A stretch of 64,000 nucleotides of DNA from Sporopachydermia quercuum (lineage: Eukaryota). This document shows, piece by piece, positions 1 through 64,000 of the stretch. The DNA is taken from assembly GCA_001599295.1 (NCBI GenBank), contig BCGN01000009.1, positions 62,001 to 126,000 on the forward strand, read 5' to 3'. The translations under genes and the position numbers were made by a program. Positions within the stretch are counted from its first letter, which is position 1; the number at the start of each line of letters is the position of its first letter. The notes under the pieces are model-generated. The model saw only the letters and a list, made by a program, of their open reading frames with translations. It was not told the DNA's origin and did no database searches.

Positions 1-3000
1 GAAATGCTTCGGCAATTGAAGGAGATTCAGCATGAATATCCGGTATTATTTCCGGAAGAAAACGGAACCGATAGTGGAGAAGGGGAACTTGGAACCGATA
101 GCGGTGATTACGGAGACGATCTGGAAGATTTCTCTGATATTGAAATTATCGAGGAAGAACCAGCTGGTTCGGATTTAGGAAATATAAGCGAAAATCCCTC
201 CGACAAAACCCTCAAAGTAGGTAAAACGGGAAAGAATATTACTTCTGATTCCGATATTAATTCCGAAATCGATGAAAAGTTCTGTCGTGAGTTCATGGAA
301 GTCCAGAAGCTACGGGAAAATATGCTCCAGCTATTGAACAGCCGATCAAGTATTGGAGGCAACGCCGACAGAGATAGTGGAATTGATATCGGATCGTCCT
401 ATACCTCGGATCGGAATAGTGCGGAAGAAGAGCTACTAACTAAGCTGGAAGCTAAATATATCGGAACGAAACCAGCTGAACCGTCAAAAGCGAGAGTTGT
501 AACTATCGGGAGAGTAAAGCCGGAACCAGTAGTCTATTCTTCTACCGGTGTGGCTCAGCCTCGAGAACAACCAGCTTTCTTATCGGAGTTAGTGGCTAAA
601 GTTCCGTTGACGAATGCCACAACGAAATCGGAAAACATTCCATTGAGTTCCGGAAATGGTTTGCAGGCGGAATCCGGAAGCCGAACTTTAGATCCAAAAG
701 CAGGACCCGAACCGGCTGAAAGCGGAAAGAGCAACTCTACCAATGCGACACCACCTGCGCCACCATTGCCAGATTTCATTAAAATTTCTGGCTCCAATGC
801 CAGCTCTGCTACCCCTCCTCTCGCCCCNCCTCCCCTACCTCCACCAATGCCCGCCTTCTTATCATCCGCGTCAGAATTATCTACTACCCCTCTCCCACCA
901 GCACCAGCACCAGCACCACCTCCTCCTCCTCCTCCTCCTGGTTTCCTTGACTCAAGCGGATCCGCTGTTACTGCATATGTCTCATCTTCTAATACCTCTA
1001 TCCTTCCTCCCCCTCCCCCACCTCCTTTGCCCCATCCTACCAAAACTATCCCTACAAGCGTAACCTTACCTCATACCCCTCCCCTACCAACAGACATGAA
1101 GCCTCGCCCAAAACGGAAGTTGAAGCAAATGCACTGGGAAAAACTAGAAACCGTGGAAAACACTTTCTGGTCCGAATTACCCGCGGAAGCTATATCTTCC
1201 GATTTGCTCCAAAAGGGAATATTTGCAGAGGTTGAGTCTATTTTCGCAGCAAGAGAGGCTAAGAAACTAACCGGAAAGAGTAAATCTGCCGAGTCTACCA
1301 AGGTCTCCTATCTTTCACGTGATTTGTCCCAGCAGTTCGGCATAAACCTGCATAGTTTTGCATCAGTTCCAGTGGAAAAGCTTATTATGCGGATATTAAG
1401 ATGCGATAAAACCGTTATCGGAAATGTTAATCTATTAGAGTTTTTCTCCAAGCCCGAATTATGCGAGTTGACTAATACAGTTGTGCGGAGCTTTGAACCT
1501 TATAGCACTGACTATCGGAATGGAGTCAGGATAGCTTCCGGTATAGGATATAACAAATTTAGAAACGAAGATAATGGAGAAGACAACAGAAACGAAGATC
1601 TGGCAAATACCGGAAATAGTGATGGTGAAAATGTCGGAGAATATAATACTGCTGACAACGGTAATTTTGGGAATAATAGCAGTATCAGCAATATTCTAAC
1701 CACGATTAACGGAAATAATGTGGTCTACCCCGCACATTCGGCTTCCTATTCAAGTTCTTCTACCGATAAAGACCCCGAAGAATTAGATCGTCCCGACAGA
1801 ATTTACCTGGAACTATGCTACAATTTAAACCATTACTGGAAATCCCGAATGAGAGCCCTTTTAATGATTTCAACATACGAAAAGGAATACTCGGAACTGG
1901 TATCAAAACTCCGGGCTATCGATTCCGCTGTTGACGACATCCGGAATTGCGAAAGCCTTAGAACTGTGTTTGATATCATTCTAGCTGTCGGTAATTATAT
2001 GAACGATTCGTCCAAACAAGCATCAGGGTTCAAACTTGGAACTCTACAGAGATTGGTGTTTACTAAAGACGACAAAAACAGTATGACGTTTTTACATTAT
2101 GTGGAGAAAGTCATCCGAAAAGGGTATCCCAGTGAAGCGGAATTTATGACTCAATTGAGAAATATTCCCATTACCGCCAAAATCTCTGTAGAACAGGTCC
2201 AGAACGATTGTCAGGAGTTCATGCGGAATATCCGGAACATCCAGCAGTCATTAGACGTTGGAAATTTAAGTGATAGTTCTAAATTTCATCCCGACGATCG
2301 CGTTTTAGCTAAAGTTCTTCCGGTTATGCCCGAAGCTCGGAGAAAGAGTGAATTACTAGGAGATCAATTGAAAGTTACAGTGGCAGAATTCTCTAAGCTA
2401 ATGAGATATTTTGGAGAAGATGATTTAGATCCAATCTCTCGTAATGGTTTCTTTGAGAAGTTTGCATTGTTTATTGCCGAATATAAGAAAGTGGCAAAAG
2501 AGAATGCAATTAGAGAAGAAGAGCAAAGGGCATACGAAGTCCGGAAAAGGCTTATTGAGAATAATAGCAATTCCGGGGAGAATGCTGGAAAACCCGGAAA
2601 ACATAGTAATAATAATGATAGTAATTACGGAAATAATGATGGTAACCCCGATAATTCCGGAAATAATGGCATTAGGAAAACCGGAAGAGATGAAAACGAC
2701 TCCCAGGTAATGGACACTCTCTTAGAGAAACTTAAAGCCTCCGGACCAACAAAGGGAGATCCTTCCTCAGCAAGAAGAAGAGCAAGAGCAAGAAAGCACT
2801 TGTTAGAAAGTAAAAAAGGAATTCTTGATAATGATTCTTTACCTTTTGATGAAAGTAATATTGGGTATAATGAAGAATCAAGTCCTACAGCCTCAAAAGA
2901 CAATTTGCATGGATTTGGAACTGGATTAGAATTGAATTCGCCTTCAAGAATAAAAGAAAGAGGCACTGGGATTCTTGGTGATGGTAGCATTGATAATGCC

Positions 3001-3342
3001 GCTAGAGCTGACAGTGGTAATAAACATGGTGCTGGCACTGGTGATAATAGTTCAGATGATGAAGACGTTTCAGTAAGAGTTCGCAGTCTACTTAAAGGCT
3101 TAAGAGGAGAAGAAGCAGATTCAGAAATGAGTTTTAGTCCAGAAAGTCGTAATGAACAAAGAGAACATCGCAAGAACCTATTGCGAAACCAACGATTGAA
3201 AAGGCGAAACCTTTCACTGTCATTGTCTTCCTCTTCTTTGGGAATCAATGATGGTTCACCACCAGACAAAAGACCTACAAATGTGACTAGGGATTCTGAA
3301 GATAACTCTGATAATGTTGATGCTCAAACCATTGAACGATAG
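1..3342 (+). CDS. BNI1: Formin (Bni1-type), 5'-truncated by the window edge; FH1, FH2 and DAD regions
   Basis: Polyproline FH1 tracts (~745-1090); FH2 start PKRKLKQMHWEKL, LSQQFGINLH, GNYMND...GFKLGTL; DAD-like VMDTLLEKLK followed by basic SARRRA. The frame is open from position 1. Confidence 0.93.
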   Translation, partial: EMLRQLKEIQHEYPVLFPEENGTDSGEGELGTDSGDYGDDLEDFSDIEIIEEEPAGSDLGNISENPSDKTLKVGKTGKNITSDSDINSEIDEKFCREFMEVQKLRENMLQLLNSRSSIGGNADRDSGIDIGSSYTSDRNSAEEELLTKLEAKYIGTKPAEPSKARVVTIGRVKPEPVVYSSTGVAQPREQPAFLSELVAKVPLTNATTKSENIPLSSGNGLQAESGSRTLDPKAGPEPAESGKSNSTNATPPAPPLPDFIKISGSNASSATPPLAXPPLPPPMPAFLSSASELSTTPLPPAPAPAPPPPPPPPGFLDSSGSAVTAYVSSSNTSILPPPPPPPLPHPTKTIPTSVTLPHTPPLPTDMKPRPKRKLKQMHWEKLETVENTFWSELPAEAISSDLLQKGIFAEVESIFAAREAKKLTGKSKSAESTKVSYLSRDLSQQFGINLHSFASVPVEKLIMRILRCDKTVIGNVNLLEFFSKPELCELTNTVVRSFEPYSTDYRNGVRIASGIGYNKFRNEDNGEDNRNEDLANTGNSDGENVGEYNTADNGNFGNNSSISNILTTINGNNVVYPAHSASYSSSSTDKDPEELDRPDRIYLELCYNLNHYWKSRMRALLMISTYEKEYSELVSKLRAIDSAVDDIRNCESLRTVFDIILAVGNYMNDSSKQASGFKLGTLQRLVFTKDDKNSMTFLHYVEKVIRKGYPSEAEFMTQLRNIPITAKISVEQVQNDCQEFMRNIRNIQQSLDVGNLSDSSKFHPDDRVLAKVLPVMPEARRKSELLGDQLKVTVAEFSKLMRYFGEDDLDPISRNGFFEKFALFIAEYKKVAKENAIREEEQRAYEVRKRLIENNSNSGENAGKPGKHSNNNDSNYGNNDGNPDNSGNNGIRKTGRDENDSQVMDTLLEKLKASGPTKGDPSSARRRARARKHLLESKKGILDNDSLPFDESNIGYNEESSPTASKDNLHGFGTGLELNSPSRIKERGTGILGDGSIDNAARADSGNKHGAGTGDNSSDDEDVSVRVRSLLKGLRGEEADSEMSFSPESRNEQREHRKNLLRNQRLKRRNLSLSLSSSSLGINDGSPPDKRPTNVTRDSEDNSDNVDAQTIER

Positions 3343-4579
3343 TGAGATTAACCAGGAATAAAGAAAAGAGGAAAGGGAAAACATAATCAAATCAGGATTA
3401 AAACAGTGAAGATCAATGAAACTTGATTGAACAGTGATTTCGTGATAACTGTTGGTAGAATAATACAAAAACTCACACTTCTAATAGTATACGTCTGATT
3501 GAGGTGTTAGGAACCTGAAGAGAAGAAGAACAAGAATTCCGGCAATTAAATAATGAATAATTGTTGTGATAAATATCTATTCTCGTCATTTATCTGCATG
3601 ATAAAATGAATTTAGTATAAGAATGTTACTTGTAGTAGGAAACCGGATATTTTAGTAAACATCGGAAACTATAATTCCATTATCTCCGAAATATGTGTCA
3701 CGTAATTTAAGGCAATTTAAATTTTTATATGATACACCTCGATAAGCATTTTGAACAGTAGGCTCATTTAATGAGTTCAAAGTTAAAGGGACCAAGAAGG
3801 GAAAAATCAAATGAAATCTGACTTGAGTTTTTGGCTGCTTTAGATACCCAAAACCCAATTTACTCCTTCCTCTTTCTTTATCTCCCCTGATGTCAAGTTC
3901 TTTTCCAGTATTCACTAAGCCAATCCATTTCTATATTACATAATCAAATAAAAACACCACTTTCAACGATTTCCCAAAAATCACACCACTGTGGGTGGTT
4001 CGAAAGACTACAACTAATTGTCTCCGGTGATTCCAAACATTAGTTCCGAATTATTAAGACATATATACAACTAACAGATCATTGATATTCAGTACCTTTC
4101 TCTCTTATAACTACAAATATTTCCCCTGTTACACTTCTTCATTTTCCCAAAATCACACTTCCTCCCTTTTACTAGAACACTCGTTTATCACCGGTATATT
4201 GTCAATCTCATTACTTGAACACCTCACGTCTCATCCTATATTTTGGAGATCTTGTCTTCACCTACCTTCACTTTTCGTCCTATTGTATCCGGTATTTTCA
4301 TAGCCTTCTTTCTTATTTGCTTTCATAAAACAATTGTCTCTTTTCCTTATCAAACACCAGTAATCTCATCGTAAGCTACACATATTTTATAAGTTTGCAT
4401 AAAAACTTTTCTAGAGCCAATCATTGTTTTTTCATTGTTTCTTTGTTGCATTGTCTACGAGTTCCACCCAGAAAGCGCCTACCGAAATTCATTTACCTCC
4501 AGGTCAGTTCACAAATCACATAATCCATCTCGAAGTGATCCAATACGCATCTCCATTGGATCTTTTGCAGAGGATCAAA

Positions 4580-6490
4580 ATGGGCAGAAGTGATGTTCTT
4601 TCCCGAGCAGAAGTCGAAGATCTAATAGCAAATGGTAATATTATAACGATATATAAGCAGAAAGTTCTCAAGCTTGACAACTGGATTGAAAAACATCCCG
4701 GTGGTGATAAAGCTGTATACCATTTGGTAGGACAAGATGCTACAGAGATTATGGATGCTTATCACTGTCCTGAAACTAAAAGGAAGTTTCTTGGTTTTCA
4801 AATCGGTGTGATTGACGGAAAGTGGATGAATTTTAGACCTCCTATTCAAGGCGGAGTGTTCAGAACCAAAGAAGTGCAGAGAAAAGAGAAAGCACGTGGA
4901 TTCGACGATGAATTTCCGCTGAGTCATAGTAACGATAGAATAACAGAAGAGATACTTGCGGAGATGGCAGAAAAGAGGTGCAAACTGCGAAATCGGGCAA
5001 ATCTGGTAAATGATGGAAATAATAACCTTGGATTGCCGAAGAATGCCGGAAACTTTTCTTCTGCTAGTAAAAGCGGCTCTGAAACCTCTGGAAGTCCTGA
5101 AAGCCTGGAAACCTCGTTTGATTCTGACAATATCAGCATCGAATGTATTGCCAGCTCGGACACGTCTGCTTCGGACATTGATATAATCGTTGTAGACTCT
5201 GCAGCTTCTACCGTCGGCAGCACCAGCACCAGCACCAAGAACGTCGACCCAACTCCTGGCCAATCAAAGGCAATTTTCGACCCGCAAATCGTTCTGTCTC
5301 CCACCCTGCAAAATGAAACCCTTTCTCTACAAATATACGAGGAAAACCTGAAAAGAAAAGACCTGGAATCCTTTCCGAGCTTGGATTACACTTCCCAGGA
5401 GCTGCTCATAAAGGAGTACAATGTTCTAGAAGAGAAAATTCAGTTTATGGATCTTTATAAATGCGATTATTGGGGTTATTTTCGTGAAGCCTGCAGAATA
5501 TGCTCATTATTCCTATTCTCAGCATCTGCCTTCAAATCTGACCATTTGTTCTTCTCTGCTTTCTGTATGGGAGCCGCCTGGCAGCAGATGACGTTCATAG
5601 CTCACGACGCGGGCCATGTAGCCATTACGCATAACTATGAGATAGATAACACGGTTGGGATGCTAATTGCTGATTTCTTTGGTGGATTATCATTAGGATG
5701 GTGGAAAAGGAACCATAATGTGCATCATATCATCACCAATGATCCAATAAATGATCCTGATATTCAGCATTTACCCTTTTTCGCAGTATCAACAAAACTC
5801 TTTGGCGATGTGTACTCTACATATTATGAGAAGACATTGTGGTATGATGCAGCTGCTAAATGGTTTATTCCTATTCAGAATTATACATATTATGTGATTC
5901 TTTGCTTTGGGAGGTTTAATCTTTATAGGTTGTCATGGGAGCATTTAATTAAAGGATTAGGACCCAGGAAAGGGAAAGCAGCTTGGTTTCGGTACATGGA
6001 GCTTTTCGGATTATCATTTTTCTTTTACTGGTTTTTCTATTTGGTAGTTGGGTCATTAGATAGCTGGAAGGCAAGAATTGAGTATATTTTAGTATCACAT
6101 GTTACTACAATGCTCGTTCATGTTCAGATTACGCTATCGCATTTTGCAATGTCGACCGCGGATCTCGGAGTGAGCGAATCGTTTCCGCAAAGACAATTGA
6201 GAACAACAATGGATGTGGATTGTCCCGATTGGTTTGATTTTATTCACGGGGGGCTCCAGTTCCAAGCCGTGCATCATTTGTTCCCGCGGATGCCGAGACA
6301 TAATTTCCGGTCGGCACAGCCTTTGGTGATTGAATTCTGCGAGAAAGTAGGTTTAGAGTATTGTATATATGGATTTGCGAAAGGGAATGCTACTGTTATT
6401 GGGAAGTTGAGAGAGATAGCCAATCAGGCAGTTATACTGTCAGAATGTATTAAGACTATGAAGCAGGAAGAGCTGTTGACTCCAATGTGA
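4580..6490 (+). CDS. SLD1: Delta-8 sphingolipid desaturase (cytochrome b5 fusion, front-end desaturase)
   Basis: HPGG cytochrome b5 motif; His boxes HDAGH, HNVHH, QAVHH. First in-frame ATG is at 4580 (the ORF track starts at a TTG). Confidence 0.92.
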   Translation: MGRSDVLSRAEVEDLIANGNIITIYKQKVLKLDNWIEKHPGGDKAVYHLVGQDATEIMDAYHCPETKRKFLGFQIGVIDGKWMNFRPPIQGGVFRTKEVQRKEKARGFDDEFPLSHSNDRITEEILAEMAEKRCKLRNRANLVNDGNNNLGLPKNAGNFSSASKSGSETSGSPESLETSFDSDNISIECIASSDTSASDIDIIVVDSAASTVGSTSTSTKNVDPTPGQSKAIFDPQIVLSPTLQNETLSLQIYEENLKRKDLESFPSLDYTSQELLIKEYNVLEEKIQFMDLYKCDYWGYFREACRICSLFLFSASAFKSDHLFFSAFCMGAAWQQMTFIAHDAGHVAITHNYEIDNTVGMLIADFFGGLSLGWWKRNHNVHHIITNDPINDPDIQHLPFFAVSTKLFGDVYSTYYEKTLWYDAAAKWFIPIQNYTYYVILCFGRFNLYRLSWEHLIKGLGPRKGKAAWFRYMELFGLSFFFYWFFYLVVGSLDSWKARIEYILVSHVTTMLVHVQITLSHFAMSTADLGVSESFPQRQLRTTMDVDCPDWFDFIHGGLQFQAVHHLFPRMPRHNFRSAQPLVIEFCEKVGLEYCIYGFAKGNATVIGKLREIANQAVILSECIKTMKQEELLTPM

Positions 6491-7777
6491 GATTTGGGCT
6501 GATTTGACTGATTTGGATATTCAAAGAGAAATTTTAAGGTGAAAACAGGTTATTTCTGTCGTATATTAGTCGATACTGCTGGATTTGGTGGATTTACTGA
6601 TCCGAACTGATGTTTAATTGATTAGATGACCTGAACAGTACTAGTTTATTATTGATTACGTAATTATTTAGTCCCTGAGTTTGGGTAATTGAGAGATAGG
6701 ATGGAATAGAAAAAGGAATTAGAACAAAGGTTAGTAATACTGGATATTGGCTTATTCCTAGGGGTACTGGAAGAAAGATTTTATTTTAACAAGGACGTTA
6801 CTTGTTATTCTCATTGGATTAATACTAGATATTTGCATTAGAGAGATGTGTACTGTGTCTTGTAGGACAGAATATAGAATAATGCAAGAGTATGCAGGCG
6901 TATGCAGGTTTTAATTTATCATGTGGGAGCTAATTTCGAAGTTAACGTCAAACTATGATTTCATAATAACCTTACTTAAGGTAGCATTACCTAGAGAGCC
7001 TGTCGCATGGAAATTTGGCTATAATTATTAGAATAGCGACTTATGTTTCCCATACTTTTAAGACATAAATACCTCGCATTTGTAAATAATCAAACTGAAA
7101 GCAACTCCTTTTAGCAGCAGATAGCCCCAAATTTTCATAACCCTAACATAAGATAAACTCTCATCATGCCAGAAAGAGAGAAAGTCAATTAAAGTTAAGC
7201 TGTTCTATTTCTTACTTACATGTCTGGCTAAACTCAATTACCACATCTACAGCATCCTTGCATACAACCTTATAGCTTTCACATGTAGATACATTTTCCT
7301 CCTTCTCCAACTGCCAAAACATCCGTCTTAGTTTTGACACCTTCTTATCCTCTTTATTATCATTGGATTACTATCAATTGCTGTATGTTTATTCGTAATT
7401 CACCACTGATAACTCAACAAAATATTCACTGGAAACTGCCAAACGTCTCTTGAACATTTTGATGTATTTCTTTCACTCTTTAGCGTTTGTTTGCTAATGT
7501 TATCTCTGTCCTTCCTGTCTCTTGCATTTCATAACTGAACTTGTGATTGGACATACATTACCAAGACATTTGACAGCAGAATCCTTTGAAATACTTAAAC
7601 TTTTCTGCTATACAAGCTAATCATTGCTATCTTGAATCTTATGGTAACTTTTTGAAATTATATATGCTCTCAGAAGCTTATACCAAGTACCATTTTCCTC
7701 TACATATTCTCATTCTCATATACAGCTACTACATCTATTCGCCAGTATAGATTATCGATTTCTGCGATTCTTCTGAA

Positions 7778-9013
7778 ATGGATCCTTTACAAGAAACATC
7801 GTCTCCTTCACCATCATTGCGCCCAGTTTTAAGCCCTGAAAGCCCCGGTGGATCAGAACCAACCGTTAAGACATCTTTCGTGACCGCCAGATCCTTTTCT
7901 CCTAAACCAAGCAACGATTCAAACAGCAACTCTGCTTTGGTCAATTTCGAACAGTACGCCAGCAACAGCGATAGCGGCTACAATAATAATAATAATAACA
8001 ACACATTGGCTAATATTTCAAACGAACCGAAACTATTGAGCCCGAATTTCGACCGCGGCAGAGTTGCATCTTTTTCTGAAGCCATCGGCGAAACATTCTC
8101 ATCCATTAGAAAATCACTTGCTGGTGAATTGTTTGACGATATTTCCGCTGAAGATAACGCAGCTACCTTTGCTGAAACTGAATATAGTAGCAATAACTTC
8201 AACACTAACCCCAACACAACTTCCCCTCCTACAACTGCTGAAAACCCAAACGCAATGCCCAAACGTCGATTCGGTAAGAAACTATTCTCATTCTCCTCTC
8301 CAAAAGTCCAGCCAGAGGCTCAAGAACCTCATCAGAACTTCTGGGATTATGATCAACTAGATGAAATAGAATTGATAGGATACTATCAAACGACCAAACG
8401 ACGGCTTATGAGTAAAGAATTAAGCAATGAATTACGAGATAAACTACCGCCATTGTTAAGGCTGCATTCTACCTGGCATTTATGCTATAGTTTAGAACAG
8501 CATGGAGCTTCATTATTGACGCTGTATGACAAATGTGCAGTGCTAGTTAAAGGGCAAACTACAGGTTATATTGTATGTCTAACTGATACTAAAGGCACTA
8601 TTTTTGGTGGGTTTTCCAACGAGCCTTTTCATATAGTAGAGTCCAAGAGATACTATGGAGATAGTTCGTGTTTCCTATGGTCTTTCAGGTATTTGGATAC
8701 CGACAGGAGTAGGAAAAGTACCAATGATGATAATAGTAGCAACAATGAGAATGAAGAAAAGCCTTACCAATTCAAAGCTTTCATGTATGGTGGGAATAAA
8801 AACAACTCACTGAACAGTCCCATTCCGTTATGCGTGTTCTCTACTAGTAAATACTTATCAATGGGAACCGGTGGTGGTGCCTATGGTTTATGGATGGATG
8901 ATAGGCTAGAGAAAGGTGTTAGCCAAAGATGTGAAACGTTTGGAAATGAGCCATTAAGTGCTGTTGGTGAGAAGTTTGATATTATTAATGTAGAGGTATG
9001 GAGGGTTAATTAG
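7778..9013 (+). CDS. OXR1: Oxidation resistance protein 1 (TLDc domain)
   Basis: WHLCYSLEQHGASLLTLY, IFGGFSNE, YYGDSSCFLW, GLWMDDRLEKGVSQRCETFGNEPLS, FDIINVEVWRV. Confidence 0.92.
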   Translation: MDPLQETSSPSPSLRPVLSPESPGGSEPTVKTSFVTARSFSPKPSNDSNSNSALVNFEQYASNSDSGYNNNNNNNTLANISNEPKLLSPNFDRGRVASFSEAIGETFSSIRKSLAGELFDDISAEDNAATFAETEYSSNNFNTNPNTTSPPTTAENPNAMPKRRFGKKLFSFSSPKVQPEAQEPHQNFWDYDQLDEIELIGYYQTTKRRLMSKELSNELRDKLPPLLRLHSTWHLCYSLEQHGASLLTLYDKCAVLVKGQTTGYIVCLTDTKGTIFGGFSNEPFHIVESKRYYGDSSCFLWSFRYLDTDRSRKSTNDDNSSNNENEEKPYQFKAFMYGGNKNNSLNSPIPLCVFSTSKYLSMGTGGGAYGLWMDDRLEKGVSQRCETFGNEPLSAVGEKFDIINVEVWRVN

Positions 9014-10902
9014 AAAGAGAGGGAATGAGGGAATGAAGAAAGAAGAATGAGCATAGTGATCTTCGGTGATAGAATCCAAGGTTTAATGTTTGTCGACTGA
9101 TTACTAATTGATTGGCTGATTAGCTGACTGACTAATTGACTATTTATATAAGGATAGATGACATTGATAAATCTTTTCCTTTACCAAGAAGGAGGCTTTT
9201 CTGTATTAACTATGATCTTCAACAGCCTATAGCCAGTCATTCCCTAGAATTAGGCTCTATTGATACTGAAATGAACTATTAAATAGTTGTCTTTCAGCCT
9301 CTCTTTTGTTATCATTTGCGCTCCAATAAGATCCATATTCAATAACTATTTCATCTTAAATACATTGAGTTCAATACAAACACAATCGCGTTACCGCTCT
9401 ATTATGATAACCGTTGATCACCTGTCCAAACTACTGTTAAACTGCTACGCATCAACCCTGCTGTCATGTAACATTTGCATAATCCTGTCTTCAGTTTAAC
9501 TTTAATCTGTTTTTAAGTTAAACTCAAAAATAAGCTCTAACCCTAATTGTCTTCTTAAACTAATATCATTTCAAGGTTAAACCTTATTCAGACACTGTCC
9601 TCAAGAGCTTCGCACTTAGTAGAACGTGAATCTCTGGTTTATTTTTAAATTAATTACATAAAATGCTCAAGCTAAAAAATGAGGATCTCTTGTGTTATGT
9701 TGATACATATCAATGGCTAATTCATATGTGTATTGTATGTGAAATTGAACACCATAGTGTTCTTCCCGTGTCCCCCGACTCTCATAAATAACCAAAAGCT
9801 TGACTGGAGCTCGGAGTAAGGATTGGCGTGGATACTCATGAAAAGTGTCCCAAGGTTCCTTACCTTCACTTCATCAACAATAATTCAAGCTGAGCAAAGC
9901 AGAAAGTGAAAGAACCACACTTTAGATTCCTGCAAGCACGGTTCGTTGATCGAGTGAACCTCATCAATCCTACCCTTTATATCATATTCATAACGACGAA
10001 AGCTTGAAGTTATTTTATCTATAAAACTGGAAACGGAGACATAAAAATAGGATCAAATATCCAAATTAAAGCAAGAAATGCGGTTCAGATGCTGAAATCA
10101 TCCAGTCAATTTTGATGGCCAGATAAACATGTCTAACCGTTCTGGTCAGTCGTAATGTTTGATTTGATAGCGATGAACCATTGCACAGATATTGGACAAT
10201 AACCAAATTCTTTAAGAGACATTCAACAACGAAATCCCAGTTTTGTTTGATTTGGGAGCCTTTTGCATTAATTTCATCAACTAGTAATGCTGGGTCGTGG
10301 GATTGCCGATATTTGATAATGACAATTGAACCTCATCGTCGGGTCATTGTCATTGATTGTGTGCAGGAGCCGTTCTCGTTCCAAGCCTACTCAATTGATT
10401 AAAAATCTCTTTCTTCCATCCTGGCAATAATCGAAGAAGTATCATAATGACATTGTTTTTGCAAGGACCCAAAATAAAAGAGATCACACCATCACGTATG
10501 CTGATCTGCTGGCTCGTGAAGGTACATCTTTCTCTGGCCAAAAAGCCCATAAAGCTCATCAAATACCGGGACCCTTCCTCAAGATGGGGCAGCTCTTGCT
10601 GATTTGAACACTAAGAAGGGTTTCGGCAAGTTCTCTGATACTTCCCCAGTTCATAAGCTCAGATATCAGTTCAGGTGTAGGCGAATAACTGATACCCACA
10701 TCAAGAGCAACCACTTGATCAGGATTTCTCACTCTGTCGTCTACATTTGGTAGAAAATAAAATGGGGTCTCGTTATACCTGCCTGTGAAATATGGTGGCG
10801 AAGGGCTGATGGTCGTTCATGTCTATAGGATTTCCCATTCGTTTCTTTTGTATCCGTTCCTTTTTGCTCCCTTTTCTGTTTCTTCAAGGAAACATCCGTT
10901 CT

Positions 10903-11239
10903 TGACAGTACCTATTGGTATTGAAACAGACATCTACGATATTTGACGACATATTCAGATATCGTAGATATCTCTTGACTCAAGAGAACGGGAAACTACC
11001 ATCGCCAAAAGGTATTAATGAGTTAGCAGATATGTTTAGAAAGAGTAATGAGAGTCCCAGCACTGTTATATTAGTACTGGATTAATTGTATCATCTAATC
11101 ACCAGAGACCAGAACCCTCTAACCTTTTCTCGTGGGCCGTCCAGCCTAATTCCATTCTGACATTAATTGGTATTGCTACTGCTCTTGCTTTAACTGTTAG
11201 GTTTCTTCCTACCTCCTTAAGTCTGACAGTACCTATTGG
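10903..11239. repeat. Perfect 16-bp direct repeat TGACAGTACCTATTGG (10903-10918 and 11224-11239) flanking the CDC6 fragment; probable target-site duplication
   Basis: Exact 16/16 match read directly; it brackets the CDC6-similar segment. Confidence 0.9.
10919..11223 (+). pseudogene. CDC6: Internal fragment of a CDC6/Cdc18 AAA+ ATPase gene (Walker B to sensor-1 region), inactivated
   Basis: Translates to (V)LKQTSTIFDDIF...STVILVLD*LYHLITRDQ, then after a frameshift NLFSWAVQPNSILTLIGIATALALTVRFLP..LKS. This matches the Cdc6 pattern VLVLDEhDhLhTRDQ..LFxW...NSxLxLIGIANALDLTDRFLPRLKS. A TAA at 11083-11085 replaces the Walker B Glu. Confidence 0.85.
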
Positions 11240-11722
11240 AACAACTTCCACACTCTCTGCTCCCAGATATTGGTCCTACTACTACCTCAATGCATGAATT
11301 GTTCGTATTAGTATCACAATNCTGTGCTTCCATGAGTAAATCAATGATCACGTTGGCTCCCCGTTCAACCAGTGGGCATTTTATATCCAATAGAGAACTC
11401 TTGAAATATCTTCCAACCAAATCTATTACCATTATCAACGGGAATTGTTATGGTTTGTTATGATTTTCCCACTTATTTCCAGCCCCAGTTCCATTGATAC
11501 TTTGCTCTACTGCTCCTAGCAAAGTTGAAGCTTTGGTTAAGTGAATCCGACCGTTAGAAGATTCCTGTTTGAATATTCCTGTCGAAAAGTAAAAGCTGGT
11601 GAAAATTGGAGCCGTATCACTTGCTCCTGAAAGGCAATTGTCTTGTTCCAACGATTGAATTAGTTCATCCTCTTGCTTCCCAGTGCTACTTTACATAAAA
11701 CATAAACTGTTGAAATTAAAGT

Positions 11723-11803
11723 ATTCAAGCCATTTAATCCATTCAAGCCATTAAAATCACTCAAGTAATGCAAGCAATTCAGGCAATTCAGGCTGTTTAA
11801 ACC
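11723..11803. repeat. Degenerate 9-bp minisatellite (consensus ~ATTCAAGCC, ~9 units)
   Basis: attcaagcc atttaatcc attcaagcc attaaaatc actcaagta atgcaagca attcaggca attcaggct gtttaaacc. Confidence 0.65.
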
Positions 11804-11889
11804 AATCATAAGCCATGTTGGAACTTCACTTGCTTCTCCTGCCTATCAAAGCAAACTTGTACTTCCATTAAAAGAAAACCGCTCTTCTT

Positions 11890-13681
11890 TCAAAGCAGAA
11901 ACTCGTCATCGTCATCCAGTTTTCTGCCAATGACTTTCTCCTTTGCTTGAGAGAACTCGACAGGATAGAAATCCTGCAGTTTCGCTGANAAACTGTTGGA
12001 TTTCTGTTGGCATCTCTTGAGGTTTTTCTCCACCTGTTTGATGGTTTTATATCTCGTTTTCATTAGCTTTTTGATATCTTCGGTTCTTTGGTTTAATTGT
12101 AAGAGCAACGATTCGATCTCACGGACTTTCGAGTTGATGATTCCTGAGCTAGAAAAGACGAGATGAGGATTTGTTAGTAGATAGGAAGAAAAAGAGGGAG
12201 ATGATGAATTGTTGGATTCTTATAGTAGACAGGGCCGTCATACGAGATGATGATACGAGAGAGGCATGGTAACAGAGAAGAACAATAGCCATAGTGACAA
12301 TGATAGTATAACAGCATTCAATGACAGAATTGTACGTCAAATTGTATGCCAAATTGAATTCCAGCTGCGATAGAATCGGGACAGAATGATAGTCATGGGC
12401 GTAGTGATAATAGCTGGCATTTACTATGATACTATTATACCATAAAGATGTGTCATATGCATATGGAGTACCAACTATTAGTTTATCGTCAACTGTCGTA
12501 CTGATAATAACAGTGCATAATAGTTCATGAGATTTCATAACAATTCACACTAGGGCACCATCAACAGCTATATCTATAAAAACTATAACTTGTGATTGAT
12601 GCCCAATGAGCTACTGGCGCTGTTCTCTCACCTGAATTGGAAATGAGGGTATGAGGTTTAGTCCATGATTTGTATGTAAGGAAAAGAATCTTCCAGCCGG
12701 TTTCTGGTTGGTTTTATCAGAAAGATCATCCTTTTACCTCCAGCTTCTATCAGTTGTAACCCTGCATAGTTACTGCAGGTTGGTGATCCATTGTTGGCTG
12801 ATATCCTATCATATTCATCATATCCCACCCTCATCATCAGAATCCACTTCTAATCCATCAAATACTTACGTTCTAGCCTGCAAAACAATAGCTCTATCAA
12901 GCTTGGAAGAGTCTAATGCATTATTCAGCTGATTGATCAAATAGCCATCAACTGAAAACTGATCAATTCTATCGTAGCTTAAAACATCAGCAAATGAAGA
13001 TGTAACTGAATCATCATCCGTTTCGTTATTACCTGCTGGATGATTGCTGGAATATAATAAAGCCTTTATATTGTCAACATCAACATTGTTAGTAACTTCC
13101 TGGTTTTCCTGGTTCTCTTGGTTCTGTTCATGGCTATATAGTTTAATACTATCATCGTTGTCATTAATTCTCTTACTTCTATTCCTCTCATTTATACCAC
13201 TATCAGTCGAGCCAGCGTCTTGCAATAAGTTTCTACTGTTATCCATGTTTTCCTCTATTTCTTCTTCTATCTCGTTTTCCTCTGGCTCCGGCAGAGCAAA
13301 CGTCCTACTAGGTACAATAGGCCCTTGGTTATATACATAGCCAGGTCTCCGTTGATAAGGAGAGCCATGGATATCATCATCAGAATCTACCTGGTCGTTA
13401 TGGAGACTGAATTCATCTTGAATATACTCCTCGGCTGCGTTAAATGAGTCATTGAATGTCGATGATAACGAAACAGAACGTAGTCTGAGGTTTGTAGCTG
13501 ATTGAGACCCAGTAGCATTGGAATTAGTAGTTTTGCTTGTATTGGTAGTATTGGTTGTGTTAGAAGTCATATCAGAGCTTCTGCTCCCGATAGAAACACC
13601 AGAAAGCTCACTGATGGTTCTATTTCGACTTTTGGAGTTTCCTGTGGCTTTCGTTTGATTATTCGGCTGCATTTTGGCCAT
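11890..13681 (-). CDS. KXD1: BLOC-1 subunit Kxd1; exons 13681-12870 and 12148-11890, 721-nt intron
   Basis: GTAAGT donor at 12869, TACTAAC at 12179-12173, TAG acceptor ending 12149. The spliced product reads LDRAIVLQARTSGIINSK...YPVEFSQAKEKV, typical of Kxd1. Confidence 0.85.
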
Positions 13682-14931
13682 AAATATGCTTGTTGTATGT
13701 GTAGAAGGGGCACCTAACGATAGGTTACCAGAAGCTGACTACTTACAGCATGAAAGTCGAGTTTTGATGGTATAATGTCGCCCAAAATCTTATAATAAGC
13801 CCAATTGTCGATTTTGATATTGTAGGGGTTGTTGCAGCAAATTAATAGTATTATTTGACATCAAATTTGACGATTAGTCAAAATAGCGAGGATAATGTAA
13901 GGAAAAAAGTGCTCATAAGAAGAGCGTATAGTATTAAGGTTGGGTTTATGTATAATATATGTATACTTGTGCATTAATCATGCACTGTAGAGAGCAAGAG
14001 GAACTTACTGTTAAGCAAAAGTGAAATAAGCACACTCAATTCAGAGTATGCCGGAGATTGTCAGAATAATTTAATGGCTAAAATATCAAAAATATAAGTT
14101 CTTATTTCAACCTATAGTTTCATACTGTTAGTTACTGTAGAGATTATACTACTGTAATGATGTATATGATCTGATAGGGAGTATTTAAAGTTTACTGCTA
14201 TGCACTTTTAGGAATTCTGCGAAACCTTACANCTTTTCCAAGCCACAATTGGGGAAATACCCATTCTTCGTCAACTATTAAGTTCACCCATTACTATCCA
14301 AAATAACTGATAAACCTCCTGAATATGTTGGTCTGTCCAAAAATACTAATTTCAATAGTCAAATTTTCAATTGACCNCCTTCCATCCAGCAAAACTCCTA
14401 CCCAAATACTCACTACCACCATTGCTAAGCCACTCTGTAATCTCCTCCCTTCTAATCCATCTTCATGCATCAATTCTGCACTATCATGCTCCTACCCTAA
14501 TCCTACCGCCTACTTATGTGGCTTAGCATTACCTATCTCCTTCACGTGATTCAACTCTCCCCAAATCATCGACAGCTTGTTGATTGCAATTTACAGCTCA
14601 ATTACCTACGACTCACAGTCATCATCAATGACAAGAATAACAAGAGAAATCAATCCTTTGGAACCTAATAAATAGGATATTATCACCAGAACAGCATATA
14701 TTTGATAATGAAACGTTTGTTGCAAGCCGAATGAAGAAGAATTGCTTGTTTCCATCGATACTTAGTTGACTGAATTGCCCTGTTGTTGTGTTGTGATAGA
14801 CTGGCTGTTCTATCAGTGAAGGAAGACCTGTTGGATATTTCATTATACTGCTGCTGGCATTTGATTTCTAGAAGCTTCAAGGCAAGATATCTGCAACTTT
14901 TTCCTTGATTTCCAACAAATTTTAATACATA

Positions 14932-17900
14932 ATGTCAAGAAATCTCCAAGCCCGAGATCAAATGAGGTCTCGGCTGAGACCTTTTGGTATAGTGTGAGTA
15001 CACAATTATGCAGCTTCTAACTTCTCCTAGGATCATAATCCTTATTACTATTGTTGTTTTCTTTATTTACTAACATCTCAGGTTTGAAAAATCTTTGACA
15101 GATCTCATTAATGGCATCAGAGCTCATCCGAACCCTACAGAAAGAGAAAAGTTCCTTCAGGACGCTGTGGCTGAATGCAGAAAAGAAGTAAGAAGTGCTG
15201 ATGTGGAATTAAAAACAATGGCTGTGTTAAAACTGGCTTATCTTGAAATGTATGGCTACGATATGACCTGGGCCAATTTTCACGTTTTAGAAGTAATGTC
15301 TTCTGCTAAATTCCAACAGAAAAGAGTTGGTTATTTAGCAGCTATTCAAGGGTTTAGAAATGATACTGATGTTCTTATGCTTACTACTAATTTGCTCAAG
15401 AAGGACCTTGCTTCTCGACATATTATTGATATTTCAATGGCTTTAAGTGGGACTGCATCTTTTGTTACGTCTTCTTTAGCTAGAGATGTCTGTGATGATA
15501 TATCTAGAATGCTTACTCATTCTAGGCCTTACATTCGGAAGAAAGCTGTGCTGGCTATGTATAAGATATTTGTTCACTATCCTGAGGCTCTACGGACTAT
15601 TTTCCCTAGAATACGGGAAAGGCTTGAAGACGATGATCCCAGCGTTGTATCTGCTACTGTTAATGTTATATGCGAGCTAGCCAAAAAGAACCCCCGGAAC
15701 TACCTATCGCTGGCTCCTCAGCTGTACGAGCTGCTCCAGGAGTCAAACAACAACTGGATGCTTATCAGGATCCTCAAATTGTTTTCCTCGCTGGCTCAGA
15801 TTGAACCCAGACTGAAACAGAAGCTCCTGGGACCAATTATGGATCTGTTGGAGAAAACTAGTGCTGATTCGCTGAAATACGAAGCCATTAATTGTATAAT
15901 CACTGGTGGGATGCTCGATAGACAGATTTCGGAAATGTGTGTGAAATACCTGGTGGAATTCGTGGAAAGCGATGATCAGAACCTGAAATATGTAGCCTTA
16001 TTGGCGTTCTGCAAGATTGCCAAGCTCCATCCCGTCTTTCTACACGATCACGACCAAATCATCCTTAGTTCTATTGACGATGGAGACATCTCCATCCGAG
16101 AACGGGTTTTGGAGCTCATTTCTGGCATTGTCAATGAAGACAATATTGTAGAAATTGTGAACAAGTTGATGGTGCAGCTGCTGCCTTCATTGCAAGACCA
16201 GGACGATGATCTAGAGGGAGACAGTGAAAATAGCAGCTTGGATCCTTCTTCCAGTGCTCATGAAGAGAACATTGCTATTGGGTTCAATAAAAGGACCCTC
16301 CAGAAAGAACTAGACTCGTTGGCTCTTCCCGACAAATACCGTAGCGATGTCATTCGCAAAATAATAGCCATTTGTTCGTTTGAAATGTATAAAACGATCC
16401 CCAGCTTTGAATGGTACATTGCTGTGCTGACAGACCTGGTGAAACTAAGCAGGAGACTATCGCCCTTGCTAGCATACGAAATTGGCGAGCAGATCAGAGA
16501 TATTGCCGTGAGAGTGCCCAACGTTAGAAGCACGGTTGTTGTTGCCTGCTTAAAACTCGTCCTGGACATTAACATTGTAACTACCTGTCCTGGGATCCTC
16601 CCGCCTGTAATGTGGGTCATTGGCGAATTTGCCAGCAGTGTGCCAACCGATTTATACGATATTGTCAAGAACATCCTTAGAATCATGCTTAATGCTTCCG
16701 AGACTCATTCCACTGCTCTAGACGCAGAGACTCTGGTTATATACTTGCAAGCGTTGCCTAAGCTTTTTTCTACTATAGCCAATGCTAATGGCAATAGTGG
16801 AAACGACAGCACGAGCTGGGCTGGCTGGGATTCGTTCAAAGCGGAAAAGATCATAGGCTTATGCCAATTGTACGTACAAGTGTTTGAAAAATACTCGGTA
16901 TCAATTTTCTATGAGGTCCAGGAAAGAAGCGTTGAGTTTCTAGAACTATTCAGAGTTCTCCTAGAAGCTGTTAAAGAACATCCATCGAATGCTGATGAGC
17001 CTCCTTTGCTGTTATCCCTGGCATTGCCGTCCTTGTTTTCTCTCTGGACATTAAACCCTGTAGCTAAGGGAACCCAGTATCGAATTCATCCTCCGGCAGA
17101 TTTGGACCTGGACGAAGTTATATATTCAGAAAGCAGCCTTGGCAGTGGCGATGATGGTGATGGTGATGATTATGGTGATAGCAGGCTGTTTTCTGAGCCG
17201 GAAGACGATGATGAGGACTACGAGCTCTACGGTGACGACCAGGATACCCCAGGGGCTTACGGTGAAGGAAACCATGAATGGAAGAGCAGNGTTAAAGGAA
17301 TTGTTGTTCATGATGTCAGGAGCGAAGAAAGTAATGAGGAGACACTTAGAAGGAAGCAGGAGCGGCTGGAACGTCAGAAATACGATCCTTTCTATATATC
17401 CAGCGGGAAAGAAGAGTCTAAAGATGTTTCTACTGCTAGCAGTGCCAATGGCCTTAGTAACAGAAGCAGCAGGAATAATTCGGCGAAATCCAGCGCGTCT
17501 CCGGATGCCGATAAGCTAGATATTGAAGAAATCTCTATTAATGCATTGTCGTTAGCAGGCGATCGTAGCACTGGAGCTGTTACAAAAAAGAAAAAGAGTA
17601 AAAAGGTCAGGAAACCAGAGATTCTTGCTGACGAGACCGTGTTTGGCGATGAAGACGCTGATCTAACTGTGCGAGGTATAGCCATTGCAGGCAAAGTCGA
17701 TAGCAGTAGAAATAGTGGATTTTATAGTGATGAAACAGGAAATAGCATTGGTAAAGGCGGAATTAAAGGGATCAAGCAGGAAAAGAAGAAGAAAAAGAAT
17801 AAGCTGATGATCGACACATCGGAGCTTGATAGTTTTGATATTGAGAAGGAGAATCCCAATGACGACGGTAACGATGATGACGTTAATAGCATTGACATTG

Positions 17901-18169
17901 AAGCATTGAGAAAGCAGCTGGAGGGATTTCCAGTTAGTAAACAAGCAGAAGAGGAGCCTTTAGGTAAACCTGTTATTAAGAAGAAGAAGAAAAAGGTATC
18001 TTCTAAAATAGTAGTAGGCGATGATAAGGAGAAGAAGAAAATGAATAAAAAGAAGAGCAAAGAGAACGAAGGAAAAGAAAGAAAGATAACGGTGGATGAT
18101 GAAGGAAATGAGGTTATAGTTGTTTCCAAAAGTAAGAAGAAAAAGCCGAAAGTTGCCCTGATTGAGTGA
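14932..18169 (+). CDS. APL5: AP-3 adaptor complex delta subunit; exons 14932-14993 and 15082-18169
   Basis: Spliced N-terminus RLRPFGIVFEKSLTDLINGIR; KLAYLEMYGYDM, FHVLEVMSS, QQKRVGYLAA. GTGAGT donor, TACTAAC branch, CAG acceptor. Confidence 0.94.
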
Positions 18170-19571
18170 TGAGTGAAAGTATTGGTAATTACCAAAGGAT
18201 TGTCTGGAAGATAGAAGTTTATTGCTGTTATTAATATACTATAACATAAATAGTAGAAAATTATTAGTATTGATANAAATATAATCAAATTAGTGCTATT
18301 ATTATCATTTAGGGCTGTTGATAATGGCTTCCCAAGAATCCGTTGAGAGTCCTCTACTGTAATATGTGATTTGCTGAAAGTGCTTTCGATATGATTCAAT
18401 GCTAGGTTTCTCACTGTTATGAAAGCAGAGATAGAATTGAATGTCAATGTTCTTCTCTTCTCAGAGTTTAGCTATATTGATTAAGCTGCAACCGTTTTAT
18501 AGTAACAAGAAAATTATAATAAAACAAGTAAATGGCATATAAAAGCATCAAGTGACAGCAATAAATAGGAAAATTTTCGAGTAGTTCCAACCGGTACAGG
18601 ATTTCGAACATTAGGGGAAGTTTCCCTAAGAAATTAGTACAATAATTCTATTTTCTGTTGTAGAATTCTGCTCCAAGGAAATATCCTGTACCGGGTTCTG
18701 CGTGGGAGCTGCTCCAGGTATCACAAGGAATTTGTTGAGGCCACCTCTGGCGCACCTCTGGCACTAATCCTGTACTAGGGCTCGTAGGAGTTTGTGCTAT
18801 TGTTAGCGCAAGTTAGGAATGAGCCAATGATGGCATTTTGGAGAATTTATTATAAATCTGCTGAATTAATTAATCATAACGGTTAATTATTTAAATCGTT
18901 TCACAAGATAGCAGAAAACAGTACACACTGTTTTCTTGGTTTCTGATGATTCATAGAGTGTCAAACAGTAGTTATACTCTCGGTAACTATTAATTGTTAT
19001 TCATGAAGGCGCAACTGGCAATCTTCCGAAGAAGAACTATGATAAATCAGATCTATCAGCAAATAATTACAATCAGTTTATTCTTTCATCTGTTGTCCTA
19101 TCACCCTTTCAGCGAAAGCAGATTCCAGCTTATCCGTTTATGGTGTGTAGTTCATACACAACACACTACAATCTACTGCAATACAATAAATATATATCAA
19201 TTGAAACATGAAAACACATACAAACATATGTAGACATAATCATCTATATAAATCACATATAGATAATATTGCATGACCTGTGTACCAATTGATTTGATAT
19301 GATTTAAATATGCAATCTAATGAATAACTAATAATTCCCCGTTAAAGTTGTTCTTATAAATCCTTCTTCATTCCTTCCTCCTTTCCCTCTTATGCTTTGA
19401 TACTATCGTATACTTTCGCTATAATGTAGTAGTAGTAAACCTACTAGCACTATTGTCAATATATTGAACTCCTACTCCAAATATCTCTTCTCCTCACTTC
19501 TTTTCTCTAACAGAGAATATGAGCCGTTTTAATAAATGTATGTCTTTAAAATCCTTCCACTGGCTATTCAA

Positions 19572-20491
19572 CTAAGAAGATTCAGCACCAGCANCAGCAG
19601 CAGCTCTTCTTTCTTTTCTTGCTCTTGATAAAGCAGTCAATCGGCTTGCTAGTAATTCATCTTGTTTCTGGTTCAATCCATGCAAATAATAGCCAATGCC
19701 CATCCAAACAGCCGCACTGATAGCATAGCCAGGTAGCCAAGATTTGAGTGATCGCTGTTGAATTCCTAATTGATAAGCTCTAGTAGCCAATCCTAATGAT
19801 AGTTAGTATGATAGAAGAGTCAAATAAAGGGAATTGATAAGATATCATTAGATGGGTTCGGAAATCAGACAGATAGTTGTACGATGCCGATTCTAAACTG
19901 AGTATTCAGTGTTTGTACGGAACATGATTTGGCCTTAGGTTTCAGACAGGAAATAACAGTTGATATTGAAGTTTCTTGTATACATATCGGTAGCAATTGG
20001 TACACATTTGAATGATCTGCAGAGGAATGACTAGTATCTCTTCCATTAAAGTTGACGATTTTTTAAGCATTGTGTTCGTTGCAAACTATTTTCTATAGTT
20101 TGAATTGTGATGTCCTCACAGATCCCTTTGGCCTATGACATAGTTGATAGTCGATGTAGTTATTTGTAGTCTGTCTTTCATTATCTAGCAGGGATTTTTC
20201 AAATATTCTGTAAATAACTGATTATGAGCATTTATACCTTCAAAACATAACAATAACAAGGATAATTTTGTCATGAACTTGGTGCACGCTTCTCAAGTTC
20301 CCAAATTCCTCCAATCTCTAACTTCAGCTTTGAGACATCTTTTAAAAAGAGCACAATCAAATCCTGTTTATATACGCCTAAGCCCATTTCTTATCCATTC
20401 TTATCCATCCAATTTTGATATCTATCGAACAAAATCACATATACCACTTACCAAAAGCACCCCAGCCTGCTAATTGTAATCCCAATGCCAT
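19572..20491 (-). CDS. Mitochondrial complex I accessory subunit, NDUFC2/B14.5b-like (fungal 14 kDa / Yarrowia NEBM type); exons 20491-20452 and 19792-19572, 659-nt intron
   Basis: Spliced product MALGLQLAGWGAFGLATRAYQLGIQQRSLKSWLPGYAISAAVWMGIGYYLHGLNQKQDELL...; two short hydrophobic helices and a W-x-x-F-G-L-A-x-R-x-x-Q-L-G-I motif. GTAAGT donor at 20451, TACTAAC at 19808-19802, TAG acceptor. Confidence 0.8.
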
Positions 20492-21382
20492 CTTTAACAA
20501 TAATATATGTTATATCAACCAAAACCTAACGTCTACTTCTCTGGTATTTATATAATCATCAACAGTAGTTTCGACGCCAAGATCTATCAGCAAAAACTAT
20601 AGCAATACGTTATTGTCATCACCACACATTGCCTTGATACTGTTATTGTATGCAATCCCATTGCAGATGCTTACAGTAGTAATTCTGGTTGAGCAAATGA
20701 TGATTGGATCAATGATTGGATGTAGAACTGTTAGTGCTGAGATATTCGCTGAAAGATGGGTTTATTAGAAAGAACTGCGTATATTGAGGAATTAGAAGAT
20801 AGCAAGGATTTTAAGGTGAGACGTGAAGTTACAAATAAGAGAAATGGAAATGAAGAGTTAAATATGATTATTTAAACAGTATATCATCAGGTGACTCTCT
20901 GTGTGCCCTTTAAGAAGATTAAGTACTATTTGATTGTTTGTGTTTTGTGCTTAGTGATAAGAACCTACCACATATAACTGATGATCTGCTGTTTGTTGTT
21001 GTTGCTGTAATGTTATTGGTTGCATACGTACTAACTGAGTGCAGAGATGTCTGTATTTACGATGGTTTACAGTTGCTTTGAAATAGGAGCGTGAGCTAGT
21101 TGAAACGAGTCATAAGGACACATTGGCAGACAAAGGAAAAAAGGGAAGCTAGAGAAAAAAGAATTCGAAGACAATTAACAGACACATGATAGTAGAACGT
21201 AACAGTAGATAAGATAGTGTGTTTGATTTTTCTAGTGATTTCAATAGGTTGTTTGATTATAGGAAGTATTTCTGAGTAGTAGTTACCATTGGTTTCGTGT
21301 TGTGAATCCCTGAGACCGTTGAATTCTGATACTGCAGTTTGCGAACGCTCCGCAACATTTTACAACTTAACAACAATTCGAT

Positions 21383-22691
21383 ATGCATTTCACATTTGCC
21401 GATACCTGTTATACAGTGGGGAAATGGGAAGTCTCCGTGCTTACCTGTTGTTCTTATATCATTGACTGGTTTATATACCTGTGCGTGTCACCTATACCCT
21501 TTTCTGGGTTAACATTCATTTGATAACTTTGAAATACCCAAAACTTTTAACATATCCTCTTTGATCTTGCTACTAATCGATACCCCTTATCTTATAGAAC
21601 CTTTATTGGAGCATTTGGAATAATGAGCAGAAGTAATCCTCGCTATGTTGAATTCTCTCTCAAAGATTATAATCTATGGTACTACTATTATCCAGAATCT
21701 CAAACAGCTGTTCCTTTCTGGTTGTTGATACTACTGGCTGTCATCATTCCATGTTTGCAGATAGTAATTGATGCTATGTTAGATTTTAAGAGCAGCAAGA
21801 AGAGAAGATTATGGGATCTACATATTGGACTATTATCTTTAACAGGAACATTATCGTTAGTTTTGATATTTGTCACGGTCCTGAAAAACAATACTGGACT
21901 TCCAAGACCCGACATGGTAGCAAGATGCCAACCGTGGGATTGGGACCTTCCACCTTCAGGACAATTATCAAATGTGGGTATCTGTTCAAATCCTTATCTC
22001 GGAGTTGTAAATGCCGGATTTCGATCATTTCCAAGTGGACATGCTACGAGTAATTACAATACCATTGAATTTATAGTTTTATCATAACACATTGATACCA
22101 TCACAATTTCTAACACTATGTTCTTATATCGCTATAGCAATATTTTCCACATCAACTTTACTAGCATTAATTGCTGCTGGTAGATTGAGAGTTGCTGATG
22201 GAAGAGGACTTTCTTTGAAAATATTCTTCGTTATTTCACATTTCATCACAGCTACTTACGTGTCTGCTACTAGAGTATCGGATAACCGTCATTTCTTACG
22301 TGACGTGATAGCGGGGGCAATACTTGGAATTTTTATTGGCACATTTATGTACCATTTGTACTATCCCGCAGTATTCAATTTGGAAAATGGAGGACGAGCA
22401 TTTCCTCCAAGGAGATTTGGCATAGATGTATATCATAACGGTGTGGGAGGTTTTTGGGACCTTGGAAATGAACCAGGTGCATACAAGAAAAGAACAAAAG
22501 TCCCAGGAGAAGAGTCATCTAATTATGAATCATCATATCAAAATAGCACTCCTATTGAAGGTACTTATATACCACCTGAACCATCGAAAGTCTATGAAAA
22601 ACCAAAGGAGAAAGAAAAGAGGATGTTTAGTGGTGAAGGATTTGGCATACAGAAAAAGATATCCAAGGCATTTAGTATTGAAAAGAAGTGA
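21383..22691 (+). CDS. PAP2-family lipid phosphate phosphatase (Dpp1/Lpp1-like); exons 21383-21480, 21598-22049, 22138-22691
   Basis: Catalytic motifs KNNTGLPRPD, SFPSGH and TRVSDNRHFLRDV; N-terminal SYIIDW. Two introns (GTGCGT..TACTAAT..TAG; GTAATT..TTCTAAC..TAG) restore one frame. Confidence 0.85.
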
Positions 22692-23102
22692 TTGCTTGGC
22701 TGTACAATATTCGATATTGCACAGCTTCGGAGACTAATATATATAATTTTTGCTAGCGAGTAAAGCGCTGAATGGTGCGTATAAGTGGTAAATTGTGATT
22801 TACTGAAAAGAAGTTCAGGAGTAATTGATAGACTAATTACTTTAATATGAAAGAATGCAATTCATTATGATACAAAATTTTTGTTCTATCATTTGATAAT
22901 ATCCAAAGCCTAAACGGAAATTGTCATTCTTTTCCTCCGCGTTCTAATAACCTTCTACAGTATCCTATATCATCAAGTACATGATCTATATTTTCCCAGC
23001 CCTTACAGGCTGATCTCATTCATGTTCTCATTCTGGAAATAATCATCTCCAATAATATCCGTAACATCCTTACTCATTTTTGATGACGTAATCGCAAAAC
23101 AC

Positions 23103-23110
23103 TTACCCGG
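23103..23110 (+). promoter_or_regulatory. Reb1-type site TTACCCGG upstream of NUP1
   Basis: Exact consensus ~510 bp upstream of the ATG. Confidence 0.4.
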
Positions 23111-23620
23111 TTTTGCTCTCGCCAAGTCAGGCAATCAAACTATCTTTTCCTGATTCATTCACACATCAACAATAATAAACAAACATTCTACGCTTCGGCA
23201 ACAATTAGATCATCATTGTCAGGACTTACTTGACCAGAATCATAATAAAAGTAGCAGATTGACAGCTCAACCTGTTACTATACAAGATTTATAATAGCAA
23301 GAGCTCAACCGTAATATTATTATCCATAATAGTTAGTCTCCTGAACTTCCGCCTAGCTCTACCAGTTCACATTATATTACCTAATCTTTTATTCCTATGC
23401 TATTTGCATATATTATCGTAGCGAATGCTCATTGATTTGCTGCTGGTTTATCTATTACTGTATTGATAAATACACATTGATTAGGTTAACTATTGGATAT
23501 TGCTACTAGATAATCAATCAAATATACAGGATTGAAGTATTCAGCTCGTTGTTGAGAATCACACAAGTTCACTGTTAATAATCAGCGACACTTCCCTCAG
23601 GCAAAGCTCACAATCACACA

Positions 23621-26600
23621 ATGGCTCCAGTGGTAAGCCGTTCGGCTGTAGCAAATGAGAAAACAGCCAGGCAGATACATCCATATAAGCGGCCAGAAGT
23701 CAATGTTTTTCGAGCTTTGAATATCGAAAAAAGCAAGAAAGAACTTCACAGTAACCTGCTGGAAACAACAGCTAAAGATGTCGCCAAACGGGTCATAGGA
23801 TTGTTATCCTGGATGCTAGTGCTGAATGAAAAGAATGTGACTTTTAAGGACAAAACAGAAGGAAAAGCAAGTGATGGCCTGAAGGAAAGGATTGGAATTC
23901 AAGATGTAACTAATGTGTTCAAATATGGCACTGATAATACTGGAAGTACTGGAGGTGCTGATGGTGCTGATGGGTCTAATACTGAGCTAACGAAGCTAAC
24001 GGCTGAACAGCTGGATAATAACAATGAAATGTAAGTACACAAAGGATTATCAAAACAGAGAATTATTTGTGATGTTTTGGTGTATTATGCTTTATGTGTT
24101 ATGGTATATGTTATGTTATATGTTTCATGCTTACACTATGTTATACTCTGCAATGTTATTGGTACTATACTATTAGTAGTATGACGTTTGTCAGGTTGTA
24201 ATCTTGACATCAGGATGCATAGTCTCAAGTTTAATGCATTATGTGCTCTTCATTCTTAGATGTTTTGCAGCAGAGCAAACAGTTCACTACTAAAGCATTC
24301 ATGCTGTAACACTGTGGAACTTAACGCCTTTACCCGTTATACCACTGTTCAAATACGCATAATAATCAACAGCATAAGTATGATTACAGGTTACAACATT
24401 AAGCATTATAAGAATAGCTCATTTATTATGCTTTCTCCTATAAACTGCTTATACATACAAATATTTCATCTATCTGCTCACTGTTAAAGCATACTAACTG
24501 ACCTTCTTTCTAGTTCTACGCCAGATAGGCCCAGGAATTCCACTGGCCCTGTAAGCACAACCTCAAAATCCAATACTTCCAACGCTTCCAACGCTGCCAC
24601 GGCTGCTAAAAACATTCTCAACACTATCCGCAGAGCAACGGTAGAACAACTTCATAAAATCAACCTCAAATCTCCTTTACATCTGGAAAAACAGCCTGAC
24701 CTTGAATCTGGCGTCGTGAAGCAAAATAACAACCAGAATAACAGCCGATCCCAAGTTATGATACCTGGTTTCATACCTTCAAATACTAGTACTAGAACTA
24801 ATACTTATACCGATCTACTGAAACCAACATCAGATGCCCCAGATACAAAAGAAATAGTGAAGTTCATCGCGTTGAACAAAATAACCCCTTTCAACCTACC
24901 CGTCACCAAAAAAGTCGATCAGAACTGCAACGTCAACTCGACAGAAGCAAGGAACACCAGAAGGGACTTTTTTCATAACAACGCTAAAGTTGAATACTAC
25001 GATTGCTGGACCCAGACGAAATTCAACAGTGGTCCCGCGAGAAGAAGACCCGTAAAAGTGTCTGAAGAGCGAAAGAAAAGACCTGGGTTTTTCACTATTG
25101 ATGTGTCGGTATCAGATGAGGAAGAAGACGATAAGGCTGATTTTGAGGAGGAAGGGGAAGAGGGTTTAGTAGGTAAAGAAGAGCCTCAGATGAAGAGAAC
25201 TAAAACAGCAAAAATAGATAAAATAAGCATAGGTAAAATAGGAAAATCAGGATCTACAATGGCGTCGGTTCTGTTGAATGCTTCGGCTACTTCTAATGCG
25301 TCTAAGGACCTTTTGACCAAATTAGAGCATAAAAAGAAAGTATCCTTGGATTTCGATCATCCAATCCCCAAAGTAAAGCCTTCTGATACTTCTAGTAGTA
25401 GTGAGAGTACTAATAGTAATTCTACTACTTCTATTGCTAGTAAGCCTCTAGGATCATTCTCATTTGGTGATAGGGCTAGCAACCAAGGTAGTGATAAATC
25501 TGCTGGTAGTGATAAATTTACTACAAGCTTCCCATCTATCACCAATAAAGCAGCCGGAAACTCAACTCCAGCGTTTTCATTGAAAGCAGACAGCTCCAGC
25601 AATTTACCAAAGGAATCAATGGATTCAAAAGGTACAATGGCCGTTACTGGTGTTTCTACAGGTAAATTTGAAACTGCCGATAACTCTTCTAAAACTGGAC
25701 TGTTATCAGCCAGAACTTCAACAACTGAAAATTCTGCTACTGCCACTACAGTACCGTCTACCGGCTTTTCCTTTGGTAAAAAATCGTCAACGGCACTATC
25801 ATCAGATTCCTCTTCTTCTGTTTCACCATTTTCCTTCAGCAAGCCTTCTGACGACAAACTAAATGATAAATCCAGTGAAGCCCCGATCTCCAGAGATAAT
25901 ACTAGCACTGCATTACCCAAGTTCTCATTTGGAGCTACTAATAGTAATAGCAGTAGTAATAGTAGTAATACTTCTAGCGATAAACCATCATTTTCATTCA
26001 CAGCTGGCAGTAAAAGGGATAATGAGAATAATAAAGATGAAAATGTTAACTCTGAAGGGGTAGAAGCAAAGAAAGCCGATTCTCAGTCAGCAGCAGCAAA
26101 TCCGTCTTTTTCCTTTGGTTCCATGGGCTCCGTTAGCTCGGCCTCCAGCAATAAATCTACGGATACATCGGCCAAGCCAGCAAACCCATTTTCATTTGGC
26201 AGCGCCGATTCCAGTGTCAATTCTGCTAAACCGGCGTTCTCGTTCAATAAACCACTAGAAAAGACCAATGAGGAGCCCAGCCAATCTATATTCTCGTTTG
26301 GCAGCAGCAAGAATACATCTGCTGCTGCTTCTAACTTCTCCACAGCACCTAAACCAAGTTTCACGTTTCCCGGTGCCAAACCTGCAGAACCATCGTCTGC
26401 TTCTGCAGCAGAAGCCAAACCAGCCTTTTCCTTTGGTTCTAATGCTGTCAATGCTGCGAATGCTAATGCTGCTAAGCCTGCAACAGAAATACTCCTGGCT
26501 AAGCCATTATCAAGACTAGGCTCTGCGCCAGGATCAAGAAGCGTGTCGCCTTTCGCGCCAGGTGCCGCAGGGGTTATTTCGGGTATTTCCAGCGTTGGTA

Positions 26601-27301
26601 ATGAAAATTCCAATGGGAAACGATCTCTTGATAGCAATGATGGGCAGAACAAAAAGCCAGTGTTCAGTTTCACAGCAGGTGCAGCCAGCTCAACCAACGG
26701 AGCTCCAACAGCTCCAACAGCGATTGGGAACAGCAACATGTTCCCGTTCTCTAAATCCACGAGTCCCTCTGCTCCTGTAGCATCAAAACCAGCTTTTGGT
26801 GGTGCGAATGGTTTCGGAAGTTCCATTGGCGGTGCTGTCGGGTCATCCAAATCAGAAAGCCCTGCAGCGTTCTCGTTCCCGGGTTCTACTAGTGCGCTCA
26901 CTGGAGGTTCTGCTGCTACAGGACTGAGTAAAGGCGGCTCCGGATTCTCATTCAGCTCGCCATCTCTTGCTACAGAAGGCAGCTCAATGTTTAGTGCCCC
27001 CAATATTGGAAGCAGTAGCGGTGGAGCTTTGTTCAGTAGCCCAGCTGCACCTCCAGCTTCAAAGCCATTTGGATTCACAGCCCCAACGCGGAACCCAACT
27101 GGATTCCCTTCTGGAAATACTACACCAGGTACAGGTATGGGTGGAAGTGCCGCACCGTTTTCTGGATTCAGTGCGCCTTCAGTGCCAGCATTTGGCGGCC
27201 CAAATATGGCTAATGGGAATCCGTTTGCTTCAGATTTGTCTTCTGCGGGAGGAACTATTCCCGGTAGGAAAATAGCACCATTGAGGAGAAAGAAACGATG
27301 A
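23621..27301 (+). CDS. NUP1: FxFG-repeat nuclear basket nucleoporin, Nup1-like; exons 23621-24030 and 24514-27301, 483-nt intron
   Basis: Many FSFG/FSFT repeats; C-terminal GRKIAPLRRKKR resembles the Nup1 terminal basic motif. GTAAGT/TACTAAC/TAG intron joins the two track ORFs in frame with no stops. Confidence 0.78.
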
Positions 27302-27969
27302 ATGAGTTGAGAACACGTTGGAATAAAGATAAGAGTTCACTCGGTATATGATCTGAAAATGAAGAGTATACAGAAGGATTTAGTGAGAGCTTTTTTAGTT
27401 AATATCATGAGCCTTGTGAATAATAAGTTGATGATTCGTCAGGCGATGTATATTAAGCTGAAGTATATATGGCTTACCAGGCTGAATATAACTTGAAGCA
27501 TCAGCATCATCGTCATGAATGTCGTGAATGTAATGATATTTCAATCTAGTCTTGTCATAAACAGTGTTCTCTATGTAATAATTAACAAACAATCAAACGT
27601 TTCTTACATTTGCTTAGAATTCTATCAACTGTTCTCTCACCGTATCCAGTTGTGTCTCATGATATCCCCTCATACATATTGTCTCTTAACAGGGATTACA
27701 ATTGAGCCCTCAGTAATTTGTATCACGTGACTTGCTTCTGATTATACCATCTCAATGTAAGCTATTTACATATTTCCCAAACTTACCCTGCCTCTTCACT
27801 CATCAGATCTTTTTTTTATGTACAAAGTAAATGAATGGAGAAGGTTTAGTAATATATATCAGATTGGATGGTTGATTGATTATCGCAAATAAATACTTTT
27901 TCCTCCAGCAAAGCCATCTAAAACACAGCTCGGGAGTAATTGTCATTACCAGATGATTCTCAGCACACC

Positions 27970-29205
27970 ATGAACTTTGTTTTTCCTTGTATCCCCAGGC
28001 ATATGCCTAGGACATTGACATCAATGGCTTGTATGGCTCACAGCATAGTTCTACCACTTAGCAGGAACTTCAGTGTATCTACGAACACCCGGTATATCAG
28101 GACGCTTGAACCTTTGAGATTGCATCAAGTGAAAGCTACTGTTTCCCCATTAAACGTACTGTTCACCCGTTCATATGCATTAGAATCCGGTCCAACATCA
28201 CCAGGCAAATCTCGTGAACTAAGATCAAATTCTATTTGGGATAGAGTACCTAAATTTCCCTTCGGAAAGGAATCCATTCCTACAATCATTCCGAAGGCAG
28301 ATGTTCCTAAAGTTGGTAGAAAGACATCTTTTGCCCAACTAGTTGATATTCTCCTTGATAAAAAGAATCCTGAATTGATCTACGAAGCAGAATCTCATAA
28401 GCTATACTTTGTGAGTCTCTACAGTTTAGCCTTAATGTTTGTTCTGTATGGATTGACATTTGCTGAATGGTCCTTATCAACAATTTGGGACATCTACCGG
28501 ACAAACGAAAAGAACCTTCCTTTCAATGAATTAGTATTAGATGTTATGGGCAAACTTGCAGTGAATATTCTGTTATTGAGCATTCCAATATTTATAGTGT
28601 ATCTTGCTTTGAAGATTCCTTCTAGACTTGTTAGAAGAATTACATTCTTGCCGGGACATGGCAAAAAAGAAATGGAACATGTACAATTGACAACACATCC
28701 TTTGATCCCTGGTAAAGCGTCACCTATTACTACTATTCCATTGAGTAATATATATCGTGCTAAAAAAGCATTAATTTATACCGGGAAAGGTTTCTATGGA
28801 ACATACGATAAGTCATCGTTCTTCTTCTGTTTATGGGAGAAAGACAGTTGGTTGCCCTGGATTGTTGATCGGAATGGTTTCTTCTGGGGTGATGGAAGAG
28901 TCTTTGATGTTCTCTTTGGCAAGGACGATATCAAGGTGGCAGAACAAGGAAAACGATATGGTGAAAAACTGATAGAAATGAACAAGATTCATGAGAAAAG
29001 TAAAATCAAGTTGAGAAAGGAATTAGGACCTGCTTGGAGACTGAAGATTCTTGCTAACAGCAGTAAGATCAATAAGATTGCCAGCAATGTTGCCAAAGAG
29101 CTNCAAAACGAACAGGAAGCTTTGGACGAAAGTAAAGCAAGGAAGAACACTGAACGTGTAAAAGAAAAGGTGAAGGCGAAGGAATTAGCTCACGGCAAAC
29201 GATAA
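27970..29205 (+). CDS. MRX15: Mitochondrial membrane protein, TMEM223/Mrx15 family
   Basis: Basic presequence-like N-terminus and two TM segments; SFAQLV, RLVRRITFLP, IYTGKGFYGTYDKSSFFF and DGRVFDVLF resemble YNR040W as recalled. First in-frame ATG at 27970. Confidence 0.7.
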   Translation: MNFVFPCIPRHMPRTLTSMACMAHSIVLPLSRNFSVSTNTRYIRTLEPLRLHQVKATVSPLNVLFTRSYALESGPTSPGKSRELRSNSIWDRVPKFPFGKESIPTIIPKADVPKVGRKTSFAQLVDILLDKKNPELIYEAESHKLYFVSLYSLALMFVLYGLTFAEWSLSTIWDIYRTNEKNLPFNELVLDVMGKLAVNILLLSIPIFIVYLALKIPSRLVRRITFLPGHGKKEMEHVQLTTHPLIPGKASPITTIPLSNIYRAKKALIYTGKGFYGTYDKSSFFFCLWEKDSWLPWIVDRNGFFWGDGRVFDVLFGKDDIKVAEQGKRYGEKLIEMNKIHEKSKIKLRKELGPAWRLKILANSSKINKIASNVAKEXQNEQEALDESKARKNTERVKEKVKAKELAHGKR

Positions 29206-31648
29206 TCCGACTAAATATATGTTATTACTTTGCTCTGAATAGGTTCAATTCCTGTCTTTGAATTCTCGTGTATATAAAAATGTATAAGAAATAGAAGAAC
29301 TGAAAAGCATTTGCTTAGATTGGAGTTGAGGATACAGAGCTGATGGCAAATGAGTCATTGAAGATGGTAGATATTATAGACATTCTTTTTCTTTAACAGT
29401 TGAGTATAACGGAGGAGAAGAAAAAGAAGAAGAATAAGAAAGAGTTGATATGCTGCTTATGGCTTCAAGAATGAATTTATATTCATCTGTACAGGACAGG
29501 ACTTTCAAATCATAGTACCATTACTAGTACATTATTCATTCTACGCAAAATATATGAGATTGCATCTATTCAAATCCCCTGAACTATTTCACAAAAGATA
29601 TTTTTGAGAAAGAAGTAAATAAACTATTATAAACAAAATGACATAAACGATTTTCTTATTGTCATAATAATTTATTATTGTTAATTATTGTTCATCCTCC
29701 GATTCTGCTCATCACTAGAAGACCATAATCACGCTAAAATATTAGGTTTCACGTAATGTTAGAGTTTGTGTTTTGGCTTCCGCAAATATTTAACGTTTCG
29801 CTATTAGCCTAGCTTACTGCAGAATATAAACGAGAATGAAACTTTAATATATAAACGTCTGCGGTGCATTCCGTTGCCTTCTAGTGAGCAGTATTCTGTT
29901 AGAGGCATAATTTGCTTGTTTGAAAAATATTTTGTTATATATAAATAATTACTCTCTTACTTTTTCTTCTATATTTAATATTTTTCACCTCCAAAAGTGT
30001 GCGTGTTGGGTTTAATGGTGAAAACGATTGATAATAGGAATAACTATTATAGCCTAATTAAAGATTCGTTCGAACAATGTTGAAAAGAAATATTAGGCAA
30101 CATGTGCAATGTAAAACGTGTGGAAATAAATCAATTTCTNATATTTGACACCCAAACTGATAATTATGTTTACTATAATTTCAAATGAGTTTATATTATC
30201 AATAAAACCTAAACGCTTTTTTTCAATTAGCAGAAGATGATTAAAATGTAATGAAATTCTATATTAATATTGGATTTGTGAATGCTCTGATCTTTACTAT
30301 CTCATGCAAAATTATGCATAGTACATAAATCATGAAGCAACGATGAGAAAGAGCTTATATAATGCTTTCCTTGGTTGAACTTATATGTACTGACATCAAA
30401 TAGGAGTAAATTAATGTATAATTAATTAATTTCATTAGATACAAGTATATATATTTTCTTAAATAAGTGACATAACCCTTCTCTCTAGTTAAAGCTCAGG
30501 GCAACATGCATGTTCGATGAAGGTTCCTGAGAACTCAGTGATTAAACAGTTTAACAATGCCAGTTCTTCTTCTTTTTTCCCACGCCTTTTTCCATCTACT
30601 TTGATGTAGAATTGAATAGTTTAGCTGAGAGATATCTGGCAAGAATTGTGCTAAAAGCTTTGTTTAAATAGGGGTACAAGTGGCAATTGAAGTATGGACT
30701 TTCAGCCGGAAAAATAATTTTTTCCTTACCCAACCTAACTTACTATCCTACACCTGTTGAGGATAGTTTTATGTCTTAATTCAAATAATCAACGGGCAAA
30801 CGATTCCCAAAGTAAAATTAATTGATACTGCTTAAATACTGAGTAATTTTGTTTATCGAGTTTCTAAAGAACTACCCCCATTTGACCTCTGGTGGTTGAT
30901 TATCGATGGTTGAAACCTGATACCTGACCCTTGCTTGTTCTCTCATTCAGCCCTTTCTTTGAGTCCTTCAGTTTCAAACATCCACTATGTTACAGGGATC
31001 TTTATTATTGTTGAATTCTTTAGCTGAATCATACTATTTCGTATTCGTTGAACACGACAAAGAAAAAATGTTGTGACCCAATCAGTTTCTTGGTTACGGT
31101 TAATTAAGCTTGTTGATTAATGTAATCTGACGTCTTCAACAGGTTTAAGATTTCCAGCCTTTGGTGTGATGATTTTGCCTTCCATTCAATTGAATCTCAA
31201 GCATTTCGTCGGCAAATATCTGAGCTTTTGAACTTGTTTCCATCTTTCTGTAGGATAAACAGAAACTGAAGGCTACCAACATTGTGTTCTTTCTTGCTCT
31301 AGATAATCTTAACAATTCCATTAACTGCGTTCCTGATGAAAAATTAAGACATTCTCGAGCGAACAATGATGCTGAGGAAATAAAGTTTAGAATTAAATAT
31401 CCTTAGCTCATCACATGCTTAAGGTTTGAGCTAGAGAAAACTACTTATTAAAGTTGCAATAAACAGGTTTTGCTATTTAAACCAAATGGCCCCCACATTT
31501 CAACTATTCCCCCAATAGATCACTGATTGATTGTTTATTTATCTATGAATGAGTGTAGATCAAAACCACAACATTAATACCTAAAAAAGATTTATTTTGT
31601 CAAACAATTGAGTTACTAGAAAACTACTGAGAATTTGAGTATTGAAAA

Positions 31649-32602
31649 ATGTGCTCCAGTGGATCGCCAATTGGCTCATATTCGAGGTCCGATAACCACC
31701 CTCAAGATTCTACTGCCACTACTCATTCGCCAAAAGATCTTATGGCTCCGGCAACAGAAAAAGGTTGGGAAACAAACGAAATATCCTTAGCATATATAGC
31801 TTCTCCATTATTTTACTATGGCGAAGAACTAGAATACGATATTGAAAATTTACCGGCTCATGAAGATATCCCTGAAGTAAGCTTGGAACGTACCTCTCGC
31901 TCTCCTCGAGCAGAAAAACCCTGTCACAGTGAAAATTTTCATTATGCAGAGAAACAAAGTTTGAAGGATGACGCTTTCACAGCAGAGAACTTTAATCTTA
32001 ATTCCCCAACTCGATGCAAGGATCTTGCAGTTGACTACGAAAAGGGAGACTCCTGGTCTACCCAGCAAAAACATATGTCACGTGCATCTTTAAGGTGGAG
32101 AATCTTAGGATCGATTCTTTTACTGTTGTTCCTTATTGCTCTTACCGTTATGAACTTTCTCCTGTATAGGGACAATTTAAATAGGTACATTGATGCCCAT
32201 TGGCTACACGGCTCGACTTTCACAGGACCAGACTACGTTCTTACGTCAAACAATGCAAGGAGTTCAGGCGTGAATTGTGAGCAGGCATATATACAACAGT
32301 TACAGGATGAGAGTCATTGAGGGCATTTCCAGATGGAGTTGATTTGCTATAAAAATGGAAATGAGATTCAGAAGAAGCATTTATTTTGGTTGGAGGAAAA
32401 GTTCAAGAAAAGTTCATTGTGTTTTTATGATTTTGGTTGGTTCAGTATGGTTTTGGTTTGGTTTGGTTCAATTATTCATGTATTTGCTATGCTTTATTAT
32501 AGAGAAAAAGAAAAGAGATTAAGGAAGGAAGACATTGGACATTATTTAATATCAACAATTTGTTGTATACTACTCTGTTCGATTGTTCACTTTCTGGGAT
32601 GA
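31649..32602 (+). pseudogene. Hypothetical multi-pass membrane protein with one in-frame TGA at 32318-32320 (nonsense allele, readthrough or sequencing error)
   Basis: Track ORFs 31649-32320 and 32333-32602 are in the same frame, separated only by TGA-GGG-CAT-TTC-CAG. The joined product has three hydrophobic segments. Confidence 0.5.
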
Positions 32603-32849
32603 AAAAGAAATAGACTACTGCATAGGCTTAGCATCTGCAGTATGTACACTTTTATACTTATGTACGACTTATTTATGACTTATGGTTTATTACAACAGCG
32701 ATGGTTATTGCTTAGCATTATTTCTTATATTTATTATTATTAGTTATCCTCATTATATTTATTAGACATCAACGTAGGCACATTGTAATTACTTTCAAAC
32801 ATTGCTCTCCTATTCCCATTTTTAACCCTCTGATCCATGAACTATTCAC

Positions 32850-34640
32850 TCATAGCTTATTTACTATGCAATCACAATAAAAACGAGGATCATCTTGGGT
32901 AAGGGAATACCTTTTTATTCCGTTTTCCTCGTCACAGTAAGAGGCCATTTCACCGTCAACACAAATGTCCCCAGTGAAATTGCCTCGTGACGGCTTAATG
33001 TCGTCAATGCCGACATCAGGAGACCATACGTAAATCTCCGACGCAAATTCATGTCCAAATAATTGATACAACGTCGTGTCCTGCAAAGTGGTCGCATAAT
33101 CCTTTGTAAGCTCTCCTCTAATAACTGGCTTTGCTTCAGGATCAATAGGAGGTTTAGTGTAGAATTGAATCCTACTATCATTGAACTCATCTATAGAGTA
33201 ACGAAGGTTGCTCAGTTCACGCATTATAAGAGCATTGATCCTGTACTTTTGTTCAGCTCGTTCAAGATTTTGGATTTCAGTCTCAAGAGTAATATCTTCA
33301 CCTTTTAGTATCTCGGTAAACGTTGGCTGCTTGCCGTATCGGTTAACTGTAAAGTTCAGCACTGTCAAATTCTTAGTTGTTGATAACTGGAACGAGAACT
33401 CTTTAGTTGTGAGTTTACTGGCACATTGTGCACGAACTGTATAGTAGCGCTTATACAGCTTATAGTCAAGATTTGGTCTCAGCTCAGACGCCAATACAGG
33501 GAGAGCCAGCATTGTAGGGAAAACATCTAATACATCTTTCAGACTAGAAAGATATCGATATCTTTCGTTGTAGTAAGCATATAAAGATGATAGCGTATAA
33601 GGCTCTTCAACATCGTCTTCAGTAAGTATTATTTCTTTGTTAATGACACATGAGACATATTCATACTCTTCAGGGTTAAATTCATAGAAGTAAGCGGCGA
33701 CCTTATGATAAGGAATAATTCTACTTAGCAGCATTAAAAATAAGATAGTATACTCGCATTTTCCGCTTCTTTTCACTGTATGTTTTCCAAGCAAATGCCA
33801 ATATTCTAAGAAACCATAACTACACATTAGTTCTATTATGGCGTTCTTTGGATAGGCAGCGGGGAGATTTCTGCTTTCAGCACGAATATTTCTGGTTTCG
33901 CTCAGTTTGACTGATTGGTCAAATATGTTCATATGTTGGTAGAAAGATATAGAAGACAGGTTGCCATTATCGTCAGTGTATGGTAAGGTATCTTCATTAT
34001 TTCTCTTGTGCACATTAAGTTCATTCACTTTCGGAACTGAGTCGATAGCAGCTAGAAGTAGCACATAACATCTCCTAGATATTTCTCTCAGTGTTAGATT
34101 TTCGGGGATTGGTTCATCTTTGGTAGTGTCATTATTTCTGCTCTTGTTATTGTTGTTATTGTTGTTATCATTTTCTAGTTCATCCGGAAGACATTCAAAC
34201 AATGCGTCTATCAATGCTGCTATCACTGCTGGCTGATACAGAACAGGTTTCCACGAATGTGCAGCAATATACTGCAGCGTAACAACAGCTTTCAGTCTAT
34301 CTTTTGGTTCAATTAACTCACCGTCTGCCCTTATTTCCCCGATTAGTTTCTCCATAAGCTCGGGACTTGTCAGAAACCTGTCAGAAAGCAAATCAAGCGC
34401 TGCCAATCGAAGGGTAAAATTCGGTGAACTGGTAAAGTCTTTCAAAACACTTATTGGAAGTTTCTGTATAGAAATCACTTTCTGTTTATCCATAAGCGCT
34501 AAAACTGATTCGACATCAGTTGCTTTCATCTCATTGGACACTTTCTTGGTTTCTTTGAATGTAATAACTGCTAAGACTATACTTGAAGCAAAGAAAGTTA
34601 CTCCTAGCAGTAACGATTTGCCGAGTGTCGCCAGCATCAT
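32850..34640 (-). CDS. Hypothetical protein with N-terminal TM/signal anchor and helical (ARM-like) region
   Basis: ~596-codon open frame; hydrophobic N-terminus; first ATG at 34640. Family not securely recognised. Confidence 0.7.
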   Translation of the reverse strand: MMLATLGKSLLLGVTFFASSIVLAVITFKETKKVSNEMKATDVESVLALMDKQKVISIQKLPISVLKDFTSSPNFTLRLAALDLLSDRFLTSPELMEKLIGEIRADGELIEPKDRLKAVVTLQYIAAHSWKPVLYQPAVIAALIDALFECLPDELENDNNNNNNNKSRNNDTTKDEPIPENLTLREISRRCYVLLLAAIDSVPKVNELNVHKRNNEDTLPYTDDNGNLSSISFYQHMNIFDQSVKLSETRNIRAESRNLPAAYPKNAIIELMCSYGFLEYWHLLGKHTVKRSGKCEYTILFLMLLSRIIPYHKVAAYFYEFNPEEYEYVSCVINKEIILTEDDVEEPYTLSSLYAYYNERYRYLSSLKDVLDVFPTMLALPVLASELRPNLDYKLYKRYYTVRAQCASKLTTKEFSFQLSTTKNLTVLNFTVNRYGKQPTFTEILKGEDITLETEIQNLERAEQKYRINALIMRELSNLRYSIDEFNDSRIQFYTKPPIDPEAKPVIRGELTKDYATTLQDTTLYQLFGHEFASEIYVWSPDVGIDDIKPSRGNFTGDICVDGEMASYCDEENGIKRYSLTQDDPRFYCDCIVNKL

Positions 34641-35304
34641 GAAAATGCGCGTTGCTGGCAATTATAGCAGGGGGTCATGCATGAATAGTTCAGTAGCTGC
34701 TTCTGCTAGATAGAACTGTTGTTTTGGTGATAAGTAAACGCAATGGGTAAACACAATAGGTACACAATATGTTCTTCTGTGTGTTGATGATGGGATATGG
34801 CAATATTAGAGATTATGTTAGCGCAGAGACAATGCTATAATTCTGAGAAAATCAGAGCCCGCTGTAGTGGTTACATAGTCAATTAATAGCTTCAAAATCA
34901 AGTAGAATGACCTAATAACAATATTCTCTTGCTGATAGGGAAGCCGAGTGAGAAATTGACATATGATGGTAGAATATAGGAGGAGGTGAGTTGAAGATAT
35001 AGGAAATGATGGTTATATGACAGTTTCCGCAATTAGAGTTCTCCCAAAAATGGAAGATAAATTACATTATACATAATTAGTGCATGAAGTGTAAAACTTT
35101 AATCGGAATTCAATTGAATTGGCATGTCAGAATCGAAAAATCAGTAGCAGGAGCAGTATTGTTCATATTTCCTCCTCTGACACCAGAAATAAACCTACAA
35201 TGTACCTTACAAATATTGGAAAATAAAAATGCTTATACGAAATCGATACATCGTATTGTCTGCTATATACCTCATCACTTGAACCATATATCAAATCATA
35301 ATCC

Positions 35305-36591
35305 TTAAGTATACTTGTCCCATCCATTAGGCTTGGACAGATTGTTAATAGAATAGAATTTAGAAGTACAACTATATCCTCTCCATGTGAAATCATCATC
35401 TGGATTGCAGACACATTTATGTTTCATTCTGAAGGCATTATCAACAGGACAGTTATGGAAAGGAACATGATAATATCCAAAATCATCAAAAAAGTGAATC
35501 TGATCTCTTTCAAGGAAGAGAGAAGCAGCAATTGAATGAACAGGAGCATCACCCCATCTTTCATAGAAAAATCCTCCAGCCTTGTCAAGGTAGTTGAAAT
35601 AATCACTGTAGGCCTGAGATCTGTAGAAATCTAATGAACCAATTTCAAAATTGGACCAGAAATGACAAAGGTTATAAGATTCTCCAGAATCATCAGAAAC
35701 AAAATCAAGCATGTTATTTTCAGGAAGATGTTTAGGATATTCCTTCATAAATGCCTTGGTTGTTTCCCATAAAGTTGGGATGGTCTCAATATATTCTTTA
35801 AGTGAGATAGTGAAGCCATACTTGTAATTATTGACATCCATAAATTTGAAAGCATCATAATCAATATCACAATAAAGCTTAATGCCAGGTTCAACTCTCC
35901 AGTAGAATTTATAGTTTTCCATAGTAGGATGTCTATAGAAGAATCCAGATTCATATCTACACATATGACGGTAAGGAATGGAATCACCATAAATGACTTT
36001 TCTTTCTCTCATATCTTCTCTGACTTTTGCAGCTCTTTCCAAATCAATCCATTCAGGGAATGACCATTGTTCTTTTGGAATTAATCCATAAGACGTCTTA
36101 CCAGAGACCAAAGCAGTGGTAGCATCTTTGAAATCTTGCGTGAATTCTTCGTCATTAAGAAAAACCCAGTCGTACTTGAACTTGCTGTTAAATCTATCTT
36201 CGACAACTCTGATGGATTCCAATAAAGGATATAAATCGGTGTTTCGGGCCAACGAGACAAAAGTTGCTGGAATTCTTTCGTAATCATCGGGAACGCCATT
36301 AGGATAATGTTCCATAGCATCAGGATGGAGCTTCCCATTACCGAGAACTGGGGCGGCAGGATCTTTACTCACTGGAGTGGTTGATGGGGCATTTGCGGTA
36401 GGCTTTTCTCCTGGAGAAACCACGTTTTGATTGCCACTAGACGTTCCCGTAGATGGGTTTTTTTCAATTGTATCGACTTTTGGTGCAGCATAAGAAGTCA
36501 TTGAGGATGATTTGGCTAACAGTAATCCCAGGATGATGAGAAAAGCTGCAAACAGCGCCAAACGCGCTGTACGCGTTCCAGTTCGTGACAT
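35305..36591 (-). CDS. KTR1: Golgi alpha-1,2-mannosyltransferase, KRE2/MNT1/KTR1 family (GT15)
   Basis: Type II anchor; [55 protein letters not shown]. Paralogue assignment is tentative and rests on proximity to NUP1. Confidence 0.88.
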
Positions 36592-38491
36592 AACGAATGA
36601 TTATTCTTTGTCCCGATAAAAGACAACTGTGATGCAATTATCTATCAGTTCCAATTAGCTAATATAATTGTTTATCATACATCAGTAAGGTTAAATATCA
36701 GTCTCTTTGGATGTTTCCTGCAAGAGCACTATTAATTAAAGAAGAAAAGAACAGATTTTTGAAAATGACAAGAATCCTCAAATAAATCTGGATTTGAAAG
36801 AAATGGATAACTTTAATTCGGCTTATGCATAATTATGCATTTAACTTTAATCTTGTATGAGTCACTAAGAAGTCCAAACTAATTGTTTGCTTTGTTCGAT
36901 GAAAGACTTCTTTGAGGAGACTAATTATAGGAGTAATTAAAGAAATTCATTAGTAGGAGTTAAGAGAATTGAAGAAACGTGTGAAATTGTTCGTAGAAAG
37001 TAGGTTGTCTGATGTAAGATATGAATGAGATAGAATCAATGCTGTTCTAAGAACAATTTAAGGTTTATTTCCAGGCTATAATTATTCTCAATTTCTTAAT
37101 TCAGGCGATATGATAATTCATTACAAATTTTGGAATAAAACATACATGTTTATATGAGAAAACTTCCAATAAAGATCAATTAATCGATCTTACGGGTTGA
37201 ATTTGCGTCTTGTGAAGGAGATGTACATGAAATGAAGAAGCTACAAACCATTTAAGGAGTTTGGAGAAAGAGCCCACTGCTTCAAGTCTTAGAGTNTAGA
37301 AGATGTCCAGAAATAAATTATTTAACTTCCTTGTATTAATTAAACAAATCTCCAGTCAACTTGCACCTTCTGCATTAACTTATCAATACATTCAATGTCT
37401 TTATCAGGCAAGTAAGATGAGGATGACGTCGCGTATTAGAAATTAACGAGAATTGCCTTTTTTGGCGTCTGACTTAATCCATCTTCTAGATTAGGTAATC
37501 AGAAAAGAAAGTTTTGGATCCTGCATATTAGTTGCATGGGTGCACGGGGGTGTATGTTTCTGGAAAAAATCGGAGTTTCATACTAGGGTCTGACTTTGGA
37601 TCACTCTTCGGCCTGAAATATTAGGGGTCCAGGGGCAGGACTGGATATTGGTTAGATATTGGTTGGATGGAACTTGTATTCAAAACTGTTGAATAAGCAG
37701 AAAAAAAAAAAAAAGAAGAGACAAAAGCATTTGGTTCAACTCCTATACAGGTTTCAGTCCTCCGCACTTTCCTGCCTTTTCCTCGGTACTCAACGATCAT
37801 CACATTACACCATCAAATCCCCCTCTTTACGTACAAGTCCATCTCATATCCTTTCAAAACACCCTAGGCTCTCACCTTCCGCACCCTAGAGTTGTTCCGT
37901 CAACAAATAAAAACTAAACCTTGTCGAATTGTGTAACTTCCATCTCACAGATCTTCCTTTCTTTTTTCTCTCTGATTTGTCACTTTATTTCCTGTTATTT
38001 TCTTTTCTTCTACTTGTTCGCTTGATATCAACATTAACCTCTTACTGCAATTTCTATTATATATATTCAGAAAGCATAGGTTTTATCGTGTATAACACGG
38101 ACATGCTATTTTAAAAGTTTTCGCTGCATTTGTTCGTTTTGCGAATTGTATTGTATTATTTAGTTTATTTTTTTTGCTCTCACATAGTTTTTGGATACAA
38201 CGTGGACACATTAAGTTGGTGATTCTTCGTTAGATAATAAAAGGATAGAAGGAATAACAAAGGAAAGATAAAAGGAAACGGAAACGATCGCTCAGGATTG
38301 GATTGGATTAGATTAGTTTGGTTTGGGTATCATAAGATAGGAAAGAAAGTCGGTTCCTTGTTGTATTAAATTTAGGAACAGAATAATAACAGCAGGAACT
38401 ATACAAATTGGTTGTTATTAGAATAGGTTTACTTCTAGTTATACTAGTGTCCTTGTTATTAATTATTATTACTATCAAGAATACTGTTATC

Positions 38492-39253
38492 ATGGCTTTA
38501 GAAACTGTCTCTAATGGGTATCCATTACCTGATTTTCAGGGAATGGCTTCTTTAAACCAACATCAGCAGCAACGTCATCTGCAACAACTGCAGAATTTCA
38601 ACCATATGAGCCAAATGAACCAAATGGACCAAATGGCTTATACTCCAAGCTATCAACAGGTCAGCAACCCTGCTGTTACTAGTGTCAAAGCTCATGGCTA
38701 TCGTCCTAACGTTGAGTCTGTAGCTTTCAACTCTCAGCTCGAACTTGTTGATTCTGCAATTCATAACTTGCACTCAAAATCTGTCAACCGTCGTCGTGGA
38801 GCTAATAGCAATATTAATCATAACATCAACGGTGTCAATATCACTGCCTCCAGCAATGGAAATACTCCCAGTAGCATGATCAATATGCCCCAGCATGTCC
38901 CTCAGGGATACTCCCCTATTTCGGGCCAGACCATTTCTTCCCACGGAACTGTCCAAGGTTCATTAGGGGGGTCATCATTTGATCATTACAGGGATGAGGA
39001 TGCGCTCTCGGTTGCCTTATCGGCCGCTGATTCAGTGCTTCCGGGCTCTTTCTACACCAGAAGTACTATTGGCAATAGTAATAGTAACAATGATAACACT
39101 TCCAGCTCATCTGATACTTCTTTATCATCGTTTTCAAGAGCTGGCGCTTCAGTTGAACCTGCTTTANCTCTACCCTCTTTGAATCTGGATTCACCTTGGT
39201 CTTCTAAAGTTTGGGGAAACAATGGGTTAGGAATGACTTCTGTCTGGGGTTGA
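38492..39253 (+). CDS. Low-complexity N/Q/S-rich protein, probable YBL081W homologue
   Basis: SNPAVT motif and terminal KVWG...MTSVWG resemble the YBL081W SNPMVT and GIWNTDMSVWS motifs as recalled. Convergent with PET112, as for S. cerevisiae YBL081W/YBL080C. ATG at 38492. Confidence 0.65.
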   Translation: MALETVSNGYPLPDFQGMASLNQHQQQRHLQQLQNFNHMSQMNQMDQMAYTPSYQQVSNPAVTSVKAHGYRPNVESVAFNSQLELVDSAIHNLHSKSVNRRRGANSNINHNINGVNITASSNGNTPSSMINMPQHVPQGYSPISGQTISSHGTVQGSLGGSSFDHYRDEDALSVALSAADSVLPGSFYTRSTIGNSNSNNDNTSSSSDTSLSSFSRAGASVEPALXLPSLNLDSPWSSKVWGNNGLGMTSVWG

Positions 39254-40440
39254 GTTTGCCTTACTCTAGCAGTTTATTTTATATGGGTTTTTTTTTTAAA
39301 AAAAACATTGTCATTCTTTTCTTACCAGTATGCTTTTTATACAAAAGCGCAAGATTGCTAGTAGTTTTCTCTATTCTTTATGTTGATTATAATCTGATGG
39401 TGACCAAATCGCAGGAAGTGGAAGTAAACAAGGCAGAGATCATTGAAGCTTGACGCCGGAAGTGTGTGGTGTATGATGTATAGTGGATGGTGTCTNGTTT
39501 GGTTGGTGTGAAAAATACGGAGTGCGTTAATTCGGGATTATGATATGTTTATTTTGGTTATTCCATTCAATGGAAATAGATTGCTGTAATCATTCGTGAG
39601 TAACTATTTGACTACTTTGATGATATGATTAAAACAGTACGCGTTTAATGAGATGATTTTTTGGTTTGATTTACTAGTTTGATGTTTTATCATCAGGTTT
39701 TGTTTATAATTGGTGCATTAAGGACTTTTATGTTTATTGGTTGTGTTGTGATGATCAACTTGGCAGGGTTTCATTCGTTTTTAATGTTGTCCTGATAATG
39801 CTGGCATGTGCATTTAGATCATAATGGATTTCACTTGGTGCTTAAATGGATTGAGGATTAGAAACTGAAGATGGAGAATAGAGAGAAGGAAGAATCGGTT
39901 GTGATTGTTGTTGTAATATTGTGTTTATTGTATTGGATTAAAAGGTTTAGAGGAAATGAAATGAAAAAAAAGGAAAGGAAAAGAATGAAAATGTTTTCTC
40001 CTATGGTGCGTATTGTTTAATATTTCTATTTGACAATATGTATCTAGTATTTATGACTGTTAATTTGGTTGTTGAATGTCGGATGTTGGATGGATGTTGG
40101 ATTGTGTTTTATTTCATTTGTTTTATGTTATTTTACGTTATTTTCATGTTTATTTCTTTGTTTTCTAAATGGTTTACTGGTGGATTTGTTTTGCATAGAA
40201 ACGTTTTTATCTTGATTGTATAGGTTTGGTTCTCCAACCATGTTGATGTAAATTAACTTCTAGAGGGGAATAAGAAAATTATTGTGTTGCATTAGGCTGT
40301 AGGAATCAAGTAATTGAAGGAATTGAGTATAAAGATGGATGGTATGGATGGTTCAACATTGTTTTGATTAGTAGTGAGGGGCTGTTTGAATGAACCACCG
40401 TCAGATATAATTGCCGAAGCTGGAGAAGGTAGGAAGATAC

Positions 40441-40514
40441 AGGAAGGTCAGTTAGGAAGGTCAGTTAGGAAGGTCAGTTAGGAAGGTCAGTTAGGAAGGT
40501 CAGTTAGGAAGGTC
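40441..40514 (+). repeat. Perfect tandem array of 13-bp unit AGGAAGGTCAGTT, ~5.7 copies
   Basis: Five exact units (40441-40505) plus AGGAAGGTC, read directly. Confidence 0.97.
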
Positions 40515-41169
40515 GTTTATTATTATGAACGATAACTGTAGAAATGTTTTTTTTCTAATGATACTTATGGAACTGTTTATTCTATCATTGCCAAGTTTTG
40601 TTATTAAATTATGTTGTCAAATCGTCCTACTAATTATCATATCGATTATAGGACCAATTATATTATCAATCATCTAAATATCTGAATTGTAGTAACGTTC
40701 AATAGCACCTTAACGTACAATCACACTACAAAATATACCACATACTACACCCAGTATAAGCATATCTCAGCTACGTATTGATCCCTGGAATGATTAGATG
40801 ATTGATTGCTATTCCAGTTTCTCCTGTACCAATTCCTACCATCAGGAGATTAGNGGATTACGCTTATCAAACATTCCCTCTCTTCACAACATGCAGTTGA
40901 TGGTGATTGAAAACTGTTTAATTACATTTTCGTTCTGATATTTGATATTACTTGTTCTGATTGATCTTTTGCAGCTTCTTATTACAGTTTCTTTTAGCTT
41001 CTCATTTCCATACATACTTCTCTACGTATTTCATGCTTTCACTCAACCAACCGCCCAATCTCCTTACCTATTCTAGTCATTCATAGTATATACAAGCCCC
41101 AAGTCCTCCCAGCTTTCCTTTAAAGCCACAAAGCTCCGAATAAATACTCATCACGCTCACACTCGCACA

Positions 41170-43009
41170 TCAACCTATCTTAAAAACCTTTTTATCCAGC
41201 TCTACTTTCAACAACTGTTCAATCTCAAGAGGATCGTACTTTCCTTGCGTTGCTCTCATAGCCAACCCTACTAAATATTTAATAGCTCCTGGTTTGCGCC
41301 CAGTCCGTATATCATGAACTATCGCAGAATGGTGCCTCATGACATCTAAACAGACGGAATTCAAGTAATTCTTGTCGTCTTTCTCAAACGCAGCAGACTC
41401 TAAATTGAAGCTTTCCAGCAGCTCAGGGATACTTTTCTCCCTGTCCTCCGGCGTGTTCACCAAATGGGTCAGGAGCATCTTAGCACTGAAAGCTCTCACC
41501 TCTCTTGTCTCCACTGCAACAATCAGCTCGCCCAGCTGCTTCCAGGGGATAATATCAGGACTGAAAGATAGGTTGCTTTTGGTCAAAGCACCCAGCAGCT
41601 CATGAACAATCCAATTGGCAGCAACTTTCTGCTTGAAAGACTTGATTCCATGAAACAGCAAGGAGTTCACGACATAATTATGCACTTTGAAAAAATATGC
41701 CAGCAATTCTGGATCTGCTACCAGCGTGTGTGCATCCTTGGGATATAATTGTAAAGGATAGCTTATTAGATCGTTTAAAATGGCTTCAGGGAGCCTGGGG
41801 AGAGAGCTCTCCACTTGGGGTTTCACATCATCTTCCAATACAATCCAGTCAAGCTCAGGATCTGGCATATATCTATAATCAACAGCGTCTTCCTTGCCTC
41901 GCAGCTTTTTGGTGGCTTTCCCGTCCCAGCTTCTTGTTTCCCGTTCAATCTTTCCTTTGCTGTCACTGGTGCTGAGAATGCCGGATTGACGTTTATATTC
42001 ATACTTAATGGCCCGCATCACATTGCCAGTGCTGCTGAGGTTCTTGATTTCTACCCGCTCACCTCCATTCACACTCACGTTCACATCAACCCTCAGGGCT
42101 CCTGTCTCCATATCCCCTGTGCATACTCCAATGTGTCTCAGGAGCGTCTGGATCTTCTTCACGAAGAACTTTGCGGAATCTGCAGTTTTAAAATCAGGAG
42201 CAGTGACAATCTCAATCAAAGCGCTGCCATTTCGGTTCAAGTCAATGCTTGTTCCATTGTTGCGATGTACAGATTTCCCTGTGTCCTGTTCGATTTGAAC
42301 CTGCTCAATGCCAACGCGAATTTTCTCTCCCAGGGCCAATCCATCATTACGAGTAAGCCAGACAGAGCCATTTTTGGCGATTGGGAAATACTTCTGGGTG
42401 ATTTGGTATCCTGCTGGCTGGTCACCGTAGAAATAGTGTTTTCTGTCAAAGGAAGAGATCTTGGAGATGTCGCATTGCAAGCTTATAGCTGCTTTCAGTG
42501 CATAGAGAAGAGCTTGCTTATTGAGCCGCTAATTGGTGATTGTTAGTTAGCAGGAACTAATTGATTCTAGTGCAGTTATANTAATAAAATTCGTAAATAT
42601 GTAAATATTATATATGAATACTTACAGGTTGAGTTCCTGGTAAGGCTGCATCGTAAAATGATACCAAGCTATTGGGTTTTGCATGGAATTTGGCTTCAGT
42701 ACCTGTATAGTTTGGTTAGAGCTGAATAGGAAGCATTAGGCATAGAGAAGGGATACAATTGGTCCACCATAGATAATATAATACATATGAATACATATAT
42801 TCATACTTACTTGAAAACAGCTTGTGAGGTGTACTGAGCTGCGCATGTATCTCCAATCCGCATTTGAGCTCAAATTTCGATGTCGGGGCTATAGGAGCTG
42901 TTGCTGTTGCTATAGTCCTTCTTAGTGCTACAGGTCCATAAGAAGTCTGTGGGAAGTTTGAAAGATGTGGAAGCTTGATGAGCATTCTGTCCTTTGCTTT
43001 CGCCCACAT
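41170..43009 (-). CDS. PET112: Mitochondrial Glu-tRNA(Gln) amidotransferase subunit B; exons 43009-42811, 42702-42626, 42528-41170
   Basis: [57 protein letters not shown]. Two GTAAGT...CTAAC...AG introns (108 and 97 nt) restore the frame. Alternative ATG at 42985. Confidence 0.93.
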
Positions 43010-43793
43010 TTCACAAACTATTATGGAGGCTCAATGCTGATTCTATCAATCTATCAAGATATCGATTGTAGGATCAGCAGTTCAGTTCAGCTGATACCAA
43101 TGCAAGAAGGACCAGTTCTGGTATCGAGGTTACAATTGTAGTTCCAGAGCTGTAAACAAATCAGACGGTTTAAGATAGACATCTATTAGTAAATACATTT
43201 TTACCGGAAAACTTGATAGAAAAGTCTATATGGGTAAAAGAATGGCTGTTGATACTCGTTTCCGTAAACGATTTTGGTTTGCGGAAAAGTTTCAAGTCAC
43301 GTGAGTAGACAATTCCTATGTCTCAATTTAGGTATGAAAGTTTTGTTCACGGAATAAGACAGTCCAATATCAGGGGTAATGAATAATGGAGAAGGATGGG
43401 CTCCGAGGTGGGATGCGATATCATGAATGAATAATGGATATTTAACCGATTGACAATCTACAGGTCAGAAAGTGATAAAAACAAAGGTCAAGTGTTTAAC
43501 TATGCGGTGTTCGGGCCTTGGCTATTTTTCTTACGTCCCAGCTGATCATTTACTGCAAAAGCCAAAAGCAAAACCGACACATGGATACACTGCAATATTA
43601 TTGGACTGTCTAATCATAAATGGGTCCTATCAACTACGTACTACGAACAGTTAACAGAACAGCAATGACAAGTATTCAATAGAAATCAACGTGATTAGAT
43701 AAAATAAAACCAGAATCTATTTAAAACAATTCACCCAAGAGTTATTTACACATGGCAAGCAGGCAAAGCATGCAAATCAAGCAAAACCGTGTA

Positions 43794-46700
43794 TTAAGCC
43801 TGAATGGCTCTAGCTAAGGCGGGATGCGATGAAACAAGTCCCGATTGATTAGACTCCAAGAACTTAAGAAACTCAATAACGTTACGCTTCAGCTCATCAT
43901 TCTCAAACTGACGCTCCACAGTGTTGGAAGAAATACCAACTGTAGCATCAGCTTCATTGGCAAGTCTTTCTTCCTCTTTCTGAAACATGAAATTCAAAGC
44001 CTCTACTAGCTGATTAGTAGAATTCAACACGACGGGAACTTGGCTCTTGAATAGCTGAATAATCATTTCCCAGATCGGCTGGTTTTCTTCAAATCCGGAT
44101 TGTAAAGGCAATTTAGCAATCAAAACTGGTACAACTTCTTCAATAGGAATTGCATCTCCATGAGACAGAATCATTCTAGCAACACATCCACAGGCGTTCG
44201 CATAAGATCTATCAATAGTATCCTGAGAATCTTCCTTGTCGTCAATAGCAGACAGCTTCTTTTCCTCTTTGCCTGCTCTTGCCAATAGCTTTTGTAGTTT
44301 AGTTAATATCTGAACATAATGCGACTTCACAACTGCCTCATTTGTACTGTAGTAACAGACTAATCCAACACCATAAGCTGAATTGCTTCGAACCTCCAAA
44401 TCAGAGTCTCCTAATCTTTGAATAAACAGCTTAAGAACATCATCAGTTAGAGGTGTAACTGAATTCTTTAGACCGTTCACGATTTCAGCCAAAGCTCCTA
44501 CACCTTGGACTCTTTCGCTTCTGTTCTTACTGTTGCAGTACTTGAAGATCAATTGGGCAAAATGCTCCAAGATCTTGGAAAAGGAGTCTCCAAGTACCAA
44601 CGAGAGAGCAACAAGAACGTCCATAGCAGCATCAATCAACACTTCATCGTATTCGGAGCTTTCTTCCAGTCCTTCGTCCACGTCTTCCTCAGTTTCTGGT
44701 TCCTCGTTCTCAACGGTTTGGCATAAATGCTGTTTCATCAAAACCCCCATCACCTGGTTGCAGAGAGCTTCTAAATCCTCGTTGCTAGAACCGTTTTCTC
44801 CAGCAACAAGAGCAGGGCCGACGATTTTCATTGTTTCTCCAAACATACTGAAAATGGTTGTGACAACGGATCGTTCGTCTTCCTCCTCTAAAATCGACAA
44901 GATTCCTCTTCTGATATGAATAATGAGCTTGGAAACATCACTGGAAATTGAAGCAGATAAGGGCAATCCTGCTTTCCATTCAGGGGGATAGCTGAGCTTA
45001 TAGAAAGTAGTTATAATGTTGAACAACGATTTGACAGCAGCTCTTCTTACCCCATCGTAGAAATGTTCTAAAAGATCACTAAGAATTGAAACTGTCTTCT
45101 CCAAATAAGGAGCAAACGAGNNCTTGGTGGCCATTGCAACATCACCTAAAGCCTCAGCAGCAATCTCCTTTTCAATGGCCATACCGCCATTGATATTGAT
45201 ATTGCTAAGGAAATCATCATCATCAACATCCTGACCAGCAATCTCAGCTCCATCGGTCTGTTTCAATGAGTATTCTAATTGATCAATACATTTATACATC
45301 TCGGGCAAGATAATTTCTAAGAAAGGAGCAAACTCCTCTCCAAACATCCTGGCAATAGGACTAATCGTGGAGAACCCACTTTCCCTCAACCGAGAGTTAT
45401 CGGTCTGCATAGAATTGTAGGCAGCATTAACAATAGCCTTGGCAAAAGGACTGAATACTTCTTTTCCAACAGCTAAGGCCAAGTTGGGGATCGTTTCTAT
45501 GGTCAAAGCCCGTAGTTCAATCTCATCGTCCGACATGTTTTCAATTGATCCTCCGTTATAAATAAATGGTTCTAACACTTGGATGGTATCATTAAAATAA
45601 GGAGTGAATCCCTTACCGGCAGCAAAAGACGTTGAGCCAATAGCAGAAACAATAGATTGCTTGAGCTTGAAGTTGTCTGTAGATGTAAACATATTGAGGA
45701 AATTGGGCATCAGGGTAGAAATGTACTTTTCATTCAAGGCCTTTCTGTCTATATATTCTAAAATGCCATCGAGTGCTTCACACGCGTTACGGCATACTTT
45801 GAAAGTGGTGGCAGACTGCACCAATTCGAAAATAACTGGAACGAGCACTTCATGTTCGGCAGCAATTGTCTCGGTCAAATGAATTGCCAGCTCACTAATA
45901 CATTGCAAAGCAGCTATTCTCACAGGCAATGATCCACCTCTTAAAGCTTCTAAGATAGCAGGGAGAATGACTGGAAGTTGATTAGAGATGAAATCAGGAG
46001 AGCCTTCAACAGCAACACCAAACGCAAGTAAAATGGCTCTGCTTTGGCCAATGTTGCCTGAGGAAATGTAGGACGGGAATGCCTCAATCAGAGGAACAAT
46101 CACCTGGCTAGGAGGCAAAGCTGACGATAACGCTTCAATCAAATTCAGTCCTAGACCATATGGAGTGTCATCGTCAATCATAACGTCAGCTTCGTCTTCG
46201 TCTTCATCCTCGCCAATTTCTGAGGTAATTCTCAAAGCTCCGATAGTCAATTCAGGTCCCAGTTTCAACGATTGAATCTTGTTCTTTCGCACTTTCACGC
46301 AACTGATAAGAAACTGCAAAGAAGGAATTCTGTAGTCCTCGTCCAAATCAGCGTTCAACGCAATATCATTCAGGAAAAACTTAACGAGATCATTCAAATG
46401 CTTGCTTAATAACGAGGATTCCAAATATAACATTGAGTTGAATACGTCGAAGCACTTTCTGGCGTTCTCAGTATCGTTATTGGACAAAACAATCTTGAGA
46501 ATCATCACCATATCAGGGATCATTTGTCTGAATAGCTTAATAATGTGGCCATTGCTTTGGTCTTCTTCTGAATCATAGTTTTCAGCAATTTCGCCAATAG
46601 CTTGTAAAGTAGTTACTCTAATTTGAGTAGAACAGGGATCAACAAGTGTTCTTGAAAACAACTCTAGCAGTTCTTCTGTTGATTCTACAATCAAATTGAT

Positions 46701-47204
46701 ATCTGTCTCAAGCAACGTATAGATTATATATACAGCAACTTCTCGGGAACCGGCTTCTTCAGGACTAGTTGTAACAGCAGTCTTGTATAGAATAGGCATC
46801 AGTTCACCCCAGTGACCTGAAGCTAAATCAATCTTTGCAATGTTGGAAATGACTCGAGATGATGCGTGTCGTACTAACGAATTGGACTCTGCAAGTGTTG
46901 ATGTCAACAAGGAGCTTCTGATGTCATTCTTCATATTTTCTGGTAATGGTGATAATCCTTTGGCTTTGCATTCTTCCTCATCCCAGAACTGTTTCACTAG
47001 CTTTCTCAATTCAACGGCTGCCAGTTGGCGGATCTGAATATCTTCTGAGCCTTGCATGATTTGCACCATCGCTGGCAATGCTTCGATATGAGTGTAGAAG
47101 TCATTTTGGAGTCTTTTTGATGCTTGCTTAATCACGTTGGAATCAGGAAGTGTGACCAACTTCAGAGTATCCTTCAGTTCATTTGTGAATTTTTCATAAT
47201 CCAT
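43794..47204 (-). CDS. KAP123: Importin beta-4 (karyopherin)
   Basis: IBN_N-type start (IRQLAAVELRK), HEAT repeats, EKEIAAEALG, DSDLEVRSNSAYGVG; 1136 aa. Confidence 0.92.
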   Translation of the reverse strand: MDYEKFTNELKDTLKLVTLPDSNVIKQASKRLQNDFYTHIEALPAMVQIMQGSEDIQIRQLAAVELRKLVKQFWDEEECKAKGLSPLPENMKNDIRSSLLTSTLAESNSLVRHASSRVISNIAKIDLASGHWGELMPILYKTAVTTSPEEAGSREVAVYIIYTLLETDINLIVESTEELLELFSRTLVDPCSTQIRVTTLQAIGEIAENYDSEEDQSNGHIIKLFRQMIPDMVMILKIVLSNNDTENARKCFDVFNSMLYLESSLLSKHLNDLVKFFLNDIALNADLDEDYRIPSLQFLISCVKVRKNKIQSLKLGPELTIGALRITSEIGEDEDEDEADVMIDDDTPYGLGLNLIEALSSALPPSQVIVPLIEAFPSYISSGNIGQSRAILLAFGVAVEGSPDFISNQLPVILPAILEALRGGSLPVRIAALQCISELAIHLTETIAAEHEVLVPVIFELVQSATTFKVCRNACEALDGILEYIDRKALNEKYISTLMPNFLNMFTSTDNFKLKQSIVSAIGSTSFAAGKGFTPYFNDTIQVLEPFIYNGGSIENMSDDEIELRALTIETIPNLALAVGKEVFSPFAKAIVNAAYNSMQTDNSRLRESGFSTISPIARMFGEEFAPFLEIILPEMYKCIDQLEYSLKQTDGAEIAGQDVDDDDFLSNININGGMAIEKEIAAEALGDVAMATKXSFAPYLEKTVSILSDLLEHFYDGVRRAAVKSLFNIITTFYKLSYPPEWKAGLPLSASISSDVSKLIIHIRRGILSILEEEDERSVVTTIFSMFGETMKIVGPALVAGENGSSNEDLEALCNQVMGVLMKQHLCQTVENEEPETEEDVDEGLEESSEYDEVLIDAAMDVLVALSLVLGDSFSKILEHFAQLIFKYCNSKNRSERVQGVGALAEIVNGLKNSVTPLTDDVLKLFIQRLGDSDLEVRSNSAYGVGLVCYYSTNEAVVKSHYVQILTKLQKLLARAGKEEKKLSAIDDKEDSQDTIDRSYANACGCVARMILSHGDAIPIEEVVPVLIAKLPLQSGFEENQPIWEMIIQLFKSQVPVVLNSTNQLVEALNFMFQKEEERLANEADATVGISSNTVERQFENDELKRNVIEFLKFLESNQSGLVSSHPALARAIQA

Positions 47205-47250
47205 ATTGCCTGATCTTTCTGGTTATATTTCTCAGTCTTTCGCTCTTTTC

Positions 47251-47273
47251 TTTTTTTTTTTTTTTTTTTTTTT
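47251..47273. repeat. Poly(dA:dT) tract (T23) just upstream of KAP123
   Basis: 23 consecutive T (A on the mRNA strand), 47-69 nt upstream of the ATG. Confidence 0.85.
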
Positions 47274-48706
47274 GGTTTCTCCTTTATTATCTCTACCTGT
47301 ATTTGAATATACTAGTAAAGCTTTCAGGATATGTAAATTTGGTAGGAATTGGTGTCAGAATTCAGTTATTATTGCTGTTACCTATTGTCTATGTACAATC
47401 ACTAGCACCAACACTAACACTGTCACTATTAAGATGGCACTGTACCTGTTATTTCCACCAATTAAAGAAGCAGTCTCTCATGCATTCCACCTTCAACGAT
47501 GCGACTGGAATCCGGCACTACAGGTTTGTATAATTGGGCGTTCTAGACAATAAAACCTGTGAAAATTGTGAGTGTGTAATAAGCACTCTGTTATCAGGAC
47601 GTTTTATTTCTATTGCTCTAACAAAGTTTTTTTACATCAAACAGAAAAAAATTGATTTAAGAAGAAAGTTGTGGTTACCCTGGAGATGGGATCAAGGGTG
47701 AGATATGGGACTTTATGTCACGTGCAAGAGGAGTATATAAACGATTTATACGACAGAAGGTCCGTTTGATACTGAAACATCAATTGATTCTTCAGCTTTT
47801 GATTCACTATTGATTGATGAGCTGGTTTACGTAGAAATGCTCATATTCAAACTGCAGTGTTTCTGGTTGTGAATATCCAACGGCGGAGCAAGTCCCTTTG
47901 CTGAAGTATCTTTAGCAACGGATATTCTACAAACCACAGGAAACGGCACGGTAATTACCGGTTCTCCTTAGTGGTGAACTAACAAGTAAATAATCCGACA
48001 ATGTTCAGAAATATGATCAGTTAAAGAAAACAATTGAGAATACCCGCGACGAAAATAATTTCTTTCCTTCGCAGATTGATATAGTTGTGTTCAATCTGAA
48101 TCCTGTAGCAGGTTCCTGTTCATGGAGATATTGTACGTAATCAAGTCTTTGCTATTAACAGTATGTGAATAGAAAGGGTATGTAGAAAAGCAGCATATAA
48201 TATTACAACTGCTTGGTCGAATACGCGTAGAACGAGAACTATTCACAGTCATAGTTCAGGTTCATGTTCACGCTCAAGCTTAAGCTCATGTGAAGATCAG
48301 NTTACTGATTTACCAAAGAAACAGCTCAAAAAAAATAGGTAAGCTTAAACAGCTTCATTTTTATAAGATAAGTAACCAAATATAATACCGTCCCTTAGAG
48401 CACCAATAATCTGGTGGTCAAATGTCTACTTTCTCCTTTTGTTTTCATTAGATTCCCTTTATACGTCCTTCACCAGTAGTTGCAGTATACATCTATATAC
48501 TTCTTTCACCTTTTGAACACTCAACATTCAACATTCAACATTCAACTCGCCATACAACATACCCTCAAATCAATCAAGTTCACCAGGAACTGCCCATATA
48601 CATATTATTCATTTACTAGTATCTCCCGACCACAACTCATGAACAACCTTCGGTAGAATCAATTAACCAATTGACGAATCGTCCTAAGCCACTCAAAACG
48701 TTATTA

Positions 48707-51091
48707 TCACGTTTCCGCACATAGAACGCCAGCGATACTATCTAGCAAAACATCTACATCGTCAATGGCTGCGCCACACGAGATCGAGATCAATCTTCTA
48801 TATTCACTCATTCTTTCCCCTATGCCACAATCACAGTAGCTATCAACAATCTCACTGACTAGCTGTCCTCTTTCCAATTGCAGTTCCGTTAATTCCACTG
48901 CTAAATTCAACACCATCTTAGCATCATCCTCCTCTTCTCCTGAAACAGCTACTTTCATATTCTCTGCCATTTCTCTTTTCTCAACCTCTCTTGCCAGTTC
49001 CAGAGCTTGTCTTCGTTCTACTATCTTGCCGAATTCTAATTTTTTCCCGCCCACGACAGCTTCCAGCTCTTCAATCTTTCTTCTAAGTTCACTCTCGACT
49101 AAATCAGCATCTATAAGGTCTTTTGACAAGCCATTCTCGTTGGTGGGTTTGATCATATTATCAAGCCCTAGTTCATAGGCTTTTTTCATCCAGGAAACTA
49201 AACTAATATAGGCAGCATGAGTAGTACCTATTTCTTCCACAAGATCCTTTAGGATATCCGCTGTGTGCATGTATTCCCGTTGTTTATCTTCCAATGCAGC
49301 TTGGGAATCAAGAATAAACTCATCTAGCACTGAGTTGAAGTCCGTTTTGAACTTATTCGACTTCGTTTCGTCTTGTATCATTGGCTGCACAAGCTCGTAT
49401 GCTTCAGTATTCATTAACAGCTGTCTAGCAGTAATATCTGCTTTGTTTGGTATATCGTATGAAGCATGAGCATCAATCAGCAGTTTGATTGAGTAGTTGG
49501 ACTTCACTCTGGCCGCTATATGTAATGCTGTGTCTCCTTCGTCATCTTGGATGTTGAGAAAGGAAGTCAACTCTTCAGGAGGCAAAATGGAGGAAAGCTT
49601 CTTGAGCACTGTTTCCAGATAGTACAGTTCTGCTACTTCTGGGGTTTGATTAGGATCAGGAGAGTGGGGATTTGCTTCAGAATCATTACCATTGGCTAGC
49701 TGAGCATTTTCTATCTTCGTACCTGATATATTCATTATATGGTGTAGAATAGTCTTACCAGAGTCATATGTCAATAACAGGCTTTGTTCCAGCAAATCGA
49801 CTGTCCGTTCAAAGCTATTTTTCTCAAAACTATTGGTGAAATATACTGTTTTCAACAACGGAGTAGCAGATTCAGTGCTAACGGCAAGCTGAGAGGCTCC
49901 GTGGCGGCAGAGGATCTCTACCAACTGCGCGTGGCCAACAGCACAAGCCCAGTGAAGGGCAGTATGGTTTTCCAGGTCTAGAATCTCATTGGCATCGAAA
50001 TCTTGCGGGGGGTTCATTAGAATCTTCGGTAGTTCATTCTGCAGTGAGGCGTCTAGTGATGAAAAGAAGTCTAATAATGCCTCTTGATACTGGGCGGCTT
50101 TTATTACTTCTAACGATGCAGGTTCCGGGTTATGGTTCTTAAACTTGAGTTTATTGTTGACAAAATTATTCTCCAGATGACCGTTTTTGTTGTTGGTAGT
50201 ATTGCTGGTGTTATTCATATTATTCATACTAGAATTGACTACTGACAAGTTCATTCGATTATTAGCATTGATGCTGTTGCCAACATCAGAATTCATTGGT
50301 GGATATACAGATGCCCCATTGCTGAAATAGGATGGATGTTCTAGTAGAGGTTTTANAGCATTTGAATCAGTCGGAACTTCAGACATATGTTGAATAGGCA
50401 TTCCGTGGGGAAGATGCTGTATTTGATGCATATGTTGAGGCTGGGTTAAATGTGCTCCGTGTGGATGTAAAGAAACGGGATATGAATGTTGTGGAAACGC
50501 AGCAGAGCCCGAACCTGGGTCCCCGCGGCCCCCTGAGTGAGCCGAGCCTGAAGCTAGAGGTCTCTCCAGTTTCATCTTCTTGGTGAAGGGATCCTGGTAT
50601 CCCTGCTGATTCATCATAGGAGGCTGGAGTGCNGGATTCACCATTACTATCTGCTGATTGTTAGACAGACTCTTTCTGCCACGTTTTGCAGGCAAATGGG
50701 CTTTCAGCTCAGCAGATGCTGAAGAAGCCCTAGATATCTTAGGCATAGGAGGTGGTTGTCCATTTTTCTCCAAATCAAACGTCAGCAAAGGACTAATCAT
50801 GTCAATGACATTGTATCTTGTAGCTACTTCCACCGCTAGCTCTAGTGGTACCCAAGTGCCTTGAAATCTACCAAATCCACCTTGCACTTTCTCATGGATC
50901 CCCCGTTGAATCTCTTTCTCTAAAATACGGGTTCTTTGAGTTTTTGGAAACTCGGCAATTTTCAAAATCTGTGTAGCATTTATCCACGAGTCTTTCACTC
51001 TTCGCATTAGCGATGAGGTTGAAGTTGTTAGCTCGTAGACGGGCACTCCTGAATACGTGGCCGAGTAGATTTTGCCAATTTCGGGCGCCAT
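48707..51091 (-). CDS. SWI4: G1/S transcription factor, APSES/KilA-N DNA-binding domain plus ankyrin repeats (Swi4/Mbp1 family)
   Basis: IYSATYSGVPVYE, WINATQILK, HEKVQGGFGRFQGTWVP; ankyrin repeats HTALHWA and GDTALHIAA. The GRFQGTW variant and the position next to KAP123 (YER110C/YER111C) favour SWI4 over MBP1. Confidence 0.8.
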   Translation of the reverse strand: MAPEIGKIYSATYSGVPVYELTTSTSSLMRRVKDSWINATQILKIAEFPKTQRTRILEKEIQRGIHEKVQGGFGRFQGTWVPLELAVEVATRYNVIDMISPLLTFDLEKNGQPPPMPKISRASSASAELKAHLPAKRGRKSLSNNQQIVMVNXALQPPMMNQQGYQDPFTKKMKLERPLASGSAHSGGRGDPGSGSAAFPQHSYPVSLHPHGAHLTQPQHMHQIQHLPHGMPIQHMSEVPTDSNAXKPLLEHPSYFSNGASVYPPMNSDVGNSINANNRMNLSVVNSSMNNMNNTSNTTNNKNGHLENNFVNNKLKFKNHNPEPASLEVIKAAQYQEALLDFFSSLDASLQNELPKILMNPPQDFDANEILDLENHTALHWACAVGHAQLVEILCRHGASQLAVSTESATPLLKTVYFTNSFEKNSFERTVDLLEQSLLLTYDSGKTILHHIMNISGTKIENAQLANGNDSEANPHSPDPNQTPEVAELYYLETVLKKLSSILPPEELTSFLNIQDDEGDTALHIAARVKSNYSIKLLIDAHASYDIPNKADITARQLLMNTEAYELVQPMIQDETKSNKFKTDFNSVLDEFILDSQAALEDKQREYMHTADILKDLVEEIGTTHAAYISLVSWMKKAYELGLDNMIKPTNENGLSKDLIDADLVESELRRKIEELEAVVGGKKLEFGKIVERRQALELAREVEKREMAENMKVAVSGEEEDDAKMVLNLAVELTELQLERGQLVSEIVDSYCDCGIGERMSEYRRLISISCGAAIDDVDVLLDSIAGVLCAET

Positions 51092-51566
51092 TTCCTGGCA
51101 GTTTGATGTTGAGCTTGAGATTTACTTCAAAGTTGATTTTGGCGCTCCCTCTTCTTTACTGTTGATATCCTAATGATTAACTGTTTATATTCCATATTCC
51201 GGGTGAATTCTATGGGAAGAGTGATGTCAAAAGACGATGTGAATAGAGAACTTTAGCCAATGCTGAGTACGACGTGCTTTTCCAACCTGTCAAGTGCACC
51301 ATTCAGCGATGATTCCTTTCGCTGTTTAGGCAATTTAAAAGAAAATCCGCAGCAACAATGCAATAGGTCAAGGGTGTATCAATCAACCTATATAAGGAAT
51401 TTATACGGAAGTTTCCTGCTGTTTCTTGGTACAATTCTAGTAATATAAAAATAACAACAATTTTCCCTCGTCCTTTCTGTGATAGTTATAACTACATTTC
51501 AATTCTAAGTTGCCCAGATCTGTGCTTGTACAAATCTTCTCGCTGTTTTAAGCAATTTTACACAAA

Positions 51567-51582
51567 TGTCCTAAATGGGTAA
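51567..51582. promoter_or_regulatory. Candidate Mcm1/ECB site TGTCCTAAATGGGTAA upstream of SWI4
   Basis: 15/16 match to the TTWCCYRAWNNGGTAA consensus, ~475 bp upstream of the SWI4 ATG in the SWI4-STR3 divergent spacer. Confidence 0.5.
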
Positions 51583-52050
51583 TAAATGAGTGAAGGAGAT
51601 GAGATATGAAGCTCAAAGGAACTGGGGTGATGCTAGAGACTGAAATATTGGGGGATACTGGAGACTAGATTAGAGTAAGAGGTGTTCTATATTAATGGGT
51701 AGACTTTGCAACGTTGCCTTTTTGTTATCTTATATTCGAAGTCAATAGAATGTTTTTTGAAAAAGTGTGTCAATATTCTTTTGTTCTCTTCCTCTCTTCT
51801 TTTCAAGTACCCGATAATCAGAAGGGAGTAAACTAAATGATGACGTGAATCTAAATGTTGGGTTGATAGGATAGTTGAAGAGTGAGATGAAAGATAGTAG
51901 GTTGAAATACTCCTGAATGAGTAGGATTAATGATTATAATACTGCAAATCACTGCATCTCCCTAACTTTATATTGTTCATATGTTTAATAAACAAATCCA
52001 ACAGTCCCTGCAATGACAATCTCAATCCGCAGAAGAGTGAATAATACACA

Positions 52051-52058
52051 TCACGTGA
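52051..52058. promoter_or_regulatory. Cbf1-type E-box TCACGTGA upstream of STR3
   Basis: Exact motif ~420 bp upstream of a sulfur amino-acid gene; Cbf1 acts in the Met4 regulon of yeasts. Confidence 0.5.
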
Positions 52059-52480
52059 TGATGTATGATTTCCAACTCAAGAGTGCTTTCCCACTTTCAT
52101 TTATCAGCTTCTCCGAGCACATTCGCTTTAAAAAGTGTCAAACATTTTCTTCCACTTATAATTCCTCAAAATATCTTTATCCCAGGAACTGGTATTATCT
52201 CATTGACATAACAAGACTTTTCTACGTTGTCTAGGCATGTTCTATCTTCCATCTCCTAAGAAGTAACTCACTGATTACTTAATCATTAATTATTAGTCAT
52301 TTTCTCCGAAATATTGCAAACGACGGAATTTCTGACTGAACTATCAACAATGTACCCATCGAAAGAAAAGAGATTTATAACGACTAAAGCTGGAAACTTA
52401 TCAACAAAAGCCCTTTTTGATAATGGTATTGCTTACTCCAGGTGACAGCATATTTACAGCATACAGAAATTTAAGGCAAA

Positions 52481-53656
52481 ATGGACAAATCTATCAAAGA
52501 AGAATATAGTCTTGAGACCAAGATAGTGTTTGCGCCTAACAATGATCAATACAATGCATCATCAGTGCCAATTTACCAATCAGCAACATTCAAGCAACCA
52601 TCACTGTCACAAATGGGTGACTATGATTATACAAGAAGTGGGAATCCAACCAGGACACAGTTGGAATCTCACTTGGCAAGTGTAATGTCTGCTAATAGGG
52701 TACTTGCTGTATCATCAGGTATGACTGCTTTCGACGTAATTACTCGTCTTTTACATCCTGGTGATGAGGTTATAGCCGGTGACGATCTTTACGGAGGTAC
52801 CCATCGACTTTTGCAGTATCTTGCAAGATCTGCTGGTATTATTGTCCATCATGTTGATACCACCCATGTTCCCTCTATTGACGCAAAGTTGTCACCAAAG
52901 ACTCGTATGGTTTTCTTAGAATCCCCCACAAATCCACTAATCAAAATCGTTGATGTTAAAACCATCTCGACTTTGGTCCATGAAAAAGTTCCTTCGGCGT
53001 TAGTTGTTTTTGATAACACTATGATGTCTCCTGTTTATATGACTCCTCTTGATTTAGGAGTAGATATCCAGTACGAGTCAGCTACCAAGTATCTTAATGG
53101 CCATCATGATGTTATGGCTGGTGTGATTGCTGTCAGAGAGAAAGAATTAGGAGATCGGTTATTTTTTGTTATAAATGCTACAGGATGCGGTTTGGCTCCG
53201 TACGATTGTTGGTTGCTCATGAGAGGTTTGAAAACTTTGGCTGTAAGAATCGGCAAACAGCAAGAAAATGCTAATAAGATTGCACAGTTCTTATCAACTA
53301 TTGAGGGAATCCGAGTTCGCTATCCGGGATTGAAATCACATCCTCAGTATGATCTGCATTGGAGTCAATGCACAGGTGCAGGTGCAGTTCTTTCGTTTGA
53401 AACTGGCGATGTCGATGTCAGTGCTAAGATTGTTGAAAGTACTAAGATATATGGTATCTCTGTTTCTTTTGGATGTGTCAATAGTTTGATTTCTATGCCA
53501 TGTAAGATGTCACATGCTTCTATTGATGAAAAGACTAGAAAAGAAAGAGAATTTCCCGAAGACTTGATCAGATTATGTATTGGTATCGAGAATGTGGATG
53601 ATTTGATCAGAGACTTGAAATCTGCGTTAACCATAGCTGGTGTTATTAAGGCTTGA
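52481..53656 (+). CDS. STR3: Cystathionine beta-lyase (Cys/Met PLP-dependent enzyme)
   Basis: DQYNASSVPIYQSATFKQ, YDYTRSGNPTR, LESPTNP, YESATKYLNGHHDVMAG (PLP lysine), ISVSFGCVNSLISMPC. Confidence 0.92.
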   Translation: MDKSIKEEYSLETKIVFAPNNDQYNASSVPIYQSATFKQPSLSQMGDYDYTRSGNPTRTQLESHLASVMSANRVLAVSSGMTAFDVITRLLHPGDEVIAGDDLYGGTHRLLQYLARSAGIIVHHVDTTHVPSIDAKLSPKTRMVFLESPTNPLIKIVDVKTISTLVHEKVPSALVVFDNTMMSPVYMTPLDLGVDIQYESATKYLNGHHDVMAGVIAVREKELGDRLFFVINATGCGLAPYDCWLLMRGLKTLAVRIGKQQENANKIAQFLSTIEGIRVRYPGLKSHPQYDLHWSQCTGAGAVLSFETGDVDVSAKIVESTKIYGISVSFGCVNSLISMPCKMSHASIDEKTRKEREFPEDLIRLCIGIENVDDLIRDLKSALTIAGVIKA

Positions 53657-54029
53657 ATACGTTACTATAATACTATGATACTTGTGAATTAGAAAAAGTT
53701 GCATAATTAAACCTCATAGATATTAATCAAAAGGTTCAAATCGTTATTTCCTGATTACTTAAGGATAGAATGTAAAAATGCAGTAAATCAGCTGATGTGT
53801 TCCCGTTTTTTGGGTTCATATCACCATATCCCGAGCGAGTTACTGTACATATATGATAATTTCACATCTATAATTGATAAATATATTTATACAAAAAAAA
53901 TCTGAAGTCATGAATTACTGCAAATATAGCATAGTACTAACTAAGCTTAAGAGGTATATATGAGATATTAGATGATTATTTTGTAGTCTATGCGATGCAG
54001 ACAATAGGATTAAAATATGATCAACAATC

Positions 54030-55370
54030 TTAGCCGCAGCAGAAGGCTCGTAATCGACTCCAGAATCCTCTTTTTGGTTCTTCGCCTTGTCCTGTAGTAT
54101 TATTCACCCGATTATTGGCATTAGTTGCGGGTGTAGGATTTCCCGATGGGCCTGATGCTGCAGGATACCTAGCAGAATATCCTTGGTGTGATTTGTTTTG
54201 AATAGTTGCATTAGTGTTGATTGTAGTGTCGGTATTATTATGATAGCTAGCCAAATTAGCGAGATACTTATTATTGATGGCAGCTGCTGATGGGTTTGCT
54301 GATGTACCACCTTGCAAATTAGAGTTCTTAACAACAGGATTTGAAATGGCACCAGGTGGTGAAGCAACAGGCTTAGCTTTCTTCTTTTGAGGGGGATTGG
54401 GGTGACCATATCCATGCAAATTAGGTTTCTTATTAATTGCATAATCCCAACCTTTCCCTCCGTTGAGATCAAGCCAGTCATAATGTTGATCATCCACTTC
54501 ATTTATTGAAGCCATAGCCTCATCCATTAATCCTCGTAGGTAATCGTAATCAGGAGTTTGAGAAAATGATAAGTTACGGACATAAGTCAAGTAAGTTGCG
54601 AATTGGCTTGGGAATGATTCACACAACTTATCAATGGGTGTTGTTCTCTTTTTCTCTCCAATTTTTTCATACTTCAACTTATTGGTTTGAGCTTTTAAAC
54701 CTTGCCATGGCAAAGAGCCTCTCAAGAAATACATAAAGACATGTCCTAAAGATTCTAAATCATCTCTTCTGGATTGCTCCCGTCCAAGGTGAGTATTGAT
54801 ACTCATATATCTTGCTGTACCGCTCAAAGATTTTCTTTCACGATATGGAATGTGATGTTTAGTCTTCGGATCTCTGTATTGTTTGGCCATACCAAAATCA
54901 ATCATAAAAATGAGATTAGCATATTTTGAGTCGGGCAATCCAATCAAGAAATTATCAGGTTTAATATCTCTGTAAATTAGATCTCTTTCGTGAATAGTTT
55001 GAACTCTGGTGATCATTTGTTTGGCACACATTATAACTGTCTTGACAGAAAATCTTCTACCGCACCAGTCAAATAAGTCTTCCAATGAGGGGCCAAGTAA
55101 GTCAATAACAAGTAAATTATGCAACCCTTCTTGGCCATAATAATAAACATTAGGAACTCCTTGACAGCCTGATAATGCTTTATAGGTTCGATATTCATCT
55201 CGTAGTTGTGGAGCTTCCGACTTCTTCGGTTCAAACTTGATAGCAACTTTCTCATTATTGAGTAGATTGGTTCCTTCAAAAATCACACCGAAAGATCCCT
55301 CTCCGATCTTTTTTCCCACAATATAATGTGTTCCCACGACTTGGGATGTATGAACTCCTCCTGAAGACAT
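54030..55370 (-). CDS. YCK3: Casein kinase I, palmitoylated Yck type
   Basis: [46 protein letters not shown]-terminal FCCG. The short N-terminus and proximity to DSE1/RSP5 (YER123W-125W) suggest YCK3; YCK1/2 is not excluded. Confidence 0.8.
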
Positions 55371-57677
55371 TATTACTTGTATTTATTTTCCTATGTTCTC
55401 TAGATTTCTCTTTTTTCTTAATCTATTTCTTTGTTGTTCCGTTGTTCTGTTGTTTAGATTTACCAAACGAATTATCTGTCAAAGCAAAACAAAATGGCAA
55501 GCCTAATCAAACAAACTATTCCTCAAGAAACGAACAACGTAATATTATACTAAATTATACTTTTTTCTATCTTCCTACTCTCATTCGCTGTTTATCATAT
55601 GATGATATGACCAGTTAATAGCAAAACTCTTTCACAACCGATATAAACCTCCAGGCTCTTTTCCCTGTTCTGTGTGTTGCACTAATAACAGTGACACTTT
55701 ATTATCTTGTAGTCATTAAGCAATCCTTATTTACTTGCTCAGCCATCTATTATTCAAAGGAAATAAATTCAACTTTCATTAAATTTTTTCTACATATTTC
55801 TCCTTCATATCTTTTCCATCTTTCTATCTTTCAACTCGGTTCATTAACCATTCCTTCTTCCCTTTCTCTCAGTGTTTCATTTTATTCTACTAATTCAACC
55901 CTCTATTAAACGGAAGAGGAGATCAGACTTGAGGGACAAAATTCCAAATGGGATTTCCCAACAACCGCTCAAGTTTGTTTGTGTGAGTAAACAGGGAAAA
56001 TATTTTCAGAATCGGTGATGATAAATTGTATTGGTATAAACTTTATTTTACTGAAGACTTTATAGTGGTAGTGTACGGATATAATAGTGCATAGTTTCCG
56101 GTTTAGTTTGTATCATGTGATGCAGAGAGCATTTTTTGTTTATACTCGGCTATCTTGTTCATTGATTGGTGGTTTGTTCTACAGTATTTTGAGATAGTTG
56201 AAGGGTTGGTTTGTGGAAAATGAATTTATTAATTGTTGATATTTGAATATAATGTATGGACTACAGGAATAATTTATCTTGAATGACAAAGTAAGGGAGA
56301 TTTCCAGTGAATTACTGGAGTGAGATCAGTGAGGAAATAGATATAGTGATTGATCTACAGGTAACTTACTATTTTTCTCGTTTCCGTATATAATTAGTCT
56401 CCTTAATCGCCGGACTTCCCAATCAAGATTATGTTATGGTCATAAACAAAGTCATATTATAATAATAGATGATTTGATTTGCATAATATTTTGAAGAAAG
56501 AATAAGCAAAGAAATAAACTTTTGGTCCAAAAATATCCCATGTTACAGCATGCGTTATCAGCTACAAAACTATGGCATAGAATGGATGGTGTGGGGGATT
56601 GGGGAAATTGATTGATTGATTATGTACTGTTGAAGTGAGAATTAAGGATCGGTGCTTATTGTTTTGCTCTTGATGTTAATGGAAATGATTCTCCTATCGA
56701 CTGGGGATTACATATATTACTTTTAATAAAATAATTTTTGGTTACCATGGTAGATTAAGTAGTCAAGCATCTCGATTCACCGAAATCACAAGAAACGTGA
56801 GAAGTTGATGTGGAATTTACTGGTAAGAGGCTTTCTGAAGAATGAACTTCATAATTAGTGTTTTTCTCAAAGCACTTAATGTCCTTAATAAGTGTTGGCC
56901 ATTGATTCCCTGCTGTTGAATAATTGTCACTACTGTTGCTTCAATTGCATTCGTTGATTATGAGTTCAGTTGTACTGTCGTACAGGGAGTGAGATTTCAC
57001 TTCAGGTGTGCCTTCAGAATTGTTCTTAAGTCATGTGCACTGACCGGGTATCGGGGGTGGGGGTTATGAAATAACTACAAGTACAGACTTTGTATTATGA
57101 GAAGATAGTATAGCCAATATCAAATAACTCAAAGTATTTTGACTAAGTCCATTAGAAATTCCTATAAGTTACGACCTTATCAAAAGAGTATGATCAAAAA
57201 GTAAAACCAGAGACTTGTATTTTGTTAGATTCCTGAATATTTCACAAATGTAGAGCTCATTTTATTATTTGCTGATTAAAAAGATATATCATTCTCCGGA
57301 GATGAGAAGAGTTCGATTGAATTATTACACTGGCCGTTTAATCATCATAGACTTATGAACACAGTCTTTTCTAAGATATATAGTTTATTAACGATCCTTG
57401 AAGTTTCCATGTGTTATATGGATGACTTCACTGTTCAAGATATTTGATATCATACCTTACAACTGTCTAAAAATGTGACTTTTGATAACTGGAAACTACT
57501 TATTATCTCCTAGGAATTACGGTTGGCATTCCTTAAATTCAACTATCTACCAAAATGTGGACTAAGTTTCTGAATGGAAAATCAATCCTTCTAAAAAAAT
57601 AATATCCATAAAATTGACACTATCATTAACAACATCATATTCAGTTACACACATCACCGTCAAAATTGATCACCATC

Positions 57678-58700
57678 TTACACATTTCTTGATAGCGCTT
57701 CATATGCAGGAGAAGTATTTTCGTAATTCTCTACAAAGAGCTTATCCTTATTCTGAACCATAAACTTCAAAAATTGTTCTAAATAGTCTCTTAATACATT
57801 AACGGATTGATTATCCATTGTTGTTTGAGCAATCAATCCTGGTAATGAAACAAATAATCGCAATAGGTGTTCTGCTCCGTATATTTCACTAACACTCATA
57901 TCACTGTGTTTCTTTTTGATATCCAGGTATTGTTGTCTTTCATATCTGTATAGAAGAATAGTTCCCAAACACCTATCAAAATACAATTTGATGCCACTTA
58001 AAACTTCTTCCAATAATTCGCTCTCCGTTGATCCAACAGATGCTTCTGGTACACTTTTCTTGAACATTTTTAGTATCTCAATCACATTTGGCTTTCTTGG
58101 TAAAGGAACTAGCTGATCGTCTTTCGTCACGTATTCCCAGTCATCAACTAATTGAGCTTTCAAAACATCAGGAATATTCAAACTAATCTCTGGTCTTTTC
58201 AAAAACTCACTCTCTTTTTCTAAATCGCCATCACGTCTTTTTTGTCGCGTATGAAAGTTATCTTCGTCTTTCACGTCGCCCAAATCGACTGACCCCGAAT
58301 GGCGAACATAGGTTGATCCACCGCGATGATGAGAAACTAATTCCTGGTTTCTTTCCTTCTCTCTTTCTTTACGAGCACTTTCATTTGCAGCTTCTTTCCT
58401 TGAGGCAGCTAAGGCGGCTTGCTTTAGTTCCTTTTGAGTGCGAATATTCTCCTCATTCCATATCAGTAATCTATCTTTGTTTACCCATTCGTCCCACGTA
58501 CCTTTCCAGCCCTTATAGTGAATAAAATAAGCAATATCATCTTTCAACTCATCTGGAACTTCNGTATCACTGTTATGATTATCTTTTGATATGATTTCTT
58601 TATTTGGCTCATAAATCCTTAGAATCTTGGCTTCGTAAAGCATCGGACCATGATAGGCCAAGCAACGCGATCCTAAGCTTAATGATATGTTGTTCGACAT
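57678..58700 (-). CDS. EAF3: Chromodomain/MRG protein of NuA4 and Rpd3S
   Basis: CLAYHGPMLYEAKIL, YFIHYKGWKGTWDEWV, LVDDWEYVTKD, LLYRYERQQY, IYGAEHLLRLFVSLP. Confidence 0.95.
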   Translation of the reverse strand: MSNNISLSLGSRCLAYHGPMLYEAKILRIYEPNKEIISKDNHNSDXEVPDELKDDIAYFIHYKGWKGTWDEWVNKDRLLIWNEENIRTQKELKQAALAASRKEAANESARKEREKERNQELVSHHRGGSTYVRHSGSVDLGDVKDEDNFHTRQKRRDGDLEKESEFLKRPEISLNIPDVLKAQLVDDWEYVTKDDQLVPLPRKPNVIEILKMFKKSVPEASVGSTESELLEEVLSGIKLYFDRCLGTILLYRYERQQYLDIKKKHSDMSVSEIYGAEHLLRLFVSLPGLIAQTTMDNQSVNVLRDYLEQFLKFMVQNKDKLFVENYENTSPAYEALSRNV

Positions 58701-59767
58701 AATTGTACGTTAATCTAATAGTCTGCAGATGCTCAATACTTTTCGTGTACGATCAAGAAAAATTCACGTTGATTTTTATACGATTTTTAGATCGCTCCTT
58801 ACATAAGAATATATCCTTATTGTCTTTCACTTTGTTGTTACTGTTCGAATAAGTTGAGAGATGTTGAACGGGTCACATATATCGGAAGCTATGTGTGATG
58901 TATAATTTCCGATATGTAATTAAGAAATAAATGCTTATGTGTGATACACAGTTGGAAGTTAATTAAGACCAAATAGCTGTGTGATTGAATAAACATCTGT
59001 AAACGATAATGATATTTACTGGAGAAAATACCCTCTTTCTTCACAAGTTAGAGANAAAAAGTTTTGCTTCAATTCTTCTTACAAACTTGAGTTGTATCTT
59101 GTTATACTTTCTCTTCCTCCTAGAGAACCCTGTTCTAATCTTGTTGTTTATCTTCTCATCATTGTTGTAATCATGAAAGCTTCTTTGACATTCCATTCAA
59201 AAATCAAATTCCTATATATTATTTCAAATATGTATCAAAAAGAANCTGCGCTTATTTAATATTCCTTAGAATGATATTCACTGACGTTTCCAGCTTTCCC
59301 GTGAGCAGAGCTTTCCTCCCTCTTGTGCCATGTCATCACCACCATATTCCAAGCAGACACGGTATTGTGGTATTACCAATTGCTACTGGAGATAGGCAAT
59401 AGTGCATATTGATAAGTTGATAGCTACAACTTCTAGATTATATTTTTCACGGTCTACTATCTACAATTTTGCTCTCTAGTGCTGACAGTAGATAGGATAC
59501 TAGTAGTAATTATAATATTACCAATAAAAGTAGTATATTTGTTCAAACCAGGAAGAAAAAAAAAAGATAAATAACCTGAGCTCCAGTTGTTACAGACAGT
59601 AACGAATAAGAATAACTATGAAGAACTAAAAAAAAAAAGAAGTAAGAAAGAAAAAAGAAGAAAAAATTCACTATGTACACAACAGATATGCTATACAATA
59701 GTTCTGCTGTTAAATCTGTGATTTGTCATTTTCCAATTTGAGTATCAAATTCATTGGAGTCAACAAA

Positions 59768-61972
59768 TCATGGAGATGTAATCCTTGCAACATTAAGCGC
59801 AGGTGTTGGCTCAAGACTCACGTCATAGTCAGAAGAAATCTTTTCTCTTAAAGGTTTCAGAATGAAGTTAAACGAATCGTCATTTTTGCTCTCCAGTATA
59901 CTATTCTTCTTTTTCTCCTTCAGAGTTGCAGTTCTTTGGAATTCAGCTAATGCCAACCTGACATTTACCATTTCCTCAGGTTCCGATTCGAAACCTATAT
60001 CAGAAGTGGTCTCTTCATTCGTATGAATGTCTGACTGAGAGTCAATTGTCGATTGCGAAAAACACCTGAGTCTTTCAGAGAATAGAGAATTTGTTGATGT
60101 CTTTTCACTCAGCCTTGAAGCTGGTGATGATGGAGGTAATGGTGCAGTGTTTTCCTTTAAAACGTGTTTAATTTCATTTGTTGCAATGGACTCCGTAGAC
60201 ATGCTATTGGTAAGACTTGATAAATTTATACCTAATCCTCTGCCAGAATCTAATTTGTCATAATATGCATTGTCTAGACTCTCAACTGATGGGAACTCGC
60301 TTTTAGAGCTATCATGATAAACCTTTTTGCAATAGTTCTCATCGCCAAGATTGCAGCTATCAAAACTGTAACTATACGCTGGGTTCTGGTAGAATCCAAT
60401 ATTCGATATACTTGGCTTATCGAATATTTCTGTAGATCTTGTTGATACAGTATTGTTTGAATCGACAGATAGTCTCTTGACAAAATTGAAATCTTCAAAG
60501 TCGTCAGGAATATTATGCTTTTCAACAGTTGCATTTTCTGAAGGTATTTCAAGCTCAACCACTGAAATATTGCTGTTTTCATCAATCTTCTTGTGAACAC
60601 CTAAGAAGGAAAGGCCATCTATAGATAGTAATTGTTTATCGTTATTTGAACCGGAATTAACAATAGCCATTGCGACAACATTACTTCTACTGGCAGGAAT
60701 GACCGATCCACAATATTTCACATCAGAGGGACTTCTTCCCGACTTGCAAGCACCTAATGACTCCAATCCTTCTTTCAGCTTTCCCTGTGCAGTATGACCA
60801 TGATTATTGGACCCCTTAAGATCTGTCTTATCTTCATAGATTTCCTCCAAGTCCCAATGAATGATATTGCCATCATAAGAGCTAGAATACAGTTCCTTGG
60901 AGCTCGCAGTCCCCCATTGAATAGCTGTGATGTCTTCATAATGACCCTTCAACTCAGCAAAGCAGCTCTTCATTCTCACATCCCATAATCTAACCGTATG
61001 GTCTTCATGAGAAGATGAGATGATATTGGCATCATATGGACACCAAGATACGTCGGTAGCTGGTCCTCCTTTCATACAGTTCTCTGGCATCAGATAAACT
61101 GGTGATTTCTCTCGAAGGTCCTGTATCGTCAAACCATATTCACCAGCAAAACTAATAAGACCATCAGACTTACTTAGAGAAAATTTTGATGTTCCTGGAA
61201 TACTTGTTTTCAAGACAGGTATATCAGATCTAGTGGGATCCCAAAGGAAAAATGTTTCGTTACAGAGAGAAATGAGAGATGATTGAGCGCATGAAGACCA
61301 TGATAATGGTGTTATATCTAATTCTCTTATTCTAATATCTCCAGTTGCTATACTTGATTCGTTGAGATGTCGTTTGTGATTAAATCTCTTGAAGATTTCA
61401 GCAGGATCTTCAGTTTGAGGATCAGGTAAAAGAATTATATGGCACATGCCATCATTATGACCGGTAGCAAGAACATTGTGCATGGAGTTTATGGAATTAT
61501 CAGGAATCCATGCCATTGAATGTACATTTGGTATAGTAATAGTTTGATGATGTGTAAGAAAAAGCTTTTCCGCATCAAGCTCATAAATGTATAAATTGGA
61601 GCTTGATTTTCCACTGGCAACAGCTATGAAAGGATTTTGCTGTAAGGAAGTGTTAGTATGAGCTCAGATTCGTAATTTAATTCGAAGTATTTGTATAGAG
61701 AGTAAATTACTTACCTTATGTGCTGCGACACATGTTAAGTATTGGCTGCTATCGGGTATCCTCCAATAGTTACTTGATATTTTTGTAAGTCTTCCAGGTT
61801 GACAAGTTTGATTGATAACTTTACAATCATCTAAGAATTTGTCTACGAACCATGATTGTTTCGTTCTAGTTGACGTCCTCATTTTGGAGCTGCCCTTCCT
61901 TGGTAATGATTGCTTAATCGTGGCATTTTGTCTGAATAACAAAGGAGGAGTGAAAAATTGACTGTTCTCCAT
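59768..61972 (-). CDS. DSE1: WD40 daughter-specific expression protein; exons 61972-61715 and 61639-59768
   Basis: N-terminal FFTPPLLFRQ, SNYWRIP, HHQTITIP and WD repeats. A 75-nt GTAAGT/TACTAAC/CAG intron joins the two track ORFs. Divergent from RSP5, as for YER124C/YER125W. Confidence 0.85.
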
Positions 61973-62188
61973 TGTTGTATCGCTGAATGTATATATATGG
62001 TGGTGGATAATGTATTGGTCGTTTGAAGTTATAGCTACATGGGGTTTATGACAGACAATTGTTCTTGTTTGGTGAAGAAAGATCAAAAGAAAGAAGAGAA
62101 AGAAGAAAGGAAGAGGAGATTGACAATCAAGTAAAAAGAGGAATCGACTGTAGTAATAAACTATACAATATCGTAAAACCAAATTTTA

Positions 62189-62517
62189 AACCAGCGAAAT
62201 AAATAAAACTTCAATAGTGCCAGCCTTTCCCAATATGTAGATAGAAATGCTTTAATCCATTTAAACTTTTTTTAGAGAGAAAGTTAAAGCCATTGAATTT
62301 TGACAGGTGAAAGGGTATTAAACCTAAATGTCTGATGGTGTCCTTGAAGATAATTATTCTTGTTTAACTATTTGTTTTGAAATATGCCTCTTAATTACTA
62401 TATAGAACAATCTTTTCAAAACCATTGTTCAAATATAACCTGAAATTCTCACCTCTTTGTAAGGATTCTCAATCAAATCCATCTAATTCTTATCCCTTTT
62501 GATGGTGTAGCACCAGC
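62189..62517. promoter_or_regulatory. Cluster of CCAGC (Ace2/Swi5-type) motifs upstream of DSE1
   Basis: AACCAGC at 62189, TGCCAGC at 62218 and ACCAGC at 62512; DSE1 is an Ace2 target in S. cerevisiae. Confidence 0.45.
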
Positions 62518-63687
62518 CTCAGGAACCAGGAAAAGAAAGTTTGAGAAAAATGAGTTAATTAATACTTAAATCCAACCTACTTACTCTTTTCGTATTTGCG
62601 CCAACCTTAGTTTACTATTTTGAAAACATACGAAAAGGAATAGCTCCTTTTTGGAAATACCTGGGGTAAAGTTGGCTGGATATAAGCTAATTTGGTAGTA
62701 GTCATCGCAAATGAAAGCTTATAGAATCATTTGAATTTATAAGTCCGATGAGATTTGATATCAAGCTAATATTTTCAACTCATTTAGAGGATCTGAATAT
62801 CTAACTTGAATACAAACTACTCATATTGATAGACTAATAAACAGCAGGAAGTTGTCGTATCTTTCCATTTCGTCCTCCCTAGGTCATCTTAGCGAGTACA
62901 ACAGCGCTAAGAATAAAAATTGAAACCCTATATCTAAAAATAAAATAAGCTTTCTTATTTTCCATGCATGACCCCATCTATGCACAATGGTGCAGGAATA
63001 TGCATTATGTCTTTATTGATTTGAAATTGTACTATTACGAAGGATAATACAAAATGTGTAACTCAATTAATTAACTCAATATACTCATACAACGCTCACC
63101 ATATGGGTCTGTTTGTATTGAATCTGCTAAGCCCTTTTCTGAATGGTTTTGAGAGGTATATTGAACATGTCTATATTGTCTATATTTTTCAAATGGAACT
63201 CCAATCCAACTAAATACTCTGCTAATAATTTTATTATGTTGACTGGTCAGTCAGTTCTCACTGCTTTGAATTCATAAAAAGTGAGTCTCCCAACTACCCC
63301 CCAAATGATCCATTATGGGACACAGGTCACATCTCACTCCATTCTTCCAGAAGACAACATAGGGAAGGAAGGACCTTATTTCAAAATAATAATGTGACAA
63401 GATAGTTGTTTTGGAAAAGATATGCTATTTGTTGCTATATAATGGCATGTTTCTAAGTCAAGATCTAAAGAGACCAGTGAATTCATCTGCGCTGTTTTTT
63501 TCTTATGTTAATGTTTTGTTTGAGGTTCCAGTTGTTCGTTTGTTTAGTTAGTATCGTAGCAATAACAGGGGAAGTTCAATAACAAGGCGATCAATCGTGG
63601 ACAACGAAAGCTGTGACAAACATAGAACACTGCAAAAATAACGGCTTATAGTGGCTGGTTGTGTGGTGTGTAACAGAAAAACAAATA

Positions 63688-64000
63688 ATGAGACCAAGAG
63701 AAACCCCTCTTGAGGGTAGTTTGATTACTGTAAGATTAGTTGCGGCTGAATCGTTATACAAACGAGATGTCTTTAGGTTTCCTGATCCATTTGCTGTGAT
63801 TACAGTTGATGGTGGTCAAACCAAAACAACATCTGTTTGCAAGAAAACAATTAATCCATTTTGGAATGAAGAATTTGAATTTCGAGTGAATGAATTAAGT
63901 GTACTTGCCATTCAAATATTTGATCAAAGAAAGTTCAAACGAAAAGATCAAGGGTTTCTGGGAGTTATCAATGTACGTATTGGCGATGTTATAGATTTAC
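63688..64000 (+). CDS. RSP5: HECT E3 ubiquitin ligase Rsp5, N-terminal C2 domain (3'-truncated by the window edge; absent from the ORF track)
   Basis: [42 protein letters not shown]...[10 protein letters not shown]...[29 protein letters not shown]. Confidence 0.93.

Follow-up and report, generated by a model that had tools for sequence, protein, structure and literature searches.

A 305-nt Cdc6-like fragment bracketed by an exact 16-bp duplication in a probable gene relic of Sporopachydermia quercuum

The DNA analysed here, referred to below as the window, is a stretch of 64,000 nucleotides of Sporopachydermia quercuum (contig BCGN01000009.1, positions 62,001 to 126,000) that has the look of a budding-yeast chromosome arm and carries a formin gene, a cytochrome-b5 desaturase gene and other ordinary genes. 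The desaturase gene (4580–6490, plus strand) encodes a 636-aa protein in which a cytochrome b5 domain at the N terminus accompanies a fatty-acid desaturase domain, a type of gene that many other yeasts have and S. cerevisiae is not known to have. The window contains 23 N letters at 22 places, nearly all of them single bases, as is typical of a draft consensus; those near the locus described below, at 11321 and 11989, both lie outside it. Elsewhere on the plus strand, a PAP2-type phosphatase is spread over two overlapping frames (21551–22087 and 22077–22691), the N-terminal half covering profile positions 2–58 and the C-terminal half positions 58–126; the frameshift near 22080 reflects either pseudogenisation or an erroneous base.

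A spacer of ~3.85 kb (9013–12866) separates the OXR1-like gene from the following ORF; it contains no long ORF and has many open stretches on the minus strand (Table 1). Its appearance is that of a gene relic, of which the contigs of the organism contain at least two paralogous loci at other places; within the window no paralogue of it was found. An Rfam search of 9000–13000 returned no match. Toward the far end of the spacer, a KXD1-like frame on the minus strand (11893–12219) reached 34.2 bits with the Pfam KxDL model, above its cut-off of 27.2 (E = 3.3e-8). This frame has no in-frame ATG upstream of the domain, contains the N at 11989 and may be truncated, split or likewise decaying.

Table 1 Features at and around the insertion (positions in the window).
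Feature	Position	Strand	Evidence or remark
OXR1-like TLDc gene	7778–9013		
Putative host gene relic, downstream of the insertion on the minus strand	10353–10918	−	Frame across the junction; paralogous contig match at 10696–10776
Left copy of the 16-nt target-site duplication (host sequence)	10903–10918	n/a	Exact repeat; single copy in the paralogous contig
Inserted fragment, probably Cdc6-derived, 305 nt	10919–11223	+	Sense on plus, antisense to the host relic; translations, Cdc6 matches, second locus
Template of the small inverted patch inside the insert	10932–10946	+	10955–10969 is its reverse complement, 14/15
Inverted patch	10955–10969	+	~12 net extra nt (10959–10974) relative to the parent-like contig
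Core matched by the parent-like single-copy contig	10975–11112	+	17 mismatches and a 3-nt indel over 138 nt
Walker-B-like relic VILVLD, then in-frame TAA	11065–11085	+	Motif reading only
Frameshift zone, 4 nt shorter than the parent-like contig	11113–11123	+	Contig loose end against window 11113–11138, by eye
Sensor-1 block relic NLFSW...LIGIAT...RFLPT	11121–11213	+	Aligned to human CDC6 299–329 and Drosophila Cdc6 153–181
Right copy of the 16-nt target-site duplication	11224–11239	n/a	Exact repeat
Putative host gene relic, upstream of the insertion on the minus strand	11240–11690	−	Frame 11220–11690; paralogous contig match at 11220–11270
ORF bordering the spacer on the far side	12866–13681		
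AP-3 delta adaptin	15218–18169		

Within the spacer, the 16-nt sequence TGACAGTACCTATTGG occurs exactly twice at a spacing of 321 nt and brackets a segment of 305 nt, as a preliminary description of this DNA had stated; together with one copy of the repeat, the segment amounts to 321 nt, equal to 107 codons. By analytical calculation, chance would yield 0.018 exact 16-mer pairs at spacings up to 500 nt in a 64-kb window, and 200 first-order Markov simulations yielded a mean of 0.025 such pairs, with 1% of the simulations containing any, which places the chance at ~0.02 per window. Repeated 16-mers form 20 runs in the window. The other short-range ones are microsatellites, homopolymers or a single 13-nt tandem array, the latter located at 40441–40514 with at least five copies of the unit AGGAAGGTCAGTT, and the other long-range ones number three, in line with the ~1.2 expected anywhere. 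The pair described here is the only complex close-range repeat of at least 16 nt in the window. Shorter exact repeats are somewhat in excess (6 observed against 1.1 simulated for k = 14 at spacings of 50–3000 nt), and the others of this length sit in coding repeats or AT-rich sequence. A 15-mer pair at 19049/20580 was considered as a second capture-like event and rejected, since inspection of the bracketed segment revealed nothing capture-like, and an extension of the 16-nt repeat to include 'TC', the two sides differing in length by one T (left, TCTTGACAG; right, TCTGACAG), was not beyond chance.

The bracketed segment has the stop, the frame change and the altered residues in a Cdc6-like Walker B and sensor-1 region that the preliminary description had reported. 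The plus-strand frame 10906–11082 reads ...TIFDDIF...STVILVLD and then meets TAA at 11083–11085, where the Walker B Glu would stand, so that, as read by eye, an intact Walker B motif (a hydrophobic strand followed by Asp-Glu) is absent from the fragment. Past the frame change near 11113–11123, the plus-strand frame 11052–11294 reads NLFSWAVQPNSILTLIGIATALALTVRFLP, in which the sensor-1 position is occupied by Thr (11178–11180) instead of the Asn of the aligned human and Drosophila Cdc6 proteins.

Searches with this segment point weakly to Cdc6. The 39-aa stretch encoded by 11106–11222 gave four PDB matches at E ≤ 10, the top three of which were statistically weak matches to Cdc6, namely two human CDC6 sequences (E = 0.07) and Drosophila Cdc6 (E = 0.79), each aligning on its own sensor-1 block and hence at the homologous position. 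With an 81-aa version, human CDC6 again ranked first at a marginal E of 0.31. The Walker-B-like stretch alone matched no Cdc6 (a 22-aa search gave 0 matches), Pfam and NCBIfam returned nothing relevant for the fragment, and the ESM Atlas returned nothing usable. Word-indexed searches with 11052–11294 and with 10906–11112, the stop being entered as X, produced 322 and 6 candidates, respectively, none at E ≤ 10; the big protein collection that was searched contains no exact copy of the OXR1-like protein of the window, and the proteome of the organism may be missing there. A profile of archaeal Orc1/Cdc6 built from 18 full-length proteins (from 27 matches in five genomes, nine being dropped as partial, below the family cut-off or containing a stop) gave nothing above noise against 1920 six-frame pieces of the window, the Walker-B piece reaching E = 89 and the sensor-1 piece failing to appear among the matches at E ≤ 100. 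We read this result as that of a profile too distant to inform and not as evidence against Cdc6. The assignment of the fragment to Cdc6, significant in no single search and with a best E of 0.07, is a weak one.

The similarity stops at the repeats. The plus-strand flanks of the insert gave one match (to rusticyanin, E = 1) and 0 matches, respectively, and none to Cdc6, and they lack Cdc6 or Pfam matches for the Walker A, lid and winged-helix parts, which marks the segment as a fragment and not a gene. No poly(A), LTR or terminal inverted repeat was found to bound 10919–11223, and neither a gene start nor a gene end was found there, in agreement with the preliminary description; the 3′ end of the insert, ...CCTCCTTAAGTC, lies inside the coding region.

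Contigs from public sequencing runs were compared with window positions 9000–13000 at 80% likeness, the contigs of the organism totalling 17–18 Mb. In each of two runs from two studies, one contig (62.8 kb in X1 and 19.1 kb in X2, with depths of 33.7 and 98) covers all 4001 nt with 0 differences; these are contigs and not raw reads, and the runs may be the source of the assembly itself. Three further single-copy contigs of the same depth each match another part of the locus, at 10696–10776, 10975–11112 and 11220–11270. Run X4, which belongs to the same study but bears the label of a different organism, contained two ~240-nt contigs identical to window 9920–10150 and 11758–12002 at a depth of ~2, which most simply represent carry-over between samples and, taken as such, are uninformative on relatives or on an orthologous empty site. 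No contig of run X5 fell on 9000–13000.

The contig matching 10975–11112, which is 15,957 nt long, is ~86% identical to the window over this core and has depths of 31.7 against 33.7 in X1 and 95.5 against 98 in X2, indicating a single-copy locus and a retained donor. Both of its loose ends (30 nt each) resemble the window and keep the same frame open, and the match breaks off precisely at the ~12 extra nt of the window (10959–10974) on one side and at the 4-nt-shorter zone (11113–11123) on the other. Among the 17 substitutions counted, five are listed, and four of these are synonymous in the frame of 10906, being third-position changes at 11022, 11025, 11037 and 11040, while the fifth changes Ser to Asn at 11054; the 3-nt indel is in frame. 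This pattern of largely synonymous changes with an in-frame indel fits a parent under coding constraint. The parent CDC6 that the preliminary description had suggested seeking in the same genome is thus probably represented by this second locus, which is visible as a 138-nt match and two 30-nt loose ends and would be an intact CDC6. The decay of the copy comprises the stop at the Walker B Glu position, the 4-nt loss shifting the frame, the one-codon indel and ~12% substitutions. Since only two loci match the insert in the 17–18 Mb of contigs, the insert is not a repeat family.

The sequence on either side of the insert reads in the opposite direction. When the insert is removed, one minus-strand frame of ~150 codons with two stops crosses the junction; the minus-strand frame 11220–11690 comprises 157 codons with one stop, and long minus-strand open frames extend from 11690 down to ~9670. 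Because minus-strand frames run across the junction, the host would be a decayed minus-strand gene in which the Cdc6 piece lies antisense. Frame continuity suggests a single host gene, its two paralogue matches sitting on different contigs. The host relic gave no family match in the PDB, Pfam or the Atlas, and a word-indexed search with the host frame 11220–11690 left no match at E ≤ 10 among its 322 candidates. With 10562–10816 (minus strand) as the query, an exhaustive HMMER search returned five matches at E ≤ 0.001, all to large repeat proteins of the bacterial Ig-like families Calx-beta (three), HYR_4C and TIG with scores summed over 4–8 repeats. An Ig-like repeat family as the host was rejected because these are three unrelated families with repeat-inflated scores.

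A paralogous contig of 51 kb matches 11220–11270 with six mismatches, and its loose end before 11220 finishes in 14 nt identical to window 10887–10900, just left of the left repeat. By this 14-nt identity, the left flank, one copy of the 16-mer and the right flank are contiguous in the paralogue, which constitutes the empty site that the preliminary description had proposed to look for. The 16-mer belongs to the host, since this contig holds one copy of it between left-flank-like and right-flank-like sequence.

The insert also contains a small internal rearrangement. The inverted match of 14/15 between the patch and its template was reached by 0 of 300 shuffles, the shuffle maximum being 13. 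By eye, the parent-like loose end before 10975 resembles window 10933–10958 and then joins directly to 10975, the patch being absent. The patch may be an extra template switch of the type reported for such insertions, and a later quasi-palindrome mutation is equally possible. In addition, the start of the insert (10919–10928, TATTGAAACA) matches host positions 11234–11243 (TATTGGAACA), comprising the end of the repeat and the right flank, at 9 of 10 positions (P ~0.014 by shuffling), a match that is predicted by neither simple junction model.

Given the repeat, the Cdc6-like content, the second single-copy parent-like locus, the empty site in the paralogue and the later decay, all of them shown above, we propose, with a probability of roughly 0.62, that ~305 bp of the organism's own CDC6 was copied into a minus-strand gene relic by DNA-level templated insertion and that the copy has no function. 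The outline given by the preliminary description, an internal Cdc6-like fragment in a decayed host gene with a target duplication, is borne out by the parent-like copy elsewhere and the empty site in the paralogue. The copied span would be the middle of CDC6, from just upstream of Walker B through sensor 1, with the donor kept, and the insertion site would be the minus-strand gene relic that has the OXR1-like gene on one side and the KXD1-like gene on the other, with 16 target bases duplicated. A duplication of this length requires either 16-nt 5′ overhangs that were filled in or the return of a nascent strand 16 nt upstream. By the first route, two nicks 16 nt apart would produce 5′ overhangs, these would be filled in, and a free or newly synthesised CDC6 fragment would be end-joined. 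By the second, a nascent strand would switch template to CDC6 and return 16 nt upstream of its departure point in the style of MMBIR/FoSTeS. We infer a single old event during repair, and the insertion would have either inactivated the host gene or been neutral.

Templated insertions at double-strand breaks of budding yeast have reportedly been studied by Yu et al. in 2018, among others. In the accessible parts of two papers, break repair in yeast is described as inserting ~10–1000 bp of genomic DNA by a copy-paste route that depends on Yku70 and end joining and leaves microhomologies at both ends, with essential genes serving as donors as often as their share of all genes predicts and with insertions that often hold a second, inverted piece from the same locus through microhomology-mediated template switching (PMC11724301, PMC12214859). 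The CDC6 insert resembles these Break-Ins insertions, so far as those parts describe them, in its size range, its retained donor, the possibility of an essential-gene donor and the inverted piece a few nt away. It differs from them in being fixed, old and natural, whereas the insertions in the accessible text arose at a laboratory HO break with 4-nt overhangs, and in its 16-bp flanking duplication, of which that text describes none for Break-Ins insertions (PMC11724301, PMC12214859).

Two features of the insert, the 16-bp duplication and the 14/15 inverted patch, are those of template switching. MMBIR, or fork stalling and template switching, is said to have been set out by Hastings, Ira and Lupski in 2009. 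Like MMBIR/FoSTeS events, the CDC6 case has a distant locus as the template of its insertion, a short duplication at its flanks (by return of the strand upstream) and possible extra small switches, and it differs from them in being a single short insertion without a larger rearrangement. Mitochondrial DNA and Ty cDNA are likewise captured at yeast breaks, according to the accessible parts of the same papers (PMC11724301, PMC12214859). In such NUMT-type or Ty cDNA captures, by general account, foreign DNA is joined into a break during repair and undergoes neutral decay afterwards, as appears to have happened here, whereas the donor of the CDC6 insert is a nuclear single-copy gene. We know of no NUMT-type or Ty cDNA captures with 16-bp duplications. 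Features of Pack-MULE, Helitron or MITE elements were not found, as the insert has no terminal repeats and only two loci match it in 17–18 Mb.

Among the alternatives to templated insertion, the one that survives best, and which we nevertheless consider unlikely, is that reverse transcription of part of the CDC6 mRNA, either by a LINE (with target priming, internal priming and 5′ truncation) or by a Ty reverse transcriptase, yielded a cDNA that was then integrated or captured. L1-type insertions typically have target-site duplications of 7–20 bp. The 16-bp duplication falls within this usual range, and the fragment derives from coding sequence as in L1-type processed pseudogenes. The inverted patch could also be a template switch of the reverse transcriptase, such switching being ascribed to insertions of the yeast L1-type element Zorro3 in S. 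cerevisiae in the accessible part of a review. Against this stand the lack of a poly(A), of an mRNA 3′ end and of an A-rich nick site, the target being TGACAGTACCTATTGG; target-primed reverse transcription is therefore unlikely. Zorro3, the one yeast L1-type element treated in that part of the review, integrates into poly(A) tracts, and the L1-type option raised by the preliminary description thus fits poorly. Furthermore, no reverse transcriptase, endonuclease or Ty sequence lies in or beside the insert, no LINE RT/EN genes were found within the window, the large ORFs of the window contain no reverse transcriptase domain, and no tRNA gene was found near the insert.

A slightly less likely alternative is that the whole ORF-free spacer was put together from pieces copied out of several genes, as a complex or nested multi-donor insertion in which the CDC6 piece is the most recognisable part. 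Consistent with this idea, the three extra contigs represent three different loci that each match one short stretch, the searches run assigned the host to no protein family, and complex multi-donor insertions are described in the accessible text of the break-repair papers (PMC11724301, PMC12214859). However, the stretches at 10696–10776 and 11220–11270 share one minus-strand frame with only two stops in ~150 codons, the minus-strand open frames from 11690 to ~9670 are as expected of a single decayed gene, and the 51-kb contig holds both flanks of the CDC6 insert contiguously.

A broader claim, for which we see still less prospect, is that this yeast has or formerly had a recurrent means of copying short internal pieces of genes into breaks with ~16-nt staggered ends and that the spacer has accumulated such pieces, with three or more donor loci represented and the CDC6 piece simply the easiest to read. 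The preliminary description had similarly pointed to a process of gene-fragment capture in this lineage, which found no backing here, with only two loci matching the insert and no second capture-like event in the window; one old event does not demonstrate such a process.

The remaining explanations for the repeat-insert-repeat arrangement have very little in their favour. Integration of a small CDC6-derived DNA circle by a single crossover within a shared 16-mer would give just this product, yet CDC6 and the host would have to share the 16-mer by coincidence, and the host paralogue already has the 16-mer in its host context, leaving this route highly improbable. Equally improbable is a simple pseudogene or segmental relic of CDC6 reaching past the repeats, the 16-mer pair then being coincidental; the region is full of decayed coding sequence, but the flanks, in which the preliminary description would have had Cdc6 similarity count against capture, have no Cdc6 match and are contiguous in the paralogous locus, and such a repeat is expected by chance only ~0.02 times per window, so that this explanation is largely refuted. 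The least probable of all is an assembly chimera, which the N letters of this draft assembly might suggest and which the preliminary description had also considered, because both junctions are crossed without a difference, at the depths given above, by independently built contigs of two studies, whose runs may have served for the assembly itself.

These comparisons place the CDC6 insert among ordinary repair scars of a known kind, and no new mechanism, function or active capture system is shown by it. Laboratory yeast and cancer genomes have been the subject of much work on templated insertions at breaks. To our knowledge, few fixed natural templated insertions have the donor, the empty site and the junction duplication all visible. 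The CDC6 scar has a retained donor, an empty site and a 16-bp target duplication, along with a possible internal inverted template switch, and it records how a repair event looks after long neutral decay.
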